A stretch of DNA of 62,267 nt, filler included, from Sphacelaria rigidula (lineage: Eukaryota): the NCBI GenBank assembly GCA_964200075.2. It is 5 parts of 5 records of this genome, joined end to end, with 100 filler letters (N's around TTAATTAATTAA, not from the genome) between each part and the next. Parts side by side here need not be neighbours in the genome. Positions count along the whole stretch, not along the records: positions 1 to 12,375 come from CAXNAA020003840.1; 4 more parts are not named here. The stretch is one strand, 5' to 3'. The first letter of the stretch is position 1. Every line of letters starts with the position of its first letter. Shown here piece by piece: positions 1 through 62,267 of this stretch. The notes beneath the pieces are model-generated. The model did no database searches and had not been told where the DNA came from. It saw nothing but the letters and a program-made list of their open reading frames with translations. The position numbers and the translations under genes are program-made.

Positions 1-73
1 ACTCATTGTAGGCTGTCATCCAAATGCAATATAATCAGTAGGCTTCGGGCCGAACAATCTTAGCAGGAAAATT

Positions 74-369
74 GCCAACACACGTCTTGGACACTTTGCA
101 TCACCCAACAGAGAGCATCCTAGCCTATTTTTCAGATTCGCTTGGCTCCAAGGTTCCGAGAGCGGCCGCTGACAAAAAATCTGTGTGCAACAAAATCTAC
201 GTCGATCTCCACAGATTATTGGGCACACTAGCGGGGGTCGGCAAGCACAGATTTTTGCACACGAATTTTCGTTCAGCGACCAACTCGAAACCTCAGAGCC
301 AAGCGAATCTGAAAAGCAGACTAGGCTCCTCTTTGTGGGGTGATGCAAAGTGTCCGACACTGTGTTGGC
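74..369. mobile_element. Foldback (palindromic) MITE-like element
   Basis: GCCAACACACGTCTTGGACACTTTGCATCACCC at 74 is the imperfect reverse complement of GGGTGATGCAAAGTGTCCGACACTGTGTTGGC ending at 369; arm complementarity continues inward for about 130 bp. Confidence 0.7.
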
Positions 370-872
370 GGTTTTCCTTGTTTGAAGGTCAAAAGGTAAG
401 CCAAACGTCCAAAAGTGAACAACCCGTGGGCCAAAACTCTGTGGGCCATAATATCCGGCCTTAAAACATACATTTATGTACGTATTCACAATATGCTGCT
501 TGCTGCTGCGTTCGACACTGCGCACACTGCATGCCAACCGCAGCGTGACGCCTTCGGCGGTACTACCTGCTCACTGCACAGCGATAGGGTGCAGGGTGAC
601 AAAGCACACCGCAGGAAGTCACATCCTTCGCCTACGAGTAGTATCCCTGTCCTGCGTTGATTTCGCGCTGTCCTCTGCAGTTCGCCACATCATGAACGCA
701 GCCGCCTGTACCTGCGGCCAACTTGTACACGGGGCATCACCCCTCGCTACGTGCTATATCGCTACGCTTGATTCTTTATAGCTGTCTGTGTTGCAGCCAC
801 AGCGTGCATTTGTACCAGGTGGCGCACGCAGGAGTGAAAGGCCGCCTCCGCCATTAATAGCTGCCTACCTCA

Positions 873-988
873 AAAAATCCCTGTGTTGGCCTTTCTCCTG
901 TGTGACCCCGGCTGGTGCACCGACATAAACCGAAAGGTAGAGACCGGCGCCCGGAATAGATGGGACGACAACACACACACGACACACT
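873..988 (+). mobile_element. 3' fragment of tRNA-derived SINE family B with (CA)n tail
   Basis: Reverse complement of the tail end of the full copy at 48091-48443 (CTCCTGTGTGACCCyGGCTGGTGC...AATArATGGGACrACAACACACAC). Confidence 0.7.
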
Positions 989-1145
989 GTCCATAGTACA
1001 CTTTCAACATCTTGTTCATACTAACTGTAGAAATCTTTGACGAGGGTCTAGTACATTTCCACATGTATGTAATAAATTGCTCTGCTTTGCATCGCGCTTC
1101 CGATTTTCTCTTCCTTTCTTATGATGGAAAAGGAGCATAATCGGC

Positions 1146-1560
1146 CCATAGCCATCGTTCACGCCATCGCACGGTGCGAACGGCCTCGTGGTGGTCGAGG
1201 AATGCGCCTGCTGCACGGTACCAAAAATACCGCCAGCCGACTGGAGGTGGACATAAGCTATGTCCAAGTCGCGACTTATTGGACATGGCTTATTATGTCC
1301 ACCTCCAGGGATTGGAATCCATGTCCGTGCTCGTCTCATGTGCTTTGCATCGACACCACAGCAGCTGCAATACACTCACACATTCCGTAGCCACCGTTCA
1401 AGCCATCGTGGGGTGCAAACGGCCTGGTAGCGCAGGAGAAACGCGCCTGCAACACACAGGGCCAAAAAATACATCTATCTGCACCAGACTGGACTTGGAC
1501 ATGGATTTGTCAAAACGCGACTTAGGCAACTTGGACATGAGCTATGTTGGCTGAAGGCAT
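1146..1560. repeat. Diverged tandem duplication, unit about 240 bp
   Basis: CCATAGCCATCGTTCACGCCATCG at about 1146 recurs as CCGTAGCCACCGTTCAAGCCATCG at about 1385, with colinear downstream similarity. Confidence 0.6.
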
Positions 1561-1829
1561 GGAAGCACGTAATCATGTGCTTGCGATTGATAGCGGTCGC
1601 GATGCAGATAAGGACGTCAACAGGTGATAGCCGCTAGTACGATCTACCAGCATAATTCCCCGATGCACTGAGGGTTTAGCCAGCGTGATCAGCATGTATC
1701 AATTGTACAGACAGTGCTCAATAAACTAGAAATGTGCTGCTTTTAGCACGTCTCAGGTGCCTTGCATCGATACCCAACAAGGAGAAGAAGCAATAGCACC
1801 AGTATCAGCAGCATATTTCCTGCCAGTAG

Positions 1830-2110
1830 ATCTACGCGGCTGGGGGTGGGTCTTAATCAGCCGGTGCCGATACTGCTGCTGCTGCTGCTGCCGTTTTTCC
1901 TCATGGGAGAGACGGTCCGCCGTTTCGATCGTGCTACAACGCCCCCGCACCGTGCGGGTAATAGCCACCGTGCTGGAAGGCGCTGGTCCGTACTACCCGC
2001 TGATAAGTCTATGCTTCCCCACTAGGCTACGTGCTGGGAGACATAGCTGTGGGCATTTCTCCGTGCGAGCTGTGCACGTCGGGTGTGTCTCCCACGCGTG
2101 GCTACTGCTG
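1830..2110. repeat. Dispersed repeat with (CTG)n core; uninterrupted copy of the host repeat split by the 2389-3474 element
   Basis: Colinear with 2348-2385 plus 3480-3700; a further inverted partial copy lies at about 2230-2330. Confidence 0.7.
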
Positions 2111-3059
2111 ATGATGGAAATAGAGTCAGCGTCCCGTACAGGGGAAACATTTGATACGTATGTACTCGTACTGAAAATGCGATGTGGGTAACAACACGCA
2201 AACAGATCACAGTGGATTTCAACTAGGGAGGAGGCAATAACGCGCGAAGTGCATGGGTATTGTTGTATTGTCCCACGTCGGAACGTGGACCGTCTCACGC
2301 ACGAGAAGCAGCAGCAGCAGCAGCAGCATGTTTGTTGCCCGTAAATGTACGCGGCTGAAGGTGGGTCTGAATCAGCCGGTGCCAATTACGCTATGACTCC
2401 ATCTGCTCTTTTTTTTGCTCTTTTTCTGCGCTTTTTTTGCTTTTCTGCGTTTTCTAAAAAAATTTCTGCGCCTCTTTTTGTTGTTCTGCTCCTATTTTGT
2501 TCTTGGCCCCTCACCTTAGTCTTAGACTCTTTGTTCTTTCAGTCCGTTACGTTGAAACATACGACCCTACCGCACATCTCTTTGACGTACATCACATTTC
2601 GCATATATTTCTCGGCGATTTACATGATGTGTTGTGTTTCTTGTCTCGTACCATTTGCCTCTCTCATGAACGTGGAACATTTGTTATTATTATTATGAAT
2701 ATCAAATGTGACGCAACGCAAATCCAAGCCAGAGGGTCACATTTGTGCATGTATGTGTTCATCGCTACCACTTCATTCCCTACTAAACGCCTCTTCTAAT
2801 TTCCTCTAAACTTCGTGCTGTACGCGAAGCCCGACGCCTGTCCCTCTCGGTCCGACTGCGGTATTCATGTATTGTTTACCACGATCGCAAATACACCATG
2901 TGAACCAAACATACCCAAGCATAAGCAGAAGACACACCCGTACGCCTGGAAAAAATAAATTGCCGGCCCGACGTCCCCCATTGCCCCAAGCAAAAATCCC
3001 AACCTCTGTGACCTATGTGTTGCATCGACCGTTTCTCAATTTCCCTCACACTAGCCTAT

Positions 3060-3182
3060 ATTGGTCACATTCGTACCGTCGCACGTTCAGCTTTAAATTT
3101 GTACGTCGAAAGTTAAGCTATGATAAGAGGCTAGTAATACGGTGGGGGACCACGAGCGGAGCCCTGATTTGACTTGACTTTT
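3060..3182 (+). pseudogene. 5S rRNA-derived sequence (degenerate; 3' half/internal control region best conserved)
   Basis: AAGTTAAGC-N9-AGGCTAGTAATACGGTGGGGGACCACGAGCGGAGCCCTG resembles the 5S box A to box C region as I recall it for brown algae (AAGTTAAGC...AGGCTAGTACTACGGTGGGGGACCACGTGGGAAGCCCTG); followed by TTTT at 3179-3182. The 5' half is only weakly similar. Confidence 0.65.
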
Positions 3183-3241
3183 GAACAGAGCTCCCCACGT
3201 GGTACCCGTCCCCCACGGTAGTACTAGCCTAGCTTAGCTTT
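3183..3241 (-). pseudogene. Second, convergent 5S rRNA-derived fragment
   Basis: Minus strand reads AAGCTAAGCTAGGCTAGTACTACCGTGGGGGACGGGTACCACGTGGGGAGCTCTGTTC: 5S-like box A and box C with a shortened spacer, and a 5S-like CTGTTC 3' end. Confidence 0.6.
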
Positions 3242-5464
3242 TGACATGAAACGTGAACATTGAATGTGTAACGTGGTTTTTTGCCCGCGAAAATCGCAAG
3301 TTCGCGCTGTCCTGTTGGAAATCTGCGCCAGGCAATCCCAATTATGCTCCATCCTCTGTTATTTTTTTTGAAAATCTGACATATTTCGGTTTTCGTGATC
3401 TTTTCTTCGTGGCCGTTTTTCTGCGCGAAAAACGAAAGTCTGCGTTTTCTGCGGCCGCAGATGGACTCATAGCCTAGTGTCACTGATGCTGCTCTTCATC
3501 GTAGACGGTCCGCGTTTTGACCTAACACGCACGCACCTTACTAGTGACAGTCACCGTGCCGGACAGCGCTGGTACATACTACCCGCTGATGGGTCCATGC
3601 TCACTTACTCGGCGAAGTACTGGGGGATATAGCTGTGCGCATCTCTCTGTAGACGCCGTGAACGTGGAGTGTGTCCCCCACGCGTGGCTACTGCTGGTGG
3701 TGGCATTATTCGGATTCTGTATTACACACTGTTAATAGGGATCCAAGTGCGAGGGAGAGGTCACGTTTTGGGCAAGGTTCTTCAAAGGTTGAAAAATCGT
3801 AAAACTTTTCCGTCACAGAAATCCAATTCCAGACTTGAAATGGCCGGAGACAACCAATTAAAAAAAGTGGAATGTTTCCCTGTGAAATTGTGAAAAAATC
3901 CGCAACATGTAGGCGAACTGCAGGTGAAACAATTGCCAACATCTTCACCTAGCAAAAGACGTGACAAAAAGGGGTGGGTTGATTCTCACCCGGGACAGAA
4001 ATCGAACTCACGGAAGTGGAATTGAGATTCCTTCTTCATAGCATAATGCCGGGATGAATAATCCGAGACGTATCACATTCTAGAGACGGATTATCCTCCC
4101 GTTGACTTTTCTTCGGTTCACGGACCAGGCTTTTTCTTGTCATGGAGTATGACATTGCTCTCGAGATGAACAGTATATGACCATACCATTATTAGCCCAG
4201 GGGGTGAGAATGAGAGTGACGGAAAACTCTTCGGGAAGGATTTTCATGGATGAATATGACTGAACAATTGCAGTGATGAGAAAATAAGCCGTGACACAGC
4301 AAAACGTCGTGCATTATCCAAGAGGTACACTCACCGTACTGTACCATGTACCTTCCAAACCAACTGCATGTCCATCTGGCAACCATCAGACTCGAAGACC
4401 AACATGCGAAGAGGCCACGCCACTGTTCGGTAGCTGACCTACAGTACAGCACCTCACGGTCTGACTAATATGTACACAGGACCGGGCTGCGATGAAGGGG
4501 AAAGCAAAGAAAAATTGTTCCTCCAACACTCAACTTGCCCTAATGAGCTGTCGTAGCGCGATCAGCAGAAAAAACACGAGATGTCCGAATGCGAAGAATC
4601 AACTAGATACCTCATCAACCGTTCCAGTGTCTTACAGATATCCACACTACAAAACTCGATCCCATTATCCTTCAAACGCGTCGAAAAACCGTCATAGGCT
4701 GTCCTCCCACACGCACCGCGAATTCTTGCACACAATTAAGTACTCCAGATAACCCGTTTCGTGGTCATCTCTCTTGTCTTCACCGATGGTGCGCCCACAT
4801 TTTCTGCCGGCCTTCCCGCGGTCTCGACCCTCGAAATGACAAATCGAGGTCAGAAACCACAGTGGAAATAAAAGGAAGAGATGGAGCACGTATCAAGTTA
4901 TGTTTTCTGCGCCACACAAAAAGACTCACGACGAACCCGGAAATATATTGTATCACCACCAACAAATACCAAACCGACCACCTGGAAAAAAAACACACGA
5001 AAAACTGCGGAAAAGGCGTAGCGCGACTGACACGAAAACAACGCACAAAAAGTTTACGCGCCTCAATAGTCAATAGTGTTTCAGGAACACCTCGAGACAC
5101 GGCGCGTTCGGTCGCGGTCGACTACAGGCTGTCGTCGCACTTCGTGACCCAGTTTTGCCAATCTACGGTCATAATCCATTCACCATCTAATGATCATAAT
5201 CCATAGCCGGTCCACGCTGAGGTTTGCGCGACCGAACCCCATCTTCAGCTGGCGAGTCGGTGAACACGACACTGATACATCCAACATCTTACAGTCCTAC
5301 CCCTACCCCCCATTTCACCCTCCCGTCACTGTCATTCCCTGCCCTCTGGGGCACTTCCAAAACACAACGCAAAACTCCTCCTGAGAAAAGAGAGGACAAT
5401 CCGCCCGGCCTGGATTCCCGCTCCCTCCTCCCACGCGATCCATAAAACCAGGAAAAAATGCAGT

Positions 5465-5629
5465 CTACAGGCGGTCAACTTTGCTGAACTGCCCACCACC
5501 AACCACTGTCCGCTTGAGGTCGTTACGGTCTGCAGTCTTGAAGTCGAAGTCACAGCTGTGTTGCTCTGGGTAGCGATGAAGTGAACAGAAGACGTAGTTA
5601 CAGCGACAGGCAATACCAGTGTACCCCAC
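5465..5629 (-). CDS. AN1-type zinc finger protein (A20/AN1 stress-associated protein family), terminal exon
   Basis: Acceptor TGTGAACAG|GTG; encodes VGYTGIACRCNYVFCSLHRYPEQHSCDFDFKTADRNDLKRTVVGGGQFSKVDRL*, the canonical AN1 motif CRC..FC..HRY...H.C.FD(F/Y)K and typical C-terminus. Upstream exons were not found in this contig. Confidence 0.92.
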   Translation of the reverse strand: MGYTGIACRCNYVFCSLHRYPEQHSCDFDFKTADRNDLKRTVVGGGQFSKVDRL

Positions 5630-7878
5630 CTGTTCACAACACGATAAAAAAACGGGTTGTGGCGATGAGAGAAGAGAAAATATTGAGAGGTCAGTACACA
5701 TACCGTTCGAGGGTGAAATGTTGCGGCCAATTAGCCGGTCTTTTGCTCTTTACCGAATGACACACGCTTGGAACTACAGCAGAGATACGCCGAGATTCAA
5801 CTGGATCTCGTTTCGAGCTTGAGAGCGATAGGAAGTGTAGAGCATGTCACCCAACGATTAAACCATTCGACGATCAACCGGACAGGAAAGTAAGGGACGT
5901 TCGACATTGACAACAGCACTACACGGTAAATTACTAAAAAAAAACGCAACAAGAATTGGGGCAGTACGGAAGTCCTCACATAGGACAGTACCACGATCAA
6001 GCGGTAAACGCTAGGACGGGCATCGATTTCACCTGAAAAAAGGATGCATGATCCAGATCGACTACCCTCGTGGTGGTGACCGCGAGGGTAGGCAATCTGT
6101 TCAATGGGCACACTTTTCACTATTTTTCAGATGCCGATGCAACAGATCGTCTACCCTCGCCCGTCAAAGGGTTGATGAGCAACACCTTTTGTTGAGACTC
6201 GAGTTTTTTCATGTGCAATTCGACATGACAAAGGTGAGCAGAAAAAACTGCCGAGCACCCAGAACGGTCAGCCCCCGTAAGATGCGAGCGGTGTTCTATT
6301 CTGGAAGCAAGTGTTCATGATATGAATTTTGGGCATCAACTCTGTGACCTGGAAAAAGTGCATGTGCTGACAATATGCCTCAACACGGATATTGCTCTGC
6401 ACTAGAGAGAATCATGACTGCACTACTGGACGTTACAGCCGTGGTAGCCGGGTCTCGTTCCGGGAAAATACCCCGACGGACAGTCCCGTGAGATAAGTCC
6501 AAGCGGGGACTGGACCTATTTGTTCATTTGTTGAGGTGCGGACAGTACAATGTAGACGACAGTTTGCATTCAGTAATACAGCGGTCTACGGACACCAGAC
6601 ACTAGTTATGGTGACCCCACAAGCGCTGGCCAGGGCTTTTCATCCTTCGCCTGTGTGGAGCTAGGGCGAGGTGTTCTGCGACGAATTGTCAACGGTGAGC
6701 CACTGGGGTCCCCCTGGTGCAGTTTGATTAGACAATTTGTTCTGTACAGGACTTTGTTCACACTGCCAAATGTCAAGCTTTTACCAGAAATTGATGTGGT
6801 GGACGAGCTTAACTCTTTCGGGACCGGGCCTCCAGAACGATCAAGTAGGCTGGTCAGGAATGACGTTTGGCGTCTGCACAAACAGTGGCGTGTTGCTGAA
6901 AATCCGCGAATGTAACCGCACGGTTACGAAGACCGAAACTTTCATCTAGTCTGTTTTCAGGTGCAGGGTGCGCATTAGGTGGTGTGCATCTGATAGAGCA
7001 AGGACTATCAGTCGTGGTGAAGAGCTAGGTTCCAACAGGATGCGGCGACCGGCGGGCCGCCCGCCACTTGTGGCTTTGGATTATTCTTTTCTCCACGTCA
7101 CCTTGCCACACAGCCCATTGTGGTCGGGATGGGCCGCCATATCCTCCTTTTTTGCATGCGGCAGCTTCTTTTCGAAGGGAATCAGCGTTGCGGCGCTCAT
7201 GCATACAACAGTATAGTACGTAGTATAGTGTAGTACCCCTCTCCGACTGAAGCAGCAGCTGCCGCTGCATACACCCTTGCACGTTTTGGGCAGTTTTCGG
7301 CTACCGTGATCAACTGCCTAAATACCGCTTCTTGATCCCCATCCATTCCGTACTTGTTCACTGCACCCTGCAAGTCATCGCCAGAGGGATAAGCAGAACT
7401 CATGGCAGTAGATCCTTTTGTCTTTCCACAGCCCACCTGGTTTTAGGGCATGGTGAAAATGATCACATGGTGGCATGTACACTTCTCCCCGGCTTTTCCG
7501 GTTGACATTGTGTTAGTGTAACTTACTACGTTTTAGTAGGGAATTGAGACCCAAAAAAACACCGGAACACTCGGGAACGGTACTCTGAGTGCAAGTCGTA
7601 TCATATAACCAAGTTCCGACCGCCCTGCGCTTGGAAACCTGCGAAGGCTCATCTGTGCCAGGGATAGGGTACCCACACGATCATTACAGTGGCATCATAC
7701 TCGCCGACAATCCCAGCACTGGTCGTTCGGATCTGGTCGATAAATTTCGCCTCGCCGTGATTGGGCAAGGCACTCCCTGACTTATTTCTTATTATTCCAC
7801 AAACACGGGGTCAACCCTGTGTTAGTGGGGGGTCGGTCCCAAAAGGGTAAATGAAAAAAAGACATTTTCTTACCATTA

Positions 7879-7979
7879 CCCCTTAGACCGCGAGGTTAGT
7901 CTTCTGTTGAATCGGCATCAATATCAAGTAAAAAAAAGTATGCATGATCCAGAAAGAATAGCCTCGCGGTCTAAGGGTT
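7879..7979. mobile_element. About 100-bp MITE, piggyBac-like (TTAA/CCC termini in other copies)
   Basis: TIR CCCTTAGACCGCGAGG...CCTCGCGGTCTAAGGG; related copies at about 6045-6173, 8990-9070, 10741-10842, 28400-28510 and 41765-41865. Confidence 0.65.
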
Positions 7980-10740
7980 GAGAGCAGCCACATCTATCGA
8001 ACTGGTGAGTTCCACGAGGACCGAAGCTTTCTTCAACACGACCCGTGGCGATGACTTGTGTGGGTCCTGATTTATATTATCATTGAAATCCAACAACTTC
8101 GAACCCCTTCATAACCTAAACCTCACAGTTGGTAGTATACCTCGATCCCATACACAGTCTGCGATTTTCTTCCCCTGTATTGGACTTCCTGGCTGCTGGC
8201 GCTCACGTGGGTTTGATCTTTGATAAATTCGCGTAGAAATTCGTCAGAAATTCATATTCCAAGATCAGAACAACTTCAATCTTATAAGAGGTATCTCAAA
8301 CTCGGCTCCCTGTATCCTGGTTTATTCGCTGGCTTTGAGTTGTGTATCATGTCTTCCAGTGGAAGTGATCGCGATTCATGGGAGGACCTGACTTGGCGGT
8401 GAAAGGGTCTCATCATCTGATGAATTATTATCACTTCACTAAAAAAATTACAAAACAAACCAGGACCCCGGGAGCCGAGTTTGACATACCTCTATTGGGA
8501 CCGGACTCCCAGAACCATGGTTTTTGCATGGAGGGACTTGTTTGTGAATGACACCATTTTTAATCAAGAACGACTGACGATGATACCAAGTGACGTGAAG
8601 CCCCCTGCGTGCAGACGGATGAAGGTATCTGATTGGCCAAACAAAACTTACACATCACTACTGCGACGGCGGAGAACAAGGAGCATTTTGGCTCATCACA
8701 CTGTTCGCTTGCTCCTGGAGGTCACCATGATGCCTAGTATGATTTCACCAGGTCACTTCACTTCCTGTTGCTCGTGGGGATTTTTTTCGTCCATTTTTTG
8801 CATTTACACTAGACAACCCTGTATTGGGCCGAAAAAACAACCAATAGCAGATCAAGCGTCCGAAATCAGCACTTGAGTGATCGCCGAGGTACAGAACCCC
8901 AGCGGGATGATCAACTCACATGCTCCTCTTGGACGCTTCATTTTCTCCGATTTCTTCTCCCCTAGATCAAATAACTCTCCGACCACGAGCGTAATCCATC
9001 TGGATCATGCGAAGTTTCTTTCAAGTCAAGTTCATGCCGATATAAAAAATAATCTACCCTCGCTGTCCAATGATCAGCATTACCGTAGTCTTCAATCGAT
9101 GGCGCATATGCCCAGGATCTTGTTTCTTATGCGCGCATGTAGTTCGGCATAAAACGAGGTTTTGCGAATATCCTCTTGCGCTTTTTGGGCATGAATTTTG
9201 TGGACATTTCAGCAGAACAAAAGTAGATAATGCACCCCCTGCCCAGCAGCTAGTAGCTGCCCAGAGGTGCTCGATGTGGTTTGGCACGTCGTGTCGCGGC
9301 GTTTGTGTTGACGATTTCTTCGTTTGTGCATTGTTGCCGATTTCACGTCGTCTTTTGTGCCATATGCAAACGACTTCATGTTGATGTGAGGTTATTGCAA
9401 AAATGTGTCACATTCCACGTCAGGCGGCTGCTCTCGCCACGGCATTACACACCAAATAGTCCAGTCGACAACTGTACTCTGTACAGCGCATGTAGAATAT
9501 TGCACGGTGAAACAGTGGGCTGTGACAGCAGAAAAAATCCACGTGACAGAGGTGCAAACTTCCGCGCCTCAGCAGAGCGACGCGATGGAGAGCGTCGAGG
9601 AGCAGAGGGCGAGAGAACAAGTCCAGATCATGTTCGCTCGCCGTTTCCATCCGGCTGAGAAGGCCAAGCGGAAGGAGAGCGAGATAAAGAGGCCCAGGAC
9701 AACCTCTTGTACCCCCGCCTCTTTATTGTGAGTGTCGGTACCGCTGGAGCGCAACTTGTCAATGTTGGTATCGACCGCCGGCGCTCATTAGTTGTCCTGG
9801 GCCTCTTTGATATCTCGCTCGCCTCCCGCTTGGTCATTGAGAGATGCAAGAAGCTCGGCGAATTAGGGATCTGTACTCTATACTTTAGAATTGGGAAATA
9901 CGAAACTGGTCCTAGACCCATTAGCCCCTGGACGAGGGAATTACCCATGCCTTTCTATTCCCCTCCAACCAAATGATAATCTGTCTAAGCAACACTCCAG
10001 CAAAAAAAGTTGTCTTGCTACGCTATAACTGCGCATCCCTTCGCGAAAAAAACAGTTGCTTTAGAGAATTGCACCATTTTTCACGAGTCCGGGAAAAATA
10101 ATAAATTCGCCTACAAGGAATTCATCAGTGCACGTGTGTGGAGTGAAAGAAATTGGCTCAAAAAGATATGCTTGGCTCGGCGATAACATTGAGAAACAAG
10201 CTTCGCCCGACATAAGGATTTCTTCAGTGATGTCGCCACTTGTGCAGTCATCATCGGCTTTTATGGAACATGGGTTAGCATAGTGGCGTGTCGTTCAGTG
10301 TGTACGTGCATGAAAGATGCCTGAAAGACGACACCTAGTAAATATATGCAAGAGCTCAAGTGTGAGCTGCAAGAGCTGAGTCGCGGAGAGTGACAACGCT
10401 CTAGAATCCAAGAGAGTAGTTAAGGATTTCAAAACCAATGAAGGAAGAGAAGGAAGCGAGCTTTTTTTCGAAGCAAACGTTGTTCTCATGTTGAAAGGTA
10501 CGTTTCATGGGGGGTGCCTCCAGGAACCGCCAAAGCAAGGAAGCGAAAGAGGAGTGTATATTTCACAGTCCAAATAAATCATTGCCGTTTCGCATCACAA
10601 AATATATACGATTTTTCAGGCTTGATCGCTCGTGAGAGAAAAAGCTGACCGCTGGTGAAAAAGTATTTCACGCAATTTCCGCGCTATTCCACGTGCCTGG
10701 GCTGCGCGCACCTGGGTTGCAACGCTGAAGACCAAGCTCA

Positions 10741-10842
10741 ACTCCTTGACCGCGAGGGTTAGTCACCTGTTGGATCGGCATCAATTACACTTGAAAAAGT
10801 ATGGGCGATCCAGATGGACCACCCGTCTCGCGGTCTTGGGGT
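10741..10842. mobile_element. Copy of the about 100-bp piggyBac-like MITE
   Basis: ACTCCTTGACCGCGAGGG...TCTCGCGGTCTTGGGGT with the same internal CTGTTGrATCGGCATCAA core as 7879-7979. Confidence 0.6.
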
Positions 10843-12375
10843 CGAGGATCGATTTGTACGGTACGAATCAATCGGCCAAACTCAAGTAATTTCCAGACGG
10901 ATTGTAAATTTGTCCGACTCTTGATATATTTCACCAAAACAAGCATAAGACGGCGCGCAATGTACACATCTCGAGCATCGAAAAAAATAATGAAAAGCAT
11001 ATTGGAAAAAACCGCGCATGACAAGTAAAGGCCCACTTATACCCCAACCTTGCGGCATCAAGACTGAAGACCCCATTCGAGACCTGCGATCATCACTCAT
11101 CATTCGCAAAAAATAAGACATGTTTTTGAAAACTCCTCCGAGCTCAGCCAACGACGCCTTCCCATGTCCAACTAGCACATACGTACTGGTTATGAAGTGC
11201 CACACACCGGGTACAGTACATTGGCAACAAGTGCTATAAGTACAGTATCCAAAACGTAGACTGGATGTGCACGCAGTTTAAGGTGATGGCACAATGTTCG
11301 TTCAAAACAAGGTGGAGAATGTACACGGACACTACATGGTGGATGCATGGAGTGGACAAAATGTACCACTTTTACGGCCGTTGCAGACCATGTCGGCCGA
11401 CTAAAGTTGCAATTAGTATGTACTTTACGCGGTACATTTCCCTGTCTGCTGCAACTTTTCATCAGGTCTTGTTCAACGTGTAAAAATGCAAGCAGGGTAC
11501 CGAAGTCGTACCATGTAGCTCGAGCTAGGGTATAGCCGAGACGATTCGACCCGCCATGCAAAAAAAACGAAATACGCTCGACACGTGCTAAGCCTATCCA
11601 CTACGAAGGATTCGACAATGTTTGCCAATAAGGCAGCTATTACTTACACAGGTGTTTTTCATAGAAAGAATAGGTCACGTATTCCCCAATAAAGCCTGGT
11701 CAACGACGAACGATGACTCGGCCTACCGGCTCTTTACCTTCGGTCGTTTTACACTGATTTGTGTACATTTCGTCCGGGGCGCCAAAAATTCCGGAAGCTC
11801 GGTCTCCGCAGGAGACCCCCAGGAGAGCCCCCGGAGGGCCCTTCCCGGAGGAGCCCAGCGGAGCAGAAATATTCGGCCTTTCTTTTTGAAATACCGTCCC
11901 ATCAGTCAAAAAATGGTCTCTAGTATGTGGTAAAACCTATTCCAGGTGGCGTGACGTCTTCAACGCACAAAAATAGTACATTTAGAGAGTATGAACGAAG
12001 TACGGGGTGGTGTGCGAAAATGGACTAGTTGTCCGGATGCTGCACGATAAAAGATCCTCCCAAAAATTAGGCGACAAGGAGGCCGCGGAACTTTTTACGG
12101 CCTCCGGCGCCGATTTTATTCTGCGGCAAGCCGCAGATAAGCCCGTCGGGACTCTTGCGTTGCGCGCATATTTCCCCAAATATCTGCGCTGCCGCAGCGC
12201 CGCAGGCACTTTTTGACGCCCTGATGTACACATCGATTTGAAGAGGCGTGTTTCAGTGCCTTGTGTTAGTTGAGTATATAAAAGACGCCAGGCACACATG
12301 GCACAGGAAGGAAGAGGAGGCCAGCCGACTGCGTGCGATTAGACGGGAGACCAACGAAACCCAAATAGCACGGCA

Positions 12376-12475
12376 NNNNNNNNNNNNNNNNNNNNNNNNN
12401 NNNNNNNNNNNNNNNNNNNTTAATTAATTAANNNNNNNNNNNNNNNNNNNNNNNNNNNNNNNNNNNNNNNNNNNN
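12376..12475. other. Artificial contig spacer (N44-TTAATTAATTAA-N44)
   Basis: Identical 100-nt spacers also at 24850-24949, 37323-37422 and 49796-49895; the linker has stops in all six frames. Confidence 0.97.
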
Positions 12476-15310
12476 CTCATCTGGGTACAGCTCAGATGCT
12501 TGGATTCGGGCCGCAAGGCCTGCTGTTTCGATGATACCTAACGCTCGCTCTGCAACACCGTTGAACTGGGGTGAGTCGGCAGTTGTCTTCTCCTGCTTGA
12601 TATTTTTCCTGTCACACAGTTCACCGAATGCACCCTCCAAAAATTCACCCCCGTCATCGCTACGGACTATATCAATTTTTCTCGGGGAGACCCATGCAAT
12701 GTATTTCGCGAAGTATATCTTTGCCTCATCCTTCTTCCGGAGGAAATACAGCTTTGTGTGCCGTGAGTGATCATGTCGGACCATCATTGTGTACGACTTT
12801 CCCCCATAAGACTTGACTGGTTTCGGCCCAGAAAGATCTACAAACACCCTAGGCGCTGACTTAGCTGCTCTCGTGTGCGTCGATCTTGGAATCGGCGCCC
12901 GCAGTCCCTTCGCCTCTGAGCAGCCGCGGCAGGGCTGCAGCTCCCCAGCCAGTTGGTTTCCCTGCTGCTTCGCCGTCTTCCTCCGTAAATCCTCGTGGAC
13001 GTGGGCGTGGGAACAGTGAAGTTCGTTGATGTCAGCGGTCTGGGGGCTAGGTTAAGCCCCCGGGGCAATAACAGCATATGCCGAAGCACACATGTCACTA
13101 CAACTTTGGTCGAGGCGACGGGCGTACATTCTGAGTTGACGTGGTTGTCCGGGTATATTCAGTGTATTGCCTGAATTGAGATCTACCCTGAAACCTGTAC
13201 GACAACCAGTGTAGGTGTATCCCATGTGTTGGACCCTCGTGGGTGACAAGAGGTGATGACGGACACCAGGTACTTGGTCAACATCCACTACTTTTAGGAT
13301 TACATCCTGTCCGTCAGATCTGAAGGCAAGAGACAAATTTCCTCTGCCTACGATCGGGTAAGTACTGCCTCCCGCGCACCGTAGTACCCTACCCTTGCAC
13401 TCTCTGTACTCCGCCATCCCATGGGAATCGTGGTAGAAATGCTGGGTAGCCCCCGTGTCAAACATCCACGGTTCGCCCTCACCCTGCTGACTATCACCCC
13501 CCCCCCGATCAACACTCAATGCATACTCGCCTGTGTCGCCGTTGATGGTGGTGTCGAGAGAGGTGTCGCCGTTGAAAGCCTCCCCATCCGCCACCGAACA
13601 GACGGAGGAGCTGTCGCTGTCGTCGGTCGTGCCCATCGCCATCACCACGTCTTCTTTCTTCGCTGTCGATCTCGGACAGTCCCAGAACGTGTGCCCCTGC
13701 TGATCGCACCTCCCGCAGTATCTCTTCGGGTAGTTCCTGGCCCGATGCGTCGTGTCCTCGTCGCAAACGTGGCAGCGGAGCAGCTGACTAGTCGCCGGTT
13801 TGCCGTCCGACGATACCGACCCAGAGCTACTTGAACTCTGACTCCCGCCGTTTTTCTGACCAAAGCTCTGGGATTTTCCCGGTTTCCCTTTGCGGTGTGC
13901 ACCGCTCGGTTTCCGGTCCCACCCTCGGCAAGGAGAGCGTGGTTGCCCGGGGATGACTTCTTTCCCCGGGCAAGTTCCTGCTTCGAAGATGTTGATTCGG
14001 AGCGCTTTCGGATCGAAGTCAACGCAACCTCCCGTGTCAACGGTCCCTCTCGATCCTCCAGCAGTTGCTTCTGGATGTGATACTCGAAGGGCAACGCGTT
14101 GAGGAATTTCAAGATAATATGGTTTCCGCTTAGTCGTTCATGCTCCTCGTATGAGTTCAGGTTACGTGCAATTTCTTCCATCTCGAGAAGCTTCTGCTCT
14201 GGATCATCACGGACACCAATCTTGACTCCATCGAAGTTATCCAACAAAGCGGTTCTCGCTCCATCTGTTTTGGGGCGAAAGACGTCCTCGAGTGTTCTCC
14301 AAACCGCAGCAGGTGAGTGGATTCTAAGCAAAATGTCTTGCTCTCTCCGTTCTTCTAAACTAGCAACAAGCATACGTCTCACCCTCACGTTGGCTGCCAA
14401 TATGTCTTTTCCATGTCTCCTTTCCAGATATCCCATTTCTGATTCAGGATTACGACATCTACGTCGTGCGACCTATCGCCGGCCATGATAAACACCCAGC
14501 CAATTCCTCAGCCCCTCGCGAAGTTGACCAGTTCATGCCTGTACCGAGCATAATCAGCGCTCTTCCCTGAAATGTTTGGAACGTTCTGTCGAAAACGGGA
14601 ACCCCTGACACATTTCCACTTGTATCGTTTATTTTGATTTACTCGCGTGCGGGGACAAAGCCCCTAGCTTCGTCACTGGTGGCCTTGTTGTCCGTTGCGT
14701 CGCGCGCTCCGTCCTCTAGAACAGCTTGACTCCCGATGTACCGTCGCTCTCTTCGAACTCCAGCACCACGTCGCTCCACTGTTCTATTTATGTTGAATTC
14801 CCCCTGTTGACTATGGGAACCTTCACTATCGAGGACGCCGTTGTTTTCTGCGCCCCCAGCCTCTCTTACTGCCCTCATATTGTCCATGTTGCTCTGTAAT
14901 GTAGCTTGGCTTAGCTGCATATCACGCAAGAGCTGAGCCAAGGAACTGATCTGACTACATAGTCCCTGCAACTGCTCAGTAACACCCTGCTCACCGATAA
15001 CTGTAGCAGGCCCATCACCCTGTTCTGCCATTCTGCCCAACCGGTTGTAACACTAGTGTATTCCGTGGTCCGTGGCGAAGGATAGATAGTTTTATCTTTT
15101 GTATTATTGGAGATTTACTAGACTGAGTCGACCCTATGATAGAGGGATCAGATGTAGAGTGGGCTCAGCAGGCAGCGTGGTAGCTACCTGAGCGGGGTAC
15201 TGTAGTCACACACAGTTGACTACTAGTACCCGTGCGTCTCTGCATAGATCTATCCGCACATGTGCATGTTCCCTCAGTGTATCTGTTCACATGAACAGCG
15301 ATAACTGACA
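12476..15310 (-). mobile_element. Ty1/copia LTR retrotransposon, 5' part (gag, zinc knuckles, protease, integrase), frameshifted and truncated by contig end
   Basis: Gag-like ORF 13642-14436; knuckles CHVCDEDTTH..NY and CGRCDQQGHTFWDC at about 13670-13795; protease WMFDTGATQH; pre-integrase H..H...CRGC; integrase core VFVDLSGP...IVRSDDGGEF...DSPQFNGVAER. Integrase directly follows protease, the copia order. Candidate 5' LTR 15046-15310 (TGT...ACA) is less certain. Confidence 0.93.
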
Positions 15311-16099
15311 CGAGTGAAAAGTCTTTTAGATCAAGTGGATATCAACCTGCATTTGCGTGAAGCTGTCTTGGGGTATCTTGCTTCGGACACGTTTTACGAG
15401 CTGAGTTGTGCTGATTGTCGGATCGACCGATCCATCTGTGCACAACCTGGGGGGTGCTGCCCTGAAGCACGCCTGACAATTGATAACCTCTTCACACAAG
15501 CTCGAATTGCCGTGATGTCTTCGGCGGCGAGTCGCATGAAATGTGAGCTGCATCCTGCTAAGATTGCTCGCTCCGAAGCGTATGGATTACCTTTGCTTAT
15601 CGTGGTACCACAGCAGACATGCAGGTAGTTATTGGATTGTTTCTACTCTTCACTTCGAAAGTGCGTATGTCCGCAAACGACGACCACTGTGCTTGATCCC
15701 AACAGCTCCACCATTGCTGTCGACGCAAACACCGTCTAGGAAAATTGACCACACCAATCTACGGCGTTTTTGACTCGACGGCATGGCCTAGGGTGTCACT
15801 TGAAAGGTTTCTGATTACTCTCGCACGCTTGCGAGCGTTATGGCGTGCTCACAGGGCAGCGCTGCGAAGTGCTGCGCTGCCGTCCGAAGTATTTCGACTT
15901 CTCCTCACGTGAAGCTTCGGAGAAAAAACAAGCCGCTTGATTTTCGGCGAACACCGAGTGCCGGGTCTAAAAACGCCTAATAGTTCAGGGATCTACGAAA
16001 AAACAGTATCGATAACAATGGGCCTTTGATTTAGTAAAATCCAAGTCGCGACTTGGAATTATTAGCATCCCAATACACTGAGGTATTTCTTGGCAACGA

Positions 16100-16401
16100 T
16101 GTTTTTTTGTTTTTTTCCTCACTTTTTTAACCCATACCCTTCCTCGGGATGAATCTCAAGGGATTAATCCATCTCTCCCCCGGTACGCGCCTTTCATTTT
16201 GGTCTTGCGGATTGAGTCAGCACTCCCGCACCGCGTCAACTCACGTCATACAAACCTAGTCGACTACTTTTTTTACTCACGTTCTCACGCTTTCCACGGT
16301 GGAAATCATACATGACGAGGAAAAACCCCAACGCATCGGAAAGCGAACCCGCGTTCTCTCCACCCTAATGGCGACAGTCGGACCATTACACCAACGGGGC
16401 G
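16100..16401 (-). mobile_element. tRNA-derived SINE family A
   Basis: Minus-strand head with A box TGGTGTAATGG and degenerate B box GGTTCGCTTTCC, A-rich tail; homologous to 36154-36421. Confidence 0.7.
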
Positions 16402-18700
16402 CAGGCGGCAGTACAATTTACCTATAACCCGGTGGCATGCACCAGCGGCCACCTGCTGGGTTATGCGTAGATGTCGTGTTCCTCGTCTGCAACGCTGCCG
16501 CTATCGAAATCAGGCACACGTGTTCAGTGCTCTCGCAGCCTGCACCCAGCCGTTACCCTACGTGCAAAGAGGAGGAACATGGTCGCGTTTATGCGAGTTT
16601 TAATGCTGCTGTCATCATATTCACGTGATTCCAGACTTGGAGATTTGAAATTTGAAGTGTTCGCGGGCACATGCTGGTGATATGACGCTACGGTGCTGAG
16701 CACAACGACGTGGTGATAGTCGGAGCACCCTTCCCGTACGTCACGAAACCGGTTGCATCATGCGATGGTTTCGACGATGGCTGAGGACTGTGAGTGTATT
16801 CCAGGTGCCGTGGTGTCAATACGGGGCACATGGGACGAACGCTCATAGGTACTCAAAATGCGACCCGAGTTGGATGTAGCTATAACTATATCCAATGCGC
16901 GACTTGGATCGAGCATTACCCTCAAAGGAACTATTTCGTTCGTGAACATTGTCGCACAGCGTACCGTTTCCCAAGCCACATCATCCGCGTAGGACGGGTT
17001 CCGAGCGTCGGAGTAGATAGTTGTTCTTCCCGTATATTTTTTCAACGAAACCTCGTAACAACAGTGAGTGATCCCTACCGCTAATGACCAGCCGTGCACT
17101 GCACGTCGCTTAGAATACTGTACTCTACCAAAACTGTTGAGGCGAGAAAACCTTCTAACATGACACACACGTGGACACAAACCGCCACTACCTCGGCCCG
17201 CGCAGCGAACATTTCTCATAAATATATTCCCATAATTTCCACCTCTTAATCTGCAACGTAATCCGTACACGCAGTTTTTTAATCAAGCAACGAAAACATG
17301 TAATTGCCCAAAACTTCGCACAGAATCACCGCCGGACAATAACGAAGCAAGAAAGGAACGAGCCGTCCGGAACACGCACACAACAGCCACCATCTTGTGT
17401 CCAGACACATTCTGGAAAGAAACGGCGCATAGGTTACGAAATCTCTGGTGAAATATGTTCAGAACCAAAAACCTCCGTAATGGATGATAATCAAAAGATA
17501 GATTAGACCGAGTTCGAATGGCCCTGCAAGCCATCCTCTATCTAGCGCAGGTCGGCTGTACTCATTTTGGCCTGCATTGCACAAAACACCCCGAGAAGAA
17601 AAGGCCAAGTATACTGCTGCTACAGTTGAGCCCCATTAGCCAATAATTATGTTTTCTCCGCGATGTATTGACAAAACGAAAGCAAGCGCTTTCCGAAATA
17701 TCCATAGACACAGATCACGCCCGCAAAAACAATAAAGAAAGGAATAAAAAACACTGACACACACAGGGTGCGCTATGAGTACTCTCAAAAAAATAGGACC
17801 AGCAACAACACTACTTGCACTTTTACTCAGCACTTCTGCTACTGTAATACTAGTAGGCTAAGACGACGGTCGCCGCTGATGGTGCCGTTATCGCTTATTT
17901 TCCTACAAAGCGAAGCTCGTAAAATGCCCCTTGTGAGCAATCTCCATTTGGACAGCAGTTTCGCCGGGATAAGGAATCTCTGACAACGCACGTTTGCGAT
18001 TCCGGATTCCCCGTGTTGTTGAGAATTTCTCCGACATCATTCGACCGACTCGACGGTTCCTGTTCCCCCATAGCCTGCACGTATTGTCCACCGGATGAAT
18101 TGTATACACGGCCAGCCGTCAGGACGTCAAACGTAGAAAAACCCCGGCTATGCCCGATAAAAAAGATACCGCGACACAGCGAAGTAACTCGGAAAAAAGA
18201 AACTATAACGTGATGGACTTTCGTGTTACAGCCAGAATAAGAGCATCCATATTTTGTTTGCAAAGAGGCTTCGAGTAAGCTTCAAGGACTATTCCAGGAC
18301 TGGTCCATGAACATCCTAGCATTCTTCCAGGCACTTTCAATAAATCTTCCTGTAGAACATGCCTAACCCAGATAATTTCTAAGATAGCCCGCCCAAAAAC
18401 AGTGGCTGGTTTAGGGAGGCTTTCAGGAAGGCAAAAGCTACATATAAATCGAAATGAAAGACGCCGGGCTCAACGAGCAGCTGGGAAAATCCACGCTTGG
18501 GTTCGTTTTCGCCAATGTCGCCCATATGAGGCGCTTTGTGCAGCCTGAAACCAAACATCTGGTGCTGTATAACCGTTTCCTTCGCGACAGTATTGGGCTG
18601 GTTTCCAGGGAGGGTGCATCGTAGAAAGACCCCCCAGTAACCGCTCCCCAGATATCCCAGCGGAGATTCAAAAATGTTCACGGAGAATTCCAGCAGTTTC

Positions 18701-18854
18701 CTAGAATGTTTCCAGCGACTTCCTCGCCGTGAAACCGCGGAGGCGACGCCGACTGCCCACGCAACCTGAGGTGAAGCTCTGCGGCTTCCTGTCTGTCCCC
18801 AGGGGAAACGGTTCGCTAGGACACATAGCCAGACCGTCGGCATCATCATCAACG
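18701..18854 (-). CDS. Mucin-like Pro/Thr-rich, Cys-rich putative cell-surface protein, terminal exon
   Basis: Acceptor TACTACAG|C; phase 2 matches the preceding exon; encodes (S)VDDDADGLAMCPSEPFPLGTDRKPQSFTSGCVGSRRRLRGFTARKSLETF*. Confidence 0.7.
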
Positions 18855-19781
18855 CTGTAGTAATAGCATACCAGAGCAAGGAATGGCGGAAAACGGGAGG
18901 GAGAGGAAACAACAGACATCAATCCCCTTGACTTGTGTCTACATATGACAAGATTTTCGTGAGATTGTGAGTCTAGCTTCAAGTTGAGAGTGAGTGGTTT
19001 GACCATTTTTGGAATCGGCAGGTTAATGTGGCCCTGATTCGAACTCTGACGACCATGGGGTCAACATTTCAAAACGTTAGTCGTTGGATATATAATCCGA
19101 AAGCAATTAAACGCTGACAAACGATTATTTGGAACTGCGACGGATCAAGTACCCTACACTCGCATTCAAAGTATACATCGGAAAATATTTTTGGCATGCA
19201 TGACATCATGTACGACAGGTATCATAACCTGCTGAACGTATACCAGCGCATTGATGAGAGGAATGTTTCGATGGTTGGTACGTCCATTCCTATTTTATCA
19301 TTGCTAATTCAACAAAACGGGTCGTTCTTATCATTACTCATTAGCGTTTTGTCAGCGAATGAAGGACATGAAAATAACGCCTTCCAATCAATATCTTACT
19401 TTAAGTCGTAAGCTAGGTTCTCAATATTACGAAACCCTTGTCGCACGCAACTACGGATACGTTTGTGCGGAAACGATTTCGTACTCAACCCCTCGACCGC
19501 CAGGGTAGGCCATTTGTTGAGTCGGCGTCATTTACAGTTGAAAAACACGGCAAATGATGCCGACTCAACAGATCGCCAATCCTAGTGGTCAAAGAGTCAA
19601 GTTCCGTGCGAGGAATAAAATTCGAGTCCTGTACCAAAGCACGGGACAGACAAGGAGGAAAAATCCAAAATCTAACGGTTTCGCAAATCCAGGCGTTGTG
19701 ATTATTATCGGTGGTCGGTGGCGGTGGTGGAGGTGGTGCTATATCAACCTTCATATCCTGAACACTTTGAGATGAGCTCTC

Positions 19782-20037
19782 GAGTGATGCTACGGTAGGG
19801 GTGCACAGATATTTCCTGAGGGTGGAATTCCTAGGAGCCCTCTATCTCATGCAAAACACACCTTATGAAATATGTGAGAGTACACAAGGATTACTATATT
19901 AATGTTCAAGGGATATCCCGAATCAACTTGCAAACGGGGATGCTCTGACTCATATTCTTGCGCATCTAGAATCGTCAGGAGCCCCTGAACCAGACAAGAT
20001 TTTACGCAAAAAGTGCACCCCTATCGTAGCATTACTC
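19782..20037. mobile_element. About 250-bp MITE in intron
   Basis: TIR GTGATGCTACGGTAGGGGTGCAC...GTGCACCCCTATCGTAGCATTAC; second copy at 61755-61997. Confidence 0.75.
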
Positions 20038-20480
20038 TCGCCTTACAAAAAAACTGGAAACGAAAAAAAGGAAACACTCGCTTCAACGTAGTCAGGGAAC
20101 GATCACGTGTCTGTAGTATTCTGCGTCAACCCGCCGATACTACAGTTGATTGCCCACGGATAGGGCACCTGAGAACGACGCGGTCGCGTTGACAGGGTAC
20201 AAACAACACAAAAAGCATGTCCAGAGCATTTTGTTCGTAAGGAGTGAGGGATAAGGAACGTTGACAACTACCACCCCACACTCAGTACCGTGTTTTTCAC
20301 ACAGAAAGCCCTAGGTGGGTGCACGGGTTTAGAACGTACTTGCTTACAGTAATACAGCTGCGGTTTCAGATATTTCAATGTCGGCTGCCAGTCGAATTTT
20401 GAGGGACATGTGTGCGTATCGTATCATTTTTTCACTGGAAACAATTCTCCAACAATGTGTGTATACACTATCATACTAAA

Positions 20481-20902
20481 AGAGTCTGGATCCCTTTTTG
20501 AGGTACAACATTTTAATGAGTTTCAACTCGAAAACAGCGCCTTCCCTGACCTAAAGTCATGACCAAAGAATTTAAAATGGACGACCTCATGCCCCCTGAT
20601 CTCCTTAAAATTATATTCGAGGGTTGCCCGTCTTCCGTTCCCCCGAAGTGCATATGCGAAAGCACCAATTTGGGGCCAAAAACGTCCCCTTTTTCGCCCC
20701 GATATAAAGGCGAAAAGGTGCTTTCGCACATACGCTTGGGGGGCACGGAAGACGGGCAACCCCCGAATGTAATTTCAAGGAGGTTGGGGGGCATGAGGTC
20801 GTCCATGTGAAATTCATTGGTCATGACTTTTGGTCAGGGAAAGCACTGTTTTCGACTTGAAACCGATTGAAATGTTGAACCTCAAAAACGGATCCAGGCT
20901 GT
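20481..20902. mobile_element. Fully palindromic foldback element (about 420 bp) in intron
   Basis: CTGGATCCCTTTTTGAGGTACAACATTT... pairs with ...AAATGTTGAACCTCAAAAACGGATCCAG; arms about 190 bp; mirrored ORFs on both strands in the ORF track. Confidence 0.8.
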
Positions 20903-20937
20903 TCTAAGGTCGTCATGAAATAACTTGCACCGTTTAC

Positions 20938-21086
20938 CTGATGCCAAGGTCCGAGTAGTACTCCTCTACCGCGTCGCAAGACTCGTAGCAACCGCGGCAA
21001 TCGAACGCGGTGCCAAACTGGTTGCAGTGCAAGCCCTCACAGAGCTCCTCGTACACGACCCACTTCCTCTCGTTTCTCAATGTATC
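20938..21086 (-). CDS. Mucin-like protein, Cys-rich exon
   Basis: TTTTTGTAG|GAT ... AG|GTAAAC; 149 nt, phase 0 to 2; encodes DTLRNERKWVVYEELCEGLHCNQFGTAFDCRGCYESCDAVEEYYSDLGI. Not in the supplied ORF track. Confidence 0.8.
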
Positions 21087-22800
21087 CTACAAAAACCGAT
21101 AGCAGCGCGAATTCCGTTACAAACAGTTGGGTGGGGGATGGGGAGGAAGAGGCGAGGCAAGGGGGAAATGGAGCGCCGTCGGTGGTGGAGGGGAAGAGGC
21201 AGAGGCTACGTTTTGGCGCCCCGTCGCAGTCAGACAGTCTGTGATGGTAGGCTATCATCAGATGGCACTAATTCGTTGGAACGGTGGACAGGTAGACGAC
21301 GGAGTGAGGATGAAGGGTGAGTGTCAGGGGAGGCTTGTTCTGCGTGCCTCGGAAATTACACGGATGGCAACTAAGAAGGTAATTGGCGCACGTCACGCAT
21401 GTGTGGGGTACGCGACCCACGGTACTGCTTCCAGTCGATCGTGCGTGCAGTTGTTCAAAACCTGCACACTCGTACCCTTCGATTTAAGCCGAGACCTGCG
21501 ATGACAGAGATGCCAGGTGAGCTGCAAATAGTTTCTCACCAATTTCACAGTGGGCGCTGTTTCACCTGTTTGTTTTTGTTCCGAAGAAGCACGTTTTCTG
21601 TGTAATTCATGGGCAATTGATCACAGGAGCCCTCTCAAGATTTTCACGCCTTCAACTAATAATGTTACGCTGTTGTCCAACTACGTATCAAGACCACTAT
21701 CCACAAAGGTCAACTCTGGTTCGTGGGAGCCTTTGTTCGGCAGAAGAAATCACGCCTTCCTCAACGCATCATTACGGACGGTCAACCGCACGAGGGCCCA
21801 GGGCCGCGCCGCACCCTCAAACGATGGAAGGAAAACCTCCACGAGTACCTACGTGTACTAGGGGTTGTTCCGCACAAAGGAGCACGACGGAAATGAGTCG
21901 TCTACGGTGTTGTAACGATGCATAATACTGGCTCACTGCGACGAACATGGGCAACTGGCATGTCGGACTCGGAAAAGGAGCAGAAGAGTTTGGGGGCATG
22001 TGAATCACCGCACGTTCTCAAGGTTTCGTGACGAATTCTAAGCTGTTGAGTTGATGGTCCACGATTGATTGATAGATTGTTTGACTGGTTGTTGTGCATG
22101 TACTGGACCGTTGTGAACACAGCCGTGGTGAAAAAATGGACGAAGGTGCGTCTGTGGGTACGACGGAGGCGGGAGGGGGGGAAGCATCCGTGACTATCGC
22201 GTACGCAAAATTCTGGGAAGAAAACAATTAAACATGTCTCATGTGGCGAAAAATACCGATATAGGGGCGGATTGCTGTTCAAAACATTACTGCAGAGTGC
22301 TTGTAGCCGGCTTGAAAGTGCGTACAAATGTAAATGTTGCACAAGGCAAATGCTACGAACACCGAGTGAATAACCACGCATACTTCTCGTGCACGTTTTC
22401 TTGGGATACGTGAAACTTCTAACCTGCCGAATATGTCGCTAGTGAAGCATAGGAAGAAGCTTTTGAAGATAGAATAATATAACAGTCACCCATGTCGACC
22501 ATCATGCACCACGACATGGACCTGCTAACATCTAGTCAAGTAGCCACTGATGTCAACGGAAAAAGGTGTCCATGTACCGGGTACAAAGAGTAACGAAAAC
22601 ACCATGTATGTGGTGGATATCCGTAACTATTATCATCTCTTAGTCGGAACCTCTACCCTACCCTGTTGCAGTCCATTGACCGTCATGTCGAACCGACTGC
22701 GAAGTACACAACTTCTAAAAGGTATCAAATACATTGTCGGCACCATTTTCCGCAAACGTTCCATGTATCACGTAGTACCTGATAAATACACAGCACTAAC

Positions 22801-23691
22801 CTCCTGGATAGATGTCAACCGCTCCACACAATCGTCCGTGGAGTCGACGGGGTCTTCACTATCTTCATCTTCGCTGTCTTCGCTGTCTTCGCTGTAGTCA
22901 TCACTTTCTTCGCTATCATCAATTTCTTCGCTGTCATAGCTTTCTTCGGTCGGGTCGAAGTCGAAAGAAAAGTCCATCTGCGGGCTCGGCGTTCTTGAAG
23001 CTGTGGACGGTGAGGGGGTGTTCATCGTAGTCGTCTGAGGGCTAGGAGTTGGCTCGAAGATCGGCGAGGGGGTATCCACGGTATCCGTCTGAGGGCTGGG
23101 TGTTGGTGCTGAGATCGGCGAGGGGGTGTCCACCATAGTCGTAGAAGGGCCAGGGGTTGCGGCTGAGATCGGCGAGGGGGTATCCATGGTATCCGTCTGA
23201 GGGCTGGGTGTTGGTGCGGAGATCGGCGACCAGGTGTCCTCGGTAGTCGTATGAGGGCTGGGTGTTGGCGCTGAGATCGGCGAGGGGGTGTCCACCATAG
23301 TCGTAGAAGGGCCAGGGGTTGCGGCTGAGATCGGCGAAGGGGTATCCATGGTATCCGTCTGAGGGCTGGGAGTTGGTGTGGAGATCGGCGCAGGGGTGTC
23401 CACCGTAGTCGTATGAGGGCTGGGTGTTGGTGTTGGGGTCGGCGAGGGGGTGTCCATCATAGTCGTAGAAGGGCCAGGGGTTGCAGCTCGGATCGGCGAG
23501 GGAGTGTCCATGGTATCCGTCTGAGGGCTGGGAGTTGGGGTGGAGATCGGCGCAGGGGTGTCCACCGTAGTCGTATGAGGGCTGGGTGTTGGCGCTGGGG
23601 TCGGCGAAGGGGTGTCCATCGTCGTTGTTTGAGGGCTAGGCGCTGTGACCGAGATCGGCGAGGGAGTGTCCAGCATGTCATCTTCCCAGAT
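22801..23691 (-). CDS. Mucin-like protein, exon with 18-aa DTPSP repeats and acidic tract
   Basis: TATTATCAG|ATC ... GAG|GTTAGT; 891 nt, phase 0/0; 12-13 repeats of DTPSPISAPTPSPQTxTM then a D/E/S-rich linker. Confidence 0.85.
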
Positions 23692-24097
23692 CTGATAATA
23701 GGGTGAGGCACAATACAAAAACCAGACGGAGGCCGCGAGGAGGAGGAGAGGTGGAGGTGTGCAAATGTTTGTGAGCAGAACATTATCTTCAAGTACTGCG
23801 AAACATGTTTCTATTGAACAGGGGGGGGGCTGGGGGTTGGCGTGGGGATGTTCACATGCCTTGGGTGTTAGACTGTTGATGACGCGTCCTCGATGGCTAG
23901 AATGTTGGCCTTCATAAAGGGCTCATCGATCAATGATGTTCGGCGCTGCTTTGCCATGTGTGGCTAATAACGATGTCACGTGTCCGCCATAGTTTATGCC
24001 CTTCTGTTTCAGGCCATTCCCTGTCTTGATACCGCGCGTTGGATATCAGATTAATCATACTGTTACACGCAACCAATTAACTCATGTGTCCTCGTAC

Positions 24098-24849
24098 CTG
24101 CGTCAGATCGTCTTCGTCCTCATCATCTCCCAGGAAATACGAGAAGTCCACGGGCAAATCGGTGGTAATCGGTGCTGAAGTGATGATGGTGATCGGTGCA
24201 GAGGTTACAGATGTCACCGGAGCGGGAGTGGTTTCGAATTCGGGAGTAGTCGGAGCAGTCACGGGCGCCGGTATCACAGGTGCGGGGGTGGTGGGTGCCA
24301 CGGGTGCAGGAGTGATCTCGAGCTCTGATGTAGTCGGCGCAATGACGGGCGTCGGTGTCACAGGAGCAGGGGTGGTCGGTGTCGCTGGTGCAGGGGTAGT
24401 CCCGAGCTCGGGTGTAGTCGGCGCAGTTTCGGGCGCCGGTGTCACAGGCGCGAGAGTGGGGGCTACCGCTGGTGCAGGAGTGGCCTCGAGCTCGGGGGTA
24501 GTCGGCGTAGTCACGGGCGTTGGTGTCACAGGAGCAGAGGTGATTGATGTAACTGGTGCAGGGGTAGTCCCGAGCTCGGGTGTAGTCGGCGTAGTCACGG
24601 GTGCCGGTGTCACAGGTGCAGGGGTGGTCGATGTCACGGGAGCAGGGGTAGTCTCGAGCGCGGGTGTAGTCGGTGTAGTCACAGGCGCCGGTGTCACTGG
24701 TGCAGGTGTAATCTCGAGCTCCGGTGTAGTCGGCGTAGTCACGGGTGCCGGTGTCACAGGTGCAGGGGTGGTCGATGTCACGGGAGCAGGGGTAGTCTCG
24801 AGCGCGGGTGTAGTCGGTGTAGTCACAGGCGCCGGTGTCACTGGTGCAG
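24098..24849 (-). CDS. Mucin-like protein, TPAPV-repeat exon (5' truncated by contig end)
   Basis: Open frame of TPAPVT/TPTTPELE repeats with synonymous-site variation, ending CAG|GTACGA at 24098, phase 0. Confidence 0.85.
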
Positions 24850-25421
24850 NNNNNNNNNNNNNNNNNNNNNNNNNNNNNNNNNNNNNNNNNNNNTTAATTA
24901 ATTAANNNNNNNNNNNNNNNNNNNNNNNNNNNNNNNNNNNNNNNNNNNNGACAAAAAAACAGAAAAAGACACGTGACACAAGGAGAGTAGTATAGCCACC
25001 ATGTTAGGGGTTCAGCTCAGGAGAAAAAAAAAAGCCATAGCAATATCAATACGAGTTGTAAGAGTGTGCGAGAACACATGACGCGCGAGAACTACCACAA
25101 AAAAATATTTAGTACCTGGCACCAATTGAATGGCATATATTCTACTGGCGGCGTGTTGTTGGACACGATTAGTGTGAGTAAAGTAAGTATGAAAGTTGTG
25201 TACGAGTACGGAGTGCTTGTTTATTTGGACCAACGGGACTTTACAGCGCTATTTGGTTGTATGTGATCATCAATCATCAAAATTTGGTCATTCTCTGCTG
25301 TCCGTCGGTACCGACTGTTGCGCTGTTGTTGCGCTGACCCAACAGGATCTGATCGGCGTGGCCTCATAACAAGATCTCACAGCTTACGACATTCTTGGCC
25401 TTTGTGAGAAGCAGAAGCAGT

Positions 25422-25582
25422 ATGGCCATACAGATGCCGCAACAGCAACATGGTAGAGGAAGCAAAGTGTGGGTGAAACAGGGCTTAGACTCTCACCGTT
25501 CCGCTCAGGTGCTGCTGGTACCCTTGGGCAATATACCCCGCGACGCTTACCGCAAGTACTGCGACATCTTGCGACGGTTCAG
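25422..25582 (+). CDS. TRS120: TRAPP II complex subunit Trs120/TRAPPC9, exon 1
   Basis: MAIQ...AQVLLVPLGNIPRDAYRKYCDILRRF, donor AG|GTATGC; resembles the Trs120 N-terminus (hydrophobic-V(L/V)P(I/L)G.IP) and splices in phase to 36711. Confidence 0.8.
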
Positions 25583-27483
25583 GTATGCACTCTGTCGTTT
25601 TGCACGTCGCTATTGCTAGTAAGGGTTGGTCGTTCTTGCTAGAGGTGTGCGTGGCAAGCCTCTGCGTTGCAACGTGCGGTGCAGTGGCCCCATGACGCAA
25701 GCTCCGTGGTGAAGTACAACAGCCTGGTTCAAACCGCGCACTGTGCTGTTCTACTGTTGTGCTTAAAGCGTCTGTCGATGCCTCTGCCGAGCTGAGAAGA
25801 ACCGGTGCGATACCCTTATGTCTGCATTGTACTGCTTGCCAGGATACGCCTTCCATTTCTCACATTAGTAGTGATTCATGTGGTGGGTGTCGCGGGGGCT
25901 CAGTACAGGTACTCTTCTGAACTCAACTGGTTCTCAGAATCTTTTTTGAAATCCTGTCGAGATGTTCCTGCTGTATTTGGACTCCCTTGATCTTCGATGC
26001 CCAAGATGGAGTTGAACATGTTTGGCGATACCGACACAATCATACTGCGCAAGCAGCGCAAACAGTAGTTTTGAAATATGGTGCACGTTTTTTTTCCTAC
26101 TGAAATGTGATGCTAGATGTGAGCGACCTCGCCATGTCCGCAGCGTACAAGTACTGGGAAACACAAATCTTGAATACCCACCGTGTGTCAGTAGATTGCC
26201 GTTTCCGGTGCACAGACTGTTGTACAAGCCTCAAGCTTCGGCAGTTGATGCCGTTGCGCTCAACGAGAGTGATTTCGTGAACAAAAGCGATATTGGGAGT
26301 GTCTTGACAAAGAAAAAAAAATAGGTGCATGTCTAAATTGAAATTCAAAGGGTGTGGTGATCGGGCCGCTGCCCTGAGTCCCAACCAAACTTCGTCCGAT
26401 TTTCAGAGGCCTAGGACGATCAGGGTCTGCCTTCGAGAACTACTGCTTTTCGATCGAATATCGATTAAAAATAGATGCGGTGTTGTGACTGGATTGCAGC
26501 CGTCAATCGCGACGCAACTGATCTCAAATATTCGAGCCCCTTGAAGATGCCGACACTTCCCCAAGATCGAAAAGCTTAACGCTGTTTATCAAAAGGCGAT
26601 GTGACGAGGGTCGAAGACGAACATAGAGAAAAGCATCGCAGCGCGTCACGGAAGATTTAGAAATGCAACGTATGCCTCTAGTCTCAGAAATGAAACGTCG
26701 CGTCCAGGCGCTCACAGTAGAACGCGCACGCATCCACATATGGCCTGCTCCACTAGAATACAAGGTATTTCGATGGAATGCGCCTGTTTGCGTATTAGGC
26801 CATTACGGTATAGCATTGCCAGTTTGTAGACTTTCCGCCTTAAGAGTGTGCACTTGTCACCATTTGTACTGTGGCAGTTTCTCGACACCAATCATTGCAA
26901 ACTCCTTTCTGGACTAATCGAAACCCTAACAAGCGCATCATACGTGGTGGAGTATGAGCTATCATGCGGGCTAGCGAGCACGGCTTGGGGTGTAGTGCAG
27001 CTCCCTCGGTGAGCGCTTGAAGCCCTTGGATCGGCCATGCTTCATCAGCTGTTGGCCATCATGCGCCCAAGTATAGTCTACCTCTCGAAAAATTCCGCTG
27101 CGAGTGCCGGATTCCGTTGCAACATCGAATATTGAAATCCGAGTTCGATTTCGTTTCTGTCAACCCATGCGGAACTCTCCTTTCCATCACACGGTCAAGC
27201 GCCTCACTATTCAAAACTGCCCACGATTGCGAAAGGACAAAGAAATAACTACGACTTCCGATGCGCACGAACCACGCACCCCGCTGTGATCCGGGCGGTG
27301 TTCGCAATAGTAGCAAGCTCCGGGCGAGGCTTGTTCAGTTGTTTGCATGTAGGAGTAACGCCAGTTGCAGCTCGTCACGCTTGTGCATGGCCCTTAGCAC
27401 GGCCACGTCATACACCATGGCATGCAAAATGGTAAAGCCCTCTGCCCTAACGTTTATCCCGTATCGTACTATGCATGATGGCG

Positions 27484-29292
27484 CATGTCGGACAGATCAG
27501 CTCCCTGTAGCTCGAGGTAGCTTTTTTTCGCGTAGCTCCCTCGTGAACTATGAGAGCTACATGAAGTACGCATATAATTCCTGGATGAGCTAAAAGAGCA
27601 ACATGAGCTACGCATGTTTGCCTCAGGTGAGCTACCAACGCGTAGCTCATCAGCTCATTTTCACCGTGGGTGAGCTAGAGAGCTGCATGAGCTACGCATG
27701 TTTGCCACTGGTGAGCTACCAACCCGCAGCTCATCAGCTCATATTTGCGGTGGGTGAGCTATGAGATCTGCATGAGCTACGCAGGTTTGCCCTAGGTGAG
27801 CTACCAACCCGTACCTCATCAGCTCACATTCGCCCTCGGTGAGCCATGAGAGCTGAATGGGCTTCGCACGTTTGTCCTGTATGAGCTATGACAGCTACGT
27901 GAACTGCGTATGTTTGCCCCAGATGAGCTATGACAGCTACGTGAGCTACGCAATTGCCCCGGGTGAGCTACTGGACGTAGCTTATCCGCGCATGTTTACT
28001 CTGAGTAAGCTGTGCAAGCTACATCAGCTACACATGTTTGCCCTGGTTGAGTTAAAGGGCCACGGGAGCTACGCTGATTTTGGAACTGTCTTTGTTCCGA
28101 TGTCCATGCGCATTAATACGTGAAAACGGTTACATGTGTACACACCTGTGTTCCGTTTTGTGCAGTGATGAATTTGCTGTATGTAAACATCAACATGACC
28201 GCAGCAGAAGCTATTCCCACCGTAGCCACTACACACACACGCACAAACACACACACACACACAACCCGCCCTACAGGGCGACCGCCAGGGGCACAGCTCT
28301 AGCGGCGCTTCAGTCGGAAATGATGCAGTGGATCTGGATCCTCCGCAACAGGTGATCGATGTGGAGGAAGAAGTGCACACACATACAATATTTAATTGCT
28401 TAACCCTATGATCGCCAGGGGAGGCGATCTGTTGAATCATCATCATTGACACCCCAAAAATGTGAATCATACTGATCTCGCTGATCACCTACGCTCGCGG
28501 TCGAAGGGTTACCTTTTTTTGAGACGAGCATAGATCATCCGTTGAACCGGCTTCAATTTTACTCGAAAAATTGCGCATAATCAGATTGACCCGTACCCTC
28601 GCGGCCAAGCGGTCAAAAGCAATGAATAGGTCGATTATTGAAGACACCGTATCTTGATGATGCTTTGAATCATTCGACCATGCGAGCGAGGATTCGTGTT
28701 GAGCTCTTTTGTTCCCACCGCGAAGAGCGAGGCAGAAAACCTCAATATAATGATATGCTTCGCCATCCATTCGAACGAGAATGTAACATCATGAGCGACA
28801 CTGGCTTTGTCAGCGGTGAGCTAGGCACATGGCGTGAATGAGCAATAAGCATGTGTTCCCGGGGTGAGCTACCGAGTGTAGCTCATCCATTCATGTTTCC
28901 CTTGCGTGAGCTATAAATGCGTGAGCCACACGTGTTTGCCTTGAGTGAGCTATCGAGTGTAGCTCATCCGTAGATGTTTGCCCTTGGTGAGCAACAAGAG
29001 CTGCGAGAGCCACACATGATTTTCCTGGGTGAGCTATGAGAGCTACATGAGCTACGCATGTTTGCCCTAGGTGAGCTACCGACCCGTAGCTCATCAGCTC
29101 ATATTCACCGTGAGTGAGCTATGTGAACTACGTGAGCTACGCTTTTTTGTCCTGGGTGAGCTACCAACCCGTAGCTCGTCAGCGCACGTTTACCGTGGGT
29201 GAGCTATCGGACGTAGCTCGCATGTACATGTTCGGCTACAAGTTAGCTACAGCTCGCAGATGAGCCTCGTAGCTTGTGAGCTGTCCGACGTG
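27484..29292. mobile_element. TIR-bounded element built from GAGCTA/TAGCTC minisatellite arrays, in TRS120 intron 1
   Basis: Termini CATGTCGGACAG / CTGTCCGACGTG; arrays of about 85-bp units at about 27500-28075 and 28810-29285; flanked by TGCATGATGGCG / TGCATGATAGCA. Confidence 0.6.
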
Positions 29293-32200
29293 TGCATGAT
29301 AGCAATGACCATGTAAGCAAACGTCCCACTCTCCGAGCTCGCAATGCACCCCAAGCACGCCCCGTTGTACGGGCTGCGGCCTATTGTCACATGTATATGG
29401 ACCGCAAAGAGCCATGTTCTACTCTTTCTCCGCATGCAGCAGAACCAGGTGGGTCAACGGCCAATCTTGTGTTTGGACCTGGCATGCTCCTCGGTTTTCA
29501 TGAAATACATCCTGTTCATGCTGCGAGTCATGCGGGTGTTTCGCACATCAATACCCGCTCGCCGAAAGTGATTGTAGGCTTCGACGGCGAGAAAACTTCT
29601 GCTAGGCTTCATATATCCCGCTGTGCGCGAAGACGTTGTTGATTGTGCAATTTACTGCATCCTCCAGCCAGAGATGGGGTCGCCGTCGATGGCATGCTCC
29701 CCGAAATATAAGTAAATCTGGGAAAAGGGATACGTGTCAAAGTAAAATCGCACTTGGCCCAGCTCACGGCGGCGGCACATGTGAGGGTACCAGAAGACAC
29801 CGAGGCACCACCCCTAGTACAGCACCGCACCACTTTCAGGTTTCATTTGTTGCCGCCGTACAGTGCGTGAAAGGCGATAGTACTGCGTGTTGTGTGCTGT
29901 CTGTAGCTCTCCGCCCTGACCTTCGTTGCACTTGCGTGCATGTCCAGCACAAGAGACAGCGAAGTGATCAACCATGCGTGCCATTTCCGAACATTCCGTG
30001 GGTGTGCGGGTCTGACAACCCAGAAGTTGGGTGAAAGTACAGGATAATTTATATGTTTGGGAACGTATTGCCCGTACCTGAATGACAACCGTCAGTTCAT
30101 CATCGTCAGCCTAGGGTGAAGACGACCTTTCGCAACAATTGACTAAAATAGACTCATCGGACGCTGCTGGTCACAAACCTTCATGCAAATGACCGAATGA
30201 CGGGGACCAAGACCGCCAACATGGAGCAGGTTCGTCACATCAATTTCATCATCAGTCTTCTCTTATTGCTGGAGGATGAACAAGCCTATGGAGACGTACG
30301 AGCACTAGCAGCGATAAATTCAAGTCTGCAGTTCTGGCGAGGAATTTCACCACGAAGTTTCATCATTCATGCGTCATAGTTTCGCTGTTTGCTTTCATGT
30401 GTATGTCAAATACACACACATATATAATATACACAGTAGGTATATGTACATGTATCATTTGGCATTTTTCACCACTTTTGCCGAGTGTTCTCTGGCTGCA
30501 AGGCATCTTAGCCCGAGCTTTCTTTTGCAGTGCACGAAGGAGGGTCAGCGGTACATTACAGTTCAGGTTTGGGTTTCATCTGATACCTGTGGCGCGTGTT
30601 CTTGCCATCAAAAGCCGCCCTCACTGGCTCTTTTTCGCGGGGTGTTGATCCCGAACCACAAAAGCCTCTTCGAGATCGTGGAAAACTTCAAACAACCACA
30701 TAAGCCCGCTCATGGCGGGGTATTTTTCACCGTGATTTTCTTTGCGTTCTCGATGATTTGGGAACACGAAGACAGTGGTTATGCAGCGAATGTCACGAGA
30801 ACATGAGGGCAAAGCAGTTGAAAACAGCTGGACATTGCCTTGACTTAGTCAGTAGCAAACACAAGTCGAATGATGTGAGATCCCTGATCCTTTAGTTTTG
30901 ACGTGAAGTCTCGAACACCGTCATATCTGCGTAATATGTGCCCCAATTATGCGAACGTATCAATCCACAAAAAAAGCATTGTGAAGAACACTGAAGAATG
31001 CGTAAATAGGTATTAGAGGACGGGGTCGCAGTCACAGCTGCAGCAGGGGAAGTCGCTGATGGCCCGGTGTGCATTGATACGGTGGATACCCACGGTGCGT
31101 GGCATTTTATTTTTTCAACACCCTACTGTATGGTGACGGCTAGATAGAGTGGGTACAGTGACAGTTGATCACGCAGGCTTCGACGGATCCTGCCGGCCTC
31201 ATCATCAATCTTTGCCCAGTTATGGACGAACGCCTGAAAAAAACCAGCCAACAAGCATTGTTTAGGGTCCGCTGTATATGTGAGGGTTGGGAGCTGAACA
31301 TTTCCGCTTCAAAAATCTCGACAATCGAAGATTAAGCTCCTATCGCGCGACCGGTGGGTAGTGCCGCGGACCCTTGCCGGCGTACCTGGCACTCGGGGGG
31401 ATATCCCGGTACAGGTAGTCCCATCACTACCGGGACGACCGTGCATAGGCCGGCATCCGGAATGGCCGTTGCACTGGTGTTCTTCTAGCGTTAACAACTT
31501 AGAGTACGGCCGCACAAGCTTTGCACGAGAATATTTCGGTGATTGCCTCAATTCCACGTCGGCCATGTTCTGTGGACTATTTGATTATTTCACGATCTCA
31601 CCGCCTGATATGTATGGAAATGTATTGCACCCTGGACAAGAGCTTTCTACAGTCAGTATACAATTTAAAAACATGTACTGTGCACAGAATAGAAGCTATT
31701 GCCTTCTGCGACGTGCGCAATACTCGTACAAAAGCGGGAACTGCGCGCAGTATGACTTCAAGACAGTGTAGAAATTTCCACGCGGTATGAATTGTTACAG
31801 CCGGCTTGCGCGCTATAGCGACTGTGTTACCATCCGCTCAAGATACAGACAGGAGTATTAGCGGTAGAGGCGGCCTATTACTCTTGCGTGCGCCACCTAG
31901 GGCAAATGCACACTTGACTGCAACACCGACCGCTGTACTAGATGCGGCAGAGCAAGGGGTGGTACACGTACACACAGACAGCAAGCAATATCGTACATCT
32001 ATACTGTATACAAGTGTGATTTGAAATCCGTGCGCGCGGAGTAGGGCCGGCATTTAGAGAACCCTGCACAAGTTCGCCGTGTGCTACCGGGACGCGATCT
32101 TAGTTCAGTAGCGATCACTTGCGGTATGTGCTGTGACGGGTCTCGTGCGTGATGGTGTTTTTTCCACCTCGGCACACCGCCCGTGAAGCGAGCTCTTCAT

Positions 32201-32454
32201 GCTAGAAGTGTCCACCGCTCTTTCTGCCACTCTTGGTCAGAGACACTCGAAACTGCGGAATGTGACAGTACGAGTATCTACTGGAAGGTACATATTCTCT
32301 CACACAATTGCCTCCATAATATTGAAAAGGAATAACGCTGCTTTACTTTCGACTTGCGTCACCCCCGGGCGGCCAGTATCAACCTCCCGAAGGGGAACCT
32401 TGTATATATATATATATATATATTCAAAGTTTCACATAAACGACAAATATGGCA

Positions 32455-33006
32455 CAGTTATGGGCGCGCCTGACCCCCCAAACTGGGCAAAAGAAGTGTC
32501 ACCGACCAAAGCCATGTCGTGACAACCGGCGAGGGTTGGAGGTGCTGGTTTGCGCCCGTAGCCCAAACGTTTGCCCCCATTACTCATCGCCAAGGCCATC
32601 GATTGGGATGCGATTTTTTGCATCATCTGCGCCAAGACGGCAGCTACAAATTCGGTGGTCGATTTTTTTCATCTCATCGGGATTCGAGTTTTATAACAAA
32701 TTAAGTGAAAAAACATGGGTTTTTTGCGATTTTCTCGATCACCAGAACTCCTTTGGTTCCACAATCTTTCCAGATTGTAGCTTGGACAAATACATGTCGG
32801 TGAGTAGCCTAGGCACGCCGTGGTTCGTAGCCCAGGACAAGGAAAATGAGAAATCATCGAGTTGAAACCCTACTCAAATCACAGGTACTTGGGGGGATTT
32901 TACCGCGTGCATAATCAGGGGATGAACGAGATCTCCGGTCTGTTCGTGCTTTTGGTCGGTGACACTTTTTTGGCTCATTTTGGAGGGTCAGGCGCGCCGA
33001 TAACAG
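32455..33006. mobile_element. About 550-bp MITE with long TIRs
   Basis: CAGTTATGGGCGCGCCTGACCCCCCAAA...AAGTGTCACCGACCAAAGC pairs with GCTTTTGGTCGGTGACACTT...GGAGGGTCAGGCGCGCCGATAACAG. Confidence 0.7.
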
Positions 33007-33939
33007 TATCATGTATCACTGTTCTCTGAGACCCTTCCAAGCGAAGGCCTATTTCTTTGTCGGAGTTGAAAAATACAAAATATGGTTCGCAGAACTACTT
33101 CCGCCGAAAACAAATTGTCGAAAAAAGATCGCTGCCCAAATTTTCCCTCGAGTATTGTTTTAGGGCTATGAGAAGCGACCTCATACGCGAGATAGCAATC
33201 ACGCTGCTTTTTGTAGTCTGGAAAGAATCGACTCTGAAGATGTTCTGGCGTTTCTCGTCGAGTTGCTCTGAAAAATCCTCCGAGATAATGAAGTCGCGCC
33301 AAAGAGGTGTTGTTACCACCCCGTCTCGTCGAGAAAAGCACACTGTTTCGAGACAGAAGGAACCCCGTCAAAAACAGGGAACCACCAGCCTGAAGCCGTG
33401 GTCGCATGGTCGCATGGTCGCATGGTCGCGTCCATGTTGGTAGATCCCTCCTAGTTTTCGGGCCCATATTTTCTCATATTTACACCATTTTGAATATTTT
33501 GTACATGAAAAGTTAGGTAAGGATCCTATACTATGATCAAGTAATTGGATCTAATCTGAGGTGTTCTGAAGTTGATCTGAGTGACCTAAAGTAAATCATT
33601 CCGAGATCTGTGGTCTCAGACCAGCACGTTGCTGGAAAGTGATTTATGTGGAGGTGGGTTTACGTGAGCTCGTCAAAGTTGACACACTTCCGGATTTGCT
33701 GAACTGCACATCCTAAATCCCAATCTTTGATCGAATCCCTGCCCCACGAAGACCGATGACTTTCAGGCAACGGGCGTGCATAGGACTCCTTAAGCAAAGT
33801 GCGCTTCGGCAAATGGGCGTGTTCAGCACGTTCACAAGGGCATCAGACTACTGACCCCTCGGGATTCGAGTCTCAGCGCCCAAACTGCTGTAGGTCCTGC
33901 AGGCTGGTTCACGGTAGACCCCCCAAAACGCTCATCGGC

Positions 33940-34224
33940 AAAACTTCACGCCGTTTTAAGGAGTTAGACCCTGAAATTTTGCACAGGTGTTCTATGGATC
34001 ATTACGCAACTTTGTAGGGACTAGCTTTTTCTTACTTTTTTACTTTTTAAACCATTTTTCCGGGGTCCCAGTTTTTCCGGGAAAACTTCGATCCACTCGG
34101 ACCCCCGTAAAACGGTATAAAACAAAAAAATCGAAAACCTCGTCGATGCGAAGTTGCGTAATAACCCATTGCACACCTGTGCAAAATTTCAGGGTCTAAC
34201 TCCTTGAAACGGCGTGAAGTTTTT
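33940..34224. mobile_element. Foldback repeat, with further diverged arm copies to about 34870
   Basis: AAAACTTCACGCCGTTTTAAGGAGTTAGACCCTGAAATTTTGCACAGGTG is inverted at about 34175-34224; a related arm lies at about 34545-34625. Confidence 0.7.
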
Positions 34225-36153
34225 CGCGTTCGTGCGATGAACCTTGCCGTTCCATGTTGAAACGGCAAACTACTGGACTTTAGTATGAAAATGGCGTTTT
34301 TGGCCTTTTTCGACGTGAACATGAAAAGTCAAGCACCAGTTGATCGAGTTTGGCCACGAAACCTTTGTGGGGTTCTTCCTTGGGTTTTGCGGCCGCAGAG
34401 CGTTCGCGAAAAAAATAAAAAGAAGAATGTAGTGCCTGTATTCCAGGGTCCCAGAATGAATGACTTCGAGAAAACGACTAGGATCCCGTCGGACCCCCAA
34501 AAAACGGTAAAGAAATCAAGAATTAGCAAAAACTTGCTGATATAAACTTGCGTAATGATTCAAAGCACATTTGTGCAAAGTTTCAGGGTCTAACTCCTAG
34601 TCAATACGTGAAGATTTGCGCGTTTGTGCGAGGATGTGAGCGTAAAACCTGTAAACTCTCAACTACTTGGTTTGAATATAAAACATCTTCGAGGGTGAAT
34701 TTCACGTCAAGGCAGGAAGAAGTGTATGAGATTTTTCACTCTCTCCACCAAACTTCGTACATGTGTTCCTTGGACCATCCCGGGACGCATCATGCTATTA
34801 TCTTTTCTTTTGAGTCATTCTGTACCGCCTTTCGGGGTCTTTGTACTGGGACCCCCGGAAACCGGTAGAGAACGGAAAAAACTTTGAACCCTCGCCAAGA
34901 GCACATTTTTTCCATTTGGAGCATCAATATCTACGAAGCTGCCAAGTTTGAGGATGATCAGAGCTTTCTATAACAGATAAAAGGGAAACCGTCACGAGAC
35001 TCCCTGGGTCTTTCCTGCGTATCATGAGGGGAAATTAGAAATTGGACGACGCCAAACTCCACATCACCGAAGCATTACGGTTTCGGGTATAATTCGACCC
35101 CGTTGGAATCGTTTTCATATTCTATTCTCCCGTTAAATTTTGAGGTGATGGCGGTCACTACGATCTGAAGCATGTGGAGATTCGGTGGAAATTGGGCTGA
35201 AAATACGTATTTTCGATTTCGGAACAGTTTCAAAGGCGCTGATTGGTCGAGGCACATTTTTGTCCATAGCGCCACCGCTGTAGCCTTGGAGAAAAAAATC
35301 CGGCTATGCCACCCTCTTCGTCTGTTCATTGCGGTCAGTGTGATACCATGTATGCGAATATTAGGTGCGTATTGCAGAAGGCATTTGCTGATGACAGAAT
35401 TTGTTTTTTTTTCCCGTGAACCAGCCTGTAGCTGATAAAAAAATGATGGACTGCTTTGACAAGGAGGTCGTGTAGACCCCTCACACGTCCGACAGCTTGT
35501 GAGCCACCTCAATGTTGATTCTTATCAGTGGACTGATGCGGATCATGGGCTATTTATCGCTGATTTGACCGCTGTTCCCATTTTTTTCTCTCGCAGCGCT
35601 GGACGCCGAGCAGCTGGTATAGCGCAAAGGTTTCGCTTTGGCTTTGTTTAACCCCGCGGTCACGTGTTTTGTGAAGTTGGACCGACGTATCTGACAATCC
35701 TTTCTGATTACTTCAATTTTGGTAGCTCATGGGCTGTCCGACGTATAAAGCCCTTCTGCCACAGCAGGTGATGTGCACTCCCCTCCCCTCTAAGAAACAA
35801 ACCGGGAAGACCGGACGAAACCTCATTTGCACATGTTGCGTACAAAAAGTGCAGAAATGTGCAGCACACAGAACGCCAGTCCTCCCTCCAGTAGGCCGTA
35901 CGAGACGGTTCAGTCGTTCCAAAGCGTGTCAAACCATTGCACCCTGAACAGTAGAAACATTCGCGAAATGCCTACTGCGGACACTATCGAATCTATCGTT
36001 TGTTGCATTAGACATTGGATCCGATTCTGTACGCAGTAGCCTTTTGCCAATGTGGTCTACTGTGCAGGATGTGCGAATCATATTTTTCCATTTTTTTACT
36101 GACGACCGCGCGTGAATCCAACCTCCCGCTGAAGCACACATATATTGTCGTTA

Positions 36154-36421
36154 CTTCTTTATTTGTTTGTCGCACTTTGAACCCCTCCCCTTCCTCGAGA
36201 CGAGTACGTGGTCTCCAGGGATCTCGCGGATTGGGTCATCCTGCCCGCACCGCGTCAACCAACGTCAAACAAATTCGGTCAAGTACTTTGTTTACTCACG
36301 CTCTCACGCTTTCCACGGTGGAAATCAGATACTACGAAGGCAAAACCCAACGCATCGGGATTCGAACCCTCGTTCTCCCCACCCTAATGGCGACAGTCGG
36401 ACCATTACACCACCAGGGCGC
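36154..36421 (-). mobile_element. tRNA-derived SINE family A
   Basis: Head CGCCCTGGTGGTGTAATGGTCC...GAGGGTTCGAATCCCG (A box TGGTGTAATGG, B box GGTTCGAATCC), unique body, A-rich tail. Confidence 0.8.
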
Positions 36422-36710
36422 GGCGGTTACATAATGCCGTGTATGCTGTGTTGTTCACTCTCCGTTTGTAGGATCACAACTGCTACATTTTGAGTATATA
36501 AACTCCGCGCTCTCCTTTATTTTGCTCGGGGCAACAGGGTTCGATGCTCGTGTGTACTTAATCCGCTACCGCTGAATCCGGCGACAAGTAGAGCGGGGAA
36601 TCCCCGTCACGTACGCACAGACGGTACGACAAGCTCCACACCCACGCTCCTCCAACCCCGCACGTTGTTCCGCCGCCTCCATGTTTGTGCATGATCTCGT
36701 TTCGTGGTAG

Positions 36711-36865
36711 CACTATACCGATGCAGAACCTCACCGCCCCCGGAGACTGGAACCGTCAAAACAGCGCTCTCAAGCACTTCAACTGGTCGGAGGGGTGCTT
36801 CAGCTTCCACTTTATCGACGTCGACACCACCGACGGAGGGCCCAGCGAGTGGGAGGACTACCAGG
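36711..36865 (+). CDS. TRS120: TRAPP II complex subunit Trs120/TRAPPC9, exon 2
   Basis: GTGGTAG|C, phase 2 matching exon 1; encodes (S)TIPMQNLTAPGDWNRQNSALKHFNWSEGCFSFHFIDVDTTDGGPSEWEDYQ, with the Trs120-type W..G...F.F and S.WED(F/Y)Q motifs. The donor position is approximate. Confidence 0.85.
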
Positions 36866-37422
36866 GTGTGTTTCGACCCGTTCTAAGCTGTAGCACGCAA
36901 TTCACCATTGTACTTACTTTTCTGGGACGAAGTATTTTGTCCCCCTCGCATATTGATTTGGAAACGAAGCCTACCAACCAGCATTTGATGTCATGTATGG
37001 GCGTTCCCTTCAAAGTTTCCAGCATTTTCGAGTCGATTCCGCCCCCCCCACTAAGAAGCCGAAACAATGGTTGAAATCGAATGATGTATTTGTAGTGAAA
37101 ATTGATGGTATGTGTCTGACGGGCTCTCTGCGTGTGTGGACGGGAGGGGGCGAGATAGATGCGACCACTCTATGTCATGTGTACTATTTTTTTTCTTCGG
37201 GTGTATAGTTTCGGCGAGTCGGTCGCCCGCAAGACATCTATCGATCAGCGTTTGCTTTTACCGGGCATGTTGTGTAGCCGGCGGCCCCAGATACATTCGT
37301 GGGTCACCGATTTTTTTCCGGGNNNNNNNNNNNNNNNNNNNNNNNNNNNNNNNNNNNNNNNNNNNNTTAATTAATTAANNNNNNNNNNNNNNNNNNNNNN
37401 NNNNNNNNNNNNNNNNNNNNNN

Positions 37423-37484
<62 letters not shown>

Positions 37485-37619
37485 GTTGTTGTCGTTGTCG
37501 TTGTCGTTGTTGTTGTCGTTGTCGTTGTCGGTGTCGTTGTTGTTGTCGTTGTCGTTGTCGTTGTTGCTGCTGATGCTGCTGCTGCTGCTGATGCTGATGC
37601 TGATGCTGCTGCTGCTGCT
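37423..37619. repeat. Compound trinucleotide microsatellite (TTG)n/(TCG)/(CTG/ATG) at contig start
   Basis: Directly visible; explains the poly-L and poly-N ORFs. Confidence 0.95.
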
Positions 37620-38856
37620 CTTTCCGCCGTGCCTTTCGCTACCCTGGTTTGCTGTTGTTGTCCCGCTTGTGGTGTTGTTTTTTCTCTGGCCGCCTACTGT
37701 CGGCTGTACTTTTTTTGCTCGCTCTTTTTGCTTGGCATCGCATCGCATGTTGTTGTCATGTGCACGCGTATTTTCCGCCCTTATGTCCCCATCGTTTTGT
37801 ACCTTGCTCGGATTTGAACGCACGGTTTTCGTCATTATCGCCTGCATTGAATCGCCTTCGCCTGATCTGCACCTGACCACCTACAACATCACCGCTGTAC
37901 CTAACCAGCAATAATCCTGTTCCAGGCATTCTTCAAATTATTTCGGTATTTTTGTTGCAGTTTGAATTGGGACAATCAACCCACCATGATCAGTATGTCA
38001 CTTGTTTCCGGAGTTGCATTTTTATTGTGATCATGGGGATTTGTGAAATGCACGTGCGATAAAGTTTCAAATTCATTTCGGTCTTGTTTGTTTTCTTTTA
38101 CTTCACGTACTTACACTTTTTGCATCTCCAGGTGTCGTGTCTACCGTAACTGTCTTTTGAGGCACCCTATTATATTTTGAGCGTTTTATAACTTTCGCCG
38201 CCGTCGTCTTGCTCTCCAGAGCTGCACTACTTTTTATTACATGTCCTGTTAATTTTGTAATATGTTCTGCGCTCTTGATGTTTTACTTTTGACCGTGCGG
38301 GTGTACGCAATCCGCATGACCCTGTTTGTTGCGCTGCCTGTACTCATCATGTTGGAGCAGGAGTCCGCTTCTCGTCGTTTCATCTGCATGTACCCCCGAG
38401 ACTTCCAACGTATACTAACCGTACCCTCTTTTACTTCCGCCCTTGTTTTACCTACACTCTTGTCCTGGGTGTGTCGCATCCCGATGAGGGAGCCGGCGCT
38501 GAACGTGATTAGGCCGGGGAGGACACGCAGGAAACACTGAACGGTTTGCCAATGACGGTATGTTTCGGTGTGGAGTGCCAGTAATTTGGTTTGGTTCAGC
38601 TAACCCCGTGCACCTCTTCATAGCATTCTGGTAGCAGGGATCACCTTGGTATCACTAAACACCGGTAATCGATTGTTGTATGGTTTGTTATTCACCAAGT
38701 TGACTTCTTGACGCACCCTGTACCGTAGTTGGATATTATCTTGTCCCTTCCTGGTACCGTAGTTGGATACTATTGTGTTCACTATACTACTTTGTTCAGT
38801 TGCTTCAAACTTGGTTTTCGATATCATGCAACCACGTATCTTCCCGTGCATTAACG

Positions 38857-39246
38857 CGGAGAATTAAAATCTTCATATCCACACCAAATCTTCGAAACAT
38901 GGTCCCATTGCTTCACTTACTGATAGCTTTTGACAACTACTACACACCATAGAAATTTGGATTTCGATCACTGAAATGTTGGGGTCCTAGGTGGAAAATC
39001 AATTTCGGAACCATTTTGGCGTCCGTTCGAACACCCAGAATTCCCCGAAATTGGTTTTCCATCTAGGACCCCCAACATTTCCATGATCGAAATCCAAATT
39101 TCTATGGCATGTAGCAGTTGTCAATAGCTATCAGTAGGTGAAGAAATGGGACCATGTTTCGAAGATTTGGTGTGGATACGAAGATTTAATTCTCCGGGAT
39201 TCTCATCCCCAATAAAAAATCCATCCCCAATTTGTAAGATCCCGTG
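38857..39246. mobile_element. Palindromic foldback MITE family C, left end truncated
   Basis: Self-complementary arms (TATCCACACCAAATCTTCGAAA / TTTCGAAGATTTGGTGTGGATA); homologous to 42152-42602. Confidence 0.8.
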
Positions 39247-39429
39247 TTCATTGCCTTGTCATTACTTATTTAGTACGCAGACTTTGGTAGTTTCTCTGTT
39301 TCACCTTTTTGCCCTTAATACCCAGCGTACCATGCGAGTTGACGGCGCGACTATATATCGTGTCTTTGACGGTTCTTACAGGCCCTACATATAGTTTTCA
39401 GGCACTTATTTCACTGATGTGGTCGCTGA

Positions 39430-39600
39430 AACCCCTTGGGTGGGGGAAGCACGAGTTTCGCTTGCATACCCTTTGCCACGAACCAACGCGACCTCCCTCC
39501 AAAAAAACGCCGCACGATCAGAGAAGAAATCCACAAGCTTCTTGACCGAGGTGTTGCTCGCCCCTCAACTTTCCCCTGCAACGTTTGTCGACTACACGAT
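39430..39600 (+). mobile_element. Gypsy-like reverse transcriptase N-terminal relic
   Basis: RRTIREEIHKLLDRGVARPST resembles the Gypsy pre-RT motif I.EEV.KLL..G.I.PS.SP. Confidence 0.5.
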
Positions 39601-39944
39601 TTTATTTTCGGTGAACTTTGCCAAATGTATATTTACTGCACGCTCTTTTTCGGTGTCAAACTCATGTGACGCACAACTGCAGCAAGACTTCATTATTGAA
39701 TACCACAATCCAGCCATCTCAGAATGGCTCAGCTAGGATGCCATACGAACTTGAGACTCGCCCAACAACCATGAATGTACAACTCATCATGCGTGTGAGG
39801 TCATATTTCTTGTTATTCCTGCGCTTTGTCGCCGTGTATTTACTTGTCGAGAACGCTATGTTGTTTCAGGCACTGACGGGAAAGGAGAAGACTTAATGGG
39901 GGGGGGGGGGGTACTCATTTGTTTCTAGTATCCCAGCAATATCA

Positions 39945-40358
39945 TTGGCTGCTGTCATCTGTACTAGTTCCAACTACTTCACCAACTTCACTGCATCCAA
40001 GTATTTTCTGAGTTGTTGCAATCTGTACTGTTTCCAACTTCTTTACTAACTTCACTGCATCCAAGTATTCTTCTCGTTGTGCTGCTATATCTTTTGTTCC
40101 AATTTCTTCATCAACTTCACTCCGCACTTTTCTGTTTCTAATGCTAATACCAGGTCATCAATAAATATCTTGAGTAGAATGGGTGATGACGTACATCTTG
40201 GTGCAAGTCCTTGTAAAATATCAAAATATTTTGATATGTCCCTGTCTAGCATCATCGTACTTTTGCGACATCCTGTCACCTTCACCATCGTTCACATCTT
40301 TCCTTTGATGCCAGTTCCGCATATATTTTCCCACAATCCATTTCTCAATACTACGTCA
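39945..40358 (-). mobile_element. Non-LTR (LINE) reverse transcriptase relic
   Basis: HDVVLRNGLWENICGTGIKGKM*...MLDRDISKYFDILQGLAPRCTSSPILLKIFIDDL is a degenerate form of the LINE RT D.V.R.GLW and G..QG..LSP.LF..(F/Y)I.D regions. Confidence 0.75.
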
Positions 40359-40359
40359 T

Positions 40360-40817
40360 GAGCCGTCTGCACCTGGATCACCCCACAGTTTCTTTGACCC
40401 TGCCATCGCACTCGTAGCACCCCGCTCCCCCACGTAGTGATGCCTTGAAGACTTTGCTCATAGGTGCTACCTCCTGGAAAGGCTATAGCAGTGCCAAGTT
40501 GAAGCGCCAAGTGTGTGATTACGGGAATCGCTTTCGGCGAGTACGACACGAAGATGGAGACTGGAAAAAGCTATCTCGCCGGGAACTTGAGCGCCCCAAG
40601 CTGGAAGGAGGAACCAAAGATAGACTGCAGCCATCGACGTCTACGAGTAGCTGTTGTGTGATGTGGTATATGATATCATTGCGAGAGGAATGCGGTAATG
40701 AAATAAGTGAATAAATAGCTATATATCGCTGAGATAGTACGTTTTCGTCATGAGTTACCGGTGTTCCTGTCTCTTTCTTTTGTCGCTTTGTTATTGAGTG
40801 CTACCCAACCTGTAACA
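40360..40817 (+). mobile_element. Possible LTR-retroelement 3' end or solo LTR
   Basis: Begins where the LINE relic stops; contains a purine tract, AATAAA and TATA-like motifs, and ends TGTAACA. Confidence 0.35.
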
Positions 40818-41099
40818 TACGGGTAAATGTGTGAGCCAAGGCACGTGGGCTCTATTCCCAGTAGTATAGGCGTCAGCAGTTGCAGAAAAGTATTCCTTAA
40901 ATGCTGCACTCCTGTAACTATTGATCAGTCCGTGGAAAGGTTATGGTCGGCGATTCAACGAATGATTGTATGTGGTTCAAGCCCCGCACTACCCCAGAAT
41001 CCAGTGTAACTAATCCGGGATGTCGACCCGCGATTAGGCTAACTAGCCAATCGTTCTCCAGTTCAGTCTAACTGAGATCCCGGGAAAACGACAGCAACC

Positions 41100-41750
41100 G
41101 TACTTGTCTGCTGTTTCTGTCGTTCGAAAGAGCGCAGACGGGCGATCCATTGCGTCTCACGAGGTTCACTTGGATGAGTTGGGGTTCACGAGAAAGCGAG
41201 AATACAGGTTCACCAACATAGTATAGACGGAAAGCATTGCGTGCTTGCGTGGGGTCATCCTCATAAGCATGAGCTCCCGAATCAGTGTCGAAGTGACCCA
41301 GTAACCCAGTGACAGTTTGCCTGTGACTGGACGGTTCGGGACAGGTGTGTCCGTCGTGTACGTGTGTGTGGCAAAACGAAGTCAACTATCTCGACCCAAC
41401 AAAACGTCAAAAGACATGGAACCGTCGGGCACTATTAGTGCCCATACGGACAACCGAGCAGTGGGAGTAGTATCCTGGTGAAATTATACACTTAGTCTCA
41501 CCGATTGATTGACCGTAAGAGATGTGGAGGAACGAAACCCACCAAAAACACGAGGGCGTACGGTGGACAGACAATGCTCGTCCGCCGCACCCGCGTTGAT
41601 CATCTGTTCCCAGCAGCTGGCTGTAATGAACGTTTGAGGTGAACCAGAGTCTGGTAGTGCAAGAGCTATCAAATGACAGTTTGCACGCTTTCCACGATGT
41701 AAACCTATCTTGGTCGTAAAAGAAGCATCATCCATATGAGCTGCATGCAC
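41100..41750 (-). mobile_element. Gypsy-like aspartic protease region relic
   Basis: LIALALPDSGSPQTFIT resembles the retropepsin AL(L)DSGS...FI motif; degenerate downstream reading frame 41068-41385. Confidence 0.6.
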
Positions 41751-42151
41751 CTAGCCAGAGTTGCTTAACCCCTGGACCGCGGTGCCGGTAGTCCATCTGG
41801 ACCACGTGTACTTTTTTCAAGTGAATATTGATGCCGATTCAGCAGACGACCTACCCTCGCGGTGTAACGGCCAACTGCTCCTGCGGAGTTTTGGGAAGCA
41901 AAATACTTTCGCTCTGTGTTACTGTTTCGTATCTTCCCTGCAATAGAGAAATGCGACTTCAACCTCATTTCGTGTTTCAACCCCATTTTCTAGGATCCAC
42001 TGCTAATTGCTTTGCTCGAATGGGGACACGAACTTAGCAACCGGAGGGGCACATTTGAGAGTGACACATATAACACGATCACGCATGAAAATAAGCCCCA
42101 ATGCTTTTACAGATCGAAAACGTTCTGCTCGAGCCATAGCTGTCGATTGGC

Positions 42152-42602
42152 TAAAACACGGGATCTTACAAATTGGGGATGGATCTTTTATTGGGGATGG
42201 AATACCCGGAGTATTGAACTCTTCGTATCCACACCAAATCTTCGAAATATGGTTCAATTTCTTCACCTTCTGATAGCTTTTGACAAGTGCTACACACCAT
42301 AGAAATTTGGATTTCGATCACCGAAATGTTGGGGTCCAAGGTCAAAAACCAATTTGGGGTAATACCGGGTGTCCGAACAGACGCCAAAATGGTTCCGGAA
42401 TCAGTTTTTCACCTAGAACCTCAACATTTCGGTGATCGAAATCCAAGTTTCTACGACGTGTAGCCGTTGTCAAAAGCTATCAGTAGGTGAATAAATGGAA
42501 CCATATTTCGAAGATTTGATGTGGATACAAATAGTATAATTCTCCGGGTTTCTCATCCCCAATAAATATCCACCCTCCAATTTGCAAGATCCCGTATTTT
42601 AA
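42152..42602. mobile_element. Palindromic foldback MITE family C, complete copy
   Basis: Termini TAAAACACGGGATCTTACAAATTGG / CCAATTTGCAAGATCCCGTATTTTA; arms about 200 bp. Confidence 0.8.
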
Positions 42603-45600
42603 GCACACAGTGCTCGGCATGGTGATATCTCTTCACAACTCCATGAGCAACCAGTGGTTAGTGCAAGACGCGTGCCGAGAACATCCACGCGGGGGGTCAG
42701 GAACAGCACGTTTTCGTTGGAAATGACTCTCACGTGCCACGATAGGGGTGGGGGTGCTTTTGGTCATTTCTTCCACCAAATTGCACCTCAAATCGACGTT
42801 GAAAGCACGCACGGTTATTCGAACGCGCTTGATGCCTGAAAATAATACACTCATGCTGCTTGACATCGTGTTCACTCAAGTACAAGCGCACCGCGAGTGT
42901 GTTCACTCGTCTGGCACACTAAAAAGCCCTTTTTCTCGTGGGTCGACACCCTCATGACCCTGGTTGGATTTCCGTTTGAATAAAGATTTCTGTGTGAAGG
43001 TGAGCAAGGGCTGGCGGTGGAGCTAACGAGCATGAGTAGTGGGTGTCTGCGCGTTTTCTTTTTTCAGGGCTTGGTGTGTAGGCGTAATATCTTCTGGTTT
43101 CGTATTTCTTGTGCCAGCACAGATGTGTTCAAACGTCGGTCATTGTGAGAATCGCCGCATTCTTGAACCCGCGTGCACGTTTGGCTTGGATTAAACGGGA
43201 AAACAACGTTAATTGGTGAGACACAAGCGGACATAGAGTCGGTGCATATCTGTCCGCAGCAAACTGGTTTATTATTATTAGCAAACGGATTTTACCCTTG
43301 CCGAGGAGGCACGGCCTCTGTCAAGCCCTTGAATGTTGAGAACGGGCAGGAGACGTCGTTGAACGAATACGTTAATATCCTGCGATCGTTTCATATTCGC
43401 ACGAGCCACAGGAACAACGCGTTGAGATTGTTGCCTCAGCCACAGAACAGCGGAACGCGATCCGCTTGCCTTGCAGCTGACTGCCTCGGTGAGCAGTCGA
43501 GGCGCACAGCTCCTCACCCGCTGTAGCTCCGCACCGCCACGGGACGTGGCAGCTCTAGACGAACGTGGTCATCAACTCCACCACGAGTCGATTCCTTTTC
43601 AAAATGTATCACCTCTGGACCACCATTGCACTCGTCGCATGCCCGCACTTGGGCAGGGAGGCAACTACAGATGTCAAGACAAGAGTAAAACTGCTAAAAT
43701 ATTTCTTGTCCTCATTCGAACCTTCCTTCCCTCACCAACTCCCTCTTCGACGGGCTCGTCGGCTTGGTCCCCATCTCACCCGCGTAAACAGTGCCTGAAC
43801 GAACACACAGCACTCGTTGATGCCTTGGAACTGCCGTACAACATCAACAATTGCCTACATAGTGTCGACCACGACAAAGTGGAAAGTAACAGGAACGCAA
43901 AATGCGAGATTTCAAATCACGGACCCTTGATGCCGAGCTGGAAGAAAAAACCCAAACCATCAACAAACCCGAACTTCTCACCCTTTGATACCGAGGTCGA
44001 ATTTCCTGTAGGCGGGCGTGATGCAGATCTTGGACCTCCCACCCGCCTCTCTGACCCCGCGAAAAACAACTCGAAACGCTGACTACCGGTCGGTCGTTTG
44101 AAATAGATCCGAGAAAGCCCAACGGGAAATCCATGAGCGCATATTCTTCACGGCAACTCTCCGCTCACAAATAATGCTAAATCTCACAAATATATCCGTC
44201 GACCAGATATCCAGAGAATCGCGTTCCAAACAGATCGGTTCGAAAAGGGGGGGGGACAGAAGACAGCTTCGCCCAGAGCATATTCGTAATTTCCAGTGAG
44301 TGCTGACATGGAAAATGACACTCCAACAAAATAGTTTATACTACTTTTCCGGGTTGCCATGCTGCTTCACCACCCCAGTGCCGTGGAAGGACAGCGGGCG
44401 TTCGTAGTGGCTGGCCCCCGCAGTAGGGAAAGCAAATTGCCTGAAGAAGCGGTGCGTGGGGTGCGGTACACGGTGAGGATTGATTTTGTGGGTGTCTTCT
44501 GGGGTAGAGGAGGAAGGCGTATCATTGCACATGTCACGCTGCGACGTCATCAGCGCCTCCGTCGCGAGACATCGATTTCTTCACGTCAGAGGTACACCCT
44601 CATCCTGTAGAACGAGGATGGATAAATATTCTCAAGGGTTATCATTTTTCTTCTTCATGCCAAAAATACGTGCTAGCCCGTCCCTGATTCATCAGGAGAC
44701 GGCGTAAGGAGGGGGAGGAGACGTCTGAGAAAAAAAAAGAACAAAAAAACATCAAACACACACACAGTGCCAACGTCATGCTGTTACAAAGGTGCAAGTC
44801 TGGCGGATACGTCAGCGTCATTTGTCGATTTAGAGAAAACGGAATTTGGGCGATATGCACTAGCACACTAGCCACAAGGGCCGAAGTCTTGTCAAAGGTG
44901 TTGTCGCCGTCACACTTACTTGGAGTCTTTTCCGTTAACTTTAAGGTCCCTCTCCACATCGTGGGGCAGGAAGTTGTGCGAATACGCGAATGCTCCGCGC
45001 ACCGTTTCATACTTGGCCGGCTGTTTCACCTGCAAGCGACACGAATCGCACGAGATGAAAGCATTCGACGACAAAACGGTTAACAGATGTTTGTTCCGTT
45101 GTTTCTGGGGACAGTGGTCAACCAATACGCCATACCTAACGCACCGAGGCGTGTCTCTCATCTGCTAAACCGACATCGACTTCATCGGACAAGTAGGCGG
45201 CACAAGACTGTTTTACGCCCGCGGCCGCAACAAGAATGACAATGAGGGACAAATACCCAGAAAATAAATCAACTCAAGCCGTTATCAATAGTCCCATTCC
45301 AGACGGGGGGGACGACTCGTCTCTTACCGCTTGCGTTTGTTTGTTGTAGGGAAAGCCAGCGTTGGGGTGAAGGGCAAAAATAGAGTAAAGCAAACGTGCT
45401 CAGCACGTCGATCATGCAAACCTGCACCGCTGACCCCACCCCACACGCGGCCACAAAGTCAGAAACGTTTTGAAGCACTCTCTCGTTCTTGACGCACGTC
45501 CAACAAACAATGTGAAATAAATACACGCACAGTCGTATACCGACACAGCCACCACGTCGTCCATGTGACTATCTCGCTCGAAGGTAAACAACTGTTGTCA

Positions 45601-46821
45601 CCAGTAAGCGAAACAGGGCCAATGATGATCACACAAGCGATGGTCGAAGCGTCAGGTTAGCCAGCAACCGCAGATCCAGCTTGAGACGGTGCACATATTT
45701 TTGTGGGGATGGTTCACGACAGTTTCTTCATCAAGCGAATGCTTCAGTACCACAGCCTCCCGTTGAATAGGAAACGCGCAGGCATGACGTGCGAGTAAAC
45801 CATCGTACATACACGTGTATGACAGTTATCGGTTTCTAGAGACTAAAACGACGCAAGATCATTCTGGATGAGTTATGATTCCGACAGATGAGCTACCAAT
45901 TCGTCTAGCCTCAAGTTACATTCGACGCAAGAAGTTGGAATTGGACTTCGTCCCCCCCCCCCTCCTTCCCAAAAAGGCAGCCTGGTCCGGCGAAAACCCG
46001 GCGTACTACGTCCCGGCTTTGTCGGGGCGGACCCCCTATGGGGTTGGCGCCGGTTGGCAATGACGCCGTAAAACACGCCACTCACTGCGTAAGCTAGGCA
46101 ACCAGGTTATCGACTTTTGGGGGGGGAGGGCTTGAGTTTCTTGTTTCCGGTAACCATGATGGTGGTCGTGTTCAGGAAGCTAGGTCATTTTGTGCGAGGT
46201 GGGAGAAACTCCATTCCACGCAATGGGGATGATCGTCCCACGTAGTGTTTACATGTTGAGACACCTATGAGGCAGTGTGTAACCCCGTGGGTGTATGTGG
46301 AAGTGGTGATATCAAAAATTTAAGCAACTCAATGGAGGCTGCCATCTGTAAGCATGATCAACATGCTTCGGGTCGAACAATCTTAGCAGGATGTAGCTCA
46401 CCCTTCATGAGACTCGCCGAACACATCACGAAGCTTCGCGCTTGGTGATTGAGTGCGAGCCTGGTCCGACGAAAACCGTGCGTGCTCGGTCCCGGCTTCG
46501 TTGGGATGCGAGATCAATGGTTATATGACTACATGCAAAATCATATGAGTACACCCCCCCCCTCCCCCCCCCCAACAAGAAAAATGAGAGTCTTGTGAAC
46601 AAAAAACAAACAACAGAGACATGCTTCTCATTTTCTCGCTGTATCGAACATGTACATCTTACATAATTAGATGAATGTCTCTGGTACTGGCATGCCGGAT
46701 ATGTGAAACAGCGGGTCTGTTAAAAATATCACGGGAAAATCATGACACGGAGGCTGCCTCACATGCGGATGCTGTGAGGCATATATAGCCGAATTTCGCT
46801 TCAAGGGTGGGTCCAAGGTTG

Positions 46822-48770
46822 CAAGGGTAGGTCGAGTAGAGTATGTACTTTTGAGTACTCGAGTAAAATACTCGAATATTTACGAGTATTTACTTTACTC
46901 AAAGTTGGAGCAGGTCGAGTACGGCCTCAAATACTTGACTCAAGTTCTGAGCAGATCAAGTACGACCTCAAATACTCTACTCAAATACTGAGTAAGCACT
47001 CTCAGTAATACTCGAGTATAGAATATCACTTGGGTATGACCTCAATACTCAAATTTTGAGTAGAATTTTTGAGTAGGTTGAGTACGGCCTCGAATACTCC
47101 ACCTATATTTTGAGACGATCAAGTACGACCTCAAATACTCTACTCAAATATTGAGTCAGCACTCTCAGGAATACTCGAGTATGGAGAATCACTTGAGTAT
47201 CAGTTCAATACTACACCCAATTTTTGAGTAGGTCGAGTGCGGCCTCACAAACTGTACTCAAATATTGAGTCAGCACTCTCAGGAATACTCGAGTATAGAG
47301 TATCACTTGAGTATCACTTCAATACTCCACCCAATTTTTGAGTAGGTCGAGTGCGGCCTCACATACTCTACTAAATTTTTGAGTAGATCGAGTACGACCT
47401 AGAATAATTTTCTCAAATATTGAGTAAGCACTGTCAGTAATACTTGAGAACAGAGTATCACTTGGGTATGATGAGTATCGTGACCGTCGGCGACTTCGTG
47501 GCGCCACTTCACAGACCATGTTGAACACATGGGCGGACGATGACCATCAATTAGATGGGTGGCGTTACGTTACAGGCTACAAGGAGTATGAGCGAATGAT
47601 GCCCATAGAAAAAAGAAAAAAAAAACGCGCAGGTGAATGAACAGTGCAAGAGTCGACTGCCCAATACTTCGATATGATTTTTACGCTTTCCAGTACCCCC
47701 GCCAGTCTACACGGTACAATCCGAACGCCCTTCGACAATACCCCATTATTCGTTCTACCCTAGTTTTGTACCATTCGGTTCTGATCCAAATGCTTTCTCG
47801 AATATACTATATACAAATGTTTACTGAAGTTTGATCTTGAATCAGCACTAATCATGGGTGGGCAACTCCGGGGATACTTCGGTATTTCCTCTACCCGAGT
47901 ATGAGTATCTTGCGTACGAACTTGAATACTGAAGTTGAAGTTATAGGTTTTCGGTACATCGGGTCCGGCCTCGGATACCCTACCCTGCTTTCGGGTAGAT
48001 TGGGTATGACCGCAAATACTCTACTCAAAATTTGAGTAGATTGAGCATGACCCCAAATGCCTTACTCAAATTTTGAGTAGAGCAGATCGAGTGTGTGTGT
48101 GTTGTCCCATTTATTCTGGACGCCAGTCTACACCTTTCGGTATATGTGGGCGCACCAGCCAGGGTCACACAGGAGGAATATCAACACAGGTGTTTTTTCT
48201 TCTTTGTTTGTTCTTAGTACTCCACCTTCCTTTTGCGGCGGTTGCCTTTTCTTTTTATCGCGAGAGGGGTTCAGCAGTCCCTTTCCCTCGTCGACCGTTA
48301 CGTCGAATTTTTTATTCTCACGACATGGTCGTTCTCCACTGCTGGGCATGGTGTGAGAAAAAAATCCCAGATCGCTCCAAGAATTGAACCCACGACCCAA
48401 TCGTCAGGAGATTTCGAGGTTTCCAACTGAGCCACCAGGGCGAACGACCTCAAATACTCTACTCAGATAATGAGTAAGCACCCTTAGTAATACTCGAGTA
48501 TAGAATATCACTTGGGTATGACTTCAGTACTCTACTCAAATTTTGAGTAGGTCGAGTACAACCTCACATACTTTACTCAAATTCAGAGTAGGTCGAGTAT
48601 GACCTCATATACTCTACTCAAATATTGAGTAAGCACTCTCAGTAATACTCGAGTGTAGAGTATCACTTGAGTATGATCTCAACACTCAAATTTTGAGTAG
48701 ACTGAGTACGACCTCAAATACTCCATTCAGAATTTGAGTACTAGAGCTATGACTACTCGACCTGCCCCTG
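46822..48770. mobile_element. hAT-like non-autonomous element filled with TACTC/GAGTA minisatellite
   Basis: TIRs CAAGGGTAGGTCGAGTAG / CTACTCGACCTGCCCCTG; perfect 8-bp flanking duplication CAAGGTTG (46814-46821, 48771-48778); arrays at about 46830-47480 and 48000-48760. Confidence 0.75.
48091..48443 (-). mobile_element. tRNA-derived SINE family B, full length, nested in the hAT-like element
   Basis: Head TCGCCCTGGTGGCTCAGTTGG...GGGTTCAATTC (A and B boxes), (CA)n tail; interrupts a GAGCAGATCrAGT|ACGACCTCAAATACTC repeat unit. Confidence 0.8.
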
Positions 48771-49506
48771 CAAGGTTGCAAGGGTCGGACAAATAATGAT
48801 TCGTCTGGAAATTACTTGGTTTAGTATAACTGATTAGACTCGTACAAATCAATCCCTAGGCTTTGTTTTAAACGTTGCAACCCAGGTACACGCAGCCGAG
48901 ACACGTGGAACGGCGCAAAAGTTGCGCGGATACCCCTTGAACCAGCGGTCAACATTTTTTTCCCTTATGGGCAATCAGGCCGAAGAAATCGTGGATTTAG
49001 TGATTCCTAGTCGTGATGATTCGTCCTAACCGGGCAAGGTTGCTAGAAACGGAAAACGAGCGCAACCTGACAAATGACCCCAACCCTCACCTCAGGCTTC
49101 CAGCCTCGCTTCTTGCAAAATCGCACCGCTTGCTCCGGGGTTTCAAACGTAATTTGCATGTTCGACATCGGGTCTGCCGTACTCGTCCAGCCCATCACAG
49201 GGTTTGACCAGCGTTCCTGGGCAATGGCGGGAGGAGAAAACAGCAGGAGATAACCAGAACGGTCAAGTCTCGTGTATTCTGCTAGTTTCAGATTTCCGGG
49301 GCTACATGGTGTACTGCAGTAGCTCGCGAAATCTTTGTTGTTCCGAACGTTGGATTAGGCCATGCTATGCTCATAAGTGACCTACTCTCGCCATCTAAGG
49401 TGTGGAGATTCGAATCTCGGTAATCGGTACTCACACTCAAATCAAGTAACATCAACGTGAAGAGAACGACTCCGAAGTGGGACACACTCTACTGCTCTGG
49501 ACAGAC

Positions 49507-49697
49507 CTGGTGCTTGAAAGTGAGATGCCACAAGGACAGCCCGCCGTCTCCCGATGTGGTGGCCGCTTTGCATTTCTGGCTAATGATCACTTTCCGTCCC
49601 ATCTGGGAGGGGGGCAGAGGGTCTAGCGCTAACGCCTCCAGCGGGTTTTCGGGGAAGTCTGGTTCGAGCGATTCGGTAGCTGGTGTTCGCTCCGACA
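49507..49697 (-). CDS. Isolated internal exon of an unidentified gene
   Basis: Long polypyrimidine tract, TTTTCAG acceptor, 191-nt open frame (SERTPATESLEPDFPENPLEALALDPLPPSQMGRKVIISQKCKAATTSGDGGLSLWHLTFKHQ), donor CAG|GTCTGT. Confidence 0.55.
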
Positions 49698-51781
49698 CTG
49701 AAAACGATCGCAAGGGGAGAAGACGGGGGGGGGGGGGGGGACAAACACGAGAGAAGAAGGAAGAGGGGAGGGGGGGAGGAAGAAGAAACGATGAGNNNNN
49801 NNNNNNNNNNNNNNNNNNNNNNNNNNNNNNNNNNNNNNNTTAATTAATTAANNNNNNNNNNNNNNNNNNNNNNNNNNNNNNNNNNNNNNNNNNNNTTGAT
49901 GAGGGGAGCGGGCGTGAAAGAGTGGTAGTCTTGGACTCTTTTTGGTGCGCGGTGGGGAAGGGCGGAGGGGTGTTACATCATATTCGAAAATCCCCGTCAA
50001 TGGGCACACTCGGCTGCGGCAGCATCAGCATCTTTAAAATCGCGACGGAAGTGCGTGTACACAGGCGGTTGTTTATTGAGTAGCTTTGCGATCCCGTCCG
50101 TCTTCGGCAGTCGCTGCGCTCATCCTCTTCAGCAGAACGGATGGACAACTGTTTTCAATCATCGCCGATAATCACGAATCCAACACTTTTGTTGCTCAGG
50201 CAGCACCGTCAATACCGTCCCGCACATGCGAGGTTCGGCTTCGTACTAGTAGTCAGATCGACTTGCTCGAGTGACCGTCTTATCATTATCCTAGCCACCG
50301 GTTCGGGTGATTCGCTTGTTGACTCCAATCCCTGTCATCATCAGAGTAGGAATCTATAGAAGTGAGCAACTTGAGTAAGTATGGATGTCTTTCTGCACCT
50401 GCTGTGGTGTCCTGTGCCTGATTGTTGAACTTGTTGGTAACTCTAACATGCCTTTGTGATGCGCGCACGCCACGCGGGCGTGTTAGTCGCTTTACTGCTG
50501 TACTAAGTCTCATGTTCATTCATTCACTTGCACTAATGCATGCTCGTCAATATCTTCTCCCCCCGCGTGGCGACCGTACACGTTGACCTGTTGATGTGGC
50601 AGCCGCGAGTTCGAGAACCAAAGATGGGACCCGAACAGCGATTTCACCACCCTCAAGGCCTTCGATCGCACCGAAACCCGGGTCGGCAAGGTGCGGCGGC
50701 AACGGTTTGTCGATTAGTGCACGTGGACGTTTTCTCTTTTCACCGCCGGCGAAGGCAGTGTAGTGTATTCCAGCCGTATGCGTGCGCAAGGGCTGTCATC
50801 TTGTACCTGCTAACCTGTGGAGGTGAAGCGCTGGCTTACTCGGGTTTCCGCTATTGGCGATAGCCGCGTCAAGTGCTTGTTAATCGAGGAGGCGTGTCTC
50901 TTGCGATGTACTTGGTGTCTTGTAAATGCCAGGACACTTCAATCGACGGGTGATTCACGCGTCTGGTTCCCATATCCATGTATTTGAAGCCGCCGAAGAA
51001 GGTGATGTCAGATCATTACCTGATCCGGCCGGTTCGTAGATGGTCATGTGGTGAGACAATTTTCCCGGCCCGAATATGAACTCGTGAGAGTCGTTCCCTG
51101 TTCCGAAACGGTCATGAGAGATTTAATTCTTGGTGCTCGGTGAAAGGAGAAGGTGCGAAATGTTGTTTCAGTCCACAGATGGAACAAGTAGGATCTCGCC
51201 CGTATCGTCATGTGAGCACCCTTTCCTGTATATCCAATAACTTGAAAAGTGCACAGCGTTCATCGCAATCCAGAAGGCGTAATTTTCACAGGTATCCGGT
51301 ACAGTGCATGTTGACTGGTGGCACCTGGGACGCACACATACGGTGGTACTTGTCATGGCCCTTGAAAAGTGCCGCACTAGCAAGTCCTAGGTTCCATGGC
51401 ACACCACACTGCCACGTCGTGAGTAAAAAACTGTGGCAATAAGCGACGAACGTAACGTTTGAACTGGCTTGAAAGTAAGGGGGTTGGGGTTCGGGCTGTA
51501 CGGTTTCAGTGATTTTCTGCGTGAGGTCTAGCGGGATCTGGACGGGTGCCAGTGGGGCATGTCATGGTACAAATACCTCAGGGGGCAGAGACAGGTACCG
51601 CTGGCATCTCGTCACGTGCCGATGCTACATGACGTGACAGGGGGACGTACCAGTACCAGTGCCACCATCCCACGACAATGTGGGGTATCCGCAACTATTG
51701 CATCCCAGCGCTTACGACATGTTTGGATCACCCACTATTTCCTCTTGTTTTCCTGCTTTTTTCCCTGTTTTTTTTCAACAG

Positions 51782-51895
51782 GACGACGATTCCTTATTTG
51801 GTGCAGATGCCAAAACATCTACTCGTTTCGATCGCAATTTCAGCATCACGGACTGGCTTAAGATCAACGTCGGCACCGAGCTGGCTTTGCCTCTA
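51782..51895 (+). CDS. FAD-linked sugar-lactone oxidase (ALO domain), first exon seen
   Basis: Pyrimidine tract, CAACAG|GAC ... CTA|GTGAGT; DDDSLFGADAKTSTRFDRNFSITDWLKINVGTELALPL; phase 0/0. Confidence 0.7.
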
Positions 51896-52816
51896 GTGAG
51901 TGAGAACAAGTACTCCAGTAAAATAGTTTTGTCCTGTAGCATGTAACGTAAAAATCCAGTAGTAGCGCTGTTGATCGCGTCGCTGCCATCGTATCTGGGT
52001 ACCATTACTGTCGAGTTGCTGTACCCCATCGCCGATCAAATACTGACACCGAGGCGCCTTCGGTACAGCTACTGTGTTTCCACGTTTTGACACGTGTGGG
52101 TTTGTAGCTACTGTGTGGGTATGTGGGTGTGGGGATATGCTTCTGCCACGGCCTTACATATTTGTGCGACCTCAATCGGATATCATGTGGTGACAATTCC
52201 AATCATTCCCAGAAATGCTTGTCACGCGTAGTGCCAACCAAACCCCTGACTGGGATATGCACATCGTAAGTTCGTGTAAGAAAGATGACACGGGGAAAAG
52301 GTAAGAATACCCTAAATAACTGAAAAACCGGTTAGACAATACAATACATACCTGCAGATCAACTGGCACTTCCGTCTCGGTGGTTTCAGACGGTACTGAA
52401 ACGTACGACTACTTATTTTTCTTCCTGAACGTGTCCGTGTGTGGGACATCCCTAAGGGGCATGTCAACCTTCATCTGGGGCAGTCATCTGGGGTATCCAC
52501 GGCCATCGGGCGACAGACATCCCAGATGGGTTTCCCAGCTGACGTCATCACATGGACATATCACAGATGGACATCCTAGACGGGCATGGTATCAGGTATA
52601 CACAGAGGTTGCACGATAACCCAAGGTTTCTGCGTCTGCTCGCCTGGACGGTGCGTACACCTGCGAGCCGATGTCCTGCCCATACTGGGTCCCTCAAGAT
52701 TTACAGGATGGCCCTAGCATCTGTTGGATGATCGTGTGGCGCGGTACTATCTCAGTAGACGATGTGTCGCTTCGCAGTGGAGGACGAGGTTGCAAAGGGT
52801 ACGCAGTGGTTGTGAG

Positions 52817-53015
52817 TGTAATGCGTGAGAGGACCCCGTGCTTAGAGGACCGCGCCGTAGTTCAAAACACCTCAGGATTGATGTTTTTCAAAACCAGTCG
52901 GGCCAGTCCCTGCAGGTACCACGCCCCTGACCCTAACCCTAACCCTAACCCTAACCATGGGGATGTTCAAATTCCGATGCGGTCCTCTAAGCACGCGGTC
53001 CTCTCACGCATTACA
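52817..53015 (+). mobile_element. TGT...ACA MITE with internal (CCCTAA)n and 5-bp TSD (Ginger-like)
   Basis: About 37-bp TIR TGTAATGCGTGAGAGGACCCCGTGCTTAGAGGACCGC; GTGAG duplicated on both flanks. Confidence 0.8.
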
Positions 53016-53874
53016 GTGAGGCCCACTTGCGGCTGCAGCAGGTGAAAAAGTAAACATGGTGTTCACGTACGTTAAGCCAGGCTGTAGAATCTGGTTCAAC
53101 CCAACGTTTGTCGCCCCAGCTACAATATTGTACTACATCTGCAGTGGTTGCTTAGCTATAGTATCCTACTGTACTCAGCCATGTCGGCGCAGTATCTTCC
53201 TAAAAATACCAAGTGTTGCCTTCCCTCAAAGGTAGGCCAAATATAATATGTATCAAACAGACCACACGATTCAAGATTACGTTGAACCGTCACAAGTCGT
53301 ACCGCAATTTATTCTAGAGCGGAAATTCACACACACAAGGTATGGCCTGCGTTGCCTTCATTTGCAAATTATTCACCCCCTGAGATTTTCCAAATACCCA
53401 GCAAATCTGTCGGGACCTTCAAACTATGGTGGGCTCCGAGTGACCAGGTGTGCTTGCACTGGAGTGATCGATTTAGTGATTGGTGGTGAGACACTGACAG
53501 GACGTCGTCACAAGAGAGACGTACCCAGGAAAACATATAGAAACAGTCGCAAAGAGGCACTCGAGACATGGAAAATGTACGAGTATAGAAACAAAAGGAG
53601 CGAACAGAGCGAATCCAGAAAGATAAGGAACATACGGGAAGGAAAAACAAGAGATTAGACTATAAACAACGGAAAGCATTTGACTACAGCAAGAACGACA
53701 CCACGTTAAGACCGATGGTGCCGGCCGGAGAGAAAATCGTCGACACGTTAAGACCGATGGTGCCACGTCATGTCCGTGAAGAAGGCCGTGGTGAAAACAA
53801 CTGACTTGATGGTCAGCACTGTCATCATCATCGAATGCACTGATAAAGATGTTGCGTTCGTTTTCATGCGTCAG

Positions 53875-53994
53875 GTGGCGAAGTATGGCGCCAAGCCCGA
53901 TTTGGTGTCTCTGTACTCCAGGGCGGCTGTCAAAGCGTTCGAGCCCTCGGGAACGACTACCGGAGAGGTGTCCTACGAGACCTCACTCGCTCAG
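53875..53994 (+). CDS. FAD-linked sugar-lactone oxidase exon
   Basis: GCGTCAG|GTG ... CAG|GTGTGT; VAKYGAKPDLVSLYSRAAVKAFEPSGTTTGEVSYETSLAQ; phase 0/0. Confidence 0.75.
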
Positions 53995-54979
53995 GTGTGT
54001 ATACTCAATTCTACACAAGATCACATATGCGACGCCTGGTACTTCAACATGTCTTCAACGAAAATGCGACGCCTTCTCCTCCCAAACCCTAACCCTGATT
54101 CCAAGGGGACCATACTGCTGTGGCATTTTGAAGTGCGCTACATTATCTAGCGCGTGCTACAGGCACCTTTCATCGGAACAGTCCACTGGCCCCTTGAGGT
54201 TCCGCTGGCATCCATCCCCCAGTGGCATTTCAAGGAGGATCCATTGTCACATTTCACCCCCCGCAGATGCCACCGTTAAGCACCAGTGAATCGGCCCACG
54301 GGAACGTCCGAGGTGTGCTGTGAAATGTCCCACCGACAGCTACCCTGGACTGAGAGGGGACGTCGAAAGCCGAGCTGCGTTGAAACTAGTATTAATGTAA
54401 ACGAATTGGCACCGTCATCCCACTATGATGAAGTGTAACCGGAATTGACAAGAAACCACGGGTTACAATACCCAGGGGAGGGGGAGGGGGGGGAGGGGGG
54501 TGAAAGTTCAAGTTGAAGAAACTGTCATCATCTGTGTGAGGCTACGTAGTGCTTACTGTTACGAGCTGTCGTGGTGCCGGGGGGCAGGTATTTACGCTGC
54601 TTCGAAGAGGTCGGCAACAGTTTTTCACGAGCCGGAGGGATGAATCTGACGTTGATTGAAATTGCATGCGACATGGGCGCCGTTGTGTTCGATGAGAAAT
54701 TAATGTTAGATGCCAGTCGGACGTGTCAGTGACGCCACATACCCCAGTGGTACCTCAGAGGTACCGTTGACACGCTTCACTCACACCGAGGGACCTGAGG
54801 TGCCATCGAGACGTCCCGGTGAGACATAGCACGTGCCAGTGACCAGTGAAGAGTGTCATGCACGATCATGAAACAGGGTTTCATCGAGCAACAAGATATT
54901 TGTCGTGGTTGACTCTCATGACGGGGCAAATGCCAAAATTAAGACTGAATGATCGCTCCTTCATACTTCCTTTTATCAG

Positions 54980-55065
54980 GCGATCCATTGGCAGAAGTAC
55001 ATCACAGACGGATTCCCGGTTTCTGACACAGAGGTGTGCATCAAGTGCGACCCAGACTTCACCAG
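54980..55065 (+). CDS. FAD-linked sugar-lactone oxidase exon
   Basis: TTTTATCAG|GCG ... AG|GTAAGC; AIHWQKYITDGFPVSDTEVCIKCDPDFT; phase 0 to 2 exactly bridges the neighbouring exons. Confidence 0.8.
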
Positions 55066-56608
55066 GTAAGCACCGGAGCCTTGGTGGCAGCCGACAAGAC
55101 TTTCATTTCGTTGGTTCGATTAGTTGTCGATACGGTCAGGCTATATTGCTTGGTGAATACATATAAGTGGCACCATGCAGTTTTGAGTTGATGAAGGATT
55201 GGTGCCTAAGCCTTGAGCTTAATAGCCTAGCCTAGCCTCATGGAGCATCCTCGACAATGTGCACCTATCACCCGACGCAAATAGCGATGTAATTGAACTG
55301 CGCGCGCCTTGGCGTTTGCATAATTGTACACTTATGACCACGCGTGCACATGTCACACGTGTACAGAGGGAGATACCAAGGCGCGCAATGTAGCGTCATG
55401 GTTGCCATTCGATTTACTGAAATGCATGTGACTATTATAGCGTCAAGCTAACCTTGTCTGCGATGCGAGGCGTGCCCGCAGCTCCAGCCTGTCTCTGCCG
55501 CTGCTAAATGGCTGGTTGTTGTGTTACCCCCGAAACGTGTTGAGCACTTGAAGGCGGAGGCAAAACACGTGTGTAGGTGGGGTAACATTTCAAGCGCCGC
55601 CAGCCAGCCACCAAAGAAACACGTCCCAGTTGCAACGAGCCCCTCGAAGATATCTATGCTGCTACCTTGCATATACTAGTTATAGCCATTTATCGGAAAA
55701 ATAGTTTTCTACCTCAAAAGTATCATCACGAAGCGATAATATGGTATCCGCTAGTCAACGTACGTGCCCCTGTTTTACACACTCAACTGTCTGTTACTTG
55801 AGCATTATTGAGCAATCCCAAACTTTCCATCAACATCACGATTTTTTAGAGGTATCTCAGATACGAGATCCCACTGTATTTCACAGTAATTGAAGTAAAA
55901 TATACCTGGGACCTCGAGTTTGAGGTACCCTGCTTAAGTTGAACGTATCGAAAGCGAATTGCGATTAATCCCTTAACCATCGTGGACGTTGCAGTACAGT
56001 ACGATTCCATAGCCTTTGCCCGCAAGGCTTAACGACGTTTTCGTGAGATGGAGTCTCGAGTTGATTCAGAGTGACTTTTCTTATTTGCCCTAAGTTGACC
56101 AGTTTTTCGTTTTTGTGTGTGCTTTCTTCGCCTGTAACAATGTCGTACATCTATGCTTACAGCTACACGTCGATATCCTACTCTGGAATATTGAAGGCTT
56201 CAGTGCAAGCTACTACAGAAAGCGTATAAGGCCTGAAGGGGCATTTCGGAGCTGAAGCTATTCCACTCATTACTTGACCACTTTTCACTATCAATCGTAT
56301 CCTAGACTCTTAATATCACGAAATCATTAAGGGTAGGTAATACAGGTCTTGCATACACTTTTCCAGTGAAGATGATACCAATCCAGCAGATCATCCACCC
56401 TTGACCCACCCTACTGCTCAACATTTCACCACATTTTTCAAAGCATCAACGGCCAACCGTGGAGCTGTTTGTGTGCAGATACGAGGCAAACGCAGGGAGT
56501 TGTGGTTTTGAAATCCAGAATAACCGTTGGGCTGGGGAGGTGTACCGTTCAAGTATCAAAATATTAGTAGTTCTGGGACGCAGTGGCTGCAACAGTAGCG
56601 GTAGTAGT

Positions 56609-56849
56609 TGTGATGCGTGAGAGGACCGCGTGCATAGGGGACCGCATCGGAGCTGAAAGACCCGCGTTGGGGTTAGGGTGGTGGATAAGTGTTGGGGTTA
56701 GGGTCAGGGCTGTGATCCCTACCGGGACTGGCCCGACTGGTTTTGAAAAACGTCGATCTTGAGGTGTTGTGAACTATGGTACGGTCCCCTAAGCAAGCGG
56801 TCCCCTAAGCAAGCGGTCCCCTAAGCAAGCGGTCCCCTCACGCGTTACA
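56609..56849 (-). mobile_element. Second copy of the TGT...ACA telomere-repeat MITE (inverted)
   Basis: Same TIRs, internal GGGTTAGGG motifs, three tandem copies of CGGTCCCCTAAGCAAG in one TIR. Confidence 0.75.
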
Positions 56850-56854
56850 GTAAC

Positions 56855-56855
<1 letters not shown>

Positions 56856-56918
<63 letters not shown>
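56856..56918. repeat. (GTA)n microsatellite
   Basis: About 20 perfect units directly after the MITE. Confidence 0.95.
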
Positions 56919-57285
56919 ATTGGTTTCCTCCCATGGACCCAGCCGCTGTGACATGATAGACGTACCCGAGACAAACAAAAGTGACACACTTACTCAAGAA
57001 CAAGAAGAAACAGATAGCGTGAAACAGAACAACAACAGAGAAGACCAAGAAAAAAGAAGGATAATAAATGGTACCTGTCATTGCAGAGACGCTCATTTCT
57101 CGTCCACTTGTAGTGGGGGCGGTAGGCAAAAACGTCTAAAACGAAGCGATGATGCAAGCCTCCCCATCGCCCCATCGAAAGACACCAAGAATGTCTGAAT
57201 TCTTGGTGCTTTCCGTGTGATGTGTTGATGGGGGCATCGTATCGTATGCGCATTTTCCCGGGTCGTTTTCCCTGTCAATCCTCAG

Positions 57286-57427
57286 TGCATACAAGGCTAT
57301 CCATGCCGCAATGGAGATCACCAAGAGCTTCGCTGAGCAGCAGGACACCATGCCCCTCAACGTTGCCTTGGAAATGCGTTTCACTAAGCACAGCGACAGT
57401 CCACTGTCTCCTGCTTATGGCAAAGAG
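57286..57427 (+). CDS. FAD-linked sugar-lactone oxidase exon (ALO core motif)
   Basis: CCTCAG|T ... GAG|GTGCGT; AYKAIHAAMEITKSFAEQQDTMPLNVALEMRFTKHSDSPLSPAYGKE matches the ALO-family E.RF....D..LSPAYG motif. Confidence 0.88.
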
Positions 57428-58695
57428 GTGCGTGTGTGTGTGCGCGCGCGCGCGTGTGTGTGTGTCTGTGGATTGGACTTCATCCCCTTTCGATCATTCA
57501 GTTCAAAGGTGTTCCTTGCCTTGCACGATCAATCGAGCCATGTTGATGACATGTCGCCCTTTGCGAACACATTATGACGGCTACATCTCTTTCTTTTCGC
57601 GCGCTTGGTGTAACGTTGTTCGCCACCAGCATCTGCACCGCGGAAGCAATGCCATCTCATTGTGTGGACATCTCGTACCGGAACCATCGAGATCGCTCCC
57701 TGTGGATGTATCCGGATTTCTGAAAAGCTACCCAGCGCATATTCACTGTTCCGTGTAGAAATCAGCCAGATGCTGATGAAGCAGAATGAAGAGGCATAGT
57801 TTAATAGGACGGTTCGGCAGTGGTAGAAGACATTCATTTACTGATAGACAAGGGGTATAAATCTCGTCTTCTGCATGTACTGATATTTCGAGATAGGAAG
57901 ACCTCCAATTAGGGAATATGTTCCAACATATAAAATTCATGTTCCCTGAAGAGAGTTCCAATGCGATACTTGACTCTTTACAGATATTGTTTGTGTGTCT
58001 GACGGTTCATGGAGCTAAATGGTCCATTGTCCGGTTGACATGTGTGCCGGATTTGTGGATATCCGCTGATATTTGGTGATGATACCAACAGCTCGTACCA
58101 CTGCAGAACAATGCTCACCCTCACCCTTTCGCCTTCCGGGTGGGTCATCTGTTGATTCGGTACAATTTCACATGACAAGTGGATCCAAGACCCAGATGTG
58201 TTCAAGGGGTCAACGCAACGTTTTAGTTTTTGTGTTGAGGGGAACATGAGGCTGTTTCAACCAGCAGCAGAACAGTAAGGGGAACGAGACGCAATGATAC
58301 TTCGCTGGACTGCTACCACTGGGCGCTCGTCAGCATACACACTCCCGGACATGACGTGTTTGATTGAATATTATTGAATAGGTTGCGGAATTGCTGTTTG
58401 AGGAGCCATATTTCTATGAGTTTTGCATGCGCACAGACAATAGTATTTTTAGTTTTCGCCGAGGAGGGAGAACGGCGGGGTACAGTAAAAGTGTCCTCTT
58501 CCTTCTACGTGGACTGGCACTTGCCTCATCAGCCTGATGCGTTGTGTCTTGATTCGGTTTCCGCACAGCTGCAGCATTGCTTTGCGCGGATCCGACTTTT
58601 GTTCTTCGCTCATGTTGTACAACATCGCCCGCCACTTCCGAAACTTGATGTGCTCAATCTCCATCCACATGTTTGCCTCGTGGATTTGCCGCCAG

Positions 58696-58800
58696 GGCGA
58701 TGTATTCATGTGGATAGAGGTGCTGTCTGCGGTCAACACGCCCAAGATCAAGGAGTACTCCACCGCGATCGCGGACGCGTGGCTCGCCATCACTCTCAAG
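58696..58800 (+). CDS. FAD-linked sugar-lactone oxidase exon
   Basis: GCCGCCAG|GGC ... AAG|GTGAGT; GDVFMWIEVLSAVNTPKIKEYSTAIADAWLAITLK; phase 0/0. Confidence 0.85.
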
Positions 58801-59719
58801 GTGAGTTTGTGGATCCGGTTTCTTTTCCCGCAGCGGCAAGTTCACCATATATCTGAGGGATGCTCGTTGAGCACGAACGCACCTTTTCGTGTTGCGCTCC
58901 ACTTGCCGCTCATGCCGGCGCAATGTACTTCTTGCATCGTGTCCGCGTAGCTGATGGAGAATCTGAAGATCTTCGCTGAAATGTGCACTCTCACATTCAT
59001 CGCTTCTTCGCATGCAGGACGACGTCAATCATGATCCGTCCCCCCTCAACCTTAATGCGACGATCACACGATTTCTGCAGACGATAATGAATCATGATAC
59101 TCACACGTTTTTGACTTGTAAATCGTACGGAAACATGGTTCATACAGCGCGACGACCCTTCCGCGTTTTTTTTTCTCTCACCAGTCCCATGGCATGAGTA
59201 AAACGCATACATTTTCCGCCTGTGATTTTATCATCTATACCACTCTAAATAATGGCACGGTCACGTGCTCCCCAGCCGTGATTCGTGCTGATGAATGAAA
59301 CGGACTTTTGCCCACCTGTCATGCGAACGACATGATTCACAGGTGGACATTTTGCGTTCACCAAAGGGCTACACATCGTAGAGGGGTTAGGGTTAGGGTT
59401 ACGACACAGGGGGTTCTGGACATTGTACAGGTGGTGTAGAGGGTCGCCGCCCGGGGTTCTGGCCCTTACGAGGGTCGCCAGAGAGTCTCCACCTGCGGAA
59501 GGTGTTCTGAGGACTTAGCAAAGCGTCCACCTGTGGAGAGTCAAACGCACACGTGTTCTCGCCCGCTACGACGTAAACCTTCTAGCACGATTGTCGCACA
59601 CGCCATTCCTCAGGAAGGACTTATCTTGTTCCATTTTGACAAATCTCACCACGTGCGAATCGAATGTGTATGTATACATTCACGGACCCGTACGCTCGTA
59701 AATTGTCGATCGACCGCAT

Positions 59720-60015
59720 ACCAATCCTTTCACCAGAGGAATACCATTCCTCCGCGTTGGCGTTGCTCTCTTCGTACTGTGTTCATGTACTGTCGAGGGT
59801 TGTTGGCTGATTTTTGTCGATTCTATCTTGCTTTGCATTGCATCCCATGGCAATGTTATTCTGCATCACCAATCCATTTGACCAGAGGAATACCATTCCT
59901 CCGCGTTGGCGTTGCTCTCTTCGTACTGTGTTCATGTACTGTCGAGGGTTGATGGCTGATTTTTGTCGATTCTATCTTGCTTTGCATTGCATCCCATGGC
60001 AATGTTGTTCTGCAT
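59720..60015. repeat. Near-identical tandem duplication, unit about 149 bp
   Basis: CCAGAGGAATACCATTCCTCCGCG at 59733 and 59882 with near-identical continuation. Confidence 0.9.
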
Positions 60016-60203
60016 TCATGATGCAAGGGCATGAACATCATCCTCGGGGTGGGGAGTGGGAGAGGTGTCACGCTCCAGAGCCGCATGATTGTGACTTACC
60101 CGCGCTATGGAATGGGTGTCGTTACGTAAAAAACCCCGCGCTAGTCACATGCGTATGGTGTTAGCAAAATGCTTCCCTGAAAGAAGGCCGAAATCGCACT
60201 ATT

Positions 60204-60442
60204 TGTGATGCGTGGGAGGCCCGCGTCGTGGTTCAAAACAACCCAGGATAAACGTTTTTCAAAACCAATCGAACCAGTCCCAACAGCGATCACGACCTTG
60301 ACCCTAACCCCAACACTAACCCAGCACTAACCCAACACTAACCCAACACTAACCCAACACTAACACTAACCCTAACCCTAACCATGAGGGTGTCCAAACT
60401 CCGATGCGGTCCTCTAAGTACCCGGTCCTCCTACGCGTTACA
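60204..60442 (+). mobile_element. Third copy of the TGT...ACA telomere-repeat MITE
   Basis: Same TIRs (diverged), expanded CCCTAA/CACTAACCCAA array; flanks CTATT/TTATT. Confidence 0.75.
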
Positions 60443-60679
60443 TTATTGACAAAGTCCACTAAAGCTAAGAGTAAACTGCAGCTAGAATCATGCGCAGAGT
60501 AAAGTCTTCGTTGCATGAACCAAATCGTGTGGTTTATACAAAACCGGCATTCTTTCTCATCTCCCCTTTATGATCCCTATGGCATGAACCAAGCGTCCGT
60601 TGCAACCCTAAATCGGTTTGCGTCAGGCTAACCATCCCACGAACGCCGTTCTTATTCTTTGTTGCGGATGTGTGCGCAG

Positions 60680-60859
60680 GATGGATCTCCGGCAGCCAGG
60701 CCGCACTGGGCAAAGTTCAGCGAGTCATACGTGGTGGATGCGGATGCCAAGATGAAATCGTCCTACGCTGACCGCCTTCCTCTGCTCAAAGCCTTGTCAC
60801 AAGAGTTTGATCCCGCAGGCGCCTTTGTTAACGACTACTTCGCGAAGCTCTTCGCCTGA
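60680..60859 (+). CDS. FAD-linked sugar-lactone oxidase (L-gulonolactone/D-arabinonolactone oxidase-like), terminal exon
   Basis: GCGCAG|GAT; DGSPAARPHWAKF...YADRLPLLKALSQEFDPAGAFVNDYFAKLFA*; RPHWAK and DP.G.F.N are ALO/GULO C-terminal signatures. Confidence 0.92.
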   Translation, partial: DGSPAARPHWAKFSESYVVDADAKMKSSYADRLPLLKALSQEFDPAGAFVNDYFAKLFA

Positions 60860-61754
60860 AAATGATGGACCCTTCTCGCTTCCGCCGTGTAGATGAGGAA
60901 TCAATAGCCGACTGAAGATTTGAAGCTGTGGTTTTCACTCGGGATGCGTTGCGTTCACGACACCTTGACGTCATGCAGTACTACCACTGTGAATATCAAT
61001 CCATGCAGCTGCGTTCGGCAGTGGCTTTTGTAGGACAGCTTTTATTATACATGTTGCTGCCAGATATGTAGATTCCCTGGTGTCTGACGTCTGCGCATCG
61101 AGTGTGGGGAGTGCGAAACCACAGCTGTATGTAGGTGTATGGGTATTGATGTGTTGATGCGTTGGTGTTACCGTAGGCCAATGATGTCCTTGTGTTTCCG
61201 TAGGCTAGCCATGTGCAGGTAGTTCGACCGAAGTCGGCGAATCAGAGTACGAAGTATCGCCATATCACACTTATTTATCAATGGCTGAGGAGGGATGTAC
61301 AAGTGTGCCCCACGTGCACGTGCAGATCAATATGATGTCTTGAAAAGAATTGGATGGCCGTGAAGTACCGTATGGTGTCTAGAAGATGCTCGATGAGACG
61401 GGCGAGGCACATGAACATGAACGTGCACTCCACTGCATGAATGGAGTTCATAAACTGTCCTGAGTGCTTGGTAAAGTATTGTTTCATACGTGGAGCGTGT
61501 CGAACAGCAGCTGTAGAGCTGAGCTCACAGAAAACTATCAGGAAACGAGCAACACCTCCACCAAAAGCCTGCTGAAAGCTCACGTGTTCGCACACAGTAC
61601 ATACAGTGATAGCCATGGAATAGTAGCCTGCTGCCGAACAGAGGGGGATCCAAACCCTCTCCTTCTTCAGAGTTGGGGAAAGTAGGCAGACGACATCGCT
61701 GCACTGAGTTGGAGTCCTCTGAAGATTGTCTCCTGATACTGAGATCTAGCATGA

Positions 61755-61997
61755 ATGATACTACGGTAGGGGTTCACAAAATTTCTATAAGGAGCCCTTC
61801 ATCTCATCCGAAACACGACTGATGGAATGTGTGAGAGTGCCAGGATTACTCTCCCAATGTGCTAAAATGGGGACATCCAGAATGAATTTGGAAACGGGAA
61901 TACCCTGATCCATATTCTTGTGCACCTAGATTCGTTAGGAGCCCCTGAACCAGACAAGAATTTGCGCAACAAGTGCACCCCTATACCGTAGCATTGC
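61755..61997. mobile_element. Copy of the about 250-bp MITE
   Basis: Colinear with 19782-20037, including GGAGCCCCTGAACCAGACAAGA and the TIRs. Confidence 0.75.
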
Positions 61998-62267
61998 TGG
62001 TATAAGGATGACCTTGAAGTTACTCTAAAGTAACGGTTTTACAGGGAACAGCGCGAGCAAACCTTCCCTCCGCCGGGTTTCGCGAATGAATGATGGTGGC
62101 TGGAGCCAATGGGAACGCCATTGTACTGCCCGAAGTGTTAATAAACTCGTGACTTCTGGAGAAAAAGATGTATTGTATTATTGAGACCTTGGTCCGCAGA
62201 GACGGGCCGGGAAAGTGAAGCGAACACAGTGGGCGAGCCCACATCATCTACAACCAATAAATTCTGA

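Follow-up and report, generated by a model that had tools for sequence, protein, structure and literature searches.

A candidate non-autonomous TIR element carrying an inverted pair of 5S rRNA-like segments in Sphacelaria rigidula

Here, we describe a candidate terminal inverted repeat (TIR) element of Sphacelaria rigidula that carries, tail to tail, two segments resembling the promoter-bearing part of the 5S rRNA gene. We consider it fairly probable that this is a non-autonomous, TA-targeting TIR element of a multi-copy family with a captured fragment of nuclear 5S origin that has been duplicated in inverted orientation. In this scenario, a TA within a host repeat served as the insertion site, and the element would depend on a transposase provided in trans that binds the TIRs together with the TCTGC(G) subterminal repeats. 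The 5S piece would have been acquired from a 5S gene or pseudogene of the host, possibly by template switching in gap repair, and the captured piece would then have been inverted-duplicated, as in non-autonomous DNA elements. Because transposition needs no such module, any function of the 5S-like module would be secondary.

The element and its insertion into a host repeat

The window, i.e., the whole stretch of DNA that was analyzed (62,267 nt, filler included), contains the element at positions 2389–3474 on the plus strand (1086 bp, 45% G+C), as delimited by an uninterrupted copy of the host repeat and by contigs that join the two sides of the insert. First, this uninterrupted copy (copy A, 1786–2117, plus strand) provides an empty site within the window for the interrupted copy, the left and right parts of which lie at 2304–2386 and 3503–3703, both on the plus strand. 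On the left host side, 1786–1871 of copy A aligns with 2304–2386 (70 of 86 positions identical, E 8e-20), and on the right, 1910–2117 aligns with 3503–3703 (156 of 208, E 1e-36). An empty site had been placed at 1830–2110 in the preliminary description; since copy A aligns to both sides of the insert, with alignments spanning 1786–2117, this range was roughly correct. Second, contigs from three DNA-type runs bridge the insert by passing from 2382, 2383 or 2387 to 3483 or 3487 and skipping 1099–1100 nt. These contigs are paralogous empty sites, and in one of them GCCAATAT is read at the position of the left TA. The only empty sites available are diverged paralogues (75–81%), which represent loci other than the filled site. 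Third, the element is flanked by TA at 2387–2388 and at 3475–3476, which is a putative 2-bp target-site duplication, two bases alone being a weak sign.

The two TIRs, at 2389–2406 (plus strand) and 3457–3474 (minus strand), are each 18 nt long and coincide exactly with the ends of the insert. They agree at 16 of 18 positions, the outermost base being mismatched (C versus G); extended by the TA, the inverted arms 2387–2406 and 3457–3476 are 90% complementary over 20 nt. These observations bear out the 18-bp TIRs with TA flanks that had been described earlier and, together with the copy A alignments and the bridging contigs, uphold the proposal of a TA-flanked TIR insertion into a host repeat. 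A search of the window with the 17-nt TIR core, allowing at most three mismatches, returned two matches, i.e., just the two TIRs, against a mean of 0.23 in shuffled sequence. Inside the TIRs, the repeat TCTGC(G) occurs five times on the left (2402–2489) and four times on the right (3322–3452), on the plus strand on both sides. Eight of the nine TCTGC copies fall within the terminal 120 and 140 nt of the element, and none of 2000 shuffles matched this concentration. A second left end, suggested by a resemblance between 2382–2417 and 3338–3370, was rejected (score 26, equalled in 5 of 500 shuffles, and driven by T-runs). Matches to the TIR pattern in genome contigs (52 loci) and viral contigs (23 loci) were likewise set aside as single chance occurrences in unrelated bacteria and viruses; further similarity to the element was found at none of these 75 loci.

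Between its ends, the element contains 17 stop-to-stop ORFs of at least 40 amino acids, the longest of which has 120. A Pfam scan of 7 of the 17 gave nothing under the default cutoff of 0.001. A weak match to DUF7296 (E 0.13, 13.3 bits versus a cutoff of 27) concerns an ORF at 3399–3629 that extends beyond the end of the element. A transposase domain was absent from all 56 ORFs of at least 130 amino acids in the window. A copia ORF had a eukaryotic profile in a protein atlas, with diatoms, plants and oomycetes among the top entries, too weak a signal to place the organism. As far as its sequence indicates, the element is without coding capacity.

The element is a member of a multi-copy family. 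Its body is partly covered by many contigs that are 80–95% alike in the three DNA-type runs, and in run X1 the contig depth of body bins is 600–9,100 versus ∼71 for a single-copy contig, although contig-derived depth does not equal copy number and such ratios are rough. A second copy was found neither elsewhere in the window nor, as a complete copy with both TIRs, among the paralogous contigs of the runs. The family probably belongs to a TA-duplicating superfamily, e.g., Tc1/mariner. The termini of the element (CGCTA.../GGCTA...) are unlike those given for Ectocarpus TcMar families. Duplications of 2 bp are also made by superfamilies other than Tc1/mariner, and the families of Ectocarpus include one that is EnSpm-like and has a 2-bp target-site duplication (PMC12477816).

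The 5S-like arms of the internal palindrome

The plus 5S-like unit (3063–3175, plus strand, 113 nt) runs colinear with 5S over the entire length of the gene, aligning with positions 1–120 of the Rfam model RF00001 (12.0 bits) and scoring 30.7 bits with a second covariance model, R1. Its likeness to 5S is clear only at 5S positions ∼49–108, the promoter-bearing part. This plus arm (3110–3167, plus strand; 5S positions 49–108 by profile and alignment) holds box A, the intermediate element and the box C region, and within it a 21-nt core (3130–3150, plus strand) is identical at 20 of 21 positions to the matching place in true 5S genes. The first 47 nt of the unit are near random in their identity to 5S and, therefore, colinearity with the whole gene rests on length and on helix I, in which eight of nine pairs are retained; when aligned to either model, the unit has helices II and III disrupted. 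The distance from box A to box C is 2 nt shorter than in native 5S, and the unit is followed on the plus strand by a TTTT run at 3179–3182, within the hairpin loop, so that the near-native spacing and the TTTT described earlier both stand. By alignment, the intermediate-element region is changed. By minimum free energy (MFE), the plus unit alone neither forms a 5S-like fold nor is unusually stable (z +0.54). Scoring 12 bits against 38 in Rfam and lacking a 5S-like fold, this unit is no 5S gene.

The minus arm (3186–3237, minus strand) is an inverted copy of 5S positions ∼52–107 (nhmmer E 6.7e-7; R1 12.5 bits, E 0.26). Approximately 10 nt are deleted between its boxes, as expected from the shortened spacer noted previously, and in addition box C is split by a 6-nt insertion. 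RF00001 gave no match in the minus-arm scan, and a match to SOX2OT in the same scan is noise. Of the two convergent promoter modules originally proposed, the plus segment thus keeps its near-native spacing whereas the minus segment is truncated and has a split box C; for the minus arm, an origin as a by-product of inverted duplication is likelier than a role as second promoter. A distance of 35 nt separates the two inverted 5S-like copies. Their inner arms, 3128–3150 and 3208–3230, are 91% complementary over 23 nt, in agreement with the complementary arms reported before, and belong to a longer, imperfect inverted match of 109 nt. Because the damaged copy lies inverted and tail to tail with the plus arm, the two form an imperfect palindrome of ∼140 nt (3105–3245). 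The corresponding hairpin has an MFE of −75.7 kcal/mol (z −9.17), and none of 200 shuffles was equally stable. Rfam matches to mir-679, mir-629 and mir-608 (E 0.11–3.5, 17–20 bits versus thresholds of 72–90) reflect hairpin shape only.

The relation of the arms to 5S was assessed with RF00001 and with models built from 5S genes that carry the core. RF00001 gave no match at its gathering threshold (38 bits) in the whole window and no match in a 401-nt scan. In a 141-nt scan it was the sole family listed, at 12.0 bits and E 4.8, or E ∼1e-3 counting 5S alone; at 12 bits against a gathering threshold of 38, the comparison is not significant by Rfam's rule. In metagenome contigs, all 49 exact matches to the 21-nt core pattern occupy the same position within canonical 5S genes, and the 11 core-bearing loci that were tested all pass RF00001 with 87–107 bits. 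An nhmmer profile built from 16 distinct 5S genes matched the window at 3110–3167 (E 1.2e-8) and at 3237–3186 (E 6.7e-7), the next match having E 1.1. R1 aligned 3063–3175 with its positions 1–119 (30.7 bits, E 1.6e-6, noise ceiling 11.8 bits), in the same columns of the plus unit as RF00001. The profile and R1 scores are partly circular because the 5S genes behind them had been retrieved by means of the 21-nt core of the window itself. Once both cores were masked, what remained of the arms lacked significance (E 4.2 for the minus-arm flank, the plus-arm flank being absent from the matches listed). In run X1, the 39-nt core at 3128–3166 is common to a sequence present at ∼160,000 summed contig depth, which continues like the 3' end of 5S followed by a T-run. 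On these grounds, both arms appear clearly 5S-derived. The two tail-to-tail 5S segments of the preliminary description are recovered in that the profile and the alignment place a 5S-type core in both arms, while the significance of the match under RF00001 is not.

Origin and possible activity of the palindrome

We regard it as unlikely that the palindrome (∼3095–3257) is a separate mobile unit nested in an unrelated TIR element, either as a 5S-derived SINE-like element inserted twice tail to tail or as a 5S-armed foldback MITE, in which case it would not be a conserved part of the TIR family. This idea draws on the observation that the 5S-like core is far commoner than the element body in run X1 (∼160,000 versus 600–9,100 summed contig depth). 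Moreover, ∼50 contigs per run begin matching at 3128 and share upstream sequence, and 12–16 contigs diverge at 3166 into a 5S-like 3' end and a T-run; contigs that enter and leave at these points indicate that 5S-like units exist outside the context of the element. Several joints and one loose end also fall at 3095–3098 and 3257, i.e., at the edges of the palindrome. However, the extreme depth is limited to 39 nt, for which the organism's own 5S genes are the simplest source, and just beyond the core the depth drops to ∼3,650, inside the range of the element body. By eye, neither the palindrome nor its arms are flanked by a target-site duplication, an A-rich or LINE-like tail, or TIR-type ends. 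Finally, the module is tied to the body and left end of the element in paralogous contigs, which join 2416 to 3098, 2438 to 3097, 2589 to 3095 and 2866 to 3085; in the first of these joints, the 37 letters in between are similar to the left subterminal part of the element. The sides of these joints are 21–48 nt long, 80% alike and partly T-rich and, therefore, some may be false. On the other side of the module, one contig of run X8 passes from the minus arm into the right body (3190–3357, 89% identity).

Capture of a 5S fragment by the element is compatible with a functional module, as suggested in the preliminary description, in which selection would maintain the promoter part in the manner of SINE3, Cassandra and Ajax. 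With TFIIIA/TFIIIC on the plus unit, Pol III would transcribe it up to the TTTT at 3179–3182, or read-through of the palindrome would give rise to a hairpin RNA from which small RNAs are processed. We consider such activity quite unlikely. Consistent with it, conservation is uneven, with the box A/box C stretch kept (20 of 21 positions in the core) and the remainder of the unit near random, and, among the matches listed, 3128–3166 has no position at which the majority departs from the abundant sequence of 5S type. The T-run follows the plus unit at native distance, and the hairpin is highly stable. None of the runs listed as containing the stretch is recorded as RNA. In run X8, which is RNA by guess, two module bins reach 740–837 versus 0.5–75 elsewhere in the element, and a single module-type contig accounts for 840 of 1,102; this depth, which could derive from other copies, is a lead, not proof of expression. 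In 5S-carrying retroelements, Pol III transcripts feed into retrotransposition. Cut-and-paste movement does not pass through RNA, and it is therefore not obvious why a promoter would be selected for. Furthermore, the intermediate-element region of the plus arm is altered, spacing and box C are disrupted in the minus arm, and the plus unit has neither a 5S-like nor an unusually stable fold. Because the TTTT on the plus strand lies within the loop, the hairpin would be missing from an RNA that Pol III made from the plus unit. The more specific proposal that the palindrome is the conserved core of an amplified DNA-transposon or MITE family, and stays near-identical to the host 5S control region because it recruits TFIIIA, TFIIIC and Pol III, is in our view also quite unlikely. 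If true, such recruitment would yield a small 5S-like RNA or a hairpin precursor of small RNAs, or would serve for chromatin or nucleolar targeting, and the family would be the first of the cut-and-paste type to use a 5S promoter and, within class II, the equivalent of SINE3, Cassandra and Ajax.

That the arms resemble 5S by chance, as those of an ordinary internal hairpin, is hardly credible: the unmet curated threshold of Rfam and the nonsignificant core-masked flanks speak for it, but the core agrees at 20 of 21 positions with a motif located within 5S genes in all 49 environmental matches, AAGTTAAGC, CACG, CCCTG and the T-run surround it in colinear order at near-native spacing, and two independent models (RF00001 and R1) align the same columns.

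Relation to known elements and significance

In Ectocarpus, a brown alga, TcMar-N families are non-autonomous and of the Tc1/mariner type (PMC12477816). The element resembles these and MITEs with TA duplications in having TIRs and TA flanks, in being noncoding and multi-copy, and in its presumed mobilization in trans (PMC12477816). It differs from TcMar-N in its ends, which are CGCTA and GGCTA rather than CAGTG, CCGTA, CAGAT, CAGTC or CAGAA, in its greater length (1086 bp), and in its 5S-derived palindrome (PMC12477816).

Fragments of the 5S promoter have repeatedly been taken up by the retroelements SINE3, Cassandra and Ajax (PMC10946416; PMC10886601). As in the heads of SINE3 and other 5S-derived SINEs, the internal promoter region is the best-kept portion of the 5S-derived stretch (PMC10946416). 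SINE3, however, is retroposed, has its 5S head at the 5' end and a LINE-related or simple tail, and is without TIRs (PMC10946416), whereas the present 5S unit occupies an internal position, terminates in TTTT, has an inverted copy of itself next to it, has no tail or flanking duplication of its own, and lies within a TIR element with 2-bp TA flanks. With the TRIMs Cassandra of plants and Ajax of nemerteans, the element shares its non-autonomous nature and the presence of two 5S promoter fragments (PMC10946416; PMC10886601); Ajax, like the plus unit, keeps only the part from box A through the intermediate element to box C and does not have the 5S RNA fold (PMC10886601). In Cassandra and Ajax, the copies are direct, one in each LTR, and accompanied by a PBS, a PPT and 4–5-bp duplications (PMC10946416; PMC10886601), while those described here lie next to each other in inverted orientation, inside an element bounded by TIRs and TA. 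A repeat search of the element found no long direct terminal repeats.

Among cut-and-paste elements, MER6, which carries a SINE V domain, similarly spreads captured SINE-related sequence (PMC6887750), and Pack-type non-autonomous elements similarly spread a captured fragment (PMC12477816). In contrast to both, the captured piece is here a 5S rRNA gene fragment and is palindromic. The review table in PMC10946416 lists no DNA transposon with 5S-derived sequence, and none was found in the literature searched for algae and stramenopiles. Among transposable elements, a 5S fragment has so far been described only for retroelements, and a cut-and-paste carrier would be a new combination. Plain sequence capture would show how 5S-like sites scatter through a genome, where they can confuse 5S annotation or FISH. 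Alternatively, the element may represent another use of the 5S control region, in factor binding or as a source of hairpin RNA.

Borders and body of the element

The 1086-bp element at 2389-3474 is bordered by an inverted repeat, which a repeat search placed at 2387-2406 and 3457-3476 (20 nt per arm, 90% complementary). Each arm can be divided into TA and an 18-nt terminal inverted repeat (TIR); the two TIRs match at 16 of 18 positions, with a mismatch at the outermost base, so that the 18-nt TIRs with TA on both sides reported in the preliminary description are present. In the 62-kb window, a 17-nt TIR core has two matches at ≤3 mismatches, both at the element ends (shuffle mean, 0.23). An uninterrupted copy of the host repeat, previously pointed out as an empty site, indeed aligns on either side of the element, with 1786-1871 matching 2304-2386 (70/86) and 1910-2117 matching 3503-3703 (156/208); therefore, the 1086 bp are an insert in the second, interrupted copy of this repeat. 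At 80% likeness, several contigs from three public DNA-type sequencing runs (X1, X3 and X4) join 2382, 2383 or 2387 to 3483 or 3487, omitting 1099-1100 nt with a few extra letters in between. These contigs are paralogous host-repeat copies without the insert. One of them reads ...TGCCAATATTGCTGCT... over the insertion point, which fits TA as the insertion target. A 2-bp TA duplication is likely but not proven, because the sole available empty sites are diverged paralogues. The host repeat is itself high-copy (its summed contig depth per X1 bin goes up to ~60,000) and contains a CTG/CAG microsatellite; an inverted CAG tract nearby (2303-2329) pairs with 1865-1918.

The element contains 17 stop-to-stop ORFs of at least 40 aa, the longest of 120 aa. 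A Pfam scan of the seven longest gave nothing under the default cutoff, and the ORF at 3399-3629, which extends beyond the element end, matched DUF7296 weakly (E 0.13; 13.3 bits vs the 27-bit cutoff). No second copy of the element is found elsewhere in the window, and none of the 56 window ORFs of at least 130 aa has a transposase domain, the only domains in these ORFs being Ty1/copia gag, beta-barrel and integrase pieces at 12428-14472. The latter belong to a minus-strand Ty1/copia LTR retrotransposon remnant. Its ORFs, which lie in different frames and are broken up by masked sequence, match Retrotran_gag_2 (E 1.9e-7), Pol_BBD (E 2.9e-11) and rve (E 1.4e-5), the last of these below cutoff. 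The N runs, four evenly spaced pairs of 44 nt (352 N in all; 12376-12475, 24850-24949, 37323-37422 and 49796-49895), are masked stretches and not biology.

TCTGC(G) repeats mark both element ends, with eight of nine copies, all on the plus strand, within the terminal 120+140 nt; none of 2000 shuffles had as many there. Many run contigs, 80-95% alike, cover 2431-2658, 2591-2819, 2684-2947 and other element parts, and X1 contig depth is 600-9,100 in bins of the element body vs 71 for a 3.2-kb single-copy contig. Because summed contig depth is not copy number, we state only that the element belongs to a family of several to many copies. Within the element, the body resembles a sub-repeat mosaic. 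The bins at 2676-2843 have 4-7 times their neighbours' depth, and run contigs have loose ends at 2687 and 2733. Near the right end, 3338-3370 resembles the left junction at 2382-2417 in direct orientation (CCAATTA, a TIR-like stretch and a T-run; score 26, equalled by 5 of 500 shuffles); this may be chance or what remains of a second left end.

5S ancestry of the inner arms

Several lines of evidence bear on the origin of the two inverted arms inside the element. First, a 21-nt core common to both arms, with two degenerate positions, had 49 matches in 48 loci among 241 million metagenome records; all 49 lie at one and the same place within canonical 119-nt 5S genes, and 11 of 11 tested loci passed the Rfam 5S family RF00001 (87-107 bits). 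All matches have C and G at the degenerate places and, thus, each window arm matches the natural motif at 20 of 21 positions. Second, a profile of 16 distinct full-length 5S genes (45 in all) matched the plus arm (3110-3167; E 1.2e-8; 5S positions 49-108) and the minus arm (3237-3186; E 6.7e-7; 5S positions 52-107), the next window match having E 1.1. Third, R1, a covariance model from 11 of the metagenome 5S genes run with filters off, aligned over model 1-119 to the plus unit (3063-3175) with 30.7 bits (E 1.6e-6) and gave 12.5 bits (E 0.26) to 3187-3230 on the minus strand, among 19 matches at E ≤10 with the top unrelated match at 11.8 bits. The profile and R1 carry a circularity caveat, their genes having been retrieved by the window's own 21-nt core; after masking of both cores, the remaining flanks were not significant by themselves.

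Rfam had no match at gathering in the whole window and no 5S match in a scan of 401 nt. In a 141-nt scan, RF00001 was the sole family listed, its model positions 1-120 aligning to 3063-3175 (+) with 12.0 bits and, counted over 4227 families, E 4.8; the minus arm had no 5S match. The RF00001 check proposed earlier for both strands thus remained far under the 38-bit threshold, while aligning the same columns. The 5S case rests on the specificity of the core (49/49), on smaller matches around it that are colinear with 5S (AAGTTAAGC, CACG, CCCTG and a T-run) and on the alignment of the same columns by Rfam's independent model. On these comparisons, the 5S ancestry of both arms is considered established and chance unlikely, and the preliminary observation holds, its structural interpretation (TIRs, empty site, 5S arms) being largely right. 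One metagenome contig has its canonical 5S gene (2897-3015) ~2.5 kb downstream of a eukaryotic LSU rRNA 3' end (1-329) on the same strand, and is a linked 5S-rDNA arrangement.

Module architecture and variants

The plus unit is as long as a whole 5S gene; in both model alignments, its helix I ends can pair (8/9) and helices II and III are broken, and identity to 5S is close to random over its 5' 47 nt. On its own, it neither adopts a 5S-like fold nor exceeds shuffled sequence in stability: 139 of 200 shuffles reach its -26.2 kcal/mol (z +0.54). Its first 12 nt (3063-3074) recur at 2735-2746 (11/12). In Xenopus, the usual coordinates of 5S box A to box C are ~+50 to +97. The well-kept part of the 5S-like arm spans box A, intermediate element and box C, as conceived in PMC10886601. 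The near-native spacing ascribed to the plus segment holds to 2 nt (short), with a changed intermediate region; the shortened minus spacer is also borne out (~10 nt missing between the boxes), and there box C is split by 6 nt. The expected TTTT stop follows the plus unit at 3179-3182; the minus strand from 3241 to 3060 has no T4 run. Both arms, described as complementary, form a hairpin of 140 nt whose stability of -75.7 kcal/mol (z -9.17) was attained by none of 200 shuffles, and the palindrome is limited to the 5S-derived part.

Extreme X1 depth (~160,000) occurs only over 39 nt, 3128-3166; directly outside, at 3120, it is ~3,650, within the element-body range. Contigs leaving at 3166 (12-16 per run) continue as GTGCTGTTTCTTTTT..., resembling the 3' end of a 5S gene and its terminator; most simply, the organism's own 5S genes share the 39-nt core. 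The 41 rows shown, beside 398 further rows, have no majority difference within 3128-3166, so the plus core and the abundant sequence may be identical. In each run, about 50 contigs start matching at 3128, preceded by ...ACGTCAAAAGTTAAGCC, which is homologous to element 3101-3119 minus 8 nt; 11 X1 contigs that make up half of the depth at 3120 skip these 8 nt as well. Thus, a family of module variants exists. Because these eight plus-arm nucleotides (3120-3127) are lacking in about half of the related depth and in the minus arm, the family may typically have a shorter spacer, and this copy may have acquired its near-native box spacing secondarily.

Origin and possible role of the 5S sequence

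The best reading is that the element is a non-autonomous, TA-targeting TIR element that would have captured a 5S gene fragment and would carry it as an inverted duplication. The chief competing reading, a nested insertion in which a separate 5S-derived unit landed inside the element, draws on edges at 3095-3098 and 3257 and on module variants with other continuations; however, the palindrome is surrounded by neither a duplication nor a tail, and contigs link the module to the element. Specifically, a joint 2416->3098 is found in all three DNA-type runs, its 37 intervening letters resembling the left subterminal region, run contigs also have joints 2438->3097 and 2589->3095 (sides 37-48 nt) and 2866->3085, and a contig of X8, a public run only guessed to be RNA, covers 3190-3357 at 89% identity. 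These contigs suggest that there are shorter relatives with the module directly next to the left end or body. They provide moderate evidence that the module is part of the element family, and only moderate because of the short sides, some of them T-rich.

For an element with a captured 5S fragment, the module may putatively serve to recruit Pol III or to produce hairpin RNA. Uneven conservation and X8 depth on the module are leads, the latter from a run whose RNA nature is a guess. Against such a role, the minus arm is damaged, the intermediate region is altered, the T-run sits within the hairpin loop and a cut-and-paste element requires no RNA copy.

The element shares its working mode with abundant TA-duplicating non-autonomous elements, e.g., of Ectocarpus (PMC12477816), while its termini match none listed there for Ectocarpus families, a comparison by listed termini and not consensus sequences; the available text and five supplementary files of that paper do not mention 5S rRNA. 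In the table of rDNA-derived TE sequences in PMC10946416, 5S promoters appear only in SINEs and TRIMs, and the sole DNA transposon is Pokey, with IGS repeats. Across literature titles and abstract starts, with Repbase outside this scope, no 5S-derived sequence is described in DNA transposons, MITEs or brown algae. The element lacks the features that define SINE3 and Cassandra/Ajax, although, as in both, the promoter part is what is left of its 5S fragment.
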